Origin: an uncultured cyanobacterium
GTDB taxonomy: Bacteria; Cyanobacteriota; Cyanobacteriia; CAKZMO01
Direction: 5' to 3'
Assembly: GCA_963719515.1 (NCBI GenBank)
Contig: CAVRCJ010000008.1
Coordinates: forward strand, 32,001-96,000
DNA: 64,000 nucleotides
Positions 1-64,000 of the stretch are shown one piece after another; the stretch's first letter is position 1, and every line of letters starts with the position of its first letter. A program made the position numbers and the translations under genes. The notes beneath the pieces were generated by a model. The model saw only the letters and a program-made list of their open reading frames with translations, ran no database searches and was not told the DNA's origin.

Positions 1-1878
1 CAAAGCGACAGAGCAAATAGTGGCCCATCGACCTATCACCTGCAGGACGATGACCAACTGTGCTTCATTCATATCCCTAAGACGGCAGGGACAACGCTCA
101 CCTCAATCCTAGACTCCAAATTTGACCGAGACAGAATTTGCCCCGAGCATCGCCTGATCGAGCTCCGGGACTATCCTGCTGAGAAAGTCGCGGCCTATCG
201 CCTTTTTAGAGGCCACTTCTCCCACGACATTAGCCTACTGCTGCCGCAATGGTCTGAAGACCAGCCTGAACGGTCACTGCCCTACCTCGTCACGATGCTG
301 CGGGATCCCGTCGAGCGGGTAATTTCGGCCTACGAGTTCATGAAGACCTGCATCATCATCCATCCCCAAGCGGCGGTCACCCAGCACAAGGCCCGCACCC
401 TACCGCTCAAAGACTACATCCGCGACCCCGACGTCTCCGGCGTCATCAATGCCCAAACCCGTCAGCTCGCCGGGCGGGCCTGGCGGGGAGAAGCCCGCTC
501 GGCCCACAGCGACTGGCTCGACGCGGCTCGGGCTCACCTGGAAGGGTTTGCGTTCGTCGGCCTCACAGAGCGCTTCAACGACTCTATGGATTTGCTGAAC
601 TATACCTTTGGCTGGTCGCCGCTACAGCAGGTGCAGCAGCTGATGGTTGGCAGCAAAACGCTAAAGCGAGAGCAGCTGACGGCAGAAGAGCTAGAGGTGA
701 TTCTAGAGCACAACCAGCTGGACATGGCGCTCTATGACTCCGCGAAAACCCTCTTTGAGGCGCGCCACCAGAGCATGCTGGAGCGGCTTCACGCCCTGAG
801 CGGCCCGCGAGATGCCAGCGCTCCTACCCGCTCACCCATAGACAACACCTACCGGCAGCAGCTAGAGCAGCATTACGAAACCTGCTTCACCCAGACGCTG
901 CCGCCCCCTACCCATCGGCTCACCTTTACGTTTGAGCAGGGCTTTTCTGGTTCTGGATGGCACGGCTGGGAGGGAGAAGAGCGCCATCTACCCTTCCGCT
1001 GGACTGGACCTGGGCCCGAGTCAACCCTCGACTTTCCACCCCTGATTCCCGACGATTATGCCATTGAGATTCGGGTCATCAACGCCATCACGCCTGAGGT
1101 GTTGAGCAGCCTGACGCTGCAGTTCAACGAGACGCCGCTGCACCTGTTCACCCTCTACTGCGACACAGACACAGCTATCTTGCGCGGCACCATTCCCAAG
1201 CCGGCTGTTAAGGCTCCGTTTGCGCGGCTGATGTTTTGCGTCAGCCACACTCAGTCCTTTAAAGCAGTAGACCCCACCGTGACAGACCGGCGGCGAGTTG
1301 GGGTTGCCATTGACCTGGTGCAAATTTTTCCTGTGGGCGATCGCCCTACTATCGATGCCACGGCCTTCTTGTTTAAGGAGGCTCCTCAACCTTGGCAGGA
1401 GGTTGAGGACTTTTTGCGTCAGCACCTCAAACCGGGGGAAAAGATCTTCGCCCCCAACCTGTTTCGCTTTACCTTTGGCGACGCTATGCCCAGCGAAACC
1501 TCGATTCCCTCCGGGCGCATCGCCAACTACGGCGATGCCCAAGTCGACCCGGCAGTCTACCAGTGGGCAGTGCTCCACAAAGGCATGCAGAACGAAACGG
1601 GACCAGTTTTTCTGCGGCTGCTGGCTTCACCCTTTCGGCCCGTCTTGGCCAACGAGGTCTTCACCTTATTTTCCAGCCGGCCTGGGCTATCTAAGCTCAG
1701 CTACACCACACCCCACGTGCGCTATGCCTATACAGGCTACGTCAAACATCTTGTTGCCCAGTCCGTCACCGCGATCTCAGAGTCCATCACCCGGAAGAGC
1801 AAAGGGTGGGCTAAAGCTCTGCTAGGGCCCACGCTAGAGCGACGGGCTACCGACTGGTGGGGGCGAATCACCCGCTAA
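1..1878 (+). CDS. Sulfotransferase family 2 domain protein with C-terminal extension (5' end lies before the window)
   Basis: Frame is open from base 1 and reads ...CFIHIPKTAGTT (5'-PSB PAPS-binding motif), then LRDPVERVISAY (3'-PB motif). The ORF track start at 295 is internal. Confidence 0.85.
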   Translation, partial: QSDRANSGPSTYHLQDDDQLCFIHIPKTAGTTLTSILDSKFDRDRICPEHRLIELRDYPAEKVAAYRLFRGHFSHDISLLLPQWSEDQPERSLPYLVTMLRDPVERVISAYEFMKTCIIIHPQAAVTQHKARTLPLKDYIRDPDVSGVINAQTRQLAGRAWRGEARSAHSDWLDAARAHLEGFAFVGLTERFNDSMDLLNYTFGWSPLQQVQQLMVGSKTLKREQLTAEELEVILEHNQLDMALYDSAKTLFEARHQSMLERLHALSGPRDASAPTRSPIDNTYRQQLEQHYETCFTQTLPPPTHRLTFTFEQGFSGSGWHGWEGEERHLPFRWTGPGPESTLDFPPLIPDDYAIEIRVINAITPEVLSSLTLQFNETPLHLFTLYCDTDTAILRGTIPKPAVKAPFARLMFCVSHTQSFKAVDPTVTDRRRVGVAIDLVQIFPVGDRPTIDATAFLFKEAPQPWQEVEDFLRQHLKPGEKIFAPNLFRFTFGDAMPSETSIPSGRIANYGDAQVDPAVYQWAVLHKGMQNETGPVFLRLLASPFRPVLANEVFTLFSSRPGLSKLSYTTPHVRYAYTGYVKHLVAQSVTAISESITRKSKGWAKALLGPTLERRATDWWGRITR

Positions 1879-1886
1879 CGGCACCT

Positions 1887-2582
1887 ATGATTATTTCCCA
1901 TAAGCACCGCTTTATCTTCATTAAGACGATGAAGACGGCTAGCACCAGTCTGGAGGTGTTTCTCTCTCAGTACTGCGGCGATCGCGGCGTCGTGACGCCC
2001 ATCTACCCCCCGGTGACGCCCCACCAGGCCCAAAACTACCAGTCGCAGTTCAACCCCTTGCCGGAGCTGTGGCTGCGGCAGAGGTACCGCCAACCCCTCC
2101 AGCCTGCCTGGAGCGACTACCGGACCCAGAACCGGTTTTATAATCACCTGCCGGCTTGGGCTATTCGGGCCAGGGTGCCCCGCAGCATTTGGCGGACCTA
2201 CTTCACGTTTTGCGTCGAGCGCAACCCCTGGGATAAAACTCTGTCGTATTACCACATGCGGCGCTACGACAGTAAACAGCCCCTCACCTTAGACCAGCAC
2301 CTCAAGGGCGGCGATTTTTGCCTCAATCACCCCTACTACACGGACATCGCGGGCGATCGCATCATCGTTGATCGGGTGGTGCGCTACGAAACGCTCTCCC
2401 AGGAGCTCAAGGAAGTCTGTCAGCGCTTGAACATTCCGTTCAGCGGCTCTCTCGACATTCGGGCCAAGGCCGACCGCCGCAACGACTACCGTCCCTATCG
2501 GCAAATCTATACCCCACAGCAGCGTCAGCTCATTGAACGCATTTTCGCAAAGGAGATTGAGCTTCATGGCTACCAATTCTAG
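1887..2582 (+). CDS. Sulfotransferase family 2 protein
   Basis: MIISHKHRFIFIKTMKTASTS and ERNPWDKTLSYY motifs; ATG at 1887 just after the upstream stop. Confidence 0.85.
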   Translation: MIISHKHRFIFIKTMKTASTSLEVFLSQYCGDRGVVTPIYPPVTPHQAQNYQSQFNPLPELWLRQRYRQPLQPAWSDYRTQNRFYNHLPAWAIRARVPRSIWRTYFTFCVERNPWDKTLSYYHMRRYDSKQPLTLDQHLKGGDFCLNHPYYTDIAGDRIIVDRVVRYETLSQELKEVCQRLNIPFSGSLDIRAKADRRNDYRPYRQIYTPQQRQLIERIFAKEIELHGYQF

Positions 2583-3648
2583 GATAGGCAAAGCGGCTCT
2601 CTCAGATAGCCCGGCGGCTCCCCCCTCTCCCGACGCTTCTTCAGACAAAACCCTAATTTTTCTCCACATTCCCAAAGCGGCAGGCACCACGATGGCCAGC
2701 ATCCTTACGGGCCACTACGGCAGCAAGGCGACCTATCGCACCCGGATGAACGCCTTTAAGCACATGCAGGCCCTGCCGGAAAACGAGCGGCGGCGGCTGC
2801 GCCTGGTTCACGGCCACATGCCCTTTGGCATTCACCAGTATCTGCCCCAGCCCTCGGTTTACTTTACGCTGCTGCGGCACCCCGTCGAGCGGGTCATCTC
2901 CCACTACTATTTTGTGCTCAAAAGCCCCAGCCATCCGGGCTATCCCATTGCCCGAGCGGCCCGCAGCGTGGCTGAATACGTCGGCTGCGGACTGCAGAAG
3001 CAGACCAACAACGTTCAGACTCGTCACCTCTCGGGGGTCAGCGGCACCGTGGGGTTTGACGAATGCACCCGGCAGCACCTGCGGCTGGCCCAGCAGCACC
3101 TCGACACCGCCTTCGCGGTAGCAGGAACCTCAGAACAATTTGACGCTACGCTGCTGCTGCTGGGCCAGCACTTAGGCTGGTCGCCCTCCCCCTACCCCAA
3201 ACTCAACGTCAACGCTCAGCGCCCCCCACAACAGCAGATCTCTCCCGGAGCGATCGCCATCATCGAGCGCTATAACGCCCTCGACCTAGAGCTTTACCAC
3301 AGCGTACAGACGCGGCTCAACCGGCAAATCGCGGCCCAGGGCAGCGCCTTCCAGCAGGCCCTGCAGGCGTTTCAGCAAAAGAATATCCGCTACGGGGAAG
3401 CGCTACGGCACCCTGCTCCTGACGCAGCCGTCCCCCCAATAAGCTCCCACCACCCTGCCCCCTCCGAGCTGGCGCGGGTCAAAGCGCAGCTGCAGGCGGT
3501 CACTCAGCGGGCTGAGGCTTCGGAGGCGCTGCAGCAGCGAACCCAGCGCCAGCTGCGCAAAGCCTTGTCTACTCTGACCGACATGCGCAGCAGCCGGCTC
3601 TGGCAGGCGGGGCAGCGCGTCAGGTCACTGAGCCGCTGGCGCGGGTAG
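2566..3648 (+). CDS. Sulfotransferase family 2 protein with C-terminal coiled coil
   Basis: LIFLHIPKAAGTT and LRHPVERVISHYY motifs; overlaps the upstream stop (operon-like). Confidence 0.85.
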   Translation: MATNSRIGKAALSDSPAAPPSPDASSDKTLIFLHIPKAAGTTMASILTGHYGSKATYRTRMNAFKHMQALPENERRRLRLVHGHMPFGIHQYLPQPSVYFTLLRHPVERVISHYYFVLKSPSHPGYPIARAARSVAEYVGCGLQKQTNNVQTRHLSGVSGTVGFDECTRQHLRLAQQHLDTAFAVAGTSEQFDATLLLLGQHLGWSPSPYPKLNVNAQRPPQQQISPGAIAIIERYNALDLELYHSVQTRLNRQIAAQGSAFQQALQAFQQKNIRYGEALRHPAPDAAVPPISSHHPAPSELARVKAQLQAVTQRAEASEALQQRTQRQLRKALSTLTDMRSSRLWQAGQRVRSLSRWRG

Positions 3649-3747
3649 TGCTCCGCACCCGCAGGCTCTGCTCTTAAAGGCGAACAAAAATTGCTGCTGG
3701 CGATCGCTCGGTTGGCCAGTCAAATTTAGACGCGGTAAAATCGAACG

Positions 3748-5295
3748 ATGCGAACTCCTAAGCTATTTTCGTATCCCCTCGACCGCGCGGCGGCGATCGC
3801 CATCCTCGTCCTAGTCATCACCGTCACCGGTGTGGTTCTGTTTGCCCAGCAGCCAGCCCCCGCCGTGCGGGAGTTTAGCTGGCAAGACAAGCTCGTCGGG
3901 GCCGAGGACCAGGCTTTCTTTCTTACCTTTAGTCGGCCCATGGACCACAAGGCCGTCGAGGAACACCTAGCGCTCAAGGCCATCATCTCGGAGAATGACC
4001 AGCAGGTTATCCCCGGAAAGGCGAGCTGGGCCGGTCGACGCATGGCCTACACGCTCCTTGCTCCCGCTCCCTATGGCTATCCCTACAGCCTGACCGTAGA
4101 GCGAGCTTGGGACCGCTTCAGCAGCGACCGCGCCGACCCCGAGCAGATGCTTGTCCCCTTCGAGGGCCACTTTCGCACCCGCGATCGCGCCTTTCTTTAC
4201 CTGGGGACCAAGGGCGAGGAATCGGGCCGCATTGTTCTCTACAACCTAACCCGCAAGGAGAAGCGGGCTCTCACCCCAGAAACCCTGGTGGTGATGGACT
4301 ACGAGCCCTACCCCGATGGCGATCGCGTCCTATTTTCGGCGGTGGAGAGAGCCTCCCGCGATCAGGGATTGCTCAGCCAGCAGCTCTACGTTGCCACCAC
4401 TGGCGTCAAGGCCGTCGATCCTGCCATGACTCCCGGCGCTCAGAATGAAGCGGCGGCCTTCCCGCTAACCAGCGACGTGCAGCTTTTACTGGATAGCGAC
4501 GAATACCAGAACCTTAAATTTGACCTATCTCCCGATGGCCAGACTATCGTCGTCTACCGCGTCAACCGGCAAAACCCCAGCGACTTTGGTCTCTGGACCC
4601 TGCGGGTGGAAGCAGACGGGACGCCGGCCCTGACGCCGCTGCCCGCCGAGCCGGGAGGTGATTTCCTCATTACTCCTGACAGTCAGGCCATTGCCTATCT
4701 ACAGGGACAGGGTATGGCGCTGCTCTCTCTCAGCGAGGACAGTGCAGAGACCCTCGATTTCTTACCCCAATACGGCCTAGTGCTCGACTTTGCCCCAGAC
4801 GGCACCGCTGCCGCTCTAGTCCGGTTTGACGCCGACCCCACCGAGCCGACCCAATCGCTGTTTCTCGTCACCAATCAGGGTGAGGAGGAAAATCTGCTTT
4901 CGGTGCCGGGAGCGATCGTAGACGCCCAGTTTTCGCCGACTGGGGACTACCTCTACGGCATTGTGACCGAGCGTCTACCCGGCGATGTCTATGCCGAACA
5001 GCCCTACCTGATAGCGATTGATCTCGAAACGGGCGATCGTAGCGACTTACTGCTGCTGCCGGCGCAGCCCAACATTAAAATGAGCCTCGCGCCGGATGGG
5101 CTAGGGCTTTTATTTGACCAAATTACAACGGCCGTCAGCGCCGACCCTGCAGGCTTACGCAGCACCGACGGCAACGTGATTGCTGACAGTACACTGTGGT
5201 TTTTCCCGATTTTGTTCGACGAGGGCGGTACACCCTTACAGGCAGACCCCAACGAGCTGCCGACCGCCGGATTCTATCCGCAGTGGCTCCCCTAG
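3748..5295 (+). CDS. Conserved cyanobacterial membrane-anchored protein (Ig-like plus TolB-like beta-propeller repeats)
   Basis: N-terminal TM helix, LTFSRPMD motif, repeated SPDG/TPDS/APDG propeller turns. Confidence 0.65.
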   Translation: MRTPKLFSYPLDRAAAIAILVLVITVTGVVLFAQQPAPAVREFSWQDKLVGAEDQAFFLTFSRPMDHKAVEEHLALKAIISENDQQVIPGKASWAGRRMAYTLLAPAPYGYPYSLTVERAWDRFSSDRADPEQMLVPFEGHFRTRDRAFLYLGTKGEESGRIVLYNLTRKEKRALTPETLVVMDYEPYPDGDRVLFSAVERASRDQGLLSQQLYVATTGVKAVDPAMTPGAQNEAAAFPLTSDVQLLLDSDEYQNLKFDLSPDGQTIVVYRVNRQNPSDFGLWTLRVEADGTPALTPLPAEPGGDFLITPDSQAIAYLQGQGMALLSLSEDSAETLDFLPQYGLVLDFAPDGTAAALVRFDADPTEPTQSLFLVTNQGEEENLLSVPGAIVDAQFSPTGDYLYGIVTERLPGDVYAEQPYLIAIDLETGDRSDLLLLPAQPNIKMSLAPDGLGLLFDQITTAVSADPAGLRSTDGNVIADSTLWFFPILFDEGGTPLQADPNELPTAGFYPQWLP

Positions 5296-5307
5296 AGAGT
5301 TTGGTAT

Positions 5308-5342
5308 AAAATAAACCCCCTCTGCAAGATCTACAGAGGGGG
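5308..5342 (-). terminator. GC-rich hairpin; U-tract on the minus strand
   Basis: ccccctctg (5316-5324) / cagaggggg (5334-5342) perfect stem, preceded on + by aaaataaa. Confidence 0.55.
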
Positions 5343-5539
5343 AATCGATCGCTTACCTGTGTCCTAGACAGTGATAACACGGCTTTTGTGCCTGTGATAT
5401 CAGTACTTTCCGCAGATCAAACCCTCTTCACATTTGTCACAAAAACTACTAGGCAACCTTACACACCATTTCGTCAAGACCTACGTTCACAAAAGTTAGA
5501 CAAGGTCTGTCCGACTGACGTTAGGCTAGTAAGGTGTGA

Positions 5540-5899
<360 letters not shown>

Positions 5900-5926
5900 G
5901 CGCTCACGAGCTGAAAAGAGCGCCTT

Positions 5927-6895
5927 CTAGCCCAGCAGCTCAATCGCTGCCGGCTTGACCATCGCCAACGTCGCCTCTACTGGTGACAGTTTTAGCACTT
6001 GGGCGATCGCCCGGCGACGGCGCTCTTGGTCATCCCGAATAGACCACAGCCTGTTGCCCAAGCCCGGAGCATCCCACTCCCCAGTTTCCGGGTTGATGTA
6101 CGACCAGGTGCGGGCCCATAGAATTGCATCAGCTCCGCGCAGGCCTTTGTCGTAAGCCTCCACCAGTCGGTCAATGTATCCCCCTTCGCCCAGAGCCGCT
6201 TCAGGAGCCTGGTTGGCCAGGTCAATGCCGTTTAGCTCTTCCTCCAGTCCCAAGGTCATGTTAAAGCTGGCGGCGCGCTCCCGCATCAGCACGGTCTGCC
6301 TTTGAAGACGCTGCAGCTGCTTGCGATCGGCCTCCTCCGGAGAGCTCGCGCTGTGCTGATAGGAAAAGCTGCCCAAGTTCCAGACGCCATTTCCGGGGTC
6401 GGTGTGGCCGTAATAGGCCTGAGTTTTCTCACCGCCCGCCGCTCGGGTGCCCTCAGCATGGCCGACCGTCCTCGCCACCAGGGAGTCTGGGCCACCCTCA
6501 AACAGGGCCTCCAAAGAGAGGTCTGGGGCAGGGCGTGCCCCAATTACGCCCGGCAGGGCTGGCGCTTGAGCCCCATTCTCAGGCTCAAAAACCGTTTCCT
6601 CAAGCTTAGGTGGGGCCTGGGGCTGAACAACTTCCGCCACCTCCCGCTGGTCTTGAAAATAGCCCAGCGCCCCCGTTATGGCTTGGTAAGGCACTGTAAC
6701 AAACGCCAAAAAGATGCCGACCGCCGCTAGCCACGAGGGAAACAGGCCCACCGGATCAGCGGTGTAGTGAATATTGAGGTTGGGGGTCAGGGAGTGGAAA
6801 TTTAGGGAGAGGTCAAGGAGGAGCACAGGCGTTAGTTCAGGTGACAGCAGCGGCGAATCGAGAGCCCCAGGTGAGGCCAGCAGAGCCAAACCCAA
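5927..6895 (-). CDS. Hypothetical membrane-anchored protein, possible lysozyme-like domain (start uncertain)
   Basis: Long ORF with a hydrophobic segment followed by VGHAEGT...YYGHTDPGN...NLGSFSYQH. Confidence 0.6.
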   Translation of the reverse strand: MGLALLASPGALDSPLLSPELTPVLLLDLSLNFHSLTPNLNIHYTADPVGLFPSWLAAVGIFLAFVTVPYQAITGALGYFQDQREVAEVVQPQAPPKLEETVFEPENGAQAPALPGVIGARPAPDLSLEALFEGGPDSLVARTVGHAEGTRAAGGEKTQAYYGHTDPGNGVWNLGSFSYQHSASSPEEADRKQLQRLQRQTVLMRERAASFNMTLGLEEELNGIDLANQAPEAALGEGGYIDRLVEAYDKGLRGADAILWARTWSYINPETGEWDAPGLGNRLWSIRDDQERRRRAIAQVLKLSPVEATLAMVKPAAIELLG

Positions 6896-7035
6896 AACGC
6901 CACGCGCCCACCTTAACGGCTACATCAGTGGAGACATCACCACCCTGCTATAGATTTTTTCCGGATGTCATCGATCCACGATAGCCTGAGAAAGGCATCC
7001 TCACTTTATCAATTCGCGGGGTCAGCACATTCGCC

Positions 7036-7914
7036 ATGGTAGTCAAACCCATCATCCCCAAGCGCTTCAGCTTCTGGCAGCTTAGTCTGTCGCGGCAGAT
7101 GATGTGGGCTGGCGTCGCCATTACGGTACTGTACGTGGCGATCGCCCTCTTCGCGCCGCTGCTTCAGCAGGTCGGACTGCTGCAAGACCCAACGGCATCG
7201 CTAATCAACCCCATCCATGAGCCCCCTTCCGCAAACTACTGGTTTGGCACCACCCGCCAGGGCTACGACGTCTTTTCAAGAACCCTATTCGGAACCCAGG
7301 CCGCGCTTAAAGTGGTGCTGCTGGCCACGACGCTGAGCCTGTTTGTGGGCGTGCCGCTGGGTATGGTCAGTGGCTATCTAGGGGGCCGACTCGACCGCAC
7401 GCTGCTGTTCTTTATGGATACTATCTATACGCTGCCGGGGCTGTTGCTGTCGGTGACCCTAGCGTTCATCGTGGGGCGGGGGGTCTCCAATGCGGCGATC
7501 GCCCTCAGCATTGCCTACATTCCGCAGTACTACCGGGTGGTGCGCAACCACACTGTCAGCGTCAAGTCAGAGCTGTTTATCGAAGCAGCCCAGGCCATGG
7601 GGGCCTCCACCTGGGCCGTGCTGTCCCGCTATATCTCATTAAATGTGGTGCAGAGCGTCCCCGTCTTGTTTACCCTCAACGCCGCCGATGCCGTACTCGT
7701 GCTGGGCGGCCTGGGCTTTTTGGGGCTCGGCCTCCCGGACCAGACGCCCGAATGGGGGCAGGACCTGCGGCAGGCGCTAGATGCCCTGCCTACCGGTATT
7801 TGGTGGACGGCTCTGTTTCCGGGCTTGGCGCTGACGGGGCTGGTTGTCGGGCTGTCGCTGCTCGGGGAAGGGCTCAACGAGCTGGTCAACCCACTGCTTC
7901 GCAAAGAAGAGTAG
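7036..7914 (+). CDS. dppC: Peptide/nickel ABC transporter permease (DppC/OppC family)
   Basis: WFGTTRQGYDVFSR, EAA loop (FIEAAQAMGAS), PEWG motif. Confidence 0.9.
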   Translation: MVVKPIIPKRFSFWQLSLSRQMMWAGVAITVLYVAIALFAPLLQQVGLLQDPTASLINPIHEPPSANYWFGTTRQGYDVFSRTLFGTQAALKVVLLATTLSLFVGVPLGMVSGYLGGRLDRTLLFFMDTIYTLPGLLLSVTLAFIVGRGVSNAAIALSIAYIPQYYRVVRNHTVSVKSELFIEAAQAMGASTWAVLSRYISLNVVQSVPVLFTLNAADAVLVLGGLGFLGLGLPDQTPEWGQDLRQALDALPTGIWWTALFPGLALTGLVVGLSLLGEGLNELVNPLLRKEE

Positions 7915-8230
7915 CGATCGCCCCCTCAGCGAGCCCCTCAACGAGAATGCTGGGCTTTGGCGCTACCGCTTTCCCAAATGCAGAGTTAACCCAGTGGCCT
8001 AATTTTTCGCTCACGTAGCGCAAAAACGCGTAGGCTTGCCCGGAGGGCAGGCGCAGCTTTTCGCCCTGGTATTCAATAATGTAGTCCCCCATAACCTCAG
8101 GGCAGGCGGTACAGGTCAGGGCCTCTTTATTGAGGGTATCGACACTCAGCTTCAGTATCTCCTGGCTTAGCCAAGCCTCAAAGTCTTGCATCAGCGGTAG
8201 TTTCTGCTGGTCTGTAGACGGCTGGCTCAT
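7886..8230 (-). CDS. Hypothetical protein
   Basis: ATG at 8230 with AGGAGG RBS; plausible composition; no recognised motif. Confidence 0.55.
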   Translation of the reverse strand: MSQPSTDQQKLPLMQDFEAWLSQEILKLSVDTLNKEALTCTACPEVMGDYIIEYQGEKLRLPSGQAYAFLRYVSEKLGHWVNSAFGKAVAPKPSILVEGLAEGAIATLLCEAVG

Positions 8231-8414
8231 AGATGTCCTCCTGCGATCGCTGAATTGGCTCACGAAACCATGATCTCAGATTACGAGGAGTCGATGAGAT
8301 TCAGCTAGGCAAAGGCTGTGCTGGTCTCATGCTGGTTTACTTAAAGGGGCCAAAGATGTCGGTCCGGCCTATGCCTATAGACTTACCCAAATGTGAACAG
8401 AAGCTTAAAGCAGC

Positions 8415-8454
8415 GTTACAATCGCTTTACTTTCCTTAACAACTCTGGTAGTAT
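8415..8454 (+). promoter_or_regulatory. psbA promoter (-35 TTTACT, 17 nt, -10 TAGTAT) with upstream GTTACAAT HLR1/RpaB-like half-site
   Basis: gttacaat 8415-8422, tttact 8426-8431, tagtat 8449-8454; resembles cyanobacterial psbA promoters. Confidence 0.55.
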
Positions 8455-8525
8455 TAAATCAGTGGGAGAAACAAAAGGAAACAAACCCACAATACATACA
8501 CTTTCAATAAGGCACTCATTACCTC

Positions 8526-9587
8526 ATGACTACTACCCTACAGCAGCGCTCTAGCGCTAACGTATGGCAGCAGTTCTGCGAGTGGGTCACCAGCACCAAC
8601 AACCGCCTCTACGTAGGCTGGTTCGGCGTCCTGATGATTCCGACTCTCTTAGCTGCTACCACCTGCTTCCTCATCGCCTTCGTGGCGGCTCCTCCCGTTG
8701 ACATCGACGGCATCCGCGAGCCTGTTGCAGGTTCACTGATGTACGGCAACAACATCATCTCTGGTGCAATTGTTCCGTCATCCAACGCCATCGGTCTACA
8801 CTTCTACCCCATCTGGGAAGCAGCATCACTCGACGAGTGGCTGTACAACGGCGGACCTTACCAGCTGGTGGTATTCCACTTCCTGATTGGCGTCTTCTGC
8901 TACATGGGCCGCGAGTGGGAACTATCCTACCGTCTGGGCATGCGCCCTTGGATTTGCGTTGCTTACTCTGCACCTGTTGCAGCGGCATCTGCAGTCTTCC
9001 TCATCTACCCGATTGGTCAGGGTTCATTCTCTGACGGCATGCCTCTGGGCATCTCGGGTACGTTCAACTTCATGTTCGTGTTCCAGGCCGAGCACAACAT
9101 CCTGATGCACCCCTTCCACATGCTGGGTGTGGCAGGCGTCTTCGGCGGAGCGCTGTTCAGCGCGATGCACGGTTCACTGGTGACCTCTTCACTGGTGCGA
9201 GAGACGACCGAGTCTGAGTCGCAGAACTACGGCTACAAGTTCGGGCAAGAGGAAGAGACCTACAACATCGTTGCAGCGCACGGCTACTTCGGCCGCCTCA
9301 TCTTCCAATATGCATCGTTCAACAACTCCCGCGCACTACACTTCTTCTTGGGCGCATGGCCTGTGGTAGGCATCTGGTTCACGGCGCTGGGCATCAGCAC
9401 GATGGCGTTCAACCTGAACGGGTTCAACTTCAACCAGTCTGTTCTAGACAGCCAGGGCCGGGTCATCAACACCTGGGCGGACATCATCAACCGTGCCAAC
9501 CTGGGTATGGAAGTGATGCACGAGCGCAACGCTCACAACTTCCCGCTTGACCTTGCTGCTGCTGAGGCTCCTGCTATCAACGGCTAG
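8526..9587 (+). CDS. psbA: Photosystem II reaction centre D1 protein (E130, high-light-type form)
   Basis: Unmistakable D1 sequence ([15 protein letters not shown] ... [13 protein letters not shown]); MGREWE gives Glu130; Mn-cluster ligands intact. Confidence 0.99.
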
Positions 9588-9616
9588 GACTCCTCACTCA
9601 GCTAAGCTGAGCTAGC

Positions 9617-9649
9617 AAAAGCGCCTCCCGCTGCGGGGGGCGCTTTTTT
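9617..9649. terminator. Bidirectional intrinsic terminator after psbA
   Basis: aaaagcgcctccc-gctgc-ggggggcgctttttt. Confidence 0.85.
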
Positions 9650-9677
9650 GTATTGCTATCGGGATGTTTCTAACGGG

Positions 9678-10031
9678 CTAGCGCGGCTTTTGGGGCAGCG
9701 AGACCCGCTTGGTGAGAATGCGCATGACGTCGGTGGGGGTGAGGCCGCGCAGGCCCATGTTGGTGTTGCTGAGGGGAATGGGGTCAGACCATTCGTCGGG
9801 GCGGGCGTAGCTGAGCTTGTGCAAGGTGTCGCGGCAGTTGTTGACCGCGTAGAGGGAGCCGACGGCGATCAGCCGCAGGGTGTGGTAGCCGGTTTCGCTA
9901 TGGTCTCCGATTTGGTAGTCGCCGGTTTGGGGGTTGATGCCGAGGTCGTAGGCGGGCTGGGGGGTGTTGCCGGGTGCGGCCAAGGCGCGGCTGTGGTCAG
10001 CGCTGGGCTGGCCGGAGAGGTTATCTGTCAT
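9678..10031 (-). CDS. Small hypothetical protein (cyanobacterial family with GS..AV....LH.L.YA...EWS.P.P motif)
   Basis: 117 aa; AGGAG RBS 11 nt before the ATG; ends at the psbA bidirectional terminator. Confidence 0.75.
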   Translation of the reverse strand: MTDNLSGQPSADHSRALAAPGNTPQPAYDLGINPQTGDYQIGDHSETGYHTLRLIAVGSLYAVNNCRDTLHKLSYARPDEWSDPIPLSNTNMGLRGLTPTDVMRILTKRVSLPQKPR

Positions 10032-10210
10032 TTTGGGGTTGTCTCCTAGATTTGCTTTTGAAGTAGGAAAGACAACCCAAACGCTCAGCCACCCCGCAAA
10101 TTAAGGCGAGGTGGCTAGTCTGGGATAAAATCCCATTAGCTCTCGCTGGTTAGGTCAGCGGGGGTTAGCCGTCTGGAAGTGGTGACAACACGACCAGGCG
10201 GCGCGGCTAA
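10032..10210 (-). promoter_or_regulatory. Highly structured 5' leader (five hairpins, RBS sequestered, 11-aa uORF)
   Basis: Inverted repeats at 10035-10078, 10087-10116, 10121-10135, 10137-10167, 10168-10202. Confidence 0.6.
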
Positions 10211-10336
10211 ATATTTGGGGTGTCGGAATCTGGACGCGGTGTGATTTGCGTCCATGGCTTGGCATGGTAGCGGAGTTTGAGGCCTGGTGCAACCGTATGG
10301 CGGGAAAATGTTTTTTGAGTAGACAGCCCATACGCC

Positions 10337-10449
10337 GTAGGTTGGGTTGGAGCGATCGCGAAACCCAGCAAATTCAAGACATTAGTAAGTTTTTCGGGAT
10401 ATTTGATGACAATATCGGTGTTGGGTTTCCCTGCATCAACCCAACCTAC
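10337..10449. repeat. Inverted REP doublet (REPIN-like), GTAG-type cyanobacterial REP
   Basis: gtaggttgggttggagcgatcgcgaaacccagca (10337-10370) and inverted tgttgggtttccctgcatcaacccaacctac (10419-10449); partial third copy at 10473. Confidence 0.75.
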
Positions 10450-10850
10450 GGTGATTTGCTCGCCGAAAAGACGTAGGTTGGAGCGGTCAAAGGTAGGGGT
10501 CCCAGGGGCCGACGACTGGTTCGCCACTTTTCTCTTTTTTGGCGAGTTCGAGGTTGAGGGTGAGGAGTTTTTCGAGGATGTCGTCGTTGGGGCTGAAGCC
10601 GTAGGCAGCTAGTACCAGCGCGTCGAGCTGTTTGTGGAGTTTGTAGAGCTGGCTGGCGGGTTCATCAAAGTAGGCGTTGTAGAGTTTGGTGATGCCCCAC
10701 TGTTTTTGCTCCATTTGCTGGCTGCGGTAGTCGTGGAGTTCGAGGGCTTTAGCGCGGATATTTTGGACGGCCTTTTGGGTGGGAGTTTGAGGGAAGGGGA
10801 AGGTTTCGAAGCAAGTTGTGTTTGTATATCGAGTATCACTTTTCAAAGTA

Positions 10851-12007
10851 TAGCAATCCTGTTTGATTTATGAGAAGGAGCCATACCTGTGCAGTTTGGG
10901 GAAATCGAAGGTGTCCAACCTGAAGAACTGCTCAAACAGGGCTTTGAGTGCCGGAAACGATGGACACAACCCAGACATCCGCCTAAGCCAGGTCTTGCCT
11001 TGAAGCCAAGCATCTTCAATAGGGTTCTGAGTCGGGTCATTGGGGTCAAAACGAACACAGTGAATCTTCCATTCTTCTTGCGTAAGCCCCTCGTTCACCT
11101 GGGCTAAATACTCCTTAAGCTCGCCAGAGCGATGATAGCTGGCCCCATCCCAAAGAATGAGTAACCGCTGGTGGGGAAACTGAGCTTGTAAAGACTTCAG
11201 GTAAGCAATGGTACAAGCGGTGTTGCCCTTCTCATGCGCTTCGATAAATAACCGCTTGCTCACTAGGTCCACTGCCCCGTAGTAGGTTTGGCGCTCTCGC
11301 TCATTGACAACCGGCACTACCACCCGCTCATCAGTTCGCCCCCAAACATATCCTTGTAGGTCACCGCTCAGAAGGTGACACTCATCAAAGAACAGCACCC
11401 TCAGCTGCCCTTTGGCAATCGCCTCGCGGTAGAGCGCCAGCAGAGCGCAGATTTCGGCTTTTTTGCTGCCACCGCCTTAGCGTCCGCCTTGGGGTTGACC
11501 TTGCCGCTCTTCTTCCAGCTGATGCCAGCAGCCTCAAACAGGTCGTAGTAGCTTTGCTTCGACTCGTAGGCCACATCGTACACCTCAGCCAAGTGGTGCT
11601 CCAATTCGCTCAACTCCCAAATCGCCTTTTGCTGTAACCAGCTCAGCACCGCTGCCTTCTGCTGGGTCTCTAGATAGCTTTTTCGGCCCTTGTGCTGGGG
11701 CTTAAAGCCAGCTACGCCCCAGCTTTCGTAAGCTTGTTTCCAGTTGCTCACTGCACCCATCGATACATCGAGTATCCCGACGATCGCCTCATACCTATAG
11801 CCTTGGTAGAACAGCTTCACCGCTAGTGCCTTTTTCACTTGCCTGCCATCTCGTTGTTGACGGATGAAGGCTTTGAGCTCCTCCACTGCAGCAGTTTTAT
11901 TAGGTTTAGCGGGTGTCGTTAGCATTGCTCAGGGCCTCTCAGTATCAGCGCTTTAGTCTCCTCCGTAATTATACTGGCCCTACTCCACGAATCACCTCGG
12001 ATTGCTA
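10851..12007 (-). mobile_element. IS630-family insertion sequence, 1157 bp
   Basis: Terminal IRs tagcaatcc...tgatt at both ends; TA duplication at 10849-10850 and 12008-12009. Confidence 0.93.
10868..11925 (-). CDS. IS630 transposase (HTH ORF 11401-11925 + DDE ORF 10868-11398) joined by -1 frameshift
   Basis: FFDECH, WDGASYH and NPIEDAW catalytic motifs; A_AAA_AAG slippery heptamer at 11458-11464. Confidence 0.9.
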
Positions 12008-14462
12008 TAGAGCATTGGGCAGATATCCACAACCGGTGGTGTTCGGATGTAAGAATTCCCAGAATATAGAAGTCATTGGTTGCAACGACTGCAGTGGAGT
12101 CTCCTAGCAGGAAGTTACAGCTTGCAGGGCAAAATATGAACCACTTTGAATGTCTAGGAGTAGCAAAGTAGAAGTTGACATCCTTTAGAGCTTTTCTCAT
12201 GTCTGAACGAATTCGCCAATACTTCCACCAGTTCAAAATAGCCCATTCATCTTTAACCTTGCCTCTCTGAGGCTTGACATACTTCCTGACATGCGAAAAA
12301 GGCATGAAATAATTACTCGCCTCTTCCAGAGGCAAATTGTCAAAGTCTATGATCCATCTTTGAGGTTCAAAGTTTGGACTTGCTGTCAAGCTACGAGCAT
12401 CGATAAAAGGCTTAACAACAACTTTGTTTTTTGGCTCTATCGACAGCCACTTGCTTGCTTCTTCAGAATCAATAATGAAATGCTTTCCTCGAGGCTCAAC
12501 TCCTTTGAAGCATAGATTCAAATTTGATTTGAGCCGAGACGAAACTCCTGCAATATTGATTCTGGATTCAAAAGAGGAATTGATTTGAGAGACTATTTTA
12601 TTGTCTAAGTATAATTCCTTTGAATCACTCTTTGACCAATTGACAATACTGACATGTACTTTTGCTTCGCCAGACCAAGGCTGAGTCGAGATGGCCTCGT
12701 GTATAACACCCTCGTGTCTCAATAAATAATCTAGAGAAGCTGTGCGGGCTAGTCCTTGACTAATTGAATTTGTACCTACGAGTCCAGCTCTTTCCAGGCC
12801 TTCGATATTTTCGTGCGCCAGTCTAAACCAATAGATGCAAAGATCTACTTTGTCTTTGACTTCAGGAAACACCTCACAGACCTTCTCGACGTATTCGTCT
12901 CCTAAGTCTGTCTTCATTCGAGATCTACCAAGGAAAGGTGGATTCCCAATAATCGCATCCGCCTTAGGCCACTCCGTGAACAGCGCATCTGCGCAAACAA
13001 TATTCTTATCCAACGTATCCAACGGCAGCGCCGGCTCAAACAACCCCAGCCGATCGATCGCCACCTTCCGCGCAATCATCAGCGTCACCCGCGCCAGCTC
13101 CACCGCAAACGGATTATTATCAATGCCAAAAAACTGATTCGGCGTAATGAACCCCATCTGCATCTGTTCTCGGGGCGATCGCCGTCGCTCAGCAATCTTC
13201 TCCAGCAGCATTTGCTCAATCTGCTTCAGCTCCTGGTAGGCGATGTACAAAAAATTCCCCGACCCACAGGCCGGGTCCAGCACCCGATACGCCTGCAGCT
13301 CAAGCTGTAGCTTCTCCAATTCCCCAATCGTGCCCGCCGCCTCAATCCGCTCCTCCCAATAGCGAGAAATCGTCGGGCGCACAATTTTCATAATGTCCGC
13401 CTCCGCCGTGTAGTGGATGCCGTGGGCGTGACGCTCTTTCTCATCAATGGCCGACTCAAAGACGTTGCCGAAGATTGCCGGACGCACCATGCTCCAGTCC
13501 TCAATCGCCGACACCTCTAAAAACTTCAGCTCTTCCTTGGTTAGCTCCAGCGGGTGAATCTCAGCGAACAGCCCCCCGTTGAAATAGTCCACCCCCTGGA
13601 AGCGACCCACTGGCGTCATCCCCGGCGTATTCATCGCCTGGAACAGGCCCCGCAGCACATCATACGAACTCTCGCCGCTCTCCAAACAGTCCTTCACGCA
13701 GCGCAGAAAAATGCTGTGGGGCAGCAGCTTCCGGTCTTCGGCGAACATGGCCAGCACGCACTGCAGCACAAACCGCTGCGCCACCAGCGTATCTATCCCT
13801 CGCTTTTTCAGCTCCACCAGCAGCTCACCCATCTGCCGCGCCGCCGTCTCCGTCACCTCCACCTGGTTATTGCGAAACACCGGCTCGCGGTTCACCTTTT
13901 CCATAAAGGCGAAGGTCTCCACCTGCTGCGGCAGCTGCTCCAGCGTTATTGTGTCTACCGGCGTATCGATCTGAGTGTCAAAGTCGTAAATCCAAAACTC
14001 GTCAAAATTGCACAGCATCACATAGCGGGGCCGGTTGGGCACCGCCCGCTGCCAGTAATCAAACGCCTGAGAGTAATGCTTGCCGAGCTTCTCCCCACGC
14101 TTCTTCATCTCAATCAATACGCGGGGCTTCCACACCAAGTCAGCAAAGCCCGTCTTGCCGGTTTTGCTGCCCTTTTTGATGCGTTGCTCGTATTCTGCGC
14201 CCGCCTCAAGCGCCCCCTCATGGCCGAAGGCGCGGAAAAAACGGTCTAGAAACGTTTGTGCCTCTCCCTTCTCATCCCCCCGGATATGCTGGTCGCAGAA
14301 ATTGACAAAATCCTGGAGGCGCTCGGAGGTGGAGGACACAGATTGGCTAGACGTTTAGTGAGGTGTGGTGCCTACAGTTCTAGCAGATTTCTACAGGGGC
14401 TTCACTCAGGCAACGTAAGCGATCGCCTAGCGGCAGCGCAGCCTAAGCAACTCGCAGGCGGC

Positions 14463-15092
14463 CTAAGCCAAGACAGTCCCTACCAAACAGGCATCCCCAA
14501 AACTCGCTCCCGACAGCGTCACGCCATGTAGGTCAGCGCAGAGCAGATTGGCCCCGTCCAGAGCCGCCCCCGCCAAATCTGCACCTCTCAAGTCAGCCTC
14601 CTCCAAATTTGCGCCGTTGAGAATCGCTCCCTTAAGATTAGCCTGACTGAGGTTGGCCCCCTTAAGGTTAGCGCCATTGAGATTCGCCCCCCGTAGGTCG
14701 GCGCTGCGCAGGTCGACGCCAGAAAGGTTGACCCCCATCAGCGTCGCGCCGCTGAGGAACGCCGCCGCAAAATTGGTGTGCTTGAGGCTCGACTGCATGA
14801 GATTGGCCCCCCGCAGGTTGGCCCCCCGCAGATCGGCGCTCGTCAGATTGACCTGCATGAGGTTGGCCCCCAGGAGGTTGGCCCGCAAATCTGCCCCAAT
14901 ACATTGGCACCCCACCATATTCGCCCCTTCAAGCCGAGCGCCATTGAGAATGGCGTAGCTCAGGTCCGCCCCCGTGAGCAGGGCTCCCGCCAAATTAGCG
15001 CGGCTGAGATCTACTTTGACCAAGTCCTGGTCTTCAAGCCGCGCCCCCGGCAGTTCCGTCAGCTGCCCCGCTCGTATCGCCTCAATATTCAT
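14463..15092 (-). CDS. Pentapeptide repeat protein
   Basis: Continuous A(D/N)LxG repeats. Confidence 0.95.
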   Translation of the reverse strand: MNIEAIRAGQLTELPGARLEDQDLVKVDLSRANLAGALLTGADLSYAILNGARLEGANMVGCQCIGADLRANLLGANLMQVNLTSADLRGANLRGANLMQSSLKHTNFAAAFLSGATLMGVNLSGVDLRSADLRGANLNGANLKGANLSQANLKGAILNGANLEEADLRGADLAGAALDGANLLCADLHGVTLSGASFGDACLVGTVLA

Positions 15093-15269
15093 ACGTCGTT
15101 CTTCAATGTCATCTGCATTGTGCTAGGGATAATCTCTACCAGCGCGAAAGCGATCGCTTCAGACCATGAGCCAACAGACGCCCTGGCTAGCCGTACTGTA
15201 TCATCTAACACGAATCGTTATCTGACGCCGATAGCTTGAGAAATCGCGAGCAGGGCAGACGCCGCCGAC

Positions 15270-16721
15270 CTACCGTACCGTTAGCGTCGGTTCGGCAAAT
15301 TCAGCGTCGTCGTCCAGTAGCCAGAGGCCAGAGGCAATTTTGGGAGCCGTTACCGACAAGCTCAATCCTTGGCGCAGGCCATTCACCAGCAGGGTTAAGA
15401 TCTCAACGAGCTTTGGATCCCATCGTCCCTCCTCCTCAGTGCAGACCTCAAGAGCGCGGCCCAGCGCATCGGCGTCCAGGTTTTTGCCAAAGCGATCGCC
15501 CTCGGAGGTCGCCTGCTGCTCTGCGAGCCGGGTTTGAAAGGCACTGGCCAGCCCCAGAATTCTCGACTCCACCGGAATCGCATCGCCCTCCAGTCGAGCG
15601 GGCAGGCCCGAGCCGTTCCACCACTCGGTGTAGTGGGTGATGATAGCGGCGATCGCCCTGAGGCGCGGCATGGTTCGCAGCACCTGCGTCCCTGGATTGA
15701 GGGGACAGAATAGTCCGCTTGCCGCCGTCTCCTCTTCTAGCCGAGGGGCCGGGGCAATAGGGTCGTCTATATTCTTCAGAAACGCCAGCCGATGCAGCAG
15801 TCCCGCAAGCCGCAGCCGGTGAAGCTGCCAGCCGGGCAGATCGAGAAGCTGTCCTATCGCTTCAGACAGCGCCGCCACTTCAGCCGCCGCCATGGGATTT
15901 CTCATGTCGGCCTGGTCCATGATTTGGGCCAGCCGCAAAAAGGCCTGTAGCTTGTTGGAAACCAGATTGCTCGCTAGAGGTTCGGCGCTATCGGGGTCAA
16001 TGATAGCGAGATCCGTATCGGGCGCAGCGGTGTGGGTATCTTCAGCGGTCTGCAGATAATCGACGACCCGATATACGATATCGCCTAGGTGAAGCGTAGT
16101 GTCGGGGGCGCGGCTCATATCAGCGCCAAAGGCATCAGCCGTACGCTCAATCTGCGTCACCAGAGCGTTGTGTAGCGCCTCGTCATACTTGCGCACGTGG
16201 TCGGCGGCTAGCCTAGCCGTCTCCAGCACGAGGCCCGGCTCAAACGTCCAGAACCCGTAGAACTTCCGCTCTAAGTCCGTCGTTGGCTCACCTAAGGCCC
16301 GGTAGTCCTGCGAGGAAAGCTCTTGGCAGAGCACCATCGCGGTGTAGGTCGGCGACAAGATGATCAAGTGCCACTCTTGAGCCACCGGATCATCGTCGCT
16401 GAGGCTGACCAAATCGACGTTGGGCCTTTGACCCGTTGGATGGTCGTGGAAGCCTGCATCTGGGGAGGCCATGATGACAATGCGCTGAGCCTCCTCGGCG
16501 ATCTCACCGTAGCGATCGGCCTCCTGGAGGTACCACTGCCCCCGCTGGAATGCGGTGATCACCAGTGGGTCGCTGTCGATCGTAAGGATGGAGTCTTCTA
16601 GCGCATGACAGAGCGCCACTAGGGTGTTTTTGTAGTAGACGCCGAAATTGAGCGATTGCTGCCCGTCGGCGCTTCCCTGATGGGCCTCTCTGAGTTTCTG
16701 TAGAATCGAACCGCTGAGCAT
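15270..16721 (-). CDS. DICT sensory domain + degenerate HD-GYP-like domain protein
   Basis: YYKNTLVALCHALED / AFQ.G.WY.QEADRY / QEWHLI (DICT); RLAGLLHR, EWWNGSGLP, IPVESRIL, WDPKLV (HD-GYP-like). Confidence 0.8.
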   Translation of the reverse strand: MLSGSILQKLREAHQGSADGQQSLNFGVYYKNTLVALCHALEDSILTIDSDPLVITAFQRGQWYLQEADRYGEIAEEAQRIVIMASPDAGFHDHPTGQRPNVDLVSLSDDDPVAQEWHLIILSPTYTAMVLCQELSSQDYRALGEPTTDLERKFYGFWTFEPGLVLETARLAADHVRKYDEALHNALVTQIERTADAFGADMSRAPDTTLHLGDIVYRVVDYLQTAEDTHTAAPDTDLAIIDPDSAEPLASNLVSNKLQAFLRLAQIMDQADMRNPMAAAEVAALSEAIGQLLDLPGWQLHRLRLAGLLHRLAFLKNIDDPIAPAPRLEEETAASGLFCPLNPGTQVLRTMPRLRAIAAIITHYTEWWNGSGLPARLEGDAIPVESRILGLASAFQTRLAEQQATSEGDRFGKNLDADALGRALEVCTEEEGRWDPKLVEILTLLVNGLRQGLSLSVTAPKIASGLWLLDDDAEFAEPTLTVR

Positions 16722-16844
16722 AAGGTGTTGAGTATAGGGTGGGTATTAAAGAAAGGCTTTTATGGTTTGGTGAGGTGCTACGGCCTCGAGGTAGGAAAGG
16801 CCTGCAGCACGCTGAGCTGAGGCATCTGAGTGAGGCATACAGGT

Positions 16845-18485
16845 CTACGACACGGCGGTGAGTTCGCGGGGCTGGTGAGTGATGGGAGCCGACAGCGCCT
16901 CTTCTAGGTCGGATCGCCCCAAGGTCTCCTCTAATAGTGCCATGACCTCGCGACCAAAGTCTTTGGGGTTGCGCTGCCAAGCCTGTAAACAAATGTCACC
17001 AAAGAAAGAGCCCATGGGTTCCGGGTTCCACAGCAGCTTCTTCGCTGTCCAGGGCATCATGCTCATGGGGTTGTAGTCAGGCTTGAGAATATCCTGCTTA
17101 AAGGCGTACTGCTCTAAGTGGGTGTGGGGCTGCAGGCCGATGAAGAAAATGGCGGGCTCTACCTTGTCTGCGCCAAACACTTCTTCTAAAGCGCGATGGT
17201 AGGCCACGGTTTGGCGGATAGTCTCGGGGCGCTCGTCGATGACGTTAAAGGAGTAGTTGACGGAGACCGTATCGTTGAACCCCGCCGCCTTGAGATCGCG
17301 GCAGTTGTTCAGCACGGTTCTCAGGTTGTAGCCCATGCGCATCTTGCGGACAAGCTCTTGAGAGCCGCTGGTGATGCCGATTTCAAAGTAATTCATGCCG
17401 GTCTGCACCATCAGCTCGCACAGCCTTGGGGTGAGGTTGTCGGCGCGGATGTAGGCGGCCCAGTGGATGTCATCCATGCCCGCCGCCAGAACTTTTTCCA
17501 GCAGCTCTACGGCGTCATCAATGTAGCGTCGCGCCGGAATGAACTGAGCGTCGGTGAACCAAAAGTTGCGGATGCCGCGAGCGTAGAGCTGCTGCATCTC
17601 ATTGACCACCTCGTCAGCGGGATTGATGCGCACCTGCTTGCCCTCCACCACGGTGTAGATGCAGTAGCAGCAGTTGTGGGGGCAGCCCCGCTTGGTCTGC
17701 ACGCCCACGTAAAAGTCCTGCTCTTGGAGGTAGTAGTCAAATTCGGGCCAGATGGTCTCGATGTAGTCGTAGCGGCAGGCCGACTTCTCTAGCGGTGCGG
17801 GGCTCTCGTGAATCATGCGATCGCGAGGCTGAGTTTCCCCAGCGACGTAGCAGCGCTCGCCGCTAAAATCCTCGCCCTTGAGCAATTTCTCCAGCAGCAG
17901 CTCCCCTTCCCCCACTGAGACGACGGTGCCTTTGGGAAGGCGATCGCACATCTGCTCATAGAACACGCTCACCGCGCCGCCCCCAACCACGGCCCGCACC
18001 TGAGGGACATAGCGCTGGGCCCGCTCAAGTCCCCGGCGAATTAGGCCAAGGTTACGCCACAGCTCGGTGTAGTAGGCGGTCGTCACCCGCAGGCCGCCGA
18101 AAGCCCCCCGCAGTTTCACGAGGGGATTGCGGGCGTAGTAAAACTCGAAGGCGTTCTGCAGCGGGTTGCCGCCCCGTCCGCCGACCGGCGCGTAGATCTG
18201 AATGTCTCGCCAGGAGAATACCAGCAGCGTCGGCTTAAACTCGTCCACACAGCGATCCAAGGCACCAGAAAAATCAAGCGGCGGCACGGTTCCCAGATCG
18301 AAAATGCGCTGCGCTGCCTGCGGAACGGCCTTGTGGACATGGTCCGCTAGGTAGACAACGCCAATTGGGAAAATGGGGTTGCAGGGAAGCCGGACGTACA
18401 GGACACGGTGATGCTGCAGCTTTGCAGCGTCAGTCTGAGCGGCGTGAGGGGTATTCTGGTCGGAGGGAGTGGGGGAAAGAGCCAT
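16845..18485 (-). CDS. Radical SAM protein, photosystem II high-light acclimation type (Slr0320-like)
   Basis: RGCPHNCCYC CxxxCxxC motif; N-terminal LYVRLPCNPIFPIGVVYLAD; likely start ATG 18485. Confidence 0.88.
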   Translation of the reverse strand: MALSPTPSDQNTPHAAQTDAAKLQHHRVLYVRLPCNPIFPIGVVYLADHVHKAVPQAAQRIFDLGTVPPLDFSGALDRCVDEFKPTLLVFSWRDIQIYAPVGGRGGNPLQNAFEFYYARNPLVKLRGAFGGLRVTTAYYTELWRNLGLIRRGLERAQRYVPQVRAVVGGGAVSVFYEQMCDRLPKGTVVSVGEGELLLEKLLKGEDFSGERCYVAGETQPRDRMIHESPAPLEKSACRYDYIETIWPEFDYYLQEQDFYVGVQTKRGCPHNCCYCIYTVVEGKQVRINPADEVVNEMQQLYARGIRNFWFTDAQFIPARRYIDDAVELLEKVLAAGMDDIHWAAYIRADNLTPRLCELMVQTGMNYFEIGITSGSQELVRKMRMGYNLRTVLNNCRDLKAAGFNDTVSVNYSFNVIDERPETIRQTVAYHRALEEVFGADKVEPAIFFIGLQPHTHLEQYAFKQDILKPDYNPMSMMPWTAKKLLWNPEPMGSFFGDICLQAWQRNPKDFGREVMALLEETLGRSDLEEALSAPITHQPRELTAVS

Positions 18486-18953
18486 AGTCTGTATGAGGTG
18501 ACCTGAGGCTGACTTAACGGCAAGTGGGCTAGCTGGAGGCTGGCGACGCCTCCAGCTGTGCGAATTTTCTGATAATATTTCACATAACTTTACGATACCA
18601 CCTGCGTCCTTAACCTGCATCCCTTTTCCCGAACAGAATATGGCAGGGTGTAAAGTTTTACCGCCTTTGCAGCGGTGTCTTGCGATATGTTTCGACATAC
18701 GGAGAGCAGGGTTGTCCTCAGCCGGCTTCCTGAGTGACCAAGGCCCTATCCACGCTGCGCTGCGGTCAGCATTAGGGCCAGGTGAAGAAGATTTCGCTGC
18801 AGGAGACCTATCTTTTTGAGTAGATTTGTTAAATGTGAGCGGTAGAAATTAGACTTGGTAGTCGGATTTACAACTATCCGGGATCGCCTAGTGTTAACGT
18901 TTCATTAGGCATTTATACGTCCGCATTAAAGCTTCACACATTAACATAAGGTT

Positions 18954-19346
18954 ATGGCACAAGTTTTTGATCCCGTTCCATCCGATCACCCGAGCCGCAT
19001 CCTCTGCTGCTACATCAACGCCACCAGCAAGATTCAGATCGTCCGCATTACCAACGTCGTGAACTGGTATTTCGAGCGCGTCGTTTTTCCTGGGCAGCGG
19101 CTTGTCTTCGAGGCGCTAGCCTCTGCTCAGCTTGAGGTTCATTCGGGCGCGATGGCGAGCGCCATTCTATCCGACACGATTCCTTGCCAGCGACTGCAGG
19201 TCAGCACGGGAGAGTCGGAGCAAAATTTCGCGCCCCCCCAGCCCGCTGCCCCAGAATCCGCTGCCCCAGCGCCGCCTAGCTCAGAAGACCAGCCGCGAGC
19301 CTCTCACAATATGCCGGCGGCCCGTGCGGTCTACCAGTCTGTGTAG
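18954..19346 (+). CDS. DUF1830 domain protein
   Basis: CCYINATSKIQIVRITN...YFERVVFPGQRLVFEA...LEVH signature. Confidence 0.85.
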   Translation: MAQVFDPVPSDHPSRILCCYINATSKIQIVRITNVVNWYFERVVFPGQRLVFEALASAQLEVHSGAMASAILSDTIPCQRLQVSTGESEQNFAPPQPAAPESAAPAPPSSEDQPRASHNMPAARAVYQSV

Positions 19347-19420
19347 AGGGCGACGGCAGCTGCTGGCCCCACAAGCTGAGAAGGGCTCATGCTAGGCTTG
19401 ACTAATGAGTTTAATGTGAT

Positions 19421-19855
19421 TTGCCCTTGGACTTACCCTCTTTTATCTGGCTCTGGCGCATAGCGGCTTGGTCCATGGGGCTAGCCGTGTGCGCCTACTT
19501 CGTTTTGGCAGCTACTGGAGGCTGGATCTGGATCCGTCAGGGCCTGCTGCGCTCCCAATGGCTGAAGCTGCTTCACTACGGCACCGGCATCTGCCTTGTG
19601 GCTCTGGTGCTGCTTTTGCTGGGAATTGGAATCGTAGGAACGCTTGGCGAGTATGGTTCCCTTGGGCATTCCGTACATCTGCTGGCGGGGCTTGTGGTGG
19701 TTGCGCTGGTGCTGCTATCGGCCTGGAGCGCCAGTCAGATTGGGGGCAATCGCTGGGCCCGGCGGCTGCATGTCTCCATCAACGCAGTTTTGTTTGCGGC
19801 AATGGCGACCGTGTCTTGGACGGGGTGGTCTGTGGTTCAAAAGTATTTACCGTAG
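19421..19855 (+). CDS. DUF4079 family membrane protein
   Basis: LDLPSFIWLWRIAAWSMG; His-bearing TM helices; ends VVQKYLP. Confidence 0.8.
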   Translation: MPLDLPSFIWLWRIAAWSMGLAVCAYFVLAATGGWIWIRQGLLRSQWLKLLHYGTGICLVALVLLLLGIGIVGTLGEYGSLGHSVHLLAGLVVVALVLLSAWSASQIGGNRWARRLHVSINAVLFAAMATVSWTGWSVVQKYLP

Positions 19856-19864
19856 GGAAGCGCG

Positions 19865-20473
19865 ATGGGCAAGAGTAATGGCGATCGCCGCATCTTTAAC
19901 TTATCCCCCCTCATCCGCATAACGCTGCTCGGCCTCTACGCCGCGCTGCTGCTTCCTCTACCCATACTCGCTCAGGCTACCGCAGCGCCCCTATCTCCCG
20001 CGCTGCTGACGCTGGGCGTCCTTGCGGGGGCCGTGCTTCTCTACGCGGCCCTCTCGGAGCGCGTGCTCGTCGATGAGGCGGGGATTCAGGTGGTTTATGC
20101 CGCGTGGGTTCCCAGCCTCTGGCGCTCGGGCTGGTCGCTGCGGTGGCAGGACATCAAGGCGCTCAAGCCTCGCTCTACTGGTCAGGGAGGCATTGTGTAC
20201 TACTTTGTTGCTCAGCCGGACGCTGGCAATAGCAACAGCACTACAGAGCCGGTCTCTGAGCAGCGGGCCTATCTTTTGCCTATGCGAGTAGCTGGCTTTG
20301 CTGAGCTGGTGCGCTACGTACAGGCTCAAACCGATATTGACATGACGGACGTCCGCCCGCTGGCCCAGCCCTGGATGTACCTGATTTTGCTGAGCTTTAC
20401 GCTGGTGTTAATGCTGATTGACGGCTGGGTGGTTTGGATGGCCCTATCTCATCAGCTTCCCATGCCCCTTTAG
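19865..20473 (+). CDS. Conserved cyanobacterial membrane protein
   Basis: LSPLIRITL, PRSTGQGGIVYYF, DVRPLAQPWMY motifs. Confidence 0.75.
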   Translation: MGKSNGDRRIFNLSPLIRITLLGLYAALLLPLPILAQATAAPLSPALLTLGVLAGAVLLYAALSERVLVDEAGIQVVYAAWVPSLWRSGWSLRWQDIKALKPRSTGQGGIVYYFVAQPDAGNSNSTTEPVSEQRAYLLPMRVAGFAELVRYVQAQTDIDMTDVRPLAQPWMYLILLSFTLVLMLIDGWVVWMALSHQLPMPL

Positions 20474-20518
20474 AGGGCGCGCCGGGCTGGGCTAGCCCTA
20501 TGGTTGGTGCTGGCTGCT

Positions 20519-20968
20519 CTATTCGACGTGGCGCTTGCTGATTAGTAGGCAGTTGCGCTGGTCTGGAACCCGCGTATATTCAATCGTGTCCGCAATTCGC
20601 TTCATTAGCCCTAGCCCTCGCCCTCCCGCCGCCTCCTGGTTGAGCTTGAGGGATGCCTGCTCGATGTAGTCGTCAAAGTTGAATCCTGGACCGTGATCCC
20701 AGATACGAATTTCGAAAATATCGTCATAGATGCGAATTTCAATTTCTACCGGCGTCTCGGGGGGCTTACCCTCGTGAGCGTGGCGTACCGCATTGGTAAA
20801 TCCCTCTGCTAAGGCAAGCTGGCAGGGAAGCCAGACGGAGTGCGGAAGAACTGGATCCTGAAATTGATCAAACCACGAGAGGACCCGGGGCAGCGCGTTT
20901 AGATCGGTGGAGACCTGGATAGACGATTTCTGAGACAGCTTCAACGGTGCACATTCCTCACTATGCAT
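20519..20968 (-). CDS. RsbW-like anti-sigma factor / Ser kinase (HmpW-like)
   Basis: LALAEGFTNAVRHA, IWDHGPGF, GGRGL GHKL motifs; start uncertain. Confidence 0.85.
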   Translation of the reverse strand: MHSEECAPLKLSQKSSIQVSTDLNALPRVLSWFDQFQDPVLPHSVWLPCQLALAEGFTNAVRHAHEGKPPETPVEIEIRIYDDIFEIRIWDHGPGFNFDDYIEQASLKLNQEAAGGRGLGLMKRIADTIEYTRVPDQRNCLLISKRHVE

Positions 20969-21263
20969 CAATAAACTTATCCCGAAATTTGGTTTATAAC
21001 CATCAATCGAGTACAACTAATGTAAACGCCTCCCTTCCTTTCTCTAAGGTACGCTGAATGAACCTGAATCATCAACGGTAGGATGAGAGGCTAAAGCGCT
21101 ATTTATCCCTATCTTCAGCAAAGATTCATTTGAGCCTATTGAGTTCGTCCGGTATGACCTGCTGCAATGGTGTAGCGAATATAGAGTCTTGCTCTCTAAA
21201 TACTCGGTCGGCGTTGCTGCAACGCTAACTCAAATCCTAAAGTAACGTCCCGTCGCAGATGCC

Positions 21264-22409
21264 ATGTCAAAAATTCTCGTCATTGACGACGATCTAAAAG
21301 TTCTAGCCTTTCTCAAAAAGTCGCTTCAGGGACAAGACGCCGAAGTAATTGTGGCAGATGATGGCCAAACAGGACTAGATTTGGCCCGCAGTATCCGCCC
21401 CAGCTTGATCATCTGTGACTGGTTGATGCCGGGGCTAGATGGACTAGAGGTCTGCCGGCAGGTGAAAGCGGACCCTACCCTAGCAACCACCTTCTTCATC
21501 GTGCTGTCAGCCAAGGGAGGCGTTAAGGACCGCGTTCAGGGGCTCAATACCGGCGCAGATGACTTTTTAGCCAAGCCCGTCGATCTGAGCGAACTGCGGG
21601 CCAGGGTCAAAGCCGGTCTGCGGCTTCACCAGCTCAGTAAGGATCTGCAGCACCAAAAGGAGCTGCTAGAAGCTGAACTCCAGGAGGCAGCGGACTACGT
21701 GCGATCGCTGCTCCCCGCCCCAATGAAGCAGCCGCTGGAAATCACCTCTCGCTTTGTCCCTTCCCGTCAGCTGGGGGGAGACTGCTTCGACTATTATTGG
21801 CTCGACCCAGACTACCTGGCCATTTACCTGCTGGACGTCTCGGGGCACGGGCTGGGCGCTGCCCTACCCTCCATCTCAGTTCAAAACGTGCTGCGATCGC
21901 AGTCGCTTCCCGACGTCAACTTCTACCGCCCCGCTTCGGTACTGCAGGGCCTCAACGAAGCCTTTCAGATGAACGACCAGAACGATAAGTATTTCACCAT
22001 GTGGTACGGCGTCTACAACCACCGCCGGCGCTTCTTGACCTACGCCAGCGCGGGTCACCCCCCCGCTATCCTGGTTGCGGAGGATGCCGAGGGGGCGCTG
22101 CAGGCGACGCGGCTGCGCACTCCCAATCTTCCTATCGGCATGATGACCAACGCCACCTACGACGGCGATCGCTGCTCGATTCCCGTCAACAGCAGTTTGT
22201 ATGTGTTTAGCGACGGCGCGTATGAGAGCTTTGACTACAATATGGACCCAGCGGACTACGTCTGGGGCCTAGACGAGTTTGTTACGCTGCTGTTGGCTCA
22301 CCACGGCAAGAGCACCAGTCTCGACAATATCCTCTCAGACATCCGAAAAACGCGTCAGCAAAACACGTTTCCTGACGACCTCTCGCTTTTGCAGATCACC
22401 TTCATCTAA
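21264..22409 (+). CDS. Receiver + SpoIIE/PP2C phosphatase (RsbU/HmpU-like)
   Basis: REC (DDD, CDW.MP, KP) then LGGDCFD, DVSGHG, SAGHPP, FSDG, DDLS. Confidence 0.92.
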   Translation: MSKILVIDDDLKVLAFLKKSLQGQDAEVIVADDGQTGLDLARSIRPSLIICDWLMPGLDGLEVCRQVKADPTLATTFFIVLSAKGGVKDRVQGLNTGADDFLAKPVDLSELRARVKAGLRLHQLSKDLQHQKELLEAELQEAADYVRSLLPAPMKQPLEITSRFVPSRQLGGDCFDYYWLDPDYLAIYLLDVSGHGLGAALPSISVQNVLRSQSLPDVNFYRPASVLQGLNEAFQMNDQNDKYFTMWYGVYNHRRRFLTYASAGHPPAILVAEDAEGALQATRLRTPNLPIGMMTNATYDGDRCSIPVNSSLYVFSDGAYESFDYNMDPADYVWGLDEFVTLLLAHHGKSTSLDNILSDIRKTRQQNTFPDDLSLLQITFI

Positions 22410-22455
22410 ACTTTGAGAGAGATTTGAGACTTGTGCCTACGCTAGCCCATCTATC

Positions 22456-23511
22456 ATGCCGCCGCCTTGGAGCGCTCTCCACGCCCGCTTACACCACACG
22501 CTGCATCAGCGTCAGCTGCTCCCCCCGTCAAGCCGCGTCTTAGTCGCTGTCTCAGGCGGACAAGACTCCCTTGCCCTCGTGCAGCTGCTGCTGGATCTGC
22601 GGCGCAAGTGGCAGTGGACCCTAGCGATCGCCCATTGCGACCACCGCTGGCGGCCTGATTCGGCCCGCAACGCTGCCCATGTGTCTCGGCTCGCGCAGGA
22701 GTGGAAGCTACCGTGCCACCTGAGGACGGCCTCAGTCGAAGCGGCCATGACCAGCGAAGCCGCCGCCCGCGACTGGCGCTACCGGGAACTGGCTACTGTG
22801 GCCTGCGAGCAGGGCTATCCCTACCTCGTCACGGGCCATACGGCGAGCGATCGCGCTGAAACGCTGCTGTACAACCTAGTCCGGGGCAGTGGGGCAGACG
22901 GGCTGCAGGCGCTGACCTGGCGGCGGGAGCTGAAAGTGGAGCCTGCAGCTTCACTGTGGCTTGTTCGGCCTTTGCTGGACATGCTGCGCCAGGAGACGGC
23001 TCAAGTTTGCGCCACCTACCAGCTGCCGGTCTGGGACGATGAGACGAACCGGGAGCTGCGCTACGCTCGCAACCGCGTCCGCCACGAGCTATTGCCCTAT
23101 CTGGCAGCCTCATTTAATCCCAGCGTCGAGCGCACCCTAGCCCAAACCGCCGAAGTGCTGCAGGCAGACGTCGCCTACCTGGAGGCTCAAGTTGATTTGC
23201 TTTGGACCCAGGCTGTGCGGGAGTCCGACACCCAAGGTATCGCTGTGGCGCTGCAGCGATACAGCCTCCATCGTCTGGCGCTGCAAATGGCACCGCTAGC
23301 GCTACAGCGGCGCTTGCTGCGGCGACTGTTTCGCCAAGCCAGCATCGCCCCATCTTTCAAGCTGATTGAGGCTTTGCTTGGCCTTATCGATGGCCCCAAC
23401 GGATCTCAAACGTCCCCCCTTCACAGGAGCGCCATCGGCCGGGTAGAGGGGGATTGGATCGTGTTTAGGAGGCTGCCAGCTGGGGAGAAGGATCATCGTC
23501 CATCTGGCTAA
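22456..23511 (+). CDS. tilS: tRNA(Ile)-lysidine synthetase
   Basis: VAVSGGQDS, EAAARDWRY, GHTASDRAET, VRPLL, RNRVR. Confidence 0.95.
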   Translation: MPPPWSALHARLHHTLHQRQLLPPSSRVLVAVSGGQDSLALVQLLLDLRRKWQWTLAIAHCDHRWRPDSARNAAHVSRLAQEWKLPCHLRTASVEAAMTSEAAARDWRYRELATVACEQGYPYLVTGHTASDRAETLLYNLVRGSGADGLQALTWRRELKVEPAASLWLVRPLLDMLRQETAQVCATYQLPVWDDETNRELRYARNRVRHELLPYLAASFNPSVERTLAQTAEVLQADVAYLEAQVDLLWTQAVRESDTQGIAVALQRYSLHRLALQMAPLALQRRLLRRLFRQASIAPSFKLIEALLGLIDGPNGSQTSPLHRSAIGRVEGDWIVFRRLPAGEKDHRPSG

Positions 23512-25216
23512 TGGTCGTACGCGCTTCAGAGAGTGCCTGCGCATGCTCGGTCTGAGCCGTCTGTAGGCGCTCTGAGGCCTCAGACATAGACGGCAACCGG
23601 TTTCGCAAGTCATCAAACGCATCTTGAACCGGCTGGAGGATCTCTTCGTAGAGCCGAACCTTCCCCTCCGCTTGGGCGACGGCGGCGCGATCGCTCTCCA
23701 GGCTAGTATCCTCCTGCTTAAGCTGAGCTAGCTCCTCGTCTAGAGACGCCTTGCGCGCCTGAACGGCGGCTTCGGAGTCGCCGAGCTCACCTTCTAGTCC
23801 CTCAACCTCGCTCTGGAGCTCTTGAGCGCGCTGGGAGAGGGTTGCACAAACCGCATTGGCCTGAGAGAGGGCAAGGTTGGCGTCGAGATCAGTTGAACTG
23901 TCTTCTAGCGGCTGACCTTGGCGCTGCGCCAGCACGGCCCGATGGCGCTTCAGCAGCAGCTCTCGCTCTTGGAGGTTGCGGCGCTGCCCCACGAGGGTGT
24001 GGTTCAGCATTTGATAACTTTCCCTTTCGTCCGAGAGCTGGGTTTCGAGCTGTAGGCGATCGTATTCGTTAGCGCCAGCAGCCTTCGCGCTTAGCTCATC
24101 AATGGTCTGCTGCTGTAGGTTCAGCTCTTCTTCTTGAGAACTGACAAACTGAGAGCTTTTCTCAAAGTCCTGCTCAAGCTCAGCCACCTTCTTCTGCAGA
24201 GCTTCTAGCGGCATTTCCTGCAGCGCCGAGAGGTCAATTTTGTCCTCTAGAGACAGCGGCGTCCCGGGCATTCCTTTCAGCTGCTGTAGGAGATCGGCCT
24301 GCTGTTGAGCCGCAGTCGAAAACAGCTGTAGTGCCCCGCGCTGCGCCGCCAGCGTCGCCTTCTTGGCGCTAAGGCTAGCGGCCTCTTGTTGCCAAGACGC
24401 CTCTGTCTCGTGCCAGCTCTGCCAGCGAGACTGGAGCTGCTGGGCGCGCTCCTCTAGCTGCGCCTGCTGAGCGTTGAGGGTATTTCGCTGCGCTTCAAAG
24501 GTCTGCCAATGCTGCTCGAGACGCTGCTGCTGCTGTTCAACAAGCTCACCGTACTGACCTAGGGACTGGGGGAGTAGCTCAGGGGAAAGGGTATTTAGAT
24601 CGCTTAGACCCGACAGGCGCTCCAGCATCTGACGCAGATATTCCACCTGCTCGGGATCGCTACTTTGGCTGTCTCCCTGGCGCTCATCGAGCCGTCGCCG
24701 CTCTCCGTTGAGCTGCGCCCAAGCGCCCTCAAGTTCTTGGCTTTTGCGCTCAAATTCCGCCTGCAGCTGATCGACCTCGCCGCGAGCGGTCTCAATTTCC
24801 TGACGCTGTTGCTCAAGACGCTCAAAGTCCTCCTCCATCTGCTCTAGCTCTTCTTGCCGCGTCTCTAGCTCTAGCTCTCGGCGATTGAGCTCTTGGCTTT
24901 GATAGGTGAGCGACTGTTTCCACTGCTCAATTTCCTCTTCTTGAGTCTTTGACTTTTCTTGAAGTCGAGAAAAATGCTGCAGGATGTTGACCAGCTGCCG
25001 CCCCGCGTCAGAATGTCTCTGAACCTGACGGTTATTGCTCAGGTCAACCATAACGAGCGTACCGGAGCTGTACGGAACGTCGTCGGGAGCTGGGATAATG
25101 TCTTCGTTGACTGCGGCCCAGGAATTTTCCGACCGTTGACACGCGAGGAGGCGAAACTCTGCTTTGCTACTCCCGAGTACTCTGGTCTTTTTCTGTACTT
25201 CCGCTAAATACAGCAC
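23465..25216 (-). CDS. hmpF: Pilus motility/taxis coiled-coil protein HmpF
   Basis: MLYLAEVQKK...LLACQR N-terminus, EEIEQWKQSLTYQSQELNRRE, long coiled coil, divergent from the hmp/pil che-like cluster. Confidence 0.88.
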   Translation of the reverse strand: MLYLAEVQKKTRVLGSSKAEFRLLACQRSENSWAAVNEDIIPAPDDVPYSSGTLVMVDLSNNRQVQRHSDAGRQLVNILQHFSRLQEKSKTQEEEIEQWKQSLTYQSQELNRRELELETRQEELEQMEEDFERLEQQRQEIETARGEVDQLQAEFERKSQELEGAWAQLNGERRRLDERQGDSQSSDPEQVEYLRQMLERLSGLSDLNTLSPELLPQSLGQYGELVEQQQQRLEQHWQTFEAQRNTLNAQQAQLEERAQQLQSRWQSWHETEASWQQEAASLSAKKATLAAQRGALQLFSTAAQQQADLLQQLKGMPGTPLSLEDKIDLSALQEMPLEALQKKVAELEQDFEKSSQFVSSQEEELNLQQQTIDELSAKAAGANEYDRLQLETQLSDERESYQMLNHTLVGQRRNLQERELLLKRHRAVLAQRQGQPLEDSSTDLDANLALSQANAVCATLSQRAQELQSEVEGLEGELGDSEAAVQARKASLDEELAQLKQEDTSLESDRAAVAQAEGKVRLYEEILQPVQDAFDDLRNRLPSMSEASERLQTAQTEHAQALSEARTTISQMDDDPSPQLAAS

Positions 25217-25736
25217 GTTGACAATCTCCTGAATCTCTAGAACCTAATACTCCAACGTCTTACCGCACAAGCCAGTGTAACGTGACACAATTTATACACC
25301 AACCGACTACACACTGACGACTCTAGATCCCCTTTGCCGTGCCTAAGATTATGCGTGACTCTACCTGAATCGACAAGAGCGCAGCTTTTAGATGGGCCTA
25401 ACTTGGACTTTATAGCGCCCAACTTTCGAGGGCCAACGTATATTGATGTCTTTGATGTCGGACTGTTTTACAGCGAAGCCAACCTGTCGGAGGATTGCCT
25501 CCACGGAGCAAGCTACATACCAGACCAGCGCTGATGCCGTATCCTGCGGGATACTGGCAGAACATTGACTAAAATTTCCGGGAAGACCCCCAGGCATGGC
25601 GCACCCATATTATTATGCACCATCTGAACGATCTCATATTAAAGTGCTGTAATCTACAAAAGAGCGTGGTCCGCTGAGCAGTGTGGTGCTGTAGTTACTC
25701 GATGTGAAACGGTAAATAGGGGGTTGGGCTGACGGC

Positions 25737-26915
25737 ATGCAGGGAAACTTGAACGAGATAGATATTCGCAGCATCCTGCAGCTTGTCGAGCTAGGCCAGC
25801 GGACCGGAGAGCTATTTGTGGAGACGTATCAGCAAGACGCCCCACCTCACGTCGGCTCAACGCCCAAAGCCTCATGGTTTGTCTTTTTTGACAATGGCCG
25901 AATTGTTTACGCCGCCAGTGGACAAGATAGTACCCTACAGCGGCTGCGGGATTATCTGCACCGGTATCGGCTAGTATCGACTCTCGATGAACTCAGCAGT
26001 CCGGCGATCGCCACCGTCCACGCGCCCGAGTATGGCTATTTGTGGGCGCTGTTGGAGCAGCACGCCCTGACGCCCGCCCAAGGACGAGTCATTCTGCGCA
26101 GCATGATCCGGGAAACGCTGTTCGATCTCCTCGGTCTCCACGACGGCAAGTTTACGTTCGAGGTCGGTCCGTCCCTCGCGCCCCAGCTGCTGACCCTAGA
26201 TATTGGTCCTTTGGTGAAAGATATCGTCAAGCAGGTACAGCTGTGGAAGCAGCTGCACCCCCACGTGCGATCGCCAGAGGCTCGTCCCGTCGTCGTCAAT
26301 GCCGAGCCCCTTAGGCATGTCCTCAAGCCCGAAACGGTCAACGCTTTGAGTCGCTGGGCCGACGGACGCACGTCGCTCCGCCAAATCTCTCGGTATCTCA
26401 GTCAAGACATTGCCATGCTGGCCAAAGCCATCTATCCCTACGTCCAGCAGGGGGTTGTTCAACTGGCAATGCCGGACTCACTCGCCCCCTCGTCTACTCT
26501 GTTTGAGGAGCACCAGCCCTACATTCTGTGCATTGATGACGGGCTCGTCCTGCGCCAAACTGTCGAAAACATTCTCACGCACCACGGCTACCGGGTGGCC
26601 TCCATTGGGGAGCCTATTGAGGCCCTCAGCCTGACTATTCGAACTCGACCAGACCTAATTTTGTGCGACATCGCGATGCCTGAGTTAGACGGCTACGAAA
26701 TTTGCGCCATGCTCCGGCAAGTGAGCATGTTTCGGCAAACGCCGATCATCATGCTCACGGGACGAGATGGCTTTATAGATCGAGTAAGAGCTCGAATGGT
26801 GGGCGCTACGGATTATTTGACGAAGCCATTCGGCCCTCAAGAGCTCGTGACTCTAGTCGAAAAGTACAGCGCTGGAACGCAGCAGTCAGCCTTTTCGAGG
26901 GAAATCAATGCTTAG
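25737..26915 (+). CDS. pilG: PatA-type response regulator (DUF4388/PATAN + REC), HmpA/PilG-like
   Basis: MQGNLNEIDIRSILQLVELGQRTGEL; C-terminal receiver domain. Confidence 0.88.
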   Translation: MQGNLNEIDIRSILQLVELGQRTGELFVETYQQDAPPHVGSTPKASWFVFFDNGRIVYAASGQDSTLQRLRDYLHRYRLVSTLDELSSPAIATVHAPEYGYLWALLEQHALTPAQGRVILRSMIRETLFDLLGLHDGKFTFEVGPSLAPQLLTLDIGPLVKDIVKQVQLWKQLHPHVRSPEARPVVVNAEPLRHVLKPETVNALSRWADGRTSLRQISRYLSQDIAMLAKAIYPYVQQGVVQLAMPDSLAPSSTLFEEHQPYILCIDDGLVLRQTVENILTHHGYRVASIGEPIEALSLTIRTRPDLILCDIAMPELDGYEICAMLRQVSMFRQTPIIMLTGRDGFIDRVRARMVGATDYLTKPFGPQELVTLVEKYSAGTQQSAFSREINA

Positions 26916-27256
26916 CCTGCGGGGCGCAGCACTGTAACATTGGGGCATGCTGATCTAAACCCTGTGGCATCGGGCCTTTGGACGATGGAGATTCTAGCGG
27001 CTTCAGCCGCAGGGGATGTTAACGCTCTATGATAGGTAACTAAAACCATGAAGTAGTCGAGAGGCGATCGTCGCTTTGATGGTTGATCTGGCCGCTTTGC
27101 AGTCTGGTCGACAAGCCGCGTCAGCAGATAGGCGATGCCGCTGCAGAGACTTGCCTCTGGCGATCGCGGTTTTAGCAGGAGCCGTTGTCTAGTACTTGTG
27201 CGATAGGGAATAATTTTAGCTCTCTCAAGGACGAGGGGAGTGGTAGGTAAGGCAAT

Positions 27257-27622
27257 ATGAGCAAAATTCTAGTCGTTGAAGATAGCGTCACTCAGCGGGA
27301 GATGATCAGCGATTTGCTTCAGGGAAGTGGACTTGAGGTTACCGTTGCCAATGACGGGATTGACGCTTTAGAAAAAATTCAGGGACATTTGCCTGACTTA
27401 GTGGTGCTGGACATTGTGATGCCCCGCATGAATGGTTACGAAGTATGTCGCCGGCTCAAGGCAGATCCCAATACGCAGGCTGTTCCTGTGGTAATGTGCT
27501 CTTCTAAAGGGGAAGAGTTCGATCGCTATTGGGGTATGAAACAGGGCGCTGACGCCTACATCGCAAAGCCGTTTCAGCCTACTGAGCTTGTTGGGACCGT
27601 GAAGCAGCTGTTGCGAGGGTAA
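27257..27622 (+). CDS. pilH: CheY-like response regulator HmpB/PilH
   Basis: Single REC domain ending FDRYWGMKQGADAYIAKPFQPTELVGTVKQLLRG. Confidence 0.92.
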   Translation: MSKILVVEDSVTQREMISDLLQGSGLEVTVANDGIDALEKIQGHLPDLVVLDIVMPRMNGYEVCRRLKADPNTQAVPVVMCSSKGEEFDRYWGMKQGADAYIAKPFQPTELVGTVKQLLRG

Positions 27623-27762
27623 TCGTCGTTTAAATTGTCGCGTGAAAGCTATACCGTTTTCGGCTGAATTGACGTCGTGGATTGATGTCTCCCATAGACC
27701 TAAAGCCTCCCATGTAGGCTGCTTTTGCGCCCTATCTACAGTTAATATCAATCTAAATCACC

Positions 27763-28341
27763 ATGGTGGGCAATCCAGACTTTTTAACCGCAAAGGAGCA
27801 GGGGCAGGTTCCAGACATTCAGGAGCTAGATAGCCCTGAGGGTGAACTCTATCTTCGCTTTTTGACGGCGTCGGAAAGTCAGTTTGCGCTCCCCGCGACT
27901 GGCATTCTTGAGGTGGTGTCGCCATCACCAGAGCAGATTACGCCGATTCCCAACATCTCGCCGCTGCTGCTTGGCACGCTCAACATGCGTGGGCGCGTAA
28001 TTTGGGTTGCCGATTTGGGGCAATTTTTAGGGGAGGAAACGCGGCTGCCCCTTGAGCGTTTTGAGCTTCCTGTGATCGCGGTCGAAGACCAAGACATTCG
28101 CCTAGGGCTAGCGGTTGACCAAATTATTGATATGGACTGGTTGAGTCTAGATGAGATTCAGGTTTCCACTAACGTTCCCGACAGGATGGCTCCCTTTATT
28201 CGAGGAGAATGGCTGCTTCCTGACGGCGATGAGTCTGAGCGCAGTCCTGTCTCCGGGGGCCGGTCGACCCCAGCTGGAAGCCATCCCCTCAGACTTTTAG
28301 ATCAGATGGCTATTTTGCGCTCAGCTCGCTGGGCGGCTTAG
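27763..28341 (+). CDS. pilI: CheW-like protein HmpC/PilI
   Basis: MVGNPDFL..., ITPIPN...LLGTLNMRGRVIWVADL, LRSARWAA. Confidence 0.92.
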   Translation: MVGNPDFLTAKEQGQVPDIQELDSPEGELYLRFLTASESQFALPATGILEVVSPSPEQITPIPNISPLLLGTLNMRGRVIWVADLGQFLGEETRLPLERFELPVIAVEDQDIRLGLAVDQIIDMDWLSLDEIQVSTNVPDRMAPFIRGEWLLPDGDESERSPVSGGRSTPAGSHPLRLLDQMAILRSARWAA

Positions 28342-28571
28342 GCAGAGTGGCTCAGCCAAGCCAATCAGCTAGACTAAATTTAAATCTTCGGGGGATGGCG
28401 TAGATGCTGACGGGAGTATTGGACAAATAGAGACGTGCTAGACCAACGACGTGCTAAAGACTAGATACGTGATAATAGACTGCATGCCGTTCGCGCGAGC
28501 AACTCACAGTCACTCGACGTTGGTTACTAATCAAATCACGATAGAGCGCTTGTTCAAGCCGGAGAAAGGAT

Positions 28572-31550
28572 ATGGAACTAGGCACCGAGTACGCAGATGA
28601 ATACCAACGCGCAGAGCGATCGTATATGCAGGGGCATTACGAGGATGCTGCCGCTACTGTCGACCGGCTAGCCGAGGCGTATCCAGAGGATGTCAGCGTT
28701 CGCTTGCTTAAAGGCCACATCTACTGCTACGGACTGCAAAGCTACGAGATTGCCCAGGAGCAGTACAAGGCCGTCATGGCGCTGACAAGCGACGACGAAT
28801 ACTTGGACTACGCCAGGAATGGCTTGACCTACGCTAGCCAATTTACTGAGTCCCCTGATGGGGCTACGGGCGAAGGCGAGGCGGATGCACCATCCTATAG
28901 CGATGACGGCGACAGCATCAACGAGACCGTGCGGGAATCTTGGGACAGTCTAGGTCTACCAGAAGATGACGAGATTTTTTCTGCCGGTGCTGACGATCCC
29001 TTCCAGATTGACGAGGGAGAGGGGGAAGGTTCCGCTCCGCCAGAGGTGGCACCAGAGGTGGCGGTAGATGACCCTATCGTTCTTGGCAGTGGCGCTGCCG
29101 TCAGCGCTGACGGCAGCGATGACGAGCTGCAGGAATTTTCCTTCGACGATTCGGCTCTTTTTGAGGCAGATGCGCCCGCTGATGGTGAGGTAAGGCGATC
29201 GCCCCGCGCTTCTAGCGAACTCAGCTTCGATCCCTTTGCGATGGATAACTTCAACGTCTCGGAAGACGACGCAGACAGCGATGCCGAACTCGATAGCGCC
29301 GTAGAAGATTTGTTTGCCGTTGATATGGAGGGTGACACCTTAGGTGAGGTCTCGGGTGAGATGTCTCCATTTCAAGAAGATGCCTTTACGATGTCTTCGT
29401 CAGGAGGCGATGACGCTGAGCCTACGATGGTCGAGCCTGAGCCCGCCGAGCTCTACAGCGAGCCCGGCTACGACAGCTATGACCAATCGTACAGTGACGA
29501 ATCGTACAGTAGCGCCAGCGACATGCCCCTCAGCGAGGGGAGCCAAAACTTCTCTCAAGCCTTTAACGAAACAGATACGATAGACAGCCCGGCGACCGGA
29601 GCGTACCTGGACGATACGCCCTCTGAAGCTGCTTTTGAGGGGGATCTGACAGAAGAGCAGTTTAGCGCCCCGTTAGGGGATTCGGTTCCTGACGATGCGT
29701 TTGAAGACAGCGAGTTTGGGGCCTATGATGAGTCGCTGACGCCCGCGAGCTTTCCAACGACAGAGGACCCCTCCCTCGCTGACACGACTCCCTCGGCAGG
29801 ACAGGTCCGGGGTAAAGGCTTCGATTTCCTAGATGAGCTGGATGACTTTAACGAGCTAGACGATCTCCCAGACCTAGACTTCTCTGATAACTCAGCCGGG
29901 TTTGCCCGTCCGGCACAGATCGAGTCTGAAGGCGACATTGGCGATGAGGGAAGTGAGATTGGATTTGACTCATCAGAATTCTCCAGGACAGACACTGCCC
30001 TCTCCCAAGACGACGAGGTGTTTTCCCTATCGGGGACAGCCGACGACCTGCCCGCTTTTGCGCAGTCAGGGTCCCAGACCGGCGAGCTAGACGTCACGGT
30101 GGAGCAGGGTTGGCTGGCCCCCTTAGAAAACGCGTCTTTGGGAGCAAAGCGCTTTATTGTGGCTTTGGGCACGGGAATCGTGTCGGCTATAGCCGTGGCG
30201 GTGGTGAGCTACGGGGCGTCCACAGTTTTGGTGGATGAGGACGACCGTAGCGCCGTCACCCAGACGGGATGGATCATGACGCTCGCGGCTGGCGCGGCTG
30301 GATTTGGGACCTCTCTGGTGCTAGGACAGGCCGCTTATCGCTCCGTCGACAAGACCGTCAACGAGCTGCGACATCAGTTTGAGCTGGTCTCGACAGGAAA
30401 CCTCGACGCCCGGTCCAACATCTACTCAGAAGATGAGATGGGCAAGCTAGCGACTGACTTCAACCAAATGTCGCGGGTGATTCTCACGACGACCAGCGAG
30501 GCGCAGCGCAAGGCCGAAGAGCAAGAGCAGGCCAAAGAAGATCTGCAGCGGCAGGTGATTCGGCTGCTGGACGATGTGGAAGGTGCGGCTCGGGGCGATC
30601 TGACGGTGCAGGCGGAGGTCACCGCTGACGTGCTGGGTGCGGTGGCCGATTCCTTTAACCTGACGATTCAAAACCTGCGGGAAATTGTGCAGCAGGTGAA
30701 GCAGGCGGCGCGGCAGGTCAGCAAAGGGTCAACCGAAAACGAAATCTTTGCGCGATCGCTCTCTTCTGACGCCCTGCGACAGGCGGAAGAGCTGGCCGTT
30801 ACCCTCAACTCGGTACAGGTGATGACCAACTCGATTCAGCGGGTGGCCGAGAGCGCCCGTGAGGCGGAGGAAGTGGCCCGCTCCGCTTCGGCCACAGCCA
30901 TTAAGGGCGGCGAATCGGTGGAGCGCACGGTGGCGGGCATTCTGGATATTCGCGAGACGGTGGCCGAGACGACGCGTAAGGTAAAGCGCCTGTCAGAGTC
31001 CTCCCAGGAAATTTCTAAAATTGTGGCGGTGATCTCTTCTATTGCCTCACGCACCAATTTGCTGGCCCTTAACGCCAGCATTGAGGCGGCGCGGGCTGGA
31101 GAAGCGGGTCGCGGATTTGCCATCGTGGCGGATGAGGTCCGTCAGCTGGCGGACCGGGCCGCCAAGGCCTCCAAAGAAATCGAGCAGATTGTCCTGCAGA
31201 TTCAGGGGGAGACCGGCTCGGTGATGACGGCGATGGAGGAGGGCACTCAGCAGGTCATTGCGGGCACCCAGCTCGCGGAGCAGGCGAAGCGATCGCTCGA
31301 CGACATTATTCAGGTGTCTAACCGCATTGATGTCCTGGTGCGCTCAATTACGGCAGACACCGTTGAGCAAACCGAGACCTCCCGCGCGGTCGCCCAGGTG
31401 ATGCAGTCTGTGGAGCTAACCGCTCAGGAAACCTCTCAGGAAGCTCAGCGGGTGTCCGGGTCACTGCAAAATTTAGTAGGCGTTGCCCGAGATCTGCTCA
31501 ACGGTGTTGAGCGCTTCCGCGTCGACTCATCGGAAACCCATTTGAGCTAA
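28572..31550 (+). CDS. pilJ: Methyl-accepting chemotaxis protein HmpD/PilJ (TPR, acidic linker, 2 TM, HAMP, MA)
   Basis: [31 protein letters not shown] signature; N-terminal TPR. Confidence 0.95.
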
Positions 31551-31706
31551 GCTTTGAGGTAACCCGTTTAGGTTAGTCCGGGTTAACCTAAAAATGGGCC
31601 TGACAATGAGTCAGGGGTACCGTTTAGGTCGCGCTGATCGAACCGCTGCCGTGAATGGGTACGTTATCGAGACCCGCGCCGCCATCCCATCAACGCTGAG
31701 GCTACA

Positions 31707-31751
31707 GCACTTCGCTGAATGGCACTTCGCTGAACGGCACATCACCAAAAG
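31707..31751 (+). repeat. Three 15-bp tandem repeats (gcacttcgctgaa.g)
   Basis: Direct repeats just upstream of the hmpE start. Confidence 0.7.
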
Positions 31752-31780
31752 GCGCATTACGTGTTCAAGGGGGTACTTCA

Positions 31781-34700
31781 ATGTCGTCAGAACAGCAGCA
31801 GCGCATCATGGGCTACTTCATTGAGGAGGCAAAGGACCATCTCAATACGATTGAGCAGGGATTGCTCAATCTTCAAAGCACAACGGAAGACCCGGAGCTG
31901 ATCAGCGAGGTTTTTCGAGCGGCTCACTCCGTTAAGGGTGGGGCAGCGATGCTGGGCATCGACAGCGTTCAGCAAATGTCACACCGCCTTGAAGATTGCT
32001 TCAAAATTCTTAAAGAGCGGCCGGTTCGAGTCGATCAGCGGCTAGAGTCCCTATTTCTACAGGTTTTTGACGCGCTCAAGGCGCTAATTGAGCAGCTGCA
32101 AAGCCCCTTCGGTCTAACTGACCAAAGCGCCAATAGTATCGTACAGGCGGTAACGCCGGTGGTCGAGGAGCTGCAGGTCCACTTCAACCAGCTGCTGCGC
32201 TCTGATGAATCGCCATCGGTGATGGAGGGCGGGATCTCCTCAGACGTCTCGGCCCTTTCTGAAGGAGAGCTTTCCCCAATAGCCCGGCGGTTTTTCCAGG
32301 CTGACGTCCCGGAACACTTGCGGCACATGCTGCAGCTTTTCAAGCAGCCTGATAGTTCTGAAGGCCGCTACCGGCTCGATCAGTGCTGTCAGCAACTGCT
32401 CACCCCCAGTCGTGCCGTTGACCTACCGGCGCAGTGGCATCAGCTTGTGACCTACGTCCAGCGGGCGATCGCCTACCCCACAAATTCGTATCGCCAGCTC
32501 GCGCCCATCATTATTAAGAACCTCAAGCGTGCACAAGAAAACGCCGTTGCGGGACGGGCCTACGCCATAGACGTTAGCGATGACCTGCAGGCCTTACTGC
32601 CAGCAACGCAGGATCCGTCAACTCAAGGCAGCGAGCTAGATCTGCTGCTCGCAGGCGCAGCCTTTTCCGGCGATTCACCTGGGGATAGCGCTGATGACAT
32701 GGCTGCCTTTGATGACGAGGCGATCGCCGCTGGGGATGGCGATGCTGAGACGGGTGCTATCGATGAGGCCGCGCTGGACGACTTAGACCTTTTCTCTGAC
32801 CCCGACGCAAATCTTGCCGATGTTGATATTGCTGATATAGATGGCTTGGCGGATTTGTTTGAGGCGGAGCTACTAGAGCCAGGGCTGTCAGAGCCTGAGC
32901 TACCAGAGCCAGAACCTTCCGAGTTAGAGCTACCAGAGCTAGAGCTTTCCGAGCCAGAGCAGCCAGAGCCAGAGTTACCAGAGCTAGAGCTTTCCCTAGA
33001 TTCGGAGAGCAGCGACGACCTGGATATCCTGTTTGGAGTAGGTGACTTCGGTGACAGCGACGCAGAGGCTGCTGTAGAGCCCGACACGCAAGACCCTATT
33101 GCGGACGCTTTTGATGCTGAAGGTGACGTTACCGATGGGGACGACCTCTCAACGTTGCTGGCTATGGATAGTGAACCTGAAGCTGAGCGTCTAGTCTCGG
33201 CCCTTTCGGATACGGTCGACAGCGATTTGGACGAGCTATTTGGCGATTTGCTAGGGGGTGACGATTTAGAGAGTGAGAATCTGGCAAACGAGAATCTGGC
33301 AAACGAGAGTCTGGAGAGCGAGAACCCGGAGGGCGAGAATCTGGGGAGCGAGACCTTTGAGAGGGATTTGCTAGAGAGCGACGATCTGTCAAACGAGACC
33401 TTGGAGAGCGAGAATTCAGAGGGCTATATAGAGGCTACGACAGAGGCTCAAACTCAGGAGGCTCAAACTCAGGAGGCTCAAACTCAGGAGGCTCAAACTC
33501 AGGCAGCCGAGAGTGATGTTGTGCCTGAGACCGACGTCACTGAGTTGGGCGCAATAGAGGATGACGCCGAATTAGACCTTAGCTTGTTCGACTCAGTTAG
33601 CCCTGACGAGGCTCCTCCAGAACAGCCCTCTCTGGCGCTAGATGACCTCTTTGCTGACTTTGCTGAGCCGTCTGAGGCAGCGCTAGAGCTAGAACCAGAA
33701 TTTGATACAGAATCAGAGCTTGATACAGAACCAGACTCTGATATAGATACCGACCTAGACCTTCTCGCAGTTGCTCCTGACGACCAACCCCCAGCGCAGA
33801 TAGTGGAGGACGATTTTGACCTGGGTTTGGAGCTAGAGGCTCAAGCCGCTCCCTCCGCCTCGCTAGAGGATTCTGCATCCTTGGAATCAGACGAATTTTC
33901 TGCTCTTTTCGAGTCTACCCCGGAGCCCTCCGCTAGCCTTTTCGATGAACAGCCCGATGCGCCTGTTGCCGAGGGCGACAGCGGCTTAGACGGGTTCTCC
34001 TCACTGGAGCCAGAGACCGGTGATGCTGAGGCTTCCGGCGATATTGAGTTCTCTAACGACACTAGCGCTGCCGACGCTTCTGTCCCCGATGACGCACTGG
34101 ATTTTAGTCTAGACGCGATCGCTGACCTAGAGGCTACCGCCGTAGAGGTGGACGCTAGCCCTGAGGAGGCGCTAGGCTTTGATATCTCCACGGTCGATGT
34201 CACAGAGGATGTCTGGGAGAGCGAAGACAACGAGCCGGAGTGGATGGAGGCGATCGGGTCTGACGCTGAGGGCGAGAATCCCTTTGAGGTCTCGGCCACC
34301 GGCCTTGAGGAGGAGGGCCTCACTGAGTCAGCGGAGAGCGGACTCGACGAGCTATTTGAGGGCCTACCGCTACTTGATATCCTGTCTGACTCGCCGCTGG
34401 ACATTGTTGAAGCGCAAGAGCCTGCCCTCGGCGAGACTGACGCCATGGCAGACGGTAGCGATGCTTCCTCAGAAGATGCCACACCGCTAGAGGCCACATC
34501 ACTTCAGTTTGAGGGGGAGGAGATATTTGAAGGCGATGCACCCGGAGAAAACGCGCCTCTTGAGGAGAGCGTCCCCCCTGAAGAGAGCGATATCGATGCC
34601 AATCAGTTCGATGCGCTGTTTACCGATTTTCCCGGCGTCGCCCAGCCGGACAGTGCAGCGGCGGAAGATCCCTTCAGCCTGGATGACCTAATGACAGCCG

Positions 34701-37315
34701 AGGCAGAGCTGGCCCCCGACGACTCTGCCGTTGAAGATGACCAGGCTTCGGAGCGCCTTGATGATTGGGCTGTAGGCTCCTCTGACGCGGCGCTATCCGA
34801 GCCGCAGGAAGAGGTGGAGTTGTCCGAGCCCGAGCCATCGCCCGACGAGTTCGACGACCTGCTCAGCATTGGTAGTTCAGACTCCACTGACGGGGCTGAG
34901 GCGGATTTAGCCGATGATGCTGGTCTAGGAAATAGCCCGCAGAATAGGTCTGGGGAACAGCGGTATCGTACCGAAGACGTCGCCGATGACTTCTCAGATT
35001 TGGACGCCCTATTGGGAGACCCCGATGCCGATGTTCAGGCGGACCTGTCGGTCATAGACTCGGCGGAGTATAACGATTCGGCTGCAGCTGACTTAGCTTC
35101 AGGCGACTCGTCCGAGCCCTACGATCTTGCAGAATCTGACTTAGAGTACATAGACCAGTCGCTCGGCGGAACAGAGCAAATTGAGGCGGCTATTCAGGAG
35201 CTAGAGGGACGGGGAGAATCCGATCTATCTTTAGACCCGCTAGAGGACAACGCCCAAAGCGCCGATGACTTTGCTGATCTAGAGAAGCTGCTGGAGCAGG
35301 CCGATGAGACCTTGGGCGGTACCCCAATGCCCTCCACAGCCCTGCGGCTGGCTTCACCGGGTCGCCGCGCTGCTCGTCGCCCCGCCTTGGGAAACCAGAC
35401 CATGCGGGTCGCCGTCAAAAATCTGGACAACTTGAACAACCTGGTTGGAGAGCTGGTGGTCAACCGTAACAGCCTAGAGCAGTCTCAAGATCGGTTGCGG
35501 CAATTTCTGGATAATCTCATGTCCCAGGTGCAGCAGCTGGGGGATTTGGGCCAGCGGATCCGCGATCTCTACGAGCGATCGCTGCTGGAAAGCTCCCTGC
35601 GGTCGAGTCGCCCGCAGCAGACCGTTTCTTTTGTCTCTGACGACCAGCAACACGTCACCGGGGCGCGGTTTGACGCGCTTGAGATGGACCGCTTTACAGG
35701 CTTTCACAGCTTGTCTCAGGAGATCATTGAGCTGATTGTGCGCGTCCGGGAAGCCGCCTCTGATATTGACTTCGTCGTCGATGAGAGCGACCAGGGTACG
35801 CGGATGCTCAGGCAGATCACCACACAGCTGCAGGAGGGCATCAACCACACCCGCATGGTGCCTTTCGCGCAAGCCGCCGATCGCCTTCCTCGAGCCGTGC
35901 GCGACATCTCGGTCAAGTTCAACAAGCAGGCTGAGCTAGTGGTTGAAGGGCGAGATACCCTAGTGGACAAAATGATCCTAGAGCAGCTCTACGATCCCAT
36001 GACCCATCTGGTGAATAACGCCATCACCCACGGCATTGAGCAACCCGAAGCGCGAGTAGCGGCGGGTAAGCCGTCCGTAGGCAAGATCACGGTGCGCGCG
36101 TTTCACCAGGGCAACCAAACCATCATCTCGGTCACGGACGATGGCGCTGGCATTGATGCCCATGAGGTGAAGCAAAAGGCGCTACAGCGCGGGCTGATCT
36201 CGCCGCAGGAAGCCGAAACGATGACCCAGCTGGACACCTACGATCTCTTGTTTCACCATGGGTTTAGCACCAGGGACCAGGCGGATGACTTTGCGGGGCG
36301 GGGCGTAGGGATGGACGTGGTGCGCACTAGCCTCAGCGAAGTGCGCGGCACCGTCAACATCGATTCTACGGTGGGACGGGGGACCACGTTCACGATTCGT
36401 CTGCCGCTTACCCTCAGCATTTCCAAAGCGCTGCTGTGCGTGAGCGATCGCTCACGTATAGCCTTCCCCATGGATGGGGTCGAGGACATGTTCGACATCC
36501 CCCAAGACCGGGTACAGAGAAACAGCGCCGGGCAGACCTGCATTCCCTGGCGCGAGACTCTGCTCCCGTTCCGGCCCCTGTCCAATCTGCTGAAGTTTAA
36601 CCGCACCATTGGTCGCGGTAGCGTCTATGGCGGCAGTCAGGACGACGACATGATTTCTATTGTGGTGCTCCGCAGTACTGGCAACTACTTAGCGCTGCAG
36701 GTGGATCAGGTACTGGAAGAGCGGGAGATCGTCATTAAGCAGCTAGAGCCCCCCGTGCCCAAGCCTGCCGGGATCGCGGGAGCGACGGTGCTGGGGGATG
36801 GTCGGGTAATGCCTATCACCGATGTCCTCGAGCTAGTCGATCTCTCCCTAGGGCGATCGCGCCGGGAGCTATCGCGGGAGGAGGAGCCCCCTGTCGAAGA
36901 ACCGCCCACTGAAGAACGCGAGCCTACCGTCCTGATTGTGGACGACTCGATCACGGTGAGAGAGCTGCTGTCGATGACCTTTGCCAAGGTGGGGTATCGG
37001 GTAGAGCAGGCTAGAGATGGTCAGGAGGCTTGGGAGAAGCTCAAGTCAGGCTTACCCTGTGATCTGGTATTCTGCGACATTGAGATGCCGCGTATGGATG
37101 GCCTAGAGCTGCTGTCGCGCCTGCAGCGAGACCCCGATCTAAAGGCGCTGCCGGTAGCAATGCTGACGTCGCGAGGAGCCGATCGCCACCGACAAATGGC
37201 GGTGGAGCTGGGGGCCAAGGGATACTTCACAAAGCCCTACTTAGAGGAGGCTCTGCTGGAGGCGGCTCACCGGATGCTGACGGGAGAGGCGTTGGTCGCT
37301 AAGTCAAAATCGTAG
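31781..37315 (+). CDS. pilL: CheA-like hybrid kinase HmpE/PilL (Hpt - long acidic linker - HATPase - CheW - REC)
   Basis: FRAAHSVKGGA (Hpt), HLVNNAITHGIE, DDGAG, GRGVGMDVV, CheW and C-terminal REC. Confidence 0.95.
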   Translation: MSSEQQQRIMGYFIEEAKDHLNTIEQGLLNLQSTTEDPELISEVFRAAHSVKGGAAMLGIDSVQQMSHRLEDCFKILKERPVRVDQRLESLFLQVFDALKALIEQLQSPFGLTDQSANSIVQAVTPVVEELQVHFNQLLRSDESPSVMEGGISSDVSALSEGELSPIARRFFQADVPEHLRHMLQLFKQPDSSEGRYRLDQCCQQLLTPSRAVDLPAQWHQLVTYVQRAIAYPTNSYRQLAPIIIKNLKRAQENAVAGRAYAIDVSDDLQALLPATQDPSTQGSELDLLLAGAAFSGDSPGDSADDMAAFDDEAIAAGDGDAETGAIDEAALDDLDLFSDPDANLADVDIADIDGLADLFEAELLEPGLSEPELPEPEPSELELPELELSEPEQPEPELPELELSLDSESSDDLDILFGVGDFGDSDAEAAVEPDTQDPIADAFDAEGDVTDGDDLSTLLAMDSEPEAERLVSALSDTVDSDLDELFGDLLGGDDLESENLANENLANESLESENPEGENLGSETFERDLLESDDLSNETLESENSEGYIEATTEAQTQEAQTQEAQTQEAQTQAAESDVVPETDVTELGAIEDDAELDLSLFDSVSPDEAPPEQPSLALDDLFADFAEPSEAALELEPEFDTESELDTEPDSDIDTDLDLLAVAPDDQPPAQIVEDDFDLGLELEAQAAPSASLEDSASLESDEFSALFESTPEPSASLFDEQPDAPVAEGDSGLDGFSSLEPETGDAEASGDIEFSNDTSAADASVPDDALDFSLDAIADLEATAVEVDASPEEALGFDISTVDVTEDVWESEDNEPEWMEAIGSDAEGENPFEVSATGLEEEGLTESAESGLDELFEGLPLLDILSDSPLDIVEAQEPALGETDAMADGSDASSEDATPLEATSLQFEGEEIFEGDAPGENAPLEESVPPEESDIDANQFDALFTDFPGVAQPDSAAAEDPFSLDDLMTAEAELAPDDSAVEDDQASERLDDWAVGSSDAALSEPQEEVELSEPEPSPDEFDDLLSIGSSDSTDGAEADLADDAGLGNSPQNRSGEQRYRTEDVADDFSDLDALLGDPDADVQADLSVIDSAEYNDSAAADLASGDSSEPYDLAESDLEYIDQSLGGTEQIEAAIQELEGRGESDLSLDPLEDNAQSADDFADLEKLLEQADETLGGTPMPSTALRLASPGRRAARRPALGNQTMRVAVKNLDNLNNLVGELVVNRNSLEQSQDRLRQFLDNLMSQVQQLGDLGQRIRDLYERSLLESSLRSSRPQQTVSFVSDDQQHVTGARFDALEMDRFTGFHSLSQEIIELIVRVREAASDIDFVVDESDQGTRMLRQITTQLQEGINHTRMVPFAQAADRLPRAVRDISVKFNKQAELVVEGRDTLVDKMILEQLYDPMTHLVNNAITHGIEQPEARVAAGKPSVGKITVRAFHQGNQTIISVTDDGAGIDAHEVKQKALQRGLISPQEAETMTQLDTYDLLFHHGFSTRDQADDFAGRGVGMDVVRTSLSEVRGTVNIDSTVGRGTTFTIRLPLTLSISKALLCVSDRSRIAFPMDGVEDMFDIPQDRVQRNSAGQTCIPWRETLLPFRPLSNLLKFNRTIGRGSVYGGSQDDDMISIVVLRSTGNYLALQVDQVLEEREIVIKQLEPPVPKPAGIAGATVLGDGRVMPITDVLELVDLSLGRSRRELSREEEPPVEEPPTEEREPTVLIVDDSITVRELLSMTFAKVGYRVEQARDGQEAWEKLKSGLPCDLVFCDIEMPRMDGLELLSRLQRDPDLKALPVAMLTSRGADRHRQMAVELGAKGYFTKPYLEEALLEAAHRMLTGEALVAKSKS
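33443..33502 (+). repeat. Four perfect 15-bp coding repeats (EAQTQ)
   Basis: gaggctcaaactcag x4 inside hmpE. Confidence 0.85.
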
Positions 37316-37361
37316 CGATCCGTTTTCTGTGTCACTGGTCTTTGCAGCTCGAAATCCTGCC

Positions 37362-37952
37362 GTGCAAAACCCTGTCCTGCTTATCCATGGCCTCGACGAC
37401 ACGTCCGCCAAATTCTACCGGCTTGGGTCTTATTTGCGCGATCGCGGCTGGTCAGTCCACAGCTTAGATTTGTACCCTAGCAATGGTTCTGTCGGCATCG
37501 ACGTTTTGGCTCATCAAGTGAGCCGATATGTCGACGAGAATTTTAGCGTCGAGCAGCCTATTGACGTTGTGGGCTATAGCATGGGCGGTCTTATAGGGCG
37601 CTACTACCTGCAGCAGCTGGGCGCAGTCCAGCGGGTGCGGCGACTTGTGACTGTCGCTTCCCCCCACCACGGCACCCTCACAGCCTATCTACGACCTAAC
37701 GTTGGCGCTTCTCAGATGAGACCGGGCAGCCCCTTTTTGGCTGCGCTCAACGAAACGGTAGCGCGGCTCAATGGTATCTGCGTCACCTCTATCTGGACCC
37801 CGCTGGACCTGATGATCGTCCCGGCCAGCAGCAGCCAGCTGCCGGTAGGCCACCAGGTGCAGGTTCCCGTGGCGCTGCACCACTGGATGGTGGAAGACCC
37901 CCTAGCGCTGTCGGCGATCGCCGCTGCCCTGCGCAGACCCGTAGACCCGTAG
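37362..37952 (+). CDS. Lipase-like alpha/beta hydrolase
   Basis: PVLLIHG, GYSMGG nucleophile elbow, SPHHGT, D.MIVP. Confidence 0.9.
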   Translation: MQNPVLLIHGLDDTSAKFYRLGSYLRDRGWSVHSLDLYPSNGSVGIDVLAHQVSRYVDENFSVEQPIDVVGYSMGGLIGRYYLQQLGAVQRVRRLVTVASPHHGTLTAYLRPNVGASQMRPGSPFLAALNETVARLNGICVTSIWTPLDLMIVPASSSQLPVGHQVQVPVALHHWMVEDPLALSAIAAALRRPVDP

Positions 37953-37979
37953 ACCCGTAGAGAGAGAAAGGAGGACGGG

Positions 37980-38405
37980 TTAAGTTTCCCCAACTTGCTT
38001 ATGGTCAACCGCGCCAAAAATCACTTCAGCATTGCGGTAGTACTTAAACTCCATCAGGTTGTGGAACGGGTCAGCCAGGAAAAACGTGCGGTGTTCCAGC
38101 AAGGAACCTTCAAAGCGGCGCTTGGGGCTGACGTGAAAGCCGATATTGTTGCCATAGAGCCGCTGCAGAAAGGTGTCGAACTCACTCTCTTCGGGAAAGA
38201 CTAGCCCAAAATGCCGAGGATAGATTCCGGCCTGGGGTTCGATGGGCTCGGACGTCAGGTGAGCCACGAGCTGGTGACCCTGAAGATTGAGAATGACGGA
38301 TTTATCGTTTTCACGTCCGGCGCTGCAGCCTAGCTTCTCGCAATAGAACTGCTTAGTCTGGGCAATGTCAGTGACGGGAAACGCAATGTGAAAGATCGGA
38401 CTCAT
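37980..38405 (-). CDS. VOC/glyoxalase family protein
   Basis: FHIAFPV, GHQLVAH, PRHFGLV, FFLADPFHNLMEFK. Confidence 0.9.
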   Translation of the reverse strand: MSPIFHIAFPVTDIAQTKQFYCEKLGCSAGRENDKSVILNLQGHQLVAHLTSEPIEPQAGIYPRHFGLVFPEESEFDTFLQRLYGNNIGFHVSPKRRFEGSLLEHRTFFLADPFHNLMEFKYYRNAEVIFGAVDHKQVGET

Positions 38406-38699
38406 TGTTGGTTTGCAAGCAGCAGCGGAGATGACAATTATTCTAATCTGCAGGAGAGCGTGACGCTGAACTGTGCGATTTGAACATTTCAAAAGAATAG
38501 CGCCAGGTTTACTTTGTTAAACAAAGCCAGCGAGGAACAAACGAGCGGACAGACGCGGTGAGGGAGAAACCCTTGTGTCATAGGGCGCTCAGCGAATGCA
38601 AAGCTACAGTATTTTCCTAGGTCTACCGCATTTTCCTCAGCAATTTAGAGGCGGTGCGATTTAAAATAAGGAAAAAATTATGAGCGGGCGCGAAAATGC

Positions 38700-38728
38700 T
38701 TGTTTTTTGCAGGAAGTTCTAATATAGT
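38700..38728 (+). promoter_or_regulatory. Sigma70-type promoter (TTGTTT-17-TATAGT) upstream of the candidate ncRNA
   Basis: -35 at 38700-38705, -10 at 38723-38728, A-rich UP-like region upstream. Confidence 0.5.
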
Positions 38729-38738
38729 GAAGACATGC

Positions 38739-39183
38739 AGTCAGCAGTTGGATGTAGGGCCAAAGTCAATACAGGTTAGTCTTGTCGACTTTGAGCAGTC
38801 TGACAGCGGTTTTTGCCTTAAGTCTACGACCCAAATCTAGAGCGTTAACTCTAGGGTGTTAAGTAGACTTGCATATTGACTGAACTCTCGGCAGGCTACG
38901 GCCAAATCCGTTTGAGGCTCTCGGCCCAAGCGTTTAAACTGCCGAGCTTACAGGAGTTCACAGGGCAGAAGCCTGATAGCTGGCTCGACAGCATGATGCT
39001 TCGGGGCGGGCCTGATTTGTCCCCGCGCTTTGAGTTCAGTAAGGTCCGTCTTGGTCCGTCGCCGATCTGCTTCAGCCGCGCAAAGCTAACCTTTTTGCAA
39101 GTCGCTCTCGGGTGACTGAGCTTTAGGCTTGCCCTTAAATCTGATGAGAATCGGCAGGGCTTTGGCGGTTTTCTCAGCTGACT
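38739..39183 (+). ncRNA. Candidate large structured non-coding RNA (~445 nt), family unrecognised
   Basis: 5' and 3' ends pair; four nested multi-helix domains; many G-U pairs valid only on +; no credible ORF. Confidence 0.6.
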
Positions 39184-39402
39184 TGGTCTTGCTCTCGACC
39201 TCGAAGACGCTCAGCGGTTTCGCCGCGCACTCGCCCTAGGTAGTGTCCCGCTGGCTGTCGCACTGGCCGATCGCATTTCACCTGTTTGCAGCAGCGTGTC
39301 TCAGCGCCGAGCGCACCGCTCAACCCATCTCCGCAGCTTGCCCACCGCTGCTGAGAATCACCAAGCCTCAAATTCCACCAACTAACGTTTCAGTTTCAAC
39401 GG

Positions 39403-39750
39403 TTGCCGATGTCCCCAAAATCTCTCCTTCTCCCACTTTGCCTCTCTTTCTTCTGTCTATCTATCGCCCTTCTGACAGGCATTAGCCGTCTGTCGTTGGC
39501 AGAATTTTTGCCTTATCAAGACGCCGCTCAAGTCAGCTTTGCTCTAGAGCAGTCCTTCGCCCCTGCTGCGCTGCCGGTGGAAACGGTGCTGCTGGCCGTC
39601 AGCGATCGCCCGTCTGCTGAACTCGTTGCCCTACGGTCTCCCCATCAGCAGTGGGGCATCTGGAGCCGGGCGCTGCAGCGCACCCGGCAGCTTTTGTGGA
39701 TGCTGACCCGCCAAAGCCAGACCCTCCGCCAGGGTACGCAGCTTGCATAA
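39403..39750 (+). CDS. Possible hypothetical protein
   Basis: 115-aa ORF with a hydrophobic N-terminus and no motif; may be spurious. Confidence 0.3.
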   Translation: MPMSPKSLLLPLCLSFFCLSIALLTGISRLSLAEFLPYQDAAQVSFALEQSFAPAALPVETVLLAVSDRPSAELVALRSPHQQWGIWSRALQRTRQLLWMLTRQSQTLRQGTQLA

Positions 39751-39790
39751 TTGAGGGGTACGCCTTCTGAGTTAGCGAGATTGTTCATCA

Positions 39791-40393
39791 ATGGGTCAGG
39801 TGTCGCTTCAAAAACTGATTGACCAGGTGCAAGGCGGGGGCCGTTTGGTGAGCTTCCCCACCGACACCCTACCCGCGCTGGCGTCTCGCCCTGAAGATGC
39901 CGCCCTCGTTTTTAAGGCCAAGCAGCGCCCCGCCCACAAGCCGCTGATTTTGATGGCCGCTCGTGCCGAAGCGGTTTGGCCTTGGGCGATGGGCAGCGAG
40001 GCGGAGCTAGCGCTGTGGCAGGCCGCCGCTCGGCGATACTGGCCGGGGATGGTCACCCTAATCCTGCCGGTCGGCGATCGCGTGCCTAGAGCCATGCACC
40101 CAAGCGATCCCCATACCCTCGGATTTCGGATTCCCAACTGCGCGATCGCCCGCGAAATTTTATCCCAGACGGGGCCGCTGGCAACCACCAGCGTCAACAG
40201 GTCTGGTCAGCCGCCCTTAGAAAATCTAGATGAAATTAACCGCCAGTTCCCCGAAGTTTTGACCCTCGCTGCTGATGAACTCGAGCGCCGCGCCATAGGG
40301 TACACCGGGGGCGGGCAAGCATCGACCGTCGTCAAGTGGACGGGGCAAGGGTGGACCACTGTGCGCCAGGGCAGCGTTGCTTTTTCGGGCTAG
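39791..40393 (+). CDS. tsaC: L-threonylcarbamoyladenylate synthase (Sua5/YrdC)
   Basis: FPTDT, KQRPAHKPL, YWPG, GPLATTSVNRSG, ASTVV. Confidence 0.93.
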   Translation: MGQVSLQKLIDQVQGGGRLVSFPTDTLPALASRPEDAALVFKAKQRPAHKPLILMAARAEAVWPWAMGSEAELALWQAAARRYWPGMVTLILPVGDRVPRAMHPSDPHTLGFRIPNCAIAREILSQTGPLATTSVNRSGQPPLENLDEINRQFPEVLTLAADELERRAIGYTGGGQASTVVKWTGQGWTTVRQGSVAFSG

Positions 40394-40401
40394 CGCAAAG
40401 C

Positions 40402-42798
40402 TTAGAGCTCAAAATCGGTCCACACCCCGTATATGAGCCAAATGGCCATGGCCCGCAGGTAGTGGCAAGCGCGGAACGTCCCCGCAGCCGTAATTGCCTC
40501 TGGTGTGCGGAACTGCAGGCCGTGGTCATACACCTGGCGCACGACCGCCTCTGTCAGCCGCAGCGCCCGATTGGGCTGATCCATCTGCAGTAAAAACGCC
40601 GCCAGTCCAAAGTTGATGCCGGTCCACACTTCTAATGGATGGGTATCGTCTGGATTTTCCGGGGAGCCGTCGGGCCGCAGCCCATTGGCTGCCCCAAGCG
40701 TCCCGTCGGCGAAGCGCAGGAAGCAGGTCTGATAGACCGTGTCCAACGCCGCCTGAGCGCAGTCCGCAGGCACAATATCCGGCAGCCCCAGCAGCCGCGC
40801 GTAGAACTGCCCGCAGAGCTGGTCCGCCATCACGACGTCAGAGCCGCTGCCGGTGTCTAGCCGGTAATACTCGCCGGTCCACAGCCGCGCCTGATAGAGG
40901 GGCTGGGCTTGGGCAAACCAGCGCCGCCACCGCAAGATCGCGCCCTCTATTTCGTTACTATCTCCCAAACCCGCGTCCAACAGCCGCTGCCCGATAGCGA
41001 TCGCCGCCTGGAGGGCCGCCAGCCACAGCCCGCCGCAGTAGGCGCTGATGCCTTTGAGCTGCCAATCGTCGAAGGTTTGGTCCGGCGCGCCGCTGTTTTC
41101 AGGAATGCCGTCGCCGTCAATATCAAAGCGCTTCAGGTAGTCCAGCGCCGCTACAGTCGCCTCCCAGCAGTCCAGCAAAAAGGCGTTGTCGCTGCCGCCG
41201 GTGAGGTAAAAGTCGCGGTAGACCTGCAGCACGAAATCCGAGGCCAGGTCTTTCCACTGGTTGCAGTCTTGATAGCTGGTGTAGTTGGTCTGCTCCCAGG
41301 GAAACTCGTTGGGAGCCCCCAAGTCGTGGGGCGTGGCCCCAGCCAGCTTGCGCTGGGCGGCGGGGCTGGCTTTGCCCACCGTCATGTAGTAGCCGATGGT
41401 GCGGGTGCGCAGGTCCGCTAGGGGAATGGCTCGGGCAAAAGCCCGCAAGATGGCCTTGTCGAGCTTGGGAAACAGCATCAGCAGGGCAAAGGAGCCGTAC
41501 AGCCGCACGTCCAGGCTTTCATACCAGCGGTAGTCTAGGCTCTCCAGCACCGCGAACTGGCCTTCTGGGTTGCGATCGCTCGCCGCACTCCACAGACTGC
41601 CGCCGCTGGCCAGGTCATACAGCTCGTTAAATAGAGCCATCTTGAACCAGTCCGGCAGGTCGCCGCGCTCCAGCACGGGCTGCTGCCAGGTCTCAATCTG
41701 CGATCGCCATTGGGGATAGGTTTCCAAGGCTCTGCAGGCAATGTCCCAAGCCGAGCGGCCCGAGGTGCCAAAAAAATCCGTGTAGCGGCGGTAGGTCTGC
41801 ACCCCAGAAGCAAATTCCGTCACCGGAAAATCCCAGGCCAGCGCCATGGGGATGCGGCGCTGCTCTCCGGGCTGTAGAGTCACCCGCACTGCGACCGCCG
41901 CGCCAATGCGCTCTTCCGCTGCGGCGGGCGTCTCGTCTGCCACATTGGCCAGGGAGCCGTCTTTAGAAAAATCATGCCATAGGTCTGCGCCGTCGCCGAT
42001 TGGGTTCCAGCGGCTGTGGTAGAACACCTCAGCCGCACCCGCGCAAGCCTCCACCGCGATCGCCCATTCTCCGTCCCCCTCCCGAGGCGGCTCGCTGCGG
42101 GCCTGACCCAAGACGCAGCCGTAGCGCGAGCCGTCAGTCACCCAGCGATTGCTGTTGCCCTCGCTGTTGCCCAGCCGAGGCTCATAGACATACACGGGGC
42201 TGCCGTCATCCCGTACAGTCACCTCAGGAGACGCCGAGGCATTGGTAAACCAGCCCGCCATGTTCTCCCAGCTCAGCAAAATGCTCAGAGTGACGGGGCG
42301 ATCGCTGGGGTTTTGTAGGGTCCAAAGAAACACCGCCACCGGGTAGCTGGTGTCCTGATAGTTGTGGGGCAGGATGGGGGAAAGCTGCTCGCAGGTAATC
42401 TGGGTTTGAAAGACCTCTCGGTAGGTAAACCAGCTGCGAGGGTAGAGGGCGTGGTATTGCCCTGTATTGTGCTCCTCTTTTGAAGCGAGGCCAGGATAGG
42501 GGCACCAAGCTTCTAGCCCTGATTCTATCGGCCCCAGAGCGCAGGCGCGAGACTGCTCTCCCACCCGCTCAAAGACGCTGAACTGACAGGCCGGCATAGC
42601 CGCAAACACATGCTCGCCCCCGTCGATGTGCCAGAGGTTAAACTCCCCCCGAGGCGATCGCCCGATACAGCCTGCTCCCAGCCCGCCTAGCGGCGCGCCA
42701 TGCCAGGGACCATCGTCTAGATTGCTGTCGTAGCGTACGCGGTAGGGCTTATCCCACGGCAATCCCAGCGGGCGGCTCCAGGCACAGGTTGGAATCAT
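40402..42798 (-). CDS. GH116 family glycoside hydrolase (glucosylceramidase-like)
   Basis: PLGGLGAGCIGR, LESLDYRWYESLDV, PHDLG, DQTFDDW, EVWTG, FRTPEA, YLRAMAIW. Confidence 0.92.
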   Translation of the reverse strand: MIPTCAWSRPLGLPWDKPYRVRYDSNLDDGPWHGAPLGGLGAGCIGRSPRGEFNLWHIDGGEHVFAAMPACQFSVFERVGEQSRACALGPIESGLEAWCPYPGLASKEEHNTGQYHALYPRSWFTYREVFQTQITCEQLSPILPHNYQDTSYPVAVFLWTLQNPSDRPVTLSILLSWENMAGWFTNASASPEVTVRDDGSPVYVYEPRLGNSEGNSNRWVTDGSRYGCVLGQARSEPPREGDGEWAIAVEACAGAAEVFYHSRWNPIGDGADLWHDFSKDGSLANVADETPAAAEERIGAAVAVRVTLQPGEQRRIPMALAWDFPVTEFASGVQTYRRYTDFFGTSGRSAWDIACRALETYPQWRSQIETWQQPVLERGDLPDWFKMALFNELYDLASGGSLWSAASDRNPEGQFAVLESLDYRWYESLDVRLYGSFALLMLFPKLDKAILRAFARAIPLADLRTRTIGYYMTVGKASPAAQRKLAGATPHDLGAPNEFPWEQTNYTSYQDCNQWKDLASDFVLQVYRDFYLTGGSDNAFLLDCWEATVAALDYLKRFDIDGDGIPENSGAPDQTFDDWQLKGISAYCGGLWLAALQAAIAIGQRLLDAGLGDSNEIEGAILRWRRWFAQAQPLYQARLWTGEYYRLDTGSGSDVVMADQLCGQFYARLLGLPDIVPADCAQAALDTVYQTCFLRFADGTLGAANGLRPDGSPENPDDTHPLEVWTGINFGLAAFLLQMDQPNRALRLTEAVVRQVYDHGLQFRTPEAITAAGTFRACHYLRAMAIWLIYGVWTDFEL

Positions 42799-42841
42799 AT
42801 TAAGTCACTTAACAGTCGCGGCAGTCCACATCAGCAGTGTA

Positions 42842-43117
42842 TTACGGCGCGTCTTCTCGCGCGATTGCTTCTGATGCGCCCTCTTCCGGCGCAGTTGCGA
42901 GGGGCTGCCATCCCGCCTGCCAGAGATCTGGATCCTTGAGCGCCTGAGCGTTGAGCCAAAAGCGTACGCTCGGGTCGCAGGCGGCGACGAGCTCAGCGAA
43001 TACCCATCTATCTTTATTCTTGCGATTTGTAACTCGAAAATGCCGCCATCCCCAAGTTTTTTGTCGCGCTGTCCACTTTGAACCCACTAGATAAGGAAAT
43101 CGCTGCCGTTTCGCCAT
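42842..43117 (-). CDS. TIGR02450 family Trp-rich protein
   Basis: LVGSKWTA...GWRHF...LKD..LWQAGW. Confidence 0.85.
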   Translation of the reverse strand: MAKRQRFPYLVGSKWTARQKTWGWRHFRVTNRKNKDRWVFAELVAACDPSVRFWLNAQALKDPDLWQAGWQPLATAPEEGASEAIAREDAP

Positions 43118-43491
43118 AGTTTTGTTAAGAAAAGTGTCGCTCTAGATTGAATTTTGCTATGCGAACAGCCTAAGCCAGGGATGGAGCAACTATTACGACT
43201 TGCTACACTTGACAAGTACAGCCGAGGCAGCGAATTAAAGGCAAATTTCGGATGTCTTCGCTAAACTATTTTAGTGTCCCAGGCTACGAGCCGCTCAATC
43301 GGTGTGGCTCGGGACAACAAGCCCATGTGAAGCATACATATGCGCAAGACTGCTTTTGGAGAGTGCCACATCTTTATAAAAATTGTGGTGACCCTCTCAA
43401 TCTTTGGCTAAACTTGTGGCATCTACTGGTGTGTAGTGGTTTTCTGTAGTGGCTTTTTACTGTCTTGATTTAGGAGCATGAGGAACGCGGC

Positions 43492-44613
43492 ATGACCCAA
43501 GCTAAAAATGCATTGGATGTTGATCGTTCTAAACTGGATGGCAACCAGTCTAGAGCAGGTGTGGAGCTGGCTTCGTCTAGCGATGTAAAGTCGGAGACGG
43601 CCAAAACCGAAAAGAAAGGTAAAGCTAAGGGACGCGCGTCTCGTCGAGTGCAGGCCAAAAAGAAGCACTATACCGAAGACTCTATTCGCCTTTATCTGCA
43701 GGAAATTGGCCGAATCCGCCTCTTGAGAGCTGATGAAGAAATTGAGCTGGCCCGTAAAATTGCGGACTTGCTAGAGCTAGAGCGGATTCGCGAGCAGCTG
43801 ACCGAGGATCTCGATCGCTGTCCGACCGACGCCGACTGGGCTGAAAAGGTAGAGATGAGCCTGCCCGCCTTTCGCCGCCGCCTGCATCTAGGCCGCCGCG
43901 CTAAGGACAAAATGGTTCAGTCTAACTTGAGGCTGGTGGTCTCCATCGCTAAAAAGTATATGAACCGCGGCTTGTCCTTCCAGGATCTAATTCAGGAAGG
44001 CAGCTTGGGCCTTATCAGAGCCGCAGAGAAGTTCGACCACGAGAAGGGCTACAAATTCTCCACCTACGCCACCTGGTGGATTCGTCAGGCCATCACCCGA
44101 GCGATCGCCGACCAGTCCCGCACGATTCGGCTGCCGGTTCACCTCTACGAAACCATTTCCCGCATTAAGAAAACCACCAAGCTGCTCTCCCAGGAGATGG
44201 GCCGCAAGCCCACCGAAGAAGAAATTGCCACCCGTATGGAGATGACCATTGAGAAGCTGCGCTTTATTGCTAAGTCAGCTCAACTTCCCATTTCCCTAGA
44301 AACGCCCATCGGTAAGGAAGAAGATTCTCGCTTAGGCGACTTCATTGAGTCAGACGGCGAGACGCCGGAAGACCAGGTCTCCAAGAATCTGCTCCGAGAA
44401 GACCTAGAGAGCGTCCTCGATACCCTCAGCCCTCGGGAGCGCGATGTGCTGCGTCTGCGCTATGGCCTAGACGATGGCCGCATGAAAACCCTTGAAGAAA
44501 TCGGCCAGATCTTCAACGTCACCCGCGAGCGCATTCGCCAAATAGAGGCCAAGGCGCTGCGTAAGCTTCGTCATCCCAATCGCAACAGCGTTCTCAAGGA
44601 ATACATTCGCTAA
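43492..44613 (+). CDS. sigA: Primary RNA polymerase sigma factor SigA/RpoD
   Basis: [19 protein letters not shown]; region 2 and 4 consensus; ends [13 protein letters not shown]. Confidence 0.97.
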
Positions 44614-44963
44614 AGATATGCGCTGTTGAGGGCGATCGCGCACCGCAACATGAATCTGACGGGGGAGCAGCATGGGTTGTTCCCCCGTTTTCAATTATTC
44701 GCAAATTTTGAGGCAGGCCACCCGACCAGATCGATTCAAAAAGAGTTGTTTGCTTTTCGTATGGGACAGCTTGCGCTAAGTTGGCGTTACGCTTTGTGTC
44801 TTCTGCAGGGATAGGAATTTGTGTAAAAGCGGGTAATATCTTTTGTAATCAGATAGATAGTGATAAGATTTCGAGCAGTTATTGGCTCTACGTCAGGTCC
44901 AGGGTTCGTCTAGAGTTCGCGCAGCTATTCTTGCATCTCGCTAAAACAAGTGATCCTATTGTC

Positions 44964-46076
44964 GTGAGTTTTCTCTCTAATCTCTTTTCAAAAAAGTCAA
45001 AAGGCATCGGCGTTGAATTGACCCCTGAGCGAGTCAACGTTGCCCAAGTTAGACGAAACGGGCAATCGTTCCGCTTGACTCAGCTAGCCTCTGCTGACGT
45101 TCCTGAAGGTGTCTTTCATGAAGGGCAGATTCTCGAGCCGTCGGCCATGGCCGATATTATCCAGCAGCTGTTCTCTGAGCAAAAGCTAAAGGCGACTACT
45201 GTGGCCACCGCTATCTCAGGGGGACGCGACACCGTAACGCGAATTATCCCAGTTCCCGCCGAACTAGACGACAACGAATTGCGGGAGATGGTTCTTGACC
45301 AGGAGGCCGGACTTTACCTTCCCTTTCCCCGCGACGAGGCGGACGTTGACTATCAAAAGCTGGGGTTTTTCGTCGACGAGGACGGGATTGAAAAAGTTCA
45401 GGTGCTGCTGGTGGCCACCCGCAAAGAGGTGACCGACAACTACCTGACCACCTTTCAGCAGGCTGGGCTGGACGTCAATATCCTCGAAATTTCTAGCTTT
45501 TCGCTCATTCGCACCATCCGCGAGCAGCTGCGGCAGTTTACCCCCCAAGAAGCGGTGGCGATCGTCGATACCGAGTTTGAGAATACCGAGATTTCCATCG
45601 TCGTCGATGGCGTCCCCCACTTCTCTAGGACGGTCCCCATCGGCACCTACCAAATTCAGTCGGCGTTGAGCCGGGCCATGAACTTGCCCCCCTCGCGCAA
45701 CACCGACCTCCTTCAGGGCATGACCATCCCAGTAACGCCCATGGATAGCGTGGGTGTCCCTCAGATGGGGGCGGGAACCAATCCCGGTACGGCGGCCATG
45801 ATTCGAGTGCTAGGTGAGCTTGCCGATGAGCTGCGGCGCTCTATCGACTTCTACCTCAATCAGGGGGAGGAGTTAGAGGTCGCCCAGCTGCTGCTGTCGG
45901 GGCCGGGTGCCGCCATCGGGCAGCTTGACGAATTCTTTTCTCAGCGTTTGAGCCTGCCGGCGACCCAAATTGATCCGATATCGGCGCTGTCTTTGGATGT
46001 TGAAGCTGATATTCCAGACATTCAGCGTTCTGGGTTAGGCGTGGTTATTGGTTTAGGGCTAAGGGAGGCTTGGTAG
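44964..46076 (+). CDS. pilM: Type IV pilus assembly protein PilM
   Basis: Actin-like; EAGLYLPFPRDEADVDYQ, ELRRSIDFY, GLGLRE; GTG start at 44964. Confidence 0.93.
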   Translation: MSFLSNLFSKKSKGIGVELTPERVNVAQVRRNGQSFRLTQLASADVPEGVFHEGQILEPSAMADIIQQLFSEQKLKATTVATAISGGRDTVTRIIPVPAELDDNELREMVLDQEAGLYLPFPRDEADVDYQKLGFFVDEDGIEKVQVLLVATRKEVTDNYLTTFQQAGLDVNILEISSFSLIRTIREQLRQFTPQEAVAIVDTEFENTEISIVVDGVPHFSRTVPIGTYQIQSALSRAMNLPPSRNTDLLQGMTIPVTPMDSVGVPQMGAGTNPGTAAMIRVLGELADELRRSIDFYLNQGEELEVAQLLLSGPGAAIGQLDEFFSQRLSLPATQIDPISALSLDVEADIPDIQRSGLGVVIGLGLREAW

Positions 46077-46077
46077 G

Positions 46078-46818
46078 ATGTACGGCCTTGATATTAATTT
46101 TCTGAACGACCGCAACGCTCAGGTCGCGGCCTCGGCGGCGAACGAACCCACTATCCGAGAGGAGTCTAACTGGCGACCTACAATCTTGGGAGCGGCTATT
46201 GGCCTTGCGCCACTGGTGCTGTTGTTGGCCTCCTGGCTAGCGCTAAACACCATGAATAGTCGGCTTGAGGCCCGGCGGGATGAGCTCGACCGGGAGCTAG
46301 CGGCTCAGCAGGCGACGCGGCAAGAACTCGCGAGCGCCTTGGCCCGCGCTCAGCAGGCCGAGAACGACGCCAAAGCGCTAGTGACGGTATTTGACCAGAT
46401 CAAACCTTGGTCTGCGCTACTGCAAAGCATTCAGGACAATGTCCCTAGCGGCGTTCAAATCGCTGGGGTAGAGCAAACCGCTGAGAGCGAAGAGCAGAGT
46501 ATCAGCATCTCGGGATATGCCGTTTCCTTCGACGACGTCAATGACTTCGTGCTGGTGCTGAGGCGATCGCCGTTCCTCGACCCTGAGGAAACCAGTCTGG
46601 AAACAGCCAGCTTAATAGACTACCCCGTTGACTTTGAGCTGCCCGAGGGTACGCCTTCTGGCGCTGACGTTCAGGTTCCTCAGGTGGTGGACTACACCAT
46701 CTCAGCAGACTTAACTGAGCTACCGGCCTCTGAGCTGCTAGCGGAGCTGGAGAGTACGCTAGCGGTTGGGTTGACCTCTAGAATTCAGGCCCTAAGAGAT
46801 AGAGGAGCGTTTGAGTAA
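46078..46818 (+). CDS. pilN: Type IV pilus assembly protein PilN
   Basis: MYGLDINFL motif, TM helix, coiled coil, position after pilM. Confidence 0.92.
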   Translation: MYGLDINFLNDRNAQVAASAANEPTIREESNWRPTILGAAIGLAPLVLLLASWLALNTMNSRLEARRDELDRELAAQQATRQELASALARAQQAENDAKALVTVFDQIKPWSALLQSIQDNVPSGVQIAGVEQTAESEEQSISISGYAVSFDDVNDFVLVLRRSPFLDPEETSLETASLIDYPVDFELPEGTPSGADVQVPQVVDYTISADLTELPASELLAELESTLAVGLTSRIQALRDRGAFE

Positions 46819-47654
46819 TGACCGTAAGCGATTATCCCGACGATGATCAGGAGTATTATCAAGCCGAGCCGGTCTATCCGACGGCATTTGGCGTCGAGCT
46901 AACGCCGACTGTTTTAGGAATCCTAGCGGCGGTTGTGGGGATTGGGTTAACGATTTACCTTCTTCTTAACTTCGTCTGGCCCGCGTTCCAGCAGCGTCAG
47001 CAGCTACAGCGCGAGGTTACCGAACGGGAGGCGCTCATCCAAGACCCGGAAGAGACGCAGCGTGAAATTGCCGAGGCGAGAGAGCGGCTGGCGAGAGCAG
47101 AGCAGCTTCAGGCCGACGTGCTTGCTTTATTTGCCAACGAGGAGAACCTCGAAACGCTGCTGTATGACATCAACCAGCGGGTGCAGTCGGTCAACGCTGG
47201 CATTGTCGACGAGGACCGCAGGGCTGAGCTGGTTCGATTCGATGTGGATGAGGCGTCTTCTGGCCTTGTTCAAGATGGCTCGCTGGGCGAGAGCGTCAAC
47301 GGTCGTATAGAGCGGCGCGTGTACAATGTTGAGCTTGCAGGAAGTTTTGCCCAAACTCAATCCATACTGCGTAATGTGGAGCGACTACAGCCGCTTTTGA
47401 TTATCCAAGAGTTCGATAGCGATCTAGAAACGGCCAATCAAACCGTTCAGATCGATCAGCAGGGCAACGTTGTACCCACTAGTGCGCCGCCCCAAGCGCG
47501 GCTCAATACTGCATTCAGACTAGACGCTCTGCTGCCTGCATCACCAGAAGCCGTCGCGGCAAGTGGGGCAGTAGGACAGGACGGTGAGGCAGCTGAAGGC
47601 GAAGCGACTGAGAACGGCACCAGCGACTCAGCTGCCGAGGGAGCATCGGAATAG
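46818..47654 (+). CDS. pilO: Type IV pilus assembly protein PilO
   Basis: YPTAFGVELTP, TM helix, QSILRNVERLQPLL; translationally coupled to pilN. Confidence 0.88.
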   Translation: MTVSDYPDDDQEYYQAEPVYPTAFGVELTPTVLGILAAVVGIGLTIYLLLNFVWPAFQQRQQLQREVTEREALIQDPEETQREIAEARERLARAEQLQADVLALFANEENLETLLYDINQRVQSVNAGIVDEDRRAELVRFDVDEASSGLVQDGSLGESVNGRIERRVYNVELAGSFAQTQSILRNVERLQPLLIIQEFDSDLETANQTVQIDQQGNVVPTSAPPQARLNTAFRLDALLPASPEAVAASGAVGQDGEAAEGEATENGTSDSAAEGASE

Positions 47655-47721
47655 GGTAGAAGGCTAGCGGTAGTCATAGGTCTGAACGTACACAAGAAAT
47701 TTTCATTGGGAGGAGAGAACG

Positions 47722-49869
47722 GTGAAACGGCATCTCGGAATAGGACTTAGCGCCTTAAGTGGCTGCGCGGCAGTGACCTTAGTAGCCACCTCTGCCGCTG
47801 CGCAATCGGTCGCGGTGATTACTGACGTCGCCATTCGTCAAGCGGCAGAAGGAATTGAGGTCGTCTTGACCACAGACAGCGGCACACAGCCGCAGATCTT
47901 TACCGTCAGCCGCGACAATACGCTGGTGGCTGATTTAATCAATAGCGAGCTGAGCTTGGCGAGCGGCGGCGATTTTGTCAACAATAATCCAGCTCCCGGT
48001 ATCGAGTCCGTCACCGTCTCTCAGCTGGACGCCAACAGCATTCGCGTGGTTGTGGCGGGGGAGACGGAGCTGCCCATAGGACAGGTTCGTCAAACCGATA
48101 GCGCCATCATCTTTGATTTTTCAACGGCGACGGCGCTGGAAGTGGAAGATCCTATCCCGGTGACTGTAGAGCCTGCCCAACCCTCCGCACCGCTACCAGA
48201 GCCTCCAGATCTAGCTCAAGCACCGGACCCCATCATCGACAATGACAATGATGTCTTAGTGCCCGATCCAGACGTGCGGATTGATGGCGTAGAGGTGGAT
48301 CCCGCTCCTGTCGTCACCGCCCCTGCAGCCCTTCCTCGGGCGATCGCCCCGCCGGTGGGCGATATCGCCGTCACGAGCATTGATCCCTCACCCTCCACTA
48401 TTTCTCTCGGCACCTCTGAGGTACTGCCGCGCCTGGTGCTGCGAAACGCGCCGGTTCGCGAGGTACTTTCTCTGCTGGCGCGGGCTGCAGGACTCAACCT
48501 AGCGTTTGTTGGCGATCCAGCAGCCGATATCGACGAAGAGGATATCACTATCTCGCTGGACATCGAAAATGAGCCCATCCAGGACGTGTTCAACTACGTC
48601 TTGAGGCTATCGGGTCTAGACGCGAGCCGGTTCGGCCGCACGATTTTTGCAGGGCCTCGTTTGCCCAATGAGGCGCGGCAGCTCGTGGTGCGCAATCTAC
48701 GCCTCAACCAGGTAGACGTTCCCACGGCGCTCAACTTTTTGGTCGGTTTGGGTGCGGAAACCGCCGTCAGCCGCCAGCGGCTGGTGACCAACGTCAACGC
48801 GGTCTCAATCGGTGACAACGTCGAGCCGCTGACGCAAACTCAAACGATAGAGGAAGAGCGGATTGAAACGCAGCGCATCGAGTATCAAGACTCGTCACCC
48901 ATTCTGCGGGGCCTTCAGGTCGTAGGGGATGAGCGCACCAATTCCATTACCCTAGTCGGTTCGCCCAGGCAAATCGAAATTGCCGTCGCGCAGCTGATTC
49001 CTCTCGATATCAGGCGGCGACAGGTCGCCGTCAATGTCAAGGTTGTCGATGTCGACCTCAATGCTATTGACCGGGCATCGACCAGCTTCTCCTTCGGGGT
49101 TGATGGGACGACAGTAGTGTCTGACGGGGGAGTCGGCGTCATCAACTTTGGCGACCAAAGCCCTATCTCCGTTCCCGGTGATATCTTGACCGACAACTTC
49201 GGAGCGGTAACGGGCACCCTCGGGTCACCCTTTGACTTCGAATTTGGTGAGGATTTTCTGGGGCAGCTGCAGCTCGCTATAACCAACAGCAACGCCAAAA
49301 TTCTGACAGATCCTACGCTGGTTGTACAGGAGGGGCAGCAGGCCGAGGTTGTTTTGGCCGATGAGGTCATTACAAACGTCGAGATTGAGACGGACGGTAC
49401 GGGGGATGACCAAACGCAGACGGTCACCGTTGTCACAGAGCCAGCTGGCGTTATTCTTAGAGTCCAGATTGACCGCATCGACGATAACGGGTTTGTCAAT
49501 CTCTCTGTCGCGCCAACAGTCTCTGAGCCCAGCACCACCGAAGATGTTACGGTTGATGGGGCTAGCATAACCCTCACCTTACTCTCCGAGCGGCGCTTGA
49601 CCTCCGGGCAGCTACGACTGCGGGATGGTCAGACTATCGTTCTATCCGGAATCATCCAGGATACTGACCAAGTCAGCTCGACTAAAATTCCGATCTTGGG
49701 CGATCTGCCCATTATTGGTGCCCTCTTCCGCCGTACTGAACGGTCGAATGAGCGGAGCGAGGTGATCATTGTGATGACGGTCAACGTCCTAGACGATTCT
49801 GAGGGCTCTACCTTTGGCTATAGCTATACGCCAGGCAGCGCTGACTCTCAGGAGCTTCTGCGGCGCTAA
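47722..49869 (+). CDS. pilQ: Type IV pilus secretin PilQ (AMIN + secretin)
   Basis: Signal peptide, AMIN domain, DERTNSI, KIPILGDLPIIGALFR. Confidence 0.95.
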   Translation: MKRHLGIGLSALSGCAAVTLVATSAAAQSVAVITDVAIRQAAEGIEVVLTTDSGTQPQIFTVSRDNTLVADLINSELSLASGGDFVNNNPAPGIESVTVSQLDANSIRVVVAGETELPIGQVRQTDSAIIFDFSTATALEVEDPIPVTVEPAQPSAPLPEPPDLAQAPDPIIDNDNDVLVPDPDVRIDGVEVDPAPVVTAPAALPRAIAPPVGDIAVTSIDPSPSTISLGTSEVLPRLVLRNAPVREVLSLLARAAGLNLAFVGDPAADIDEEDITISLDIENEPIQDVFNYVLRLSGLDASRFGRTIFAGPRLPNEARQLVVRNLRLNQVDVPTALNFLVGLGAETAVSRQRLVTNVNAVSIGDNVEPLTQTQTIEEERIETQRIEYQDSSPILRGLQVVGDERTNSITLVGSPRQIEIAVAQLIPLDIRRRQVAVNVKVVDVDLNAIDRASTSFSFGVDGTTVVSDGGVGVINFGDQSPISVPGDILTDNFGAVTGTLGSPFDFEFGEDFLGQLQLAITNSNAKILTDPTLVVQEGQQAEVVLADEVITNVEIETDGTGDDQTQTVTVVTEPAGVILRVQIDRIDDNGFVNLSVAPTVSEPSTTEDVTVDGASITLTLLSERRLTSGQLRLRDGQTIVLSGIIQDTDQVSSTKIPILGDLPIIGALFRRTERSNERSEVIIVMTVNVLDDSEGSTFGYSYTPGSADSQELLRR

Positions 49870-50411
49870 CTCTGCGGGCTAATGTTATAGTGACCTGAGC
49901 ATGTTTGTCTTCTTTGGCAGACATGCTTCAGTCTGTCTATATCCCTTGGGGGGCGATTGAACTGAGCGCAGAGCGGTGCGTGCTGTTTCGGCATTACCGG
50001 CGCGGTGAGCAAAGCTCGATACTGCTCTTAACTTTTCAATTAAGACCTGTGTCTAGCACAGTTGCTACACATGCTGCACCGTTTTCTATACTTTTACGAT
50101 AAGCGAAACATAGTTAACAAAATGTGCTGTGGGCGATGGGCTGCAGTTAACGCCATCACTATTCAACGCATTTCTTGACGATTGGAAAAACGGGCTATGC
50201 TCAGTAATGACAAAAATAGCTGGTTTTTTCCAAAAATTTCAAAAAAAATTCTCAAATCGCCGAAAATTAGGCGTTTGGTTATTCCAAATTATCGGACTTC
50301 CCTCTAGAATAGGGCATTGAAACTCAGCTTTTACTGGAGTTTCGGAACTTGGCAAAGTTTTATCTCAATCATGCCTGCCCGTTTATCTCAATTCAAATCT
50401 AGGAGATTCTT

Positions 50412-50690
50412 ATGAACAAAGGTGAATTAGTTGACAAAATTGCTGAGAGAGCAAGCGTCACCAAAAAGGAAGCAGATGCTGTACTAACGGCCGCCTTAGA
50501 GGCAATCATGGATGCCGTCTCGGACAACGACAAAGTGACGCTAGTCGGCTTTGGCTCATTTGAGCCCCGCGAGCGGAAGGCTCGAGAAGGCCGCAACCCG
50601 AAAACGGGAGAAGCGATGACAATTCCGGCTACGCGGGTGCCGGCTTTTTCTGCGGGCAAACTTTTCAAAGAGAAGGTTGCCCCCAAATAG
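50412..50690 (+). CDS. hup: DNA-binding protein HU
   Basis: MNKGELVD...GFGSFE.RERKAREGRNPKTG...PAFSAGK. Confidence 0.97.
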   Translation: MNKGELVDKIAERASVTKKEADAVLTAALEAIMDAVSDNDKVTLVGFGSFEPRERKAREGRNPKTGEAMTIPATRVPAFSAGKLFKEKVAPK

Positions 50691-50729
50691 CCGCGGTGCC
50701 ATGATTACAGTGGCTCAGGTGCCACAGCC

Positions 50730-51818
50730 ATGATGACACCACCACATCACGGGGGAAACTTAGCTTGGGCAGCTCAGCTAGCGGGCTGTTTTCCCCATGA
50801 TATTTTGGATTTCTCGGCCAGCATCAATCCTCTAGGTCCGCCCAGTTCAGCGATCGCGGCCATTCAAGACAACCTCCATCAGCTGCGGGTCTATCCTGAC
50901 CCGGCCTACGGCCAGCTGCGGCAGGTGCTCTGCAATCTTCATCAGCTCCCTCCAGAATGGGTTTGCCCCGGCAATGGCTCAGCCGAGCTGTTGACTTGGG
51001 CCTGCCGGGAGCTGGCTCAAACTCAGACCACCACCCTGATTACGCCTGCCTTTAGCGACTACTGGCGCGCCCTAGAGTCTTTCGGAGCTCACGTAACGCC
51101 CCAGCCCCTACCGCTTGGCGCAGCGCCAGAGATTCAGTGCCGACTTCCTATCGACCTGCCGGCGTCGGGCTGCGGGCTGCTGATCAATACGCCCCATAAC
51201 CCTACAGGCCTGCTGTTTGACTACTCAGACCTGTGCGACTGTTTAGATGCGTTCGAGCTGGTGGTTGTAGACGAAGCGTTCATCGACTTTCTCCCTCCCG
51301 CTCAACGGCTCAGTCTAGTTCCGCTAGTCCCTCAATATCCCAATCTTGTAGTGCTGCGATCGCTGACCAAGTTTTACAGCCTGCCGGGCCTGCGCATTGG
51401 CTATGCGGTGGCCCACCCGGACCGGCTGCAGCGCTGGCAGCGCTGGCGCGACCCTTGGTCCGTCAATGCACTGGCTGCGATCGCGGCAGAGGCCGCCGTT
51501 CAAGATAGGGCATTTCAAGCTCAGACCTGGAGCTGGCTGCTGCCCGCCCGGCAGCATCTGACCGCAGGCTTGAGGCAGCTCCCTGGACTTGTTCCCCGTA
51601 GCAGCGCCGCCAACTACCTGCTGGTGAACTGCGATAGCTCTGTAGTTGAGATTCAGCGCCAGCTGCTTCAGCGCCATCGCATCCTCATTCGAGACTGCAT
51701 AAGCTTTCCTGAACTGGGCGATCGCTATTTTCGCGTTGCGGTGCGCACCATCGCTGAGAATCAGCGACTGCTAGAGGCGCTCTCCGACGTGCTGACCCCC
51801 AAGGCGATCGTAGGATAG
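50730..51818 (+). CDS. cobD: Threonine-phosphate decarboxylase (cobalamin biosynthesis)
   Basis: HGGN, DFSASINPLG, PHNPTG, DEAF, RSLTKFYSLPGLRIGY, IRDC. Confidence 0.9.
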   Translation: MMTPPHHGGNLAWAAQLAGCFPHDILDFSASINPLGPPSSAIAAIQDNLHQLRVYPDPAYGQLRQVLCNLHQLPPEWVCPGNGSAELLTWACRELAQTQTTTLITPAFSDYWRALESFGAHVTPQPLPLGAAPEIQCRLPIDLPASGCGLLINTPHNPTGLLFDYSDLCDCLDAFELVVVDEAFIDFLPPAQRLSLVPLVPQYPNLVVLRSLTKFYSLPGLRIGYAVAHPDRLQRWQRWRDPWSVNALAAIAAEAAVQDRAFQAQTWSWLLPARQHLTAGLRQLPGLVPRSSAANYLLVNCDSSVVEIQRQLLQRHRILIRDCISFPELGDRYFRVAVRTIAENQRLLEALSDVLTPKAIVG

Positions 51819-51850
51819 ATGAGCCCAGCCGCTACTTCCGGATTGTAAAG

Positions 51851-53260
51851 ATGGCCGTTGACTATAACCTTGTCATTTTGGGGGGCAGCTTAGTAGCCCG
51901 TCACGCCGCCATTCGTGCTGCAGGGTGGAGCGCTAGGGTTGCCCTGGTGGAGCCGCCCCACGGCGATACAGACTGGGAGAGAGAGCAGCTCCAGCTGGAG
52001 TATCTGCAGGCGAGCTACAAAAAAGCTAGTGACGACGTGTCTCAGAGAGAGCTCACAGACCGGGCCGCGCGGCTGGCCCAAGCCCGTGACTTTGCCGCTT
52101 GGCAGTTTGAGCAGTCCTCTCCGGCCGTGCTGGCAGCTCAGGGCATTGATGTCGTTGCAGAAGCAGGGCGATTCGTTCATCAGCCCACTCTGGGGGTGCA
52201 GGTCGGCACTCGAGTGCTGCGCGGACACCACTATCTCGTCGCCGTGGCGGCTGTGCCCCAGCCTCCTCCCAACACATACACCAGGGTTGCTGCTCTACAG
52301 CAGTGCCTACAGCCTCAGCTGCAATCTGTTGCCGTGTGGGGAGCAGAACCGCAGGGCCTTGTCTTAGCCCAGGTGCTGCAGCGGCTGGGGCTGTCGGTGA
52401 TCTTGGCTACCCCTGCAGCCCGACTGCTTCCCCAAGAAGATCAGGCTATTGCCGACCTGGTTCAGGCGCAGCTCGAAGCTGAAGGAGTCCGTGTGATGAC
52501 GACAGCAGCAATTAGGCCTCGGTCTCAGTATCGTTTACCGCAGACCAGCGCCCCAGAACCCATTCCTATCCCCCCAGGCGTAGATGTCCAGTCTGGGCCG
52601 CTGACTCTCAAGGCCGATGCTGCCATAGCCTGCGGAGGCTACCGGCCCAGCCTCTCTACCCTCAATCTTCCCGCCGCCGTTGGCTTAACGCCTGAGGGCA
52701 TTCGAGTAAACTCCCGTTTGCAAACCAAGCACCCCCGCATCTACGCCTGCGCCCTCAGCGCCGGCTGCTCTAGCGATGTTGCGATCGCCGAGGCTCAGGT
52801 GGCCGTTGATAACGCGCTGTCCTGGCCCTACCGCCGTGTTTCCTACGATAGGATTCCACAGACCATTCAAACCGACCCGCTGGTGGTGCGGGTCGGACTG
52901 ACAGCGGCGCAAGCGCGAAAAGTGAACCGAAATGCCGCGGTGCTGCAGCAGTCCCTCGCGCCCATGAGGCGATCGCAGCTGGGCGGGGCAACCGGAGGAC
53001 AATGCCAGGTGGTGGTCTCGGCGGGCGGCACAATTTTGGGAGCCTACGCCGTTGGTCCCGCCGCTCAAGAGTGGATAGGACTGCTGAGCTGGGCGATCGC
53101 ACGCCGCTTGCCGCTCCAGGCTTTAGAGGTCGTTTGGCCCAGCCCAGCCTATGGCGAAGCGATATCAAACCTGGTAGGCCAGTGGCGACGGCAGCGACGG
53201 CTATGGCGCGCGGATGGCGCTGAGCTGTTGCTCAACTGGCGGCGCGACTGGACGCGATAG
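51851..53260 (+). CDS. Pyridine nucleotide-disulfide oxidoreductase-like protein (degenerate)
   Basis: DYNLVILGG, GIRVNSRLQTKHPRIYA, TDP...VGLT, dimerisation domain; lacks CxxxxC. Confidence 0.8.
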   Translation: MAVDYNLVILGGSLVARHAAIRAAGWSARVALVEPPHGDTDWEREQLQLEYLQASYKKASDDVSQRELTDRAARLAQARDFAAWQFEQSSPAVLAAQGIDVVAEAGRFVHQPTLGVQVGTRVLRGHHYLVAVAAVPQPPPNTYTRVAALQQCLQPQLQSVAVWGAEPQGLVLAQVLQRLGLSVILATPAARLLPQEDQAIADLVQAQLEAEGVRVMTTAAIRPRSQYRLPQTSAPEPIPIPPGVDVQSGPLTLKADAAIACGGYRPSLSTLNLPAAVGLTPEGIRVNSRLQTKHPRIYACALSAGCSSDVAIAEAQVAVDNALSWPYRRVSYDRIPQTIQTDPLVVRVGLTAAQARKVNRNAAVLQQSLAPMRRSQLGGATGGQCQVVVSAGGTILGAYAVGPAAQEWIGLLSWAIARRLPLQALEVVWPSPAYGEAISNLVGQWRRQRRLWRADGAELLLNWRRDWTR

Positions 53261-53335
53261 GACGGACGCGATAGGGCGGGCGCGATAGATTGGGCGCACC
53301 AAAGTCACGGGGGAGCCGTGCGGGAGCATAGCCTT

Positions 53336-53415
53336 ACTGTATGCCTTCAAGACTGTATGCCCCCGAGACTGTATGCCCCCAAGACTGTATGCCCCCGAGA
53401 CTATACGTCCCTAAG
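53336..53415 (+). repeat. Five 16-bp tandem repeats (actgtatgcccc.ag)
   Basis: Units at 53336, 53352, 53368, 53384, 53400; also 14-bp ggacgcgata-type repeats at ~53250-53298. Confidence 0.85.
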
Positions 53416-53623
53416 ACTCGTCGTAGGCTTCCATATCCAGCAGGTGTAGATAGGTTTCTACCATGTCAGGGCGCTGAAAGGCGATCGCCCGCAGCAGGTG
53501 CCAGTCCTGGAGGCCATCAAAGGGGCTGCTGTATTCGTCTTGCTCTAGTCGCGCGGCGAGCTGTGCAATATCAAGTTCAGTAATGTTGTCTATGTCGTGC
53601 TGCGAAATCGTTAACGTCGTCAT
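53411..53623 (-). CDS. DUF2555 family protein
   Basis: LAARLEQDEYSSPFDGLQDWHLLRAIAFQRP...YLHLLD.E.YDE. Confidence 0.85.
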   Translation of the reverse strand: MTTLTISQHDIDNITELDIAQLAARLEQDEYSSPFDGLQDWHLLRAIAFQRPDMVETYLHLLDMEAYDES

Positions 53624-53725
53624 AGTGAGGATCTCCAGAGCGAATACAGCAGTTGCGAGCTGAGCGAACTCAGGTCTAGCGAGAGGGCACGGCAGTAGGG
53701 CCCCTGCTTTCTTATCCTATTCGGT

Positions 53726-54373
53726 CTAATCTACCATTGGCCTATTACGTTCGATAAAACTTTGCATAAGATTGAGAACTTTAAGGGAAATTTCGTGGCC
53801 CATGGGCAGCTCGTGGTAGTCCACCGGGGTGGAGAGGGCCGTGAGCTGCTCGTGGGCTTGGTGGGCCGCCTGCAGCGGAACGACCGCATCTTGAGCGCCA
53901 TGCACCAGCAGCGTTGGGGCCGGGCGCTCTTCCATCAGCGCTCGGTGAAGGTAGCCGCTCAGCACCATCAGCTGCGCTAGCGGCAGCTGCGTCCCCACGT
54001 CTAGGGTCATAGCGCCCCCCTGAGAAAATCCTCCCAAAACCGTACGCGATAGGGGCACATTGAGTTGCTCACAGAGCGCCAGAATCCAGGTCCGCAGCCG
54101 CTGACGGCTTTCCTGAAGGTCGGCCTGATCTAGGCCCAAAAGCTGGTTAAGGCCGGTATTGGGGAAGTCATACCACATGAACCCCCCCGGTGACTCATGG
54201 CGAAACGGCGCGTTGGGAAACGCCATTGCGTATCCGGGCAACCGCAGCTCGTCTGCCAGCGCCGCAACGTCCTGGGCATTCGCGCCCCAGCCATGGAGGA
54301 TTATGAGCAGATTTTCGGGCTGGGACTGGGCGTTGCGGACGATGCCGGTGAGGGCGTCAGTGCTGTTGACCAT
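53726..54373 (-). CDS. Phospholipase/carboxylesterase alpha/beta hydrolase
   Basis: LHGWGAN, GGFSQGG, HGAQDAVVP, MGHEI. Confidence 0.92.
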   Translation of the reverse strand: MVNSTDALTGIVRNAQSQPENLLIILHGWGANAQDVAALADELRLPGYAMAFPNAPFRHESPGGFMWYDFPNTGLNQLLGLDQADLQESRQRLRTWILALCEQLNVPLSRTVLGGFSQGGAMTLDVGTQLPLAQLMVLSGYLHRALMEERPAPTLLVHGAQDAVVPLQAAHQAHEQLTALSTPVDYHELPMGHEISLKVLNLMQSFIERNRPMVD

Positions 54374-54479
54374 AGCCAATAATGAGGGGCAAATAACTAA
54401 GACGAACAGGTATAACGCCGTTCTCGTTGATAATAGGGTGCAGGTAAGGGCAAAGTCCATCAAATTTCAGGGAGAAGAC

Positions 54480-56030
54480 ATGGCACCATTGGCACTGCTG
54501 AGCGTATCGGACAAGACAGGGCTAGTGGAGCTGGCCCGCGCTCTAGTAGATGAGTTTGGCTTTGGGCTGGTGAGCAGCGGCGGCACGGCTAAAGCGCTGC
54601 AGCAGGCCAACATCGCGGTGACGAAGGTCTCTGACTACACGGGATCCCCGGAAATTTTGGGGGGCCGGGTCAAAACGCTGCACCCTCGAATTCACGGCGG
54701 CATCTTAGCTCGTCAGGACAATGACCAAGACCTAGCTGAGCTAGAGGCCAACCAGATTCGCCCGTTTGAGCTAGTGGTGGTCAACCTCTACCCCTTCGAG
54801 CAGACGATCGCCACCGCCGACGTTACCCTGCCTGAAGCCATCGAGCAAATCGACATCGGGGGCCCCACCCTCATTCGCGCCGCCGCCAAGAACTTTGCCC
54901 ATGTGACGGTGCTCTGTCAGCCGGAGCAGTACAGGACCTACCTAGACGAGCGCCGCAGTCACGGTACCCTGTCACCAGAGTTTCGCCGTCGCTGCGCCCA
55001 GCAGGCGTTTTGGCAAACGGCCTGCTACGACCAGGCGATCGCCACCTATCTCACCCAGGCTGATGCGCAGACAGCCGATCAGGCTACCCTGCCCCAGCGC
55101 TTCGCCCTCACTGGCCAGCAGCGCCAGAGCCTGCGATACGGCGAAAACCCCCACCAATCTGCCGCCTGGTACCAGACCGGAACGGTGGCCTCGGGCTGGG
55201 CCGCCGCCGATAAGCTCCAGGGCAAAGACCTGAGCTACAACAACCTAGTGGATTTGGAAGCAGCCCGGCGGATTATTGCCGAGTTTTCTGCCGAGCAGCC
55301 CGCCGCCGCCGTACTCAAACACACTAATCCCTGCGGCGTAGCCGTTGCGGACACCCTTGTAGAGGCCTACAGGCGGGCCTTTGACGCCGACAGCACCTCC
55401 GCCTTCGGCGGCATCGTCGCCCTTAACCAGCCCATCGATGCGGAGACGGCCAAGGCGCTCACCCAGACCTTTCTAGAGTGTGTCGTGGCTCCGAGCTGCG
55501 ACCCTGAGGCGGAAGCTATTCTTGCAAAGAAATCGAAGCTCAGGGTGCTGACCCTGAGCGATATCGCCGGGCCAAGCCAGCTGGTGCGGCCCATCGCCGG
55601 GGGCTTTTTGATGCAGCAAAGTGACGACCGGCCCATCGTTCCCAGCGACTGGACGGTGGCCACCGACGCTCAGCCTACCGACGCCCAGCTGGCCGAGCTG
55701 GCCTTCGCCTGGCGGGTGGTCAAGCATGTGAAATCGAACGCCATCGTCGTCAGCCGCGATCGCGTCACGCGCGGCATCGGAGCAGGGCAGATGAACCGAG
55801 TGGGGGCGGTGGCGATCGCTCTGGCGCAGGCTGAAGAATCTGTGTCGGGGGCGGTGTTGGCCAGCGACGGTTTTTTCCCCTTCGACGATTCGGTGCGCAG
55901 CGCGGCAGCCGCTGGCGTGGGCGCTATCATTCAGCCGGGGGGAAGTATACGAGATCAAGACTCTATTGATGCGGCCAATGAGCTAGGCATCATTATGGTG
56001 CTCACGGGAATGCGTCACTTTCTCCACTAG
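54480..56030 (+). CDS. purH: Bifunctional AICAR transformylase/IMP cyclohydrolase
   Basis: ALLSVSDKTG, GRVKTLHP, LRYGENPHQ, KHVKSNA, SDGFFPF, RHFLH; GGAG RBS before ATG 54480. Confidence 0.98.
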   Translation: MAPLALLSVSDKTGLVELARALVDEFGFGLVSSGGTAKALQQANIAVTKVSDYTGSPEILGGRVKTLHPRIHGGILARQDNDQDLAELEANQIRPFELVVVNLYPFEQTIATADVTLPEAIEQIDIGGPTLIRAAAKNFAHVTVLCQPEQYRTYLDERRSHGTLSPEFRRRCAQQAFWQTACYDQAIATYLTQADAQTADQATLPQRFALTGQQRQSLRYGENPHQSAAWYQTGTVASGWAAADKLQGKDLSYNNLVDLEAARRIIAEFSAEQPAAAVLKHTNPCGVAVADTLVEAYRRAFDADSTSAFGGIVALNQPIDAETAKALTQTFLECVVAPSCDPEAEAILAKKSKLRVLTLSDIAGPSQLVRPIAGGFLMQQSDDRPIVPSDWTVATDAQPTDAQLAELAFAWRVVKHVKSNAIVVSRDRVTRGIGAGQMNRVGAVAIALAQAEESVSGAVLASDGFFPFDDSVRSAAAAGVGAIIQPGGSIRDQDSIDAANELGIIMVLTGMRHFLH

Positions 56031-56082
56031 AAAATGTAAAGAAGATTAAAATCGATAGCAGTGCTGCTTTTCTACAAACTTT

Positions 56083-56559
56083 ATGGACTTCATTCCCGAC
56101 GCGATTAAACCTTGGCTGAACTTCATCCACCCTGTTTTGATGTGGGTGCTGCTCATTGTGTCACTTTATGCCCTCTACCTGGGTTGGCAGGTCCGTCAAA
56201 TTCGTTCGGCCGACCCCGAAACCCGCAAAGAGCTTGTCAAGAAAAAGGTCAACGTCAAGCATTTTCAGATTGGCTCTGCCCTGCTGGCGCTCATGGTGAT
56301 TGGCTCCATCAGCGCGATGGCGGTCACCTATATCAACAACGGCAAGCTGTTTTTTGGGCCTCATCTGCTGGTCGGTTTGGGGATGACGGGCCTAATCGCC
56401 ACCTCGGCTTCCCTCTCCCCCTTTATGCAAAGGGGTCAAGACTGGGCTCGCTATACCCACATTGCGCTCAACGTCACCCTGGTGGCCCTATTCGGCTGGC
56501 AGGCGGTGACTGGAATGCAGATTGTGCAGAAAATTCTAGAGCAAATGCTGAACGCTTGA
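56083..56559 (+). CDS. DUF4079 family membrane protein
   Basis: FIHPVLMW, NNGKLFFGPHLLVG, HIALN, WQAVTG. Confidence 0.85.
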   Translation: MDFIPDAIKPWLNFIHPVLMWVLLIVSLYALYLGWQVRQIRSADPETRKELVKKKVNVKHFQIGSALLALMVIGSISAMAVTYINNGKLFFGPHLLVGLGMTGLIATSASLSPFMQRGQDWARYTHIALNVTLVALFGWQAVTGMQIVQKILEQMLNA

Positions 56560-56629
56560 GGGCAATAGTTGACCCATGGCCTGGCGGCCCGAAGAGGGGC
56601 TACTGCCCTTCGACGACCGCCAAGCTCCC

Positions 56630-56875
56630 CTAGACATTGACGATCGGTTGACTAGCGCCGGTCACAAGTAAGGTTGTTGCATTGAGGCGACCCGTAATTT
56701 GGACTAGGTCTCCAGGCTTAACCCTCAGCGGCTGCTCAGAAAAAGCAAACCATTCGGTGGCCTGAAAGCGGACCCGCATGCGTCTGTCGGCAGCGGATAC
56801 GCTGGTCACCGTGCCAGACTGCGGCGGTTTGGCTTTTGCTGCGGGTGTCACGGTCTGTCTGAAGAATCTCAGCAT
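56630..56875 (-). CDS. NfeD-like C-terminal OB-fold small protein
   Basis: RVRFQATEWFA...PGDLVQITGR..TTLLV. Confidence 0.7.
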   Translation of the reverse strand: MLRFFRQTVTPAAKAKPPQSGTVTSVSAADRRMRVRFQATEWFAFSEQPLRVKPGDLVQITGRLNATTLLVTGASQPIVNV

Positions 56876-57033
56876 AGATGCCTCCTTTGCTTGCGCTCGG
56901 CGGTTTCGTTATGTGAGTATTCTTCACAGTAGGCCGTGAAAGTACGGACAAGTTTTTTAACTCTACAGAAAAATGTAGCTGGCTTGCCCTAGTCTGGCTT
57001 GATTTAATCTAGTTTGATCTAATTTGGTTTGAT

Positions 57034-60000
57034 CTAATTTGGCGGAGCCGACGCCGATACGGCAGTCTCTGCGTCAGACTCATCGTCAGGCGCGCTGAGA
57101 TCGAGCAAGAACTGCAGCGCCTTGGCGATATATTCAGCGCAAACTTTGGGAGACGACTCGTAAAACTGCTGCCACGCTTGGTCAACGTAGTGGTCATAAT
57201 GGGCTTCGCTCAAATCGTGGTCGACGATATGGTCTATCCACGACAGACGAACCGCATGGCCAATAAGCACGTCTAGAACGATATTGCTTTCGATTTCAAG
57301 GTCTGCGTTGCGCTGAGCGATCGCCGCCAGCTCTACTAACGCTTCCACCACAAGCTGTCGGTACTCAGGGGCCTGCAGCTTGTTGAGCAGGTGCTCCACC
57401 CGCAGGGCAAAGTTCTGCTCCTCGGGGGTCATCTCTGAGAGCACCAGCTCGCTGTCCAAGCGATTGCGGCGCTCTAGCTTGTCGCCGATGACGAGCCCTT
57501 TGCAGTGCTTCAACACCTCGCGCACATCGCCGTAGAAATTCTCCGGCATGCGGTTGAGTGACCCTTCCCGCTGCCGATGCCGCCACCAGCTGCCGCCAAA
57601 GGGCTCGCTGTCCCCCACCTCAAACATCATCTTCTCCGGCAGCACCCACTGAATCGCTTGCCGGCGCTTAACCTGTAGAGACTCATGGCGCGCCAGCTTT
57701 TGGCCCAGGGCGCTATAGCCTTCAAGCACGTGCTGCAGCCGCTGCTTCACCTCAAACGGACTCATCTGCGTCAGCAGCTCAAAGGCCTCATCTTGAGACA
57801 CCCCCTGCTCTTGAGCAATCTCGTCGGTGAGCAGCAGCATCAAGTAGCCCGTCCGTAGGGTTAGCAGGCCGTCAAACAGATCGGGGTTTGTTTTGATTAA
57901 GATGCTCAAGTAGATCAAAATCTCTTGGGTTAGCGGGCGCTCCCGCAGATCTTCGCCGCTGCAGGCCTCGATTTTCTCCATGATTTCGCCGTGGGACATG
58001 GGCTCTTGAATCAGACAGTCCTCGCTGTAGATCTTGCCGATGGCGATTTGCTTTTGTCTCACTAAAATGTCGGTAACGGCGTCGGATAGCCCAATGTCGA
58101 TTTTGACCAGCAGCCCAGCGGCGTGACGAATAATCGACCACAGCTCTAACTCGCTGGCCTTGGCGTAGACCTCCGTCAGCAGCTCGGTCACCGTGATGAC
58201 TTCGTCCTCTTCCCCAAATCCTGTATCAAATCCGAGCCCCTCCAGCCGCACCAGCAGGTCCAGCAGCTCGATCTGCTCGTACAGGTTCTGGGACTCTCGC
58301 AGCGCCTGCAGGAGCTTACCGCGATCGCGCTCCTCTTCAATTAAGAACTCCTGGCTGTAGCTCAGTGGAGCGCTCAGCTCAGAGGAAAACTGCAGCAGCC
58401 GAGACAAGGCAACGCTGTCCTGCACCGATGCCCGAGACAATACAAAGTCGGGCAGGTGGTCGATGCGCTCGACGTTGGCGGTCAGGCTGAACTGATTGAG
58501 ATGCCCTAGCGTCACAGGCGTGCCGTCACAGTCTCCGTCCCTGAGCTGCTTGATAAGCGCCAGCAGAGGCGATCGCTCAATGCTGTCAAACCGATTGAGC
58601 TCAAACATCGAGTTGGTGAGCAGCAGCGTCACTGTGGGTCGCCCCAGCTCGTGCCAATGGCAGTGAATGTAGGCCAGCTCGCCGCGAATCTGAGCCACCA
58701 AAAAGTGGTAATCCCGCGTCAGATAGAACTCCCGCTGGTCGAGAAACGCCGGCAAAAAGACTACGGTATCCCCCTGAATGCGAAACAGATGGGCCGTCGT
58801 TAAGCTCCGCAGCCGCCGAATAGGTCTCCCAGAGAGGCCAAGCTTTTCGTTGCGCCCAATTTGAGAATAGATGGCCGACAGTTCGCTCACTTGCCGCACC
58901 TGAATCGGGTCTAGCTCGGCGAGGGTTTGGGTGTCGATGCCGTTAGCGGCCAGCTCGCTCTGCAGGGCCTTATCTTCTGCTAGTAGAGCCACCTGAACTA
59001 GCGGCTGCCGGTTTTGCCCCCGCCGCCGATAGCGCCCCAGCGGGTCGATATCTCCCATGGAGATCAGGCCGTCCTGCAGCATCCGGCCCAGCAGATAAAG
59101 GCTCTGTGCCCACACCAGGGGCAGATTTTCGTTGGGCAGACGCTTTTGGCTGCTGGGCTGCTCGCGCTCCGCCTCGATGGCCTCTTCGGGCACGTAGTAC
59201 AGCTCTGGCAGCACCCGAAATCCATCTTGCTCGACAGTGATCTCGTCGAGCCGCTGCCGGTAGCGCTTAGCCGTAGGGCGATCGCCTCGGGCAATGGCGT
59301 CTAGCAGCAAATAGGTAAAAAACAGGGGCCACTCGCACTCGATATGCTCAAACTGCTTGAGTTCCGCCGGCTCGTAGTGCAGGCGCGTCACGTCCTCAAT
59401 CGCGGCCTGGTGGCCGTCCCGCAAAAAGCGCTTGCAGCCGTAGTAGCCCTCTAGCTTGCCCGTGATGGTATCGCGGGTCTTGTCCACTAGCTCAACGTTT
59501 TCAATAGCAAAAGCCGGATAGCCGATGATGCTCAACACCGAAGCGTCGACCTCCTTGGATCCCGATTCTCTGGGCAGCAGCGACTCTAGGGTGATGCGGG
59601 CGCGGGCAATCTCATCGGGCAGCACGTAGACCACTGAAGCCGCCCCGCCCTGGATTCCAAATAGGTTAAACCCATTTAAAGCTTCCAGCGCGGCTTTGGC
59701 CATGCCCACGGAGCTAGCGTTTAGCTCGGGTTTGCCGTGGTTGATTTTGTTGCCCCGCTCCCAAATACCGTAATCCGGCGTCCGATAGGCGCGCCCGATG
59801 TAGTACAGCAGGTTTTGGACAAAGTTAACCTCGTCTAGGGTTTGAATGATGCTCAGCCCCGAGGCAATCATTTGGGCCAGCATCAGCAGATAAATTGAGG
59901 TGGCGTCAATCTGCAGGTGGCCCCACTCATCGTCACCCACCACAGGATTAGCCGATAGGGGGTGGTATTTGGCGTGGAGCGAATCGATGGGGGCTTGGGT

Positions 60001-60348
60001 GACCTTGAACTGCTCGACCTTGTCGGCCTGCTTCATCATGGCGTACAGCAGGCCGCGCATCAGCTTGATGGTGCTGTGCTCTAGCTCGTATCTCCGCCCT
60101 TGGTCGTTGTCGAGCTTGCGGTAGGCTAGCGCCAGCCCCCACACCGCCAGAATGCTATAGACGTTATCGCGGACCCAGGCATCGGTGTAGTCACCGTGGA
60201 CCGTAACGGCGGTGCTGGCCGGAAGCAGCCCCACTAGAGGCGTCTGCTTCGCTAGTATGATCGCCTGAACCTCAGCGTAGTAGGCCTCTAGACGGTCTTG
60301 AGACGGAAATACTGTCGGCCAGAACTCAGATCGACGTGCGTCAGCCAT
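57034..60348 (-). CDS. GH15-like protein related to phosphorylase kinase alpha/beta subunits
   Basis: DAWVRDN, EWGHLQIDATS, PDYGIWERG, GCKRFLRDG, ECEWPLF, PEYRQL. Confidence 0.88.
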   Translation of the reverse strand: MADARRSEFWPTVFPSQDRLEAYYAEVQAIILAKQTPLVGLLPASTAVTVHGDYTDAWVRDNVYSILAVWGLALAYRKLDNDQGRRYELEHSTIKLMRGLLYAMMKQADKVEQFKVTQAPIDSLHAKYHPLSANPVVGDDEWGHLQIDATSIYLLMLAQMIASGLSIIQTLDEVNFVQNLLYYIGRAYRTPDYGIWERGNKINHGKPELNASSVGMAKAALEALNGFNLFGIQGGAASVVYVLPDEIARARITLESLLPRESGSKEVDASVLSIIGYPAFAIENVELVDKTRDTITGKLEGYYGCKRFLRDGHQAAIEDVTRLHYEPAELKQFEHIECEWPLFFTYLLLDAIARGDRPTAKRYRQRLDEITVEQDGFRVLPELYYVPEEAIEAEREQPSSQKRLPNENLPLVWAQSLYLLGRMLQDGLISMGDIDPLGRYRRRGQNRQPLVQVALLAEDKALQSELAANGIDTQTLAELDPIQVRQVSELSAIYSQIGRNEKLGLSGRPIRRLRSLTTAHLFRIQGDTVVFLPAFLDQREFYLTRDYHFLVAQIRGELAYIHCHWHELGRPTVTLLLTNSMFELNRFDSIERSPLLALIKQLRDGDCDGTPVTLGHLNQFSLTANVERIDHLPDFVLSRASVQDSVALSRLLQFSSELSAPLSYSQEFLIEEERDRGKLLQALRESQNLYEQIELLDLLVRLEGLGFDTGFGEEDEVITVTELLTEVYAKASELELWSIIRHAAGLLVKIDIGLSDAVTDILVRQKQIAIGKIYSEDCLIQEPMSHGEIMEKIEACSGEDLRERPLTQEILIYLSILIKTNPDLFDGLLTLRTGYLMLLLTDEIAQEQGVSQDEAFELLTQMSPFEVKQRLQHVLEGYSALGQKLARHESLQVKRRQAIQWVLPEKMMFEVGDSEPFGGSWWRHRQREGSLNRMPENFYGDVREVLKHCKGLVIGDKLERRNRLDSELVLSEMTPEEQNFALRVEHLLNKLQAPEYRQLVVEALVELAAIAQRNADLEIESNIVLDVLIGHAVRLSWIDHIVDHDLSEAHYDHYVDQAWQQFYESSPKVCAEYIAKALQFLLDLSAPDDESDAETAVSASAPPN

Positions 60349-60707
60349 AGTGGTTGCCTAATGATACTTACACCAATGCAGTGGGTCCCTGCCTCGCCAA
60401 TATGCCCAGATGGGGTCACCAAATTTTGGCCACCCTCGAACCGAACCCTCGAACCGACGGTGCAATCTAACCCGACGAAGCGCGATCGCCTCGGGGATGT
60501 ACACCGCTAGCGGACGTTTGGCAAACCAAGTGTAACCTAAAGTTATATTTGTGCAGATATTCTCTCGCAAAGAGCCGCCTGCAGAATGCTGAGGGGACGG
60601 GCACTGACGAGGTTCACGAGATTCACTGTTGCTGATGGTGTTTCGGGGGCTGAGCCCGTGTAATATGAGCGGTGAACACCGGCACCGCTGGGGCACTCTC
60701 AAATTCG

Positions 60708-61487
60708 ATGACTAAACGACTGGAGCAACCGAGATATCTGGACGCTAGGCTGGAAATGCGGGTATTAGGACTGCCGGTGCATGTGCTTGACGACTATGCT
60801 GGCTGGCTCCTGCAGCAGATTCAGCGGGACAGCTCGGTCCATGTCGTTACCCTGAACGCTGAAATGGCGATGCAGGCCGAGGGCGATCGCGACTCTCCTG
60901 CAGGTCAACGCAATCTAGCCGACATTATCTGCGGCGCTGAGCTAGTTGTTCCTGATGGCTCTGGGGTGGTGCTCTACCTCCGACTGCGCAACCAGCGCAT
61001 TCAGCGCTGCCCTGGTATCGAGCTGTCAGAGTCCCTTATCCGGCGGCTGGGGGCGTCTCCCGACCACAGCATCTTTTTCTACGGTGGCGAACCCGGCGTG
61101 GCTCAGGGGGCAGCTCAGCGCTGGCAAGCTCGCTGCCCCCAGCTCAATGTTGCTGGCGCTGAGCACGGCTACATCTCCCCCGAGGAGCAAGAGGCTCTGT
61201 GCGATCGCCTTCGCCGCGAGCAACCCGCCGTAATTTTCGTAGGCCTGGGCGTTCCTCGTCAGGAGTTTTGGATTGACCGCCACCGGCATCTATGCCCCCG
61301 CTCCATCTGGGTTGGCGTGGGGGGGAGTCTAGATATCTGGGCCGGAACTAAGGTGCGGGCACCAGCTTGGCTACGCAACAACCATTTGGAATGGAGTTAC
61401 CGACTGTATAAAGAGCCCTGGCGCTGGCGACGGATGCTGGTGCTGCCTCAGTTTGCCTGGCGGGCGCTAACTGCGCCAAGACGTTAA
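60708..61487 (+). CDS. WecB/TagA/CpsF family glycosyltransferase
   Basis: VTLNAE, PDGSG, VGLGVPRQE, GVGGSLD, RAP...LEWSYRL.KEPWRWRR. Confidence 0.93.
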   Translation: MTKRLEQPRYLDARLEMRVLGLPVHVLDDYAGWLLQQIQRDSSVHVVTLNAEMAMQAEGDRDSPAGQRNLADIICGAELVVPDGSGVVLYLRLRNQRIQRCPGIELSESLIRRLGASPDHSIFFYGGEPGVAQGAAQRWQARCPQLNVAGAEHGYISPEEQEALCDRLRREQPAVIFVGLGVPRQEFWIDRHRHLCPRSIWVGVGGSLDIWAGTKVRAPAWLRNNHLEWSYRLYKEPWRWRRMLVLPQFAWRALTAPRR

Positions 61488-61642
61488 GATTACCGGCCAA
61501 GTTTGGCGGCTGAGGCAGGTTGGGTACGCAATTTGCAATTAAATTGTGTAAGTGCTTGGTTATTTAACGTGCATAGTTTAAGATTCCAGAGTCAGTATCA
61601 CAATCCGCTGCTGCCCAAATCGATCCATAGGTTGATTCGCCC

Positions 61643-62554
61643 ATGCCGCTCAAGACTGCCGCTGATATCCCCTCATCTGAATCCTCTGATACGGTATCTC
61701 GCTCCCGTCGGGCGGCATTTCGCCCAGCGCCTCCCATTCCTCCGCTAGCTGCGCGGCCCGAGCAATCAGCGACGCAGCCTTCCTCGGATCAAGCCTCAGA
61801 GTCGGCGCGAGGCTCAGAAGAGCGGCCCGCATCTCGGCAGGCGGCTCAACCGGTCATTCGCCTAGAGCAAGTCACCAAAACCTACGCCAACGGCAGCCTG
61901 GCGCTCAATAACGTCAACTGGCAAATCCGCAAAGGAGACTTTTGGTTCGTTACCGGACCCTCCGGGGCCGGAAAGTCTACCCTGCTGAAGCTGCTCTACG
62001 GCGCTGAGCAATGCTGCAGCGGCAACATCACCGTCAATGACCAATCTGTGTGCGGTCTTCGGGGCAACCGGCTATCGAAGCTGCGCCGGCAGATCGGCGT
62101 TGTCTTTCAAGATTACAAGCTAATTTCCCGGCGCACGGTGTCTGAAAACGTGGCGTTTGTACTGTGGGCGCAGGGCTTTACCCGCAAAGAGATCCGGCGG
62201 CGGCTGGTGCCTACTCTAAAAATGGTGGGCCTGCAGGATAAAGCAGACTGCTTTCCTCACGAGCTGTCGGGGGGCGAACAGCAGCGGGTGAGCATTGCCC
62301 GCGCCATCGTCAACACGCCATCCGTACTGCTGGCGGATGAGCCGACGGGTAATTTAGACGCCTACAACTCCTGGCAGGTGGTCAAAATTCTCAAGAAGCT
62401 GAATGCGGTAGGCATCACGGTGATTATTACGACCCACGATGAGCATTTGGTGCGCCTATCGGATTTCCCCGTGATGCAGCTGCGGGACGGGCGACTACAT
62501 CAGATGCGCGATTGGGAGATTGGCCGCAGTCAGTCAGCGCCGTTGTCAATATAA
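61643..62554 (+). CDS. ftsE: Cell division ATP-binding protein FtsE (with low-complexity N-terminal extension)
   Basis: [45 protein letters not shown]. Confidence 0.88.
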
Positions 62555-62615
62555 ATGCGATACGGACTGCGGCTAGGGTCAAAGGGCTGCTGGCCCCTCC
62601 GATGAGCAAATGACC

Positions 62616-63017
62616 CTACCGGAGGCGATCGCGCAGTCGATTCAGGTGGTCGGTGGAGCTAATGGGCGATCGCGGCTGGGGAAGGTCAAAGTTTGGCCAG
62701 GTGGGCAGGTCGTTGCAGGGACAGGTTGGGGCTCCGATACCTACGGTTGCCGCTGGGACAGGCATCTCGCAGCGGGCGCAGGACTTAATATCCCAGGTCT
62801 CGCTGAGTAGATCGGCAACAGTTTGATCCGTGCCGTCTAGGTAACAGGTGTCTTTTGAAGCCAGTGCCGTTTGCCAAAGCGCCTCAAAGGCGTCACTGTA
62901 GCGATCGCCAGAGAACACCGGCTCCGGGCGATCGCAGTCGCCTTGAGGAGAGGTGATTCCCTTACCAGCCTGGAACCAGTAGGCCAAATATTTGCGGACG
63001 TCTTGTTCAGTCGCCAT
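62616..63017 (-). CDS. Conserved cyanobacterial hypothetical protein
   Basis: VRKYLAYWFQ.GK, GDRYS, CYL.GTDQT, CARC.MP. Confidence 0.8.
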   Translation of the reverse strand: MATEQDVRKYLAYWFQAGKGITSPQGDCDRPEPVFSGDRYSDAFEALWQTALASKDTCYLDGTDQTVADLLSETWDIKSCARCEMPVPAATVGIGAPTCPCNDLPTWPNFDLPQPRSPISSTDHLNRLRDRLR

Positions 63018-63181
63018 AGTCAGTCATCGTAGTATGGTTCTAGGAAACGTGGTGCGAACTTCTGATGCGTGCCTTCTACAATCCTAAGCATAAGTCTTAG
63101 ATTTATTGTCAGGTCCACAGGAACTCTGCAGATTTAAGCTAACTTACTGCTACCCTGACAGGTGTAGCGTGGAGTAAGCCT

Positions 63182-63640
63182 ATGCCCCTGCTGTTGATTG
63201 CGGCGCTTGTCGTGGCGTTTCTCGCCGTTGTGTTTGCCTTGCAAAACTCGATTCCTGTGGAGGTCAGCCTGGGAATTTGGCAGTTTGAGGCGTCGCTGGC
63301 TATCATTTTGCTGGTTACGCTGGCGCTGGGCTTTTTCGTAGGGCTGTGCGTTGCCGTGCCCTCTTTGATTCGGCGCAATCTGCGTATCTCTCGCCAAAAG
63401 AAGCAGATTGCTCAGCTGCAAAGCGAGCTGGTGGACGCTAAGACTTCTGCCCCCAGCGAGTTTCCTGCCTCACCGATGCTGATGCCGTCCACATCGCCGC
63501 GCGCCGAAGAGCGCAGTACGACTACCCTACGAGATGCTCGGGCAACGGATATGAGAGATTCAGAGCGGGGATCAACTTGGGAGGATGCTTCCACGGATGC
63601 TCCGATTGATGATCCAGCGGGTTCCCAGGGCTACTCTTAG
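63182..63640 (+). CDS. LapA/DUF1049 family membrane protein
   Basis: VFALQN, two TM helices, short coiled coil. Confidence 0.82.
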   Translation: MPLLLIAALVVAFLAVVFALQNSIPVEVSLGIWQFEASLAIILLVTLALGFFVGLCVAVPSLIRRNLRISRQKKQIAQLQSELVDAKTSAPSEFPASPMLMPSTSPRAEERSTTTLRDARATDMRDSERGSTWEDASTDAPIDDPAGSQGYS

Positions 63641-63852
63641 CCGTTTTAGTCGGGCAGTCTATGCTGTATGCAAAAAATTGAACCGCTGCAGCGTCAGGAT
63701 TTGGAGGTGATGTGCAATAGTTGTTGAAGGCATACCAATGTTGAAGGCGTACGAATTACGTAGACTTTTTAGAGCTTGACTGGGCTCTCAAGTCATTCAG
63801 CCTTTAGGGTCCACTTCACACGGCCAGCTAGCTGAGAATAGGAGTTTCCGAT

Positions 63853-64000
63853 ATGGCTTTAGATCAACTCAAGGCGTTTCTGAAGAAGATGCAGTCTGAG
63901 CCTGCGCTTAAGAGTGAGGTGCTTGCAGCATCAACTGCGGATGATATTGCGCGAATAGCGCTAAAGCTTGGTTATGAATTTTCAGGCGATGAATTATTGA
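63853..64000 (+). CDS. Nif11-like leader peptide family protein (truncated by window end)
   Basis: Own translation MALDQLKAFLKKMQSEPALKSEVLAASTADDIARIALKLGYEFSGDELL...; GGAG RBS; not in the ORF track. Confidence 0.82.
   Translation, partial: MALDQLKAFLKKMQSEPALKSEVLAASTADDIARIALKLGYEFSGDELL

Follow-up and report, generated by a model that had tools for sequence, protein, structure and literature searches.

A conserved promoter and a predicted structured RNA domain precede a rare small open reading frame in cyanobacteria of the family Elainellaceae

Introduction

What is transcribed from a kilobase of bacterial DNA in which no credible gene can be seen? The question is raised by a locus in a 5.28-Mb cyanobacterial genome (G000). 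The DNA analysed here, termed the window, is a 64,000-nt stretch of this genome (contig C8, positions 32001-96000). All coordinates below are those of the window. An earlier note on the window described a promoter at the locus and, downstream, a 445-nt RNA of four domains (D1 to D4). This was taken to be either a stand-alone non-coding RNA or a very large leader for the tsaC region. Here, we follow the locus through related genomes. We describe a conserved promoter, a predicted fold at the 5' end of the transcript and a linked small open reading frame (ORF). The sequence strings quoted in the note were all found where it had placed them (the promoter, agtcagc/gctgact, aagtctac/gtagactt, tgaactc/gagttca and gagaa/ttctc). 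The observation was partly confirmed and its interpretation is partly supported.

Results

A gene-free kilobase precedes a conserved small ORF

Upstream of the locus are genes for a CheA-like hybrid kinase (31781-37315), an alpha/beta hydrolase (37329-37952) and, on the minus strand, a glyoxalase-family protein (37980 to about 38405). A gene-free kilobase separates the start of the glyoxalase gene, at about 38405, from an ORF at 39409. The absence of a credible gene here, as stated in the earlier note, was upheld. Three candidate ORFs in the gap of about 1 kb (38405-39409) had no Pfam match. Six-frame blastp of the homologous leaders detected no conserved peptide; the best results were 10-residue matches (E 0.002). 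A repeat search of the genome showed that the promoter and leader locus is single copy.

The ORF at 39409-39750 (plus strand, 113 aa) also lacks a Pfam match. It is conserved in an alignment of eight homologues (A7). The product has a hydrophobic N-terminus and a conserved C-terminal stretch with an invariant run, RQLLWM. This ORF is the gene for a rare, putative small membrane protein. A profile of the eight small ORFs found the family in three of 169 sampled genera. In a collection of 5.8 billion proteins there were only nine clusters, all unnamed or hypothetical. Four further profile matches had E values of 4.5e-4 to 0.01; two contained in-frame stops and one lay in a 520-aa frame. A TsaC/Sua5/YrdC-family gene (39791-40393, plus strand; Pfam PF01300, E 7e-34) follows 40 nt after the small ORF. 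Beyond this is a GH116 glycosidase gene on the minus strand.

We compared the locus across the genus of the window, g1. The sample comprised five genomes (G000, which contains the window, and G001 to G004) and one metagenome contig (M015/L015). Around the small ORF, the arrangement is the same in all five genomes. The gene upstream of the promoter varies. It encodes a glyoxalase in G000, G002 and G003, and there are other genes in G004, G001 and M015/L015. Hence, the promoter travels with its downstream content.

The promoter is the best-conserved non-coding element of the locus

The sigma-70-type promoter block (38690-38734, plus strand) has an A/T-rich upstream tract, a -35 hexamer TTGTTT (38700-05), a 17-nt spacer and a -10 hexamer TATAGT (38723-28). 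In the relatives, the -10 hexamer is a perfect TATAAT. No other non-coding element at the locus is so well conserved. In a five-species alignment (A2), 35 of the 48 invariant columns lie in 38663-38735. A DNA similarity search of 40 relatives returned matches in just two genomes, both of the same genus, and these covered no more than the promoter and its surroundings (about 80 nt). The promoter aligns gap-free among 11 sequences, which represent three cyanobacterial genera.

Each of the five genomes of the genus contains a single copy of the pattern TTGTYTTTTG-N8-TCTAATATA. It is absent from the 12 other genomes of the family. Elsewhere in the window's own genome, the -35 block has only weak look-alikes with two mismatches. 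A first exact-pattern scan of genome contigs returned the two known relatives and one chance match in a spirochaete; the first such scan of metagenomes returned nothing. With the pattern given above, metagenomes yielded 111 matches. One of these was a true sixth homologue, M015/L015, with the same downstream genes. The window promoter falls below the threshold of a simple consensus scan, because its -35 hexamer matches at only three of six positions. The case for this promoter is one of conservation.

From promoter geometry, transcription is predicted to start at 38735 on the plus strand, 7 nt past the -10 hexamer. Conservation of sequence falls off about 15 nt beyond this point.

The first 165-263 nt are predicted to share one architecture

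We obtained unconstrained minimum free energy (MFE) folds for the first 170-268 nt of each predicted transcript. In all six g1 sequences, the first 165-263 nt have one architecture of four helices and a variable arm. Briefly, helix P0 encloses P1 and L, and L encloses P2 and the variable arm. In the window, this forms a closed junction at 38739-38985. P0 begins 4 nt downstream of the predicted start (at +5) in all six sequences. Its 5' strand, AGUCAGC (38739-45), pairs with GCUGGCU (38979-85), where the conserved domain ends. The earlier note had the same 5' strand closing a multi-helix junction, with 39177-83 as partner. The distal pairing of the 5' end stood, but its conserved partner is 38979-85. 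The counterparts of the P0 3' strand in G002 and G003, as aligned by MAFFT, pair in register with their own 5' ends.

The P1 hairpin (38747-38804) has a basal stem (38747-53/38798-804) and an inner stem (38761-67/38787-93) that is specific to the window. Helix L pairs GGUUUUUGCCU (38808-38818) with GGGCAGAAGCC (38963-38973). The latter strand lies within a conserved block, GGGCARAAGCCUG, that MAFFT aligns in all six leaders. Between the strands of L is the P2 hairpin (38819-38871), with a stem at 38819-27/38863-71. Its loop holds a window-specific insert of 35 nt (38828-62) with its own CUAGAG/CUCUAG stem. This insert is absent from the relatives; its core of 18 nt occurs nowhere else in the genome. 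The variable hairpin, formerly D2 (38881-38962), follows P2, precedes the L 3' strand and is present in the window MFE fold. G002, G003 and G004 have an arm of different sequence in the same place; G001 and M015/L015 have none.

MFE folds of the domain recovered P0 and L in five of six sequences each, and P1 and P2 in four of six each. By this measure, the weak cases are P0 in G002 and L in G003. Among the six, the segments that join the helices run from 1 to 15 nt and are diverse in sequence; it is the helices that hold the conserved bases. When full leaders were folded by MFE, P0 was lost from all six sequences and L was kept only in M015/L015. The mean pair probability of L in the full-leader fold of G000 was 0.80. 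Since the long-range helices are mostly displaced in these longer folds, the model would need the domain to fold first. No consistent alternative partner downstream of the L 3' strand, as might indicate a switch, was found in the six sequences.

Compensatory changes maintain P0, L and P2

Covariation was counted on alignments made without knowledge of the structure. Alignment A1 is a structure-blind MAFFT alignment of G000, G002 and G003. Here, P0, L and P2 amount to 26 pairs, of which ten change on both sides, and 90.9% of cells are paired. None of 500 shuffles reached the percentage paired, the count of both-side changes or the covariation score; 101 of the 500 did reach the count of further pair types. 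When partners were moved by one to three columns, pairing was 19.5-49.4%, with zero to five both-side pairs. Helix by helix, P0 had 95.2% of cells paired and two pairs changed on both sides, L had 81.3% and three pairs, and P2 was 100% paired. Alignment A8 is a structure-blind MAFFT alignment of the 5' half of five sequences. In this, P2 had 95.6% of cells paired and five of its nine pairs were changed on both sides. Two MAFFT alignments of the domain alone (A3 and A6) misaligned the linker and P2, and were left out of the counts.

The basal stem of P1 was only 57% paired on A8, because G002 and G003 have their 3' arms two to three columns out of register. Registered by hand, it had 35 of 35 cells paired and four of six columns compensatory; P1 thus gained support only after manual re-registering. 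We also made a hand-registered table of all six sequences, which leans towards the model because it was built by eye from those same sequences. In this table, 168 of 173 cells are standard pairs (39 of 41 in P0; 54 of 57 in L), and compensatory pair types occur in 21 of the 32 columns. Slid controls gave 47-87 of 173 cells and 2-7 of 32 columns. The helices themselves were in part picked by eye, on the basis of just six sequences that are related to each other.

Compensatory helices in the structure-blind alignments, of three and five sequences, mark the domain as a predicted conserved structured RNA. In these comparisons of sequence, P0, L and P2 are confirmed. G-U pairs account for 35 of 193 paired cells and would be mismatches on the minus strand. 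Hence, the RNA is placed on the plus strand. The proposal of a promoter-driven, structured RNA on this strand is supported.

Thermodynamic measures varied between sequences. The window domain (38735-38988) had a z-score of -4.1 on the plus strand and -2.5 on the minus strand. For the domain alone in the relatives, the plus and minus strand values were -1.3 and -1.3 (G002), -1.7 and -2.5 (G003), -4.1 and -3.0 (G001), -1.5 and -1.3 (G004), and -4.2 and -2.3 (M015/L015). In the three sequences with the strongest scores (G000, G001 and M015/L015), the plus strand was ahead of the minus strand, which also speaks for an RNA on the plus strand. Whole-leader scores were weak, at -0.3 to -1.6 on the plus strand of the five g1 genome leaders. 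In a sliding scan of 120 nt, positions 38761-38880 scored -3.1 on the plus strand and -4.7 on the minus strand. This signal is on both strands because perfect palindromes fold on either. Positions 38881-39000 scored -2.0, on the plus strand only.

A covariance model of the single sequence M015/L015 recovered G004 (E 4e-7), although with the 3' half misaligned. When filters were disabled, G001 was placed exactly, but with 8.6 bits (E 0.46), and the L-P2 part of the window was found at 3.7 bits (E 9.7). This single-sequence model was too weak to recover G002 and G003.

The conserved domain is shorter than first proposed

The conserved part of the RNA is 165-263 nt long, not 445 nt; the 3' 200 nt of the longer model are absent from the relatives or unalignable. 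Several of its proposed helices are also drawn differently. The helix said to close D1 (38745-55/38871-82) was not supported, and the GCCUU of its agggc/gcctt pairing belongs to helix L. The strand given as the 5' side of D3 (38962-76) is the 3' strand of the conserved helix L. For the D3 closing duplex (38961-77/39121-35; dG -19.9), 9% of shuffles do equally well, and nothing equivalent is present in the five relatives. D4 (39146-50/39171-75) lies in non-conserved sequence, where local z-scores are no better than shuffles. For the D3 and D4 region, eight segments of the sliding scan (starting at 38921-39201) scored -0.4 to +1.3 on the plus strand. The local hairpins caaagtc/gactttg, aagtctac/gtagactt, ctagag/ctctag and D2 are all in the MFE fold, but only aagtctac/gtagactt, which is P2, has covariation support.

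The earlier note had also named checks. A shuffle test of 38735-39190 gave a modest z-score of -2.96 on the plus strand, and the signal is not strand-specific (-3.06 on the minus strand). Homologues showed compensation in P0, L and P2, but lent none to D3, D4 or the closure by 39177-83.

The promoter, leader and small ORF form a cassette in three genera

From the other four genera of the family, 12 genomes were inspected upstream of tsaC. The cassette was present only in genus g5 (two of two genomes). The g5 promoter is collinear (TTGATG-17-TACTAT), the leader is 508-550 nt and the small-ORF homologue encodes 127 aa. At +8 to +29, a g5 strand (AAAGGGUUUUGUG..UUAAGCCU) pairs with AGGCUA.CAA.AGCUUU about 75-95 nt downstream. 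This strand is related to L, and its pairing accounts for 17 bp in the MFE fold of one of the two genomes. Only about 9 nt lie ahead of the L strand, and there is no P1 hairpin. The full fold is common to only six sequences; the fold is seen only in part in g5, in two more.

A third genus, g21, belongs to another family. All three of its genomes have the promoter (TTGATG-17-TATAAT), a structured leader of 391-403 nt and the small ORF. The three g21 leaders have some compensatory changes; a search of them for the g1 architecture did not demonstrate the same fold. Across all 11 loci in the three genera, promoter, leader and small ORF have the same order and orientation. The tsaC gene follows the small ORF in g1 and g5, but not in g21. 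The suggestion of a large leader for the tsaC region is close to our favoured reading in its first part, as a leader. The linked gene is instead the small ORF (39409-39750); the g21 cassette is without tsaC.

No terminator was found between the domain and the small ORF

From predicted start to ATG, the six g1 leaders are 674, 479, 469, 585, 641 and 521 nt long. Over the 11 loci of the three genera, the range is 390-674 nt. In the window, the sequence after P0 is a non-conserved spacer (38986-39408, plus strand). This contains the 3' half of D3, D4 and the 39177-83 arm of the longer model. From P0 to the start codon, spacer length varies between 254 and 423 nt. Using blastn, no significant shared DNA was found in g1 leaders beyond about +15, save for the last 50 nt or so before the ATG in three species. 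Separately, G004 and M015/L015 have a spacer block in common. The conserved 50 nt or so could hold a second, ORF-proximal promoter, and so could the G004-M015/L015 block.

Terminators were sought by simple scans and by inspection of MFE folds, as a G+C stem followed by a U run. A tool scan detected no intrinsic terminator between domain and ORF in the window or two g5 leaders. None was seen by eye in MFE folds of the six g1 spacers. By these methods, the domain is without the 3' intrinsic terminator that bounds one class of small RNA. On the sense strand, T exceeds A in 11 of 11 spacers, which is weak evidence for the link to the small ORF. We also looked for an expression platform in 38735-39408 and the g5 leaders, and found none. 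There is no terminator beside the domain, and the domain is too far from the start codon to mask the ribosome-binding site.

The domain matches no Rfam family

No Rfam 15 family (of 4227) matched at gathering score anywhere in the window, the outcome that the earlier note had named as favouring novelty. At E values up to 10, the interval 38300-39900 gave only three noise matches to eukaryotic snoRNA or lncRNA families (16-19 bits), all outside the domain. Ten homologous loci gave no match at E up to 1. A literature search on Elainellaceae and RNA returned nothing on non-coding RNA; the description of this RNA as undescribed rests on Rfam and that limited search.

RNase P RNA and 6S RNA were considered as identities and rejected. 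Both score above cut-off on other contigs of the genome (C11, 245 bits, and C18, 87.8 bits, respectively) and neither matches here. This agrees with the earlier exclusion of RNase P RNA. The domain resembles bacterial type A RNase P RNA in size class and paired termini; it differs in having no Rfam match and in that the genome's copy is on another contig. Like OLE, GOLLD and ROOL, it is an intergenic, structured, plus-strand RNA candidate. A complexity like theirs was overstated, because the conserved part has four helices and a variable arm within 165-263 nt. Those RNAs have many helices in 500-800 nt. The present domain is also restricted to a genus or family.

Cyanobacterial orphan structured RNA motifs in Rfam include Cyano-1, Cyano-2 and the Yfr RNAs. 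Orphan leader and non-coding RNA motifs of Rfam share with the domain a promoter-proximal position, compensated helices and a narrow lineage distribution. Unlike them, the domain fits no Rfam 15 family and is tied to one rare small-ORF family.

Discussion

We favour, at roughly even chances, a reading in which the fold is a cis-acting, 5'-terminal domain of a long mRNA leader (469-674 nt in the genus) for the small ORF. The order of the cassette is invariant at 11 of 11 loci, no terminator was found and the T over A skew runs through 11 spacers. Hence, a cis-acting leader is preferred. In outline, the sigma-70-type promoter (38700-28) would start a plus-strand transcript near 38735. The first 250 nt or so (38739-38985) would fold into the closed junction during transcription. 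The transcript would then continue to the small ORF at 39409, with tsaC probably co-transcribed in the family of the window. The domain may act in cis on this mRNA, either by shielding the 5' end from decay or by docking a regulator.

The first of these roles has a precedent. The hairpin in the ompA 5' untranslated region is a 5'-terminal mRNA stabiliser, and structure near the 5' end hinders 5'-end-dependent decay. The domain is similar in that its predicted structure starts almost at the 5' end (P0 at +5). In size and complexity, it goes far beyond one terminal hairpin.

A possible, if less likely, alternative is a stand-alone, lineage-restricted non-coding RNA of about 165-265 nt. This would be made from its own strong promoter and act in trans or as a protein-binding scaffold, and the small ORF would be a conserved neighbour or functional partner with its own promoter. 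In favour of this reading, conservation of the fold stops at P0, and a non-conserved spacer of 254-423 nt separates it from the ORF. Paired termini are typical of stable RNAs, the conserved 50 nt before the ATG or the block of G004 and M015/L015 could be the ORF promoter, and conservation is higher in the promoter than in the small protein (39-60% identity within the genus). Against this, neither the scans of three leaders nor inspection by eye of the six g1 spacers revealed an intrinsic terminator after the domain. Adjacency is also constant at all 11 loci despite changing upstream genes, which is simpler as one transcript, and the sense-strand skew continues through every spacer. An abundant RNA of this kind (165-265 nt) would represent an undescribed class. 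It might form a two-part module with the small protein, for example by binding or controlling it; we hold this more specific proposal to be doubtful.

The helices could instead have arisen by chance or be neutral features of an untranslated region that evolves fast, with the promoter alone being functional. The drop in conservation about 15 nt past the start, the weak whole-leader z-scores and the small sample of related sequences fit this, as does the fact that three of six domains score only -1.3 to -1.7. However, on structure-blind alignments the strands of P0, L and P2 stay paired in register through compensatory changes. Moreover, six independent MFE folds have the same topology and the slid controls collapse. 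We consider a promoter-only explanation improbable.

Purine and TPP riboswitch aptamers have a P1 helix that closes a multi-helix junction. The domain has a similar layout: a covarying helix joins the 5' end to a distal strand, further helices radiate from the junction, and the whole would immediately follow the start of transcription in an mRNA leader. It is also upstream of a biosynthetic gene, tsaC, in two genera. Could the P0-closed junction be an aptamer that senses a ligand and controls the small ORF and tsaC? Unlike in aptamers, no invariant junction or binding-core nucleotides were found, and joining regions vary in length and sequence within one genus. Loops vary and arms are dispensable; the D2 arm is absent from two of six sequences and g5 is without P1. 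No adjacent terminator or sequestration of the ribosome-binding site was seen, with the start codon 254-423 nt away. In addition, tsaC lies outside the cassette in g21, and no Rfam riboswitch matched at E up to 10. Because junctions are variable, arms are dispensable and a platform is lacking, a riboswitch is very unlikely.

The 445-nt, four-domain RNA (38739-39183) closed by agtcagc/gctgact has in its favour a perfect 7-bp complement, used in the MFE fold of 38735-39190, and an interval z-score of -2.96, but can hardly be right: the minus strand scores the same (-3.06), D3 and D4 have local z-scores of about 0 to +1, the 3' 200 nt are absent or unalignable in relatives, the D3 duplex is equalled by 9% of shuffles, and both the D3 5' strand and the 5' end have covariation-supported partners elsewhere.

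The distribution of the domain is narrow and no long-standing question is opened, which bounds the finding. Within these bounds, the locus contributes an undescribed structured RNA, supported by compensatory evolution, to the poorly studied cyanobacterial family Elainellaceae. The RNA is linked to a rare small protein, one that can be overlooked by annotation pipelines. Promoter, long structured leader and small ORF form a three-part cassette that is conserved in three genera and two families. Control of mRNA fate by the domain would make it a 5'-terminal regulatory element of unusual size; as a separate RNA, it would represent a new class of non-coding RNA.

A small ORF downstream of the leader

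The leader ends at a small ORF of 113 aa (39409-39750, + strand) that appears unannotated. The N-terminus of the encoded protein is hydrophobic, and the C-terminal run RQLLWM is invariant. Homologues were restricted to three cyanobacterial genera among 169 sampled. Overall, the family fills only nine protein clusters, all hypothetical. In each of the 11 loci examined, the same promoter and a long leader lie upstream of the small ORF.

Further upstream of the leader is a very large CheA-like hybrid histidine kinase gene (31781-37315, + strand). The 1844 aa product has Hpt, dimerisation, HATPase, CheW and receiver domains. Some 1100 residues, between Hpt and the kinase core, have no Pfam match.

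Variable parts of the leader

The loop of hairpin P2 (38819-27/38863-71) carries a 35-nt insertion (38828-38862) that relatives lack. Here, a CTAGAG/CTCTAG inverted repeat flanks a GTTAAC site. The 18-nt core of the insertion occurs once in the genome. The strong minus strand fold score of 38761-38880 is due to this insertion.

The spacer separates the conserved domain from the small ORF (38986-39408 in the window). In all 11 loci, the sense strand of the spacer is richer in T than in A; AT skew is between -0.10 and -0.26, compared with 0.00 genome-wide. The window spacer also contains, at 39127-39142, an imperfect second copy of the 5' strand of long-range helix L and the P2 5' arm (38811-38825; UUGCCCUUAAAUCU versus UUGCCUUAAGUCU). 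This copy accounts for the complement behind the third domain of the earlier note, which paired 38962-76 with 39123-35. No such copy was seen in the other five leaders.

HIP1-type GCGATCGC palindromes occur at 39268-39275 and 39604-39611, and in the leaders of loci L008, L009, L010 and L015, the last a metagenome homologue. Several species carry them repeatedly in their non-conserved spacers, and the two same-genus genomes G002 and G003 have them at an aligned position.

Leaders of a third genus

Leaders from three genomes of genus g21, which belongs to another family, are 391-403 nt long (L151, 1098-1491; L152, 766-1156; L153, minus strand). Judged by eye, conservation among them is ~85-90%. 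Several hairpins are predicted, and some of these, such as the one around UUGUUCGUUGUGAUGAACGA, show compensatory changes.
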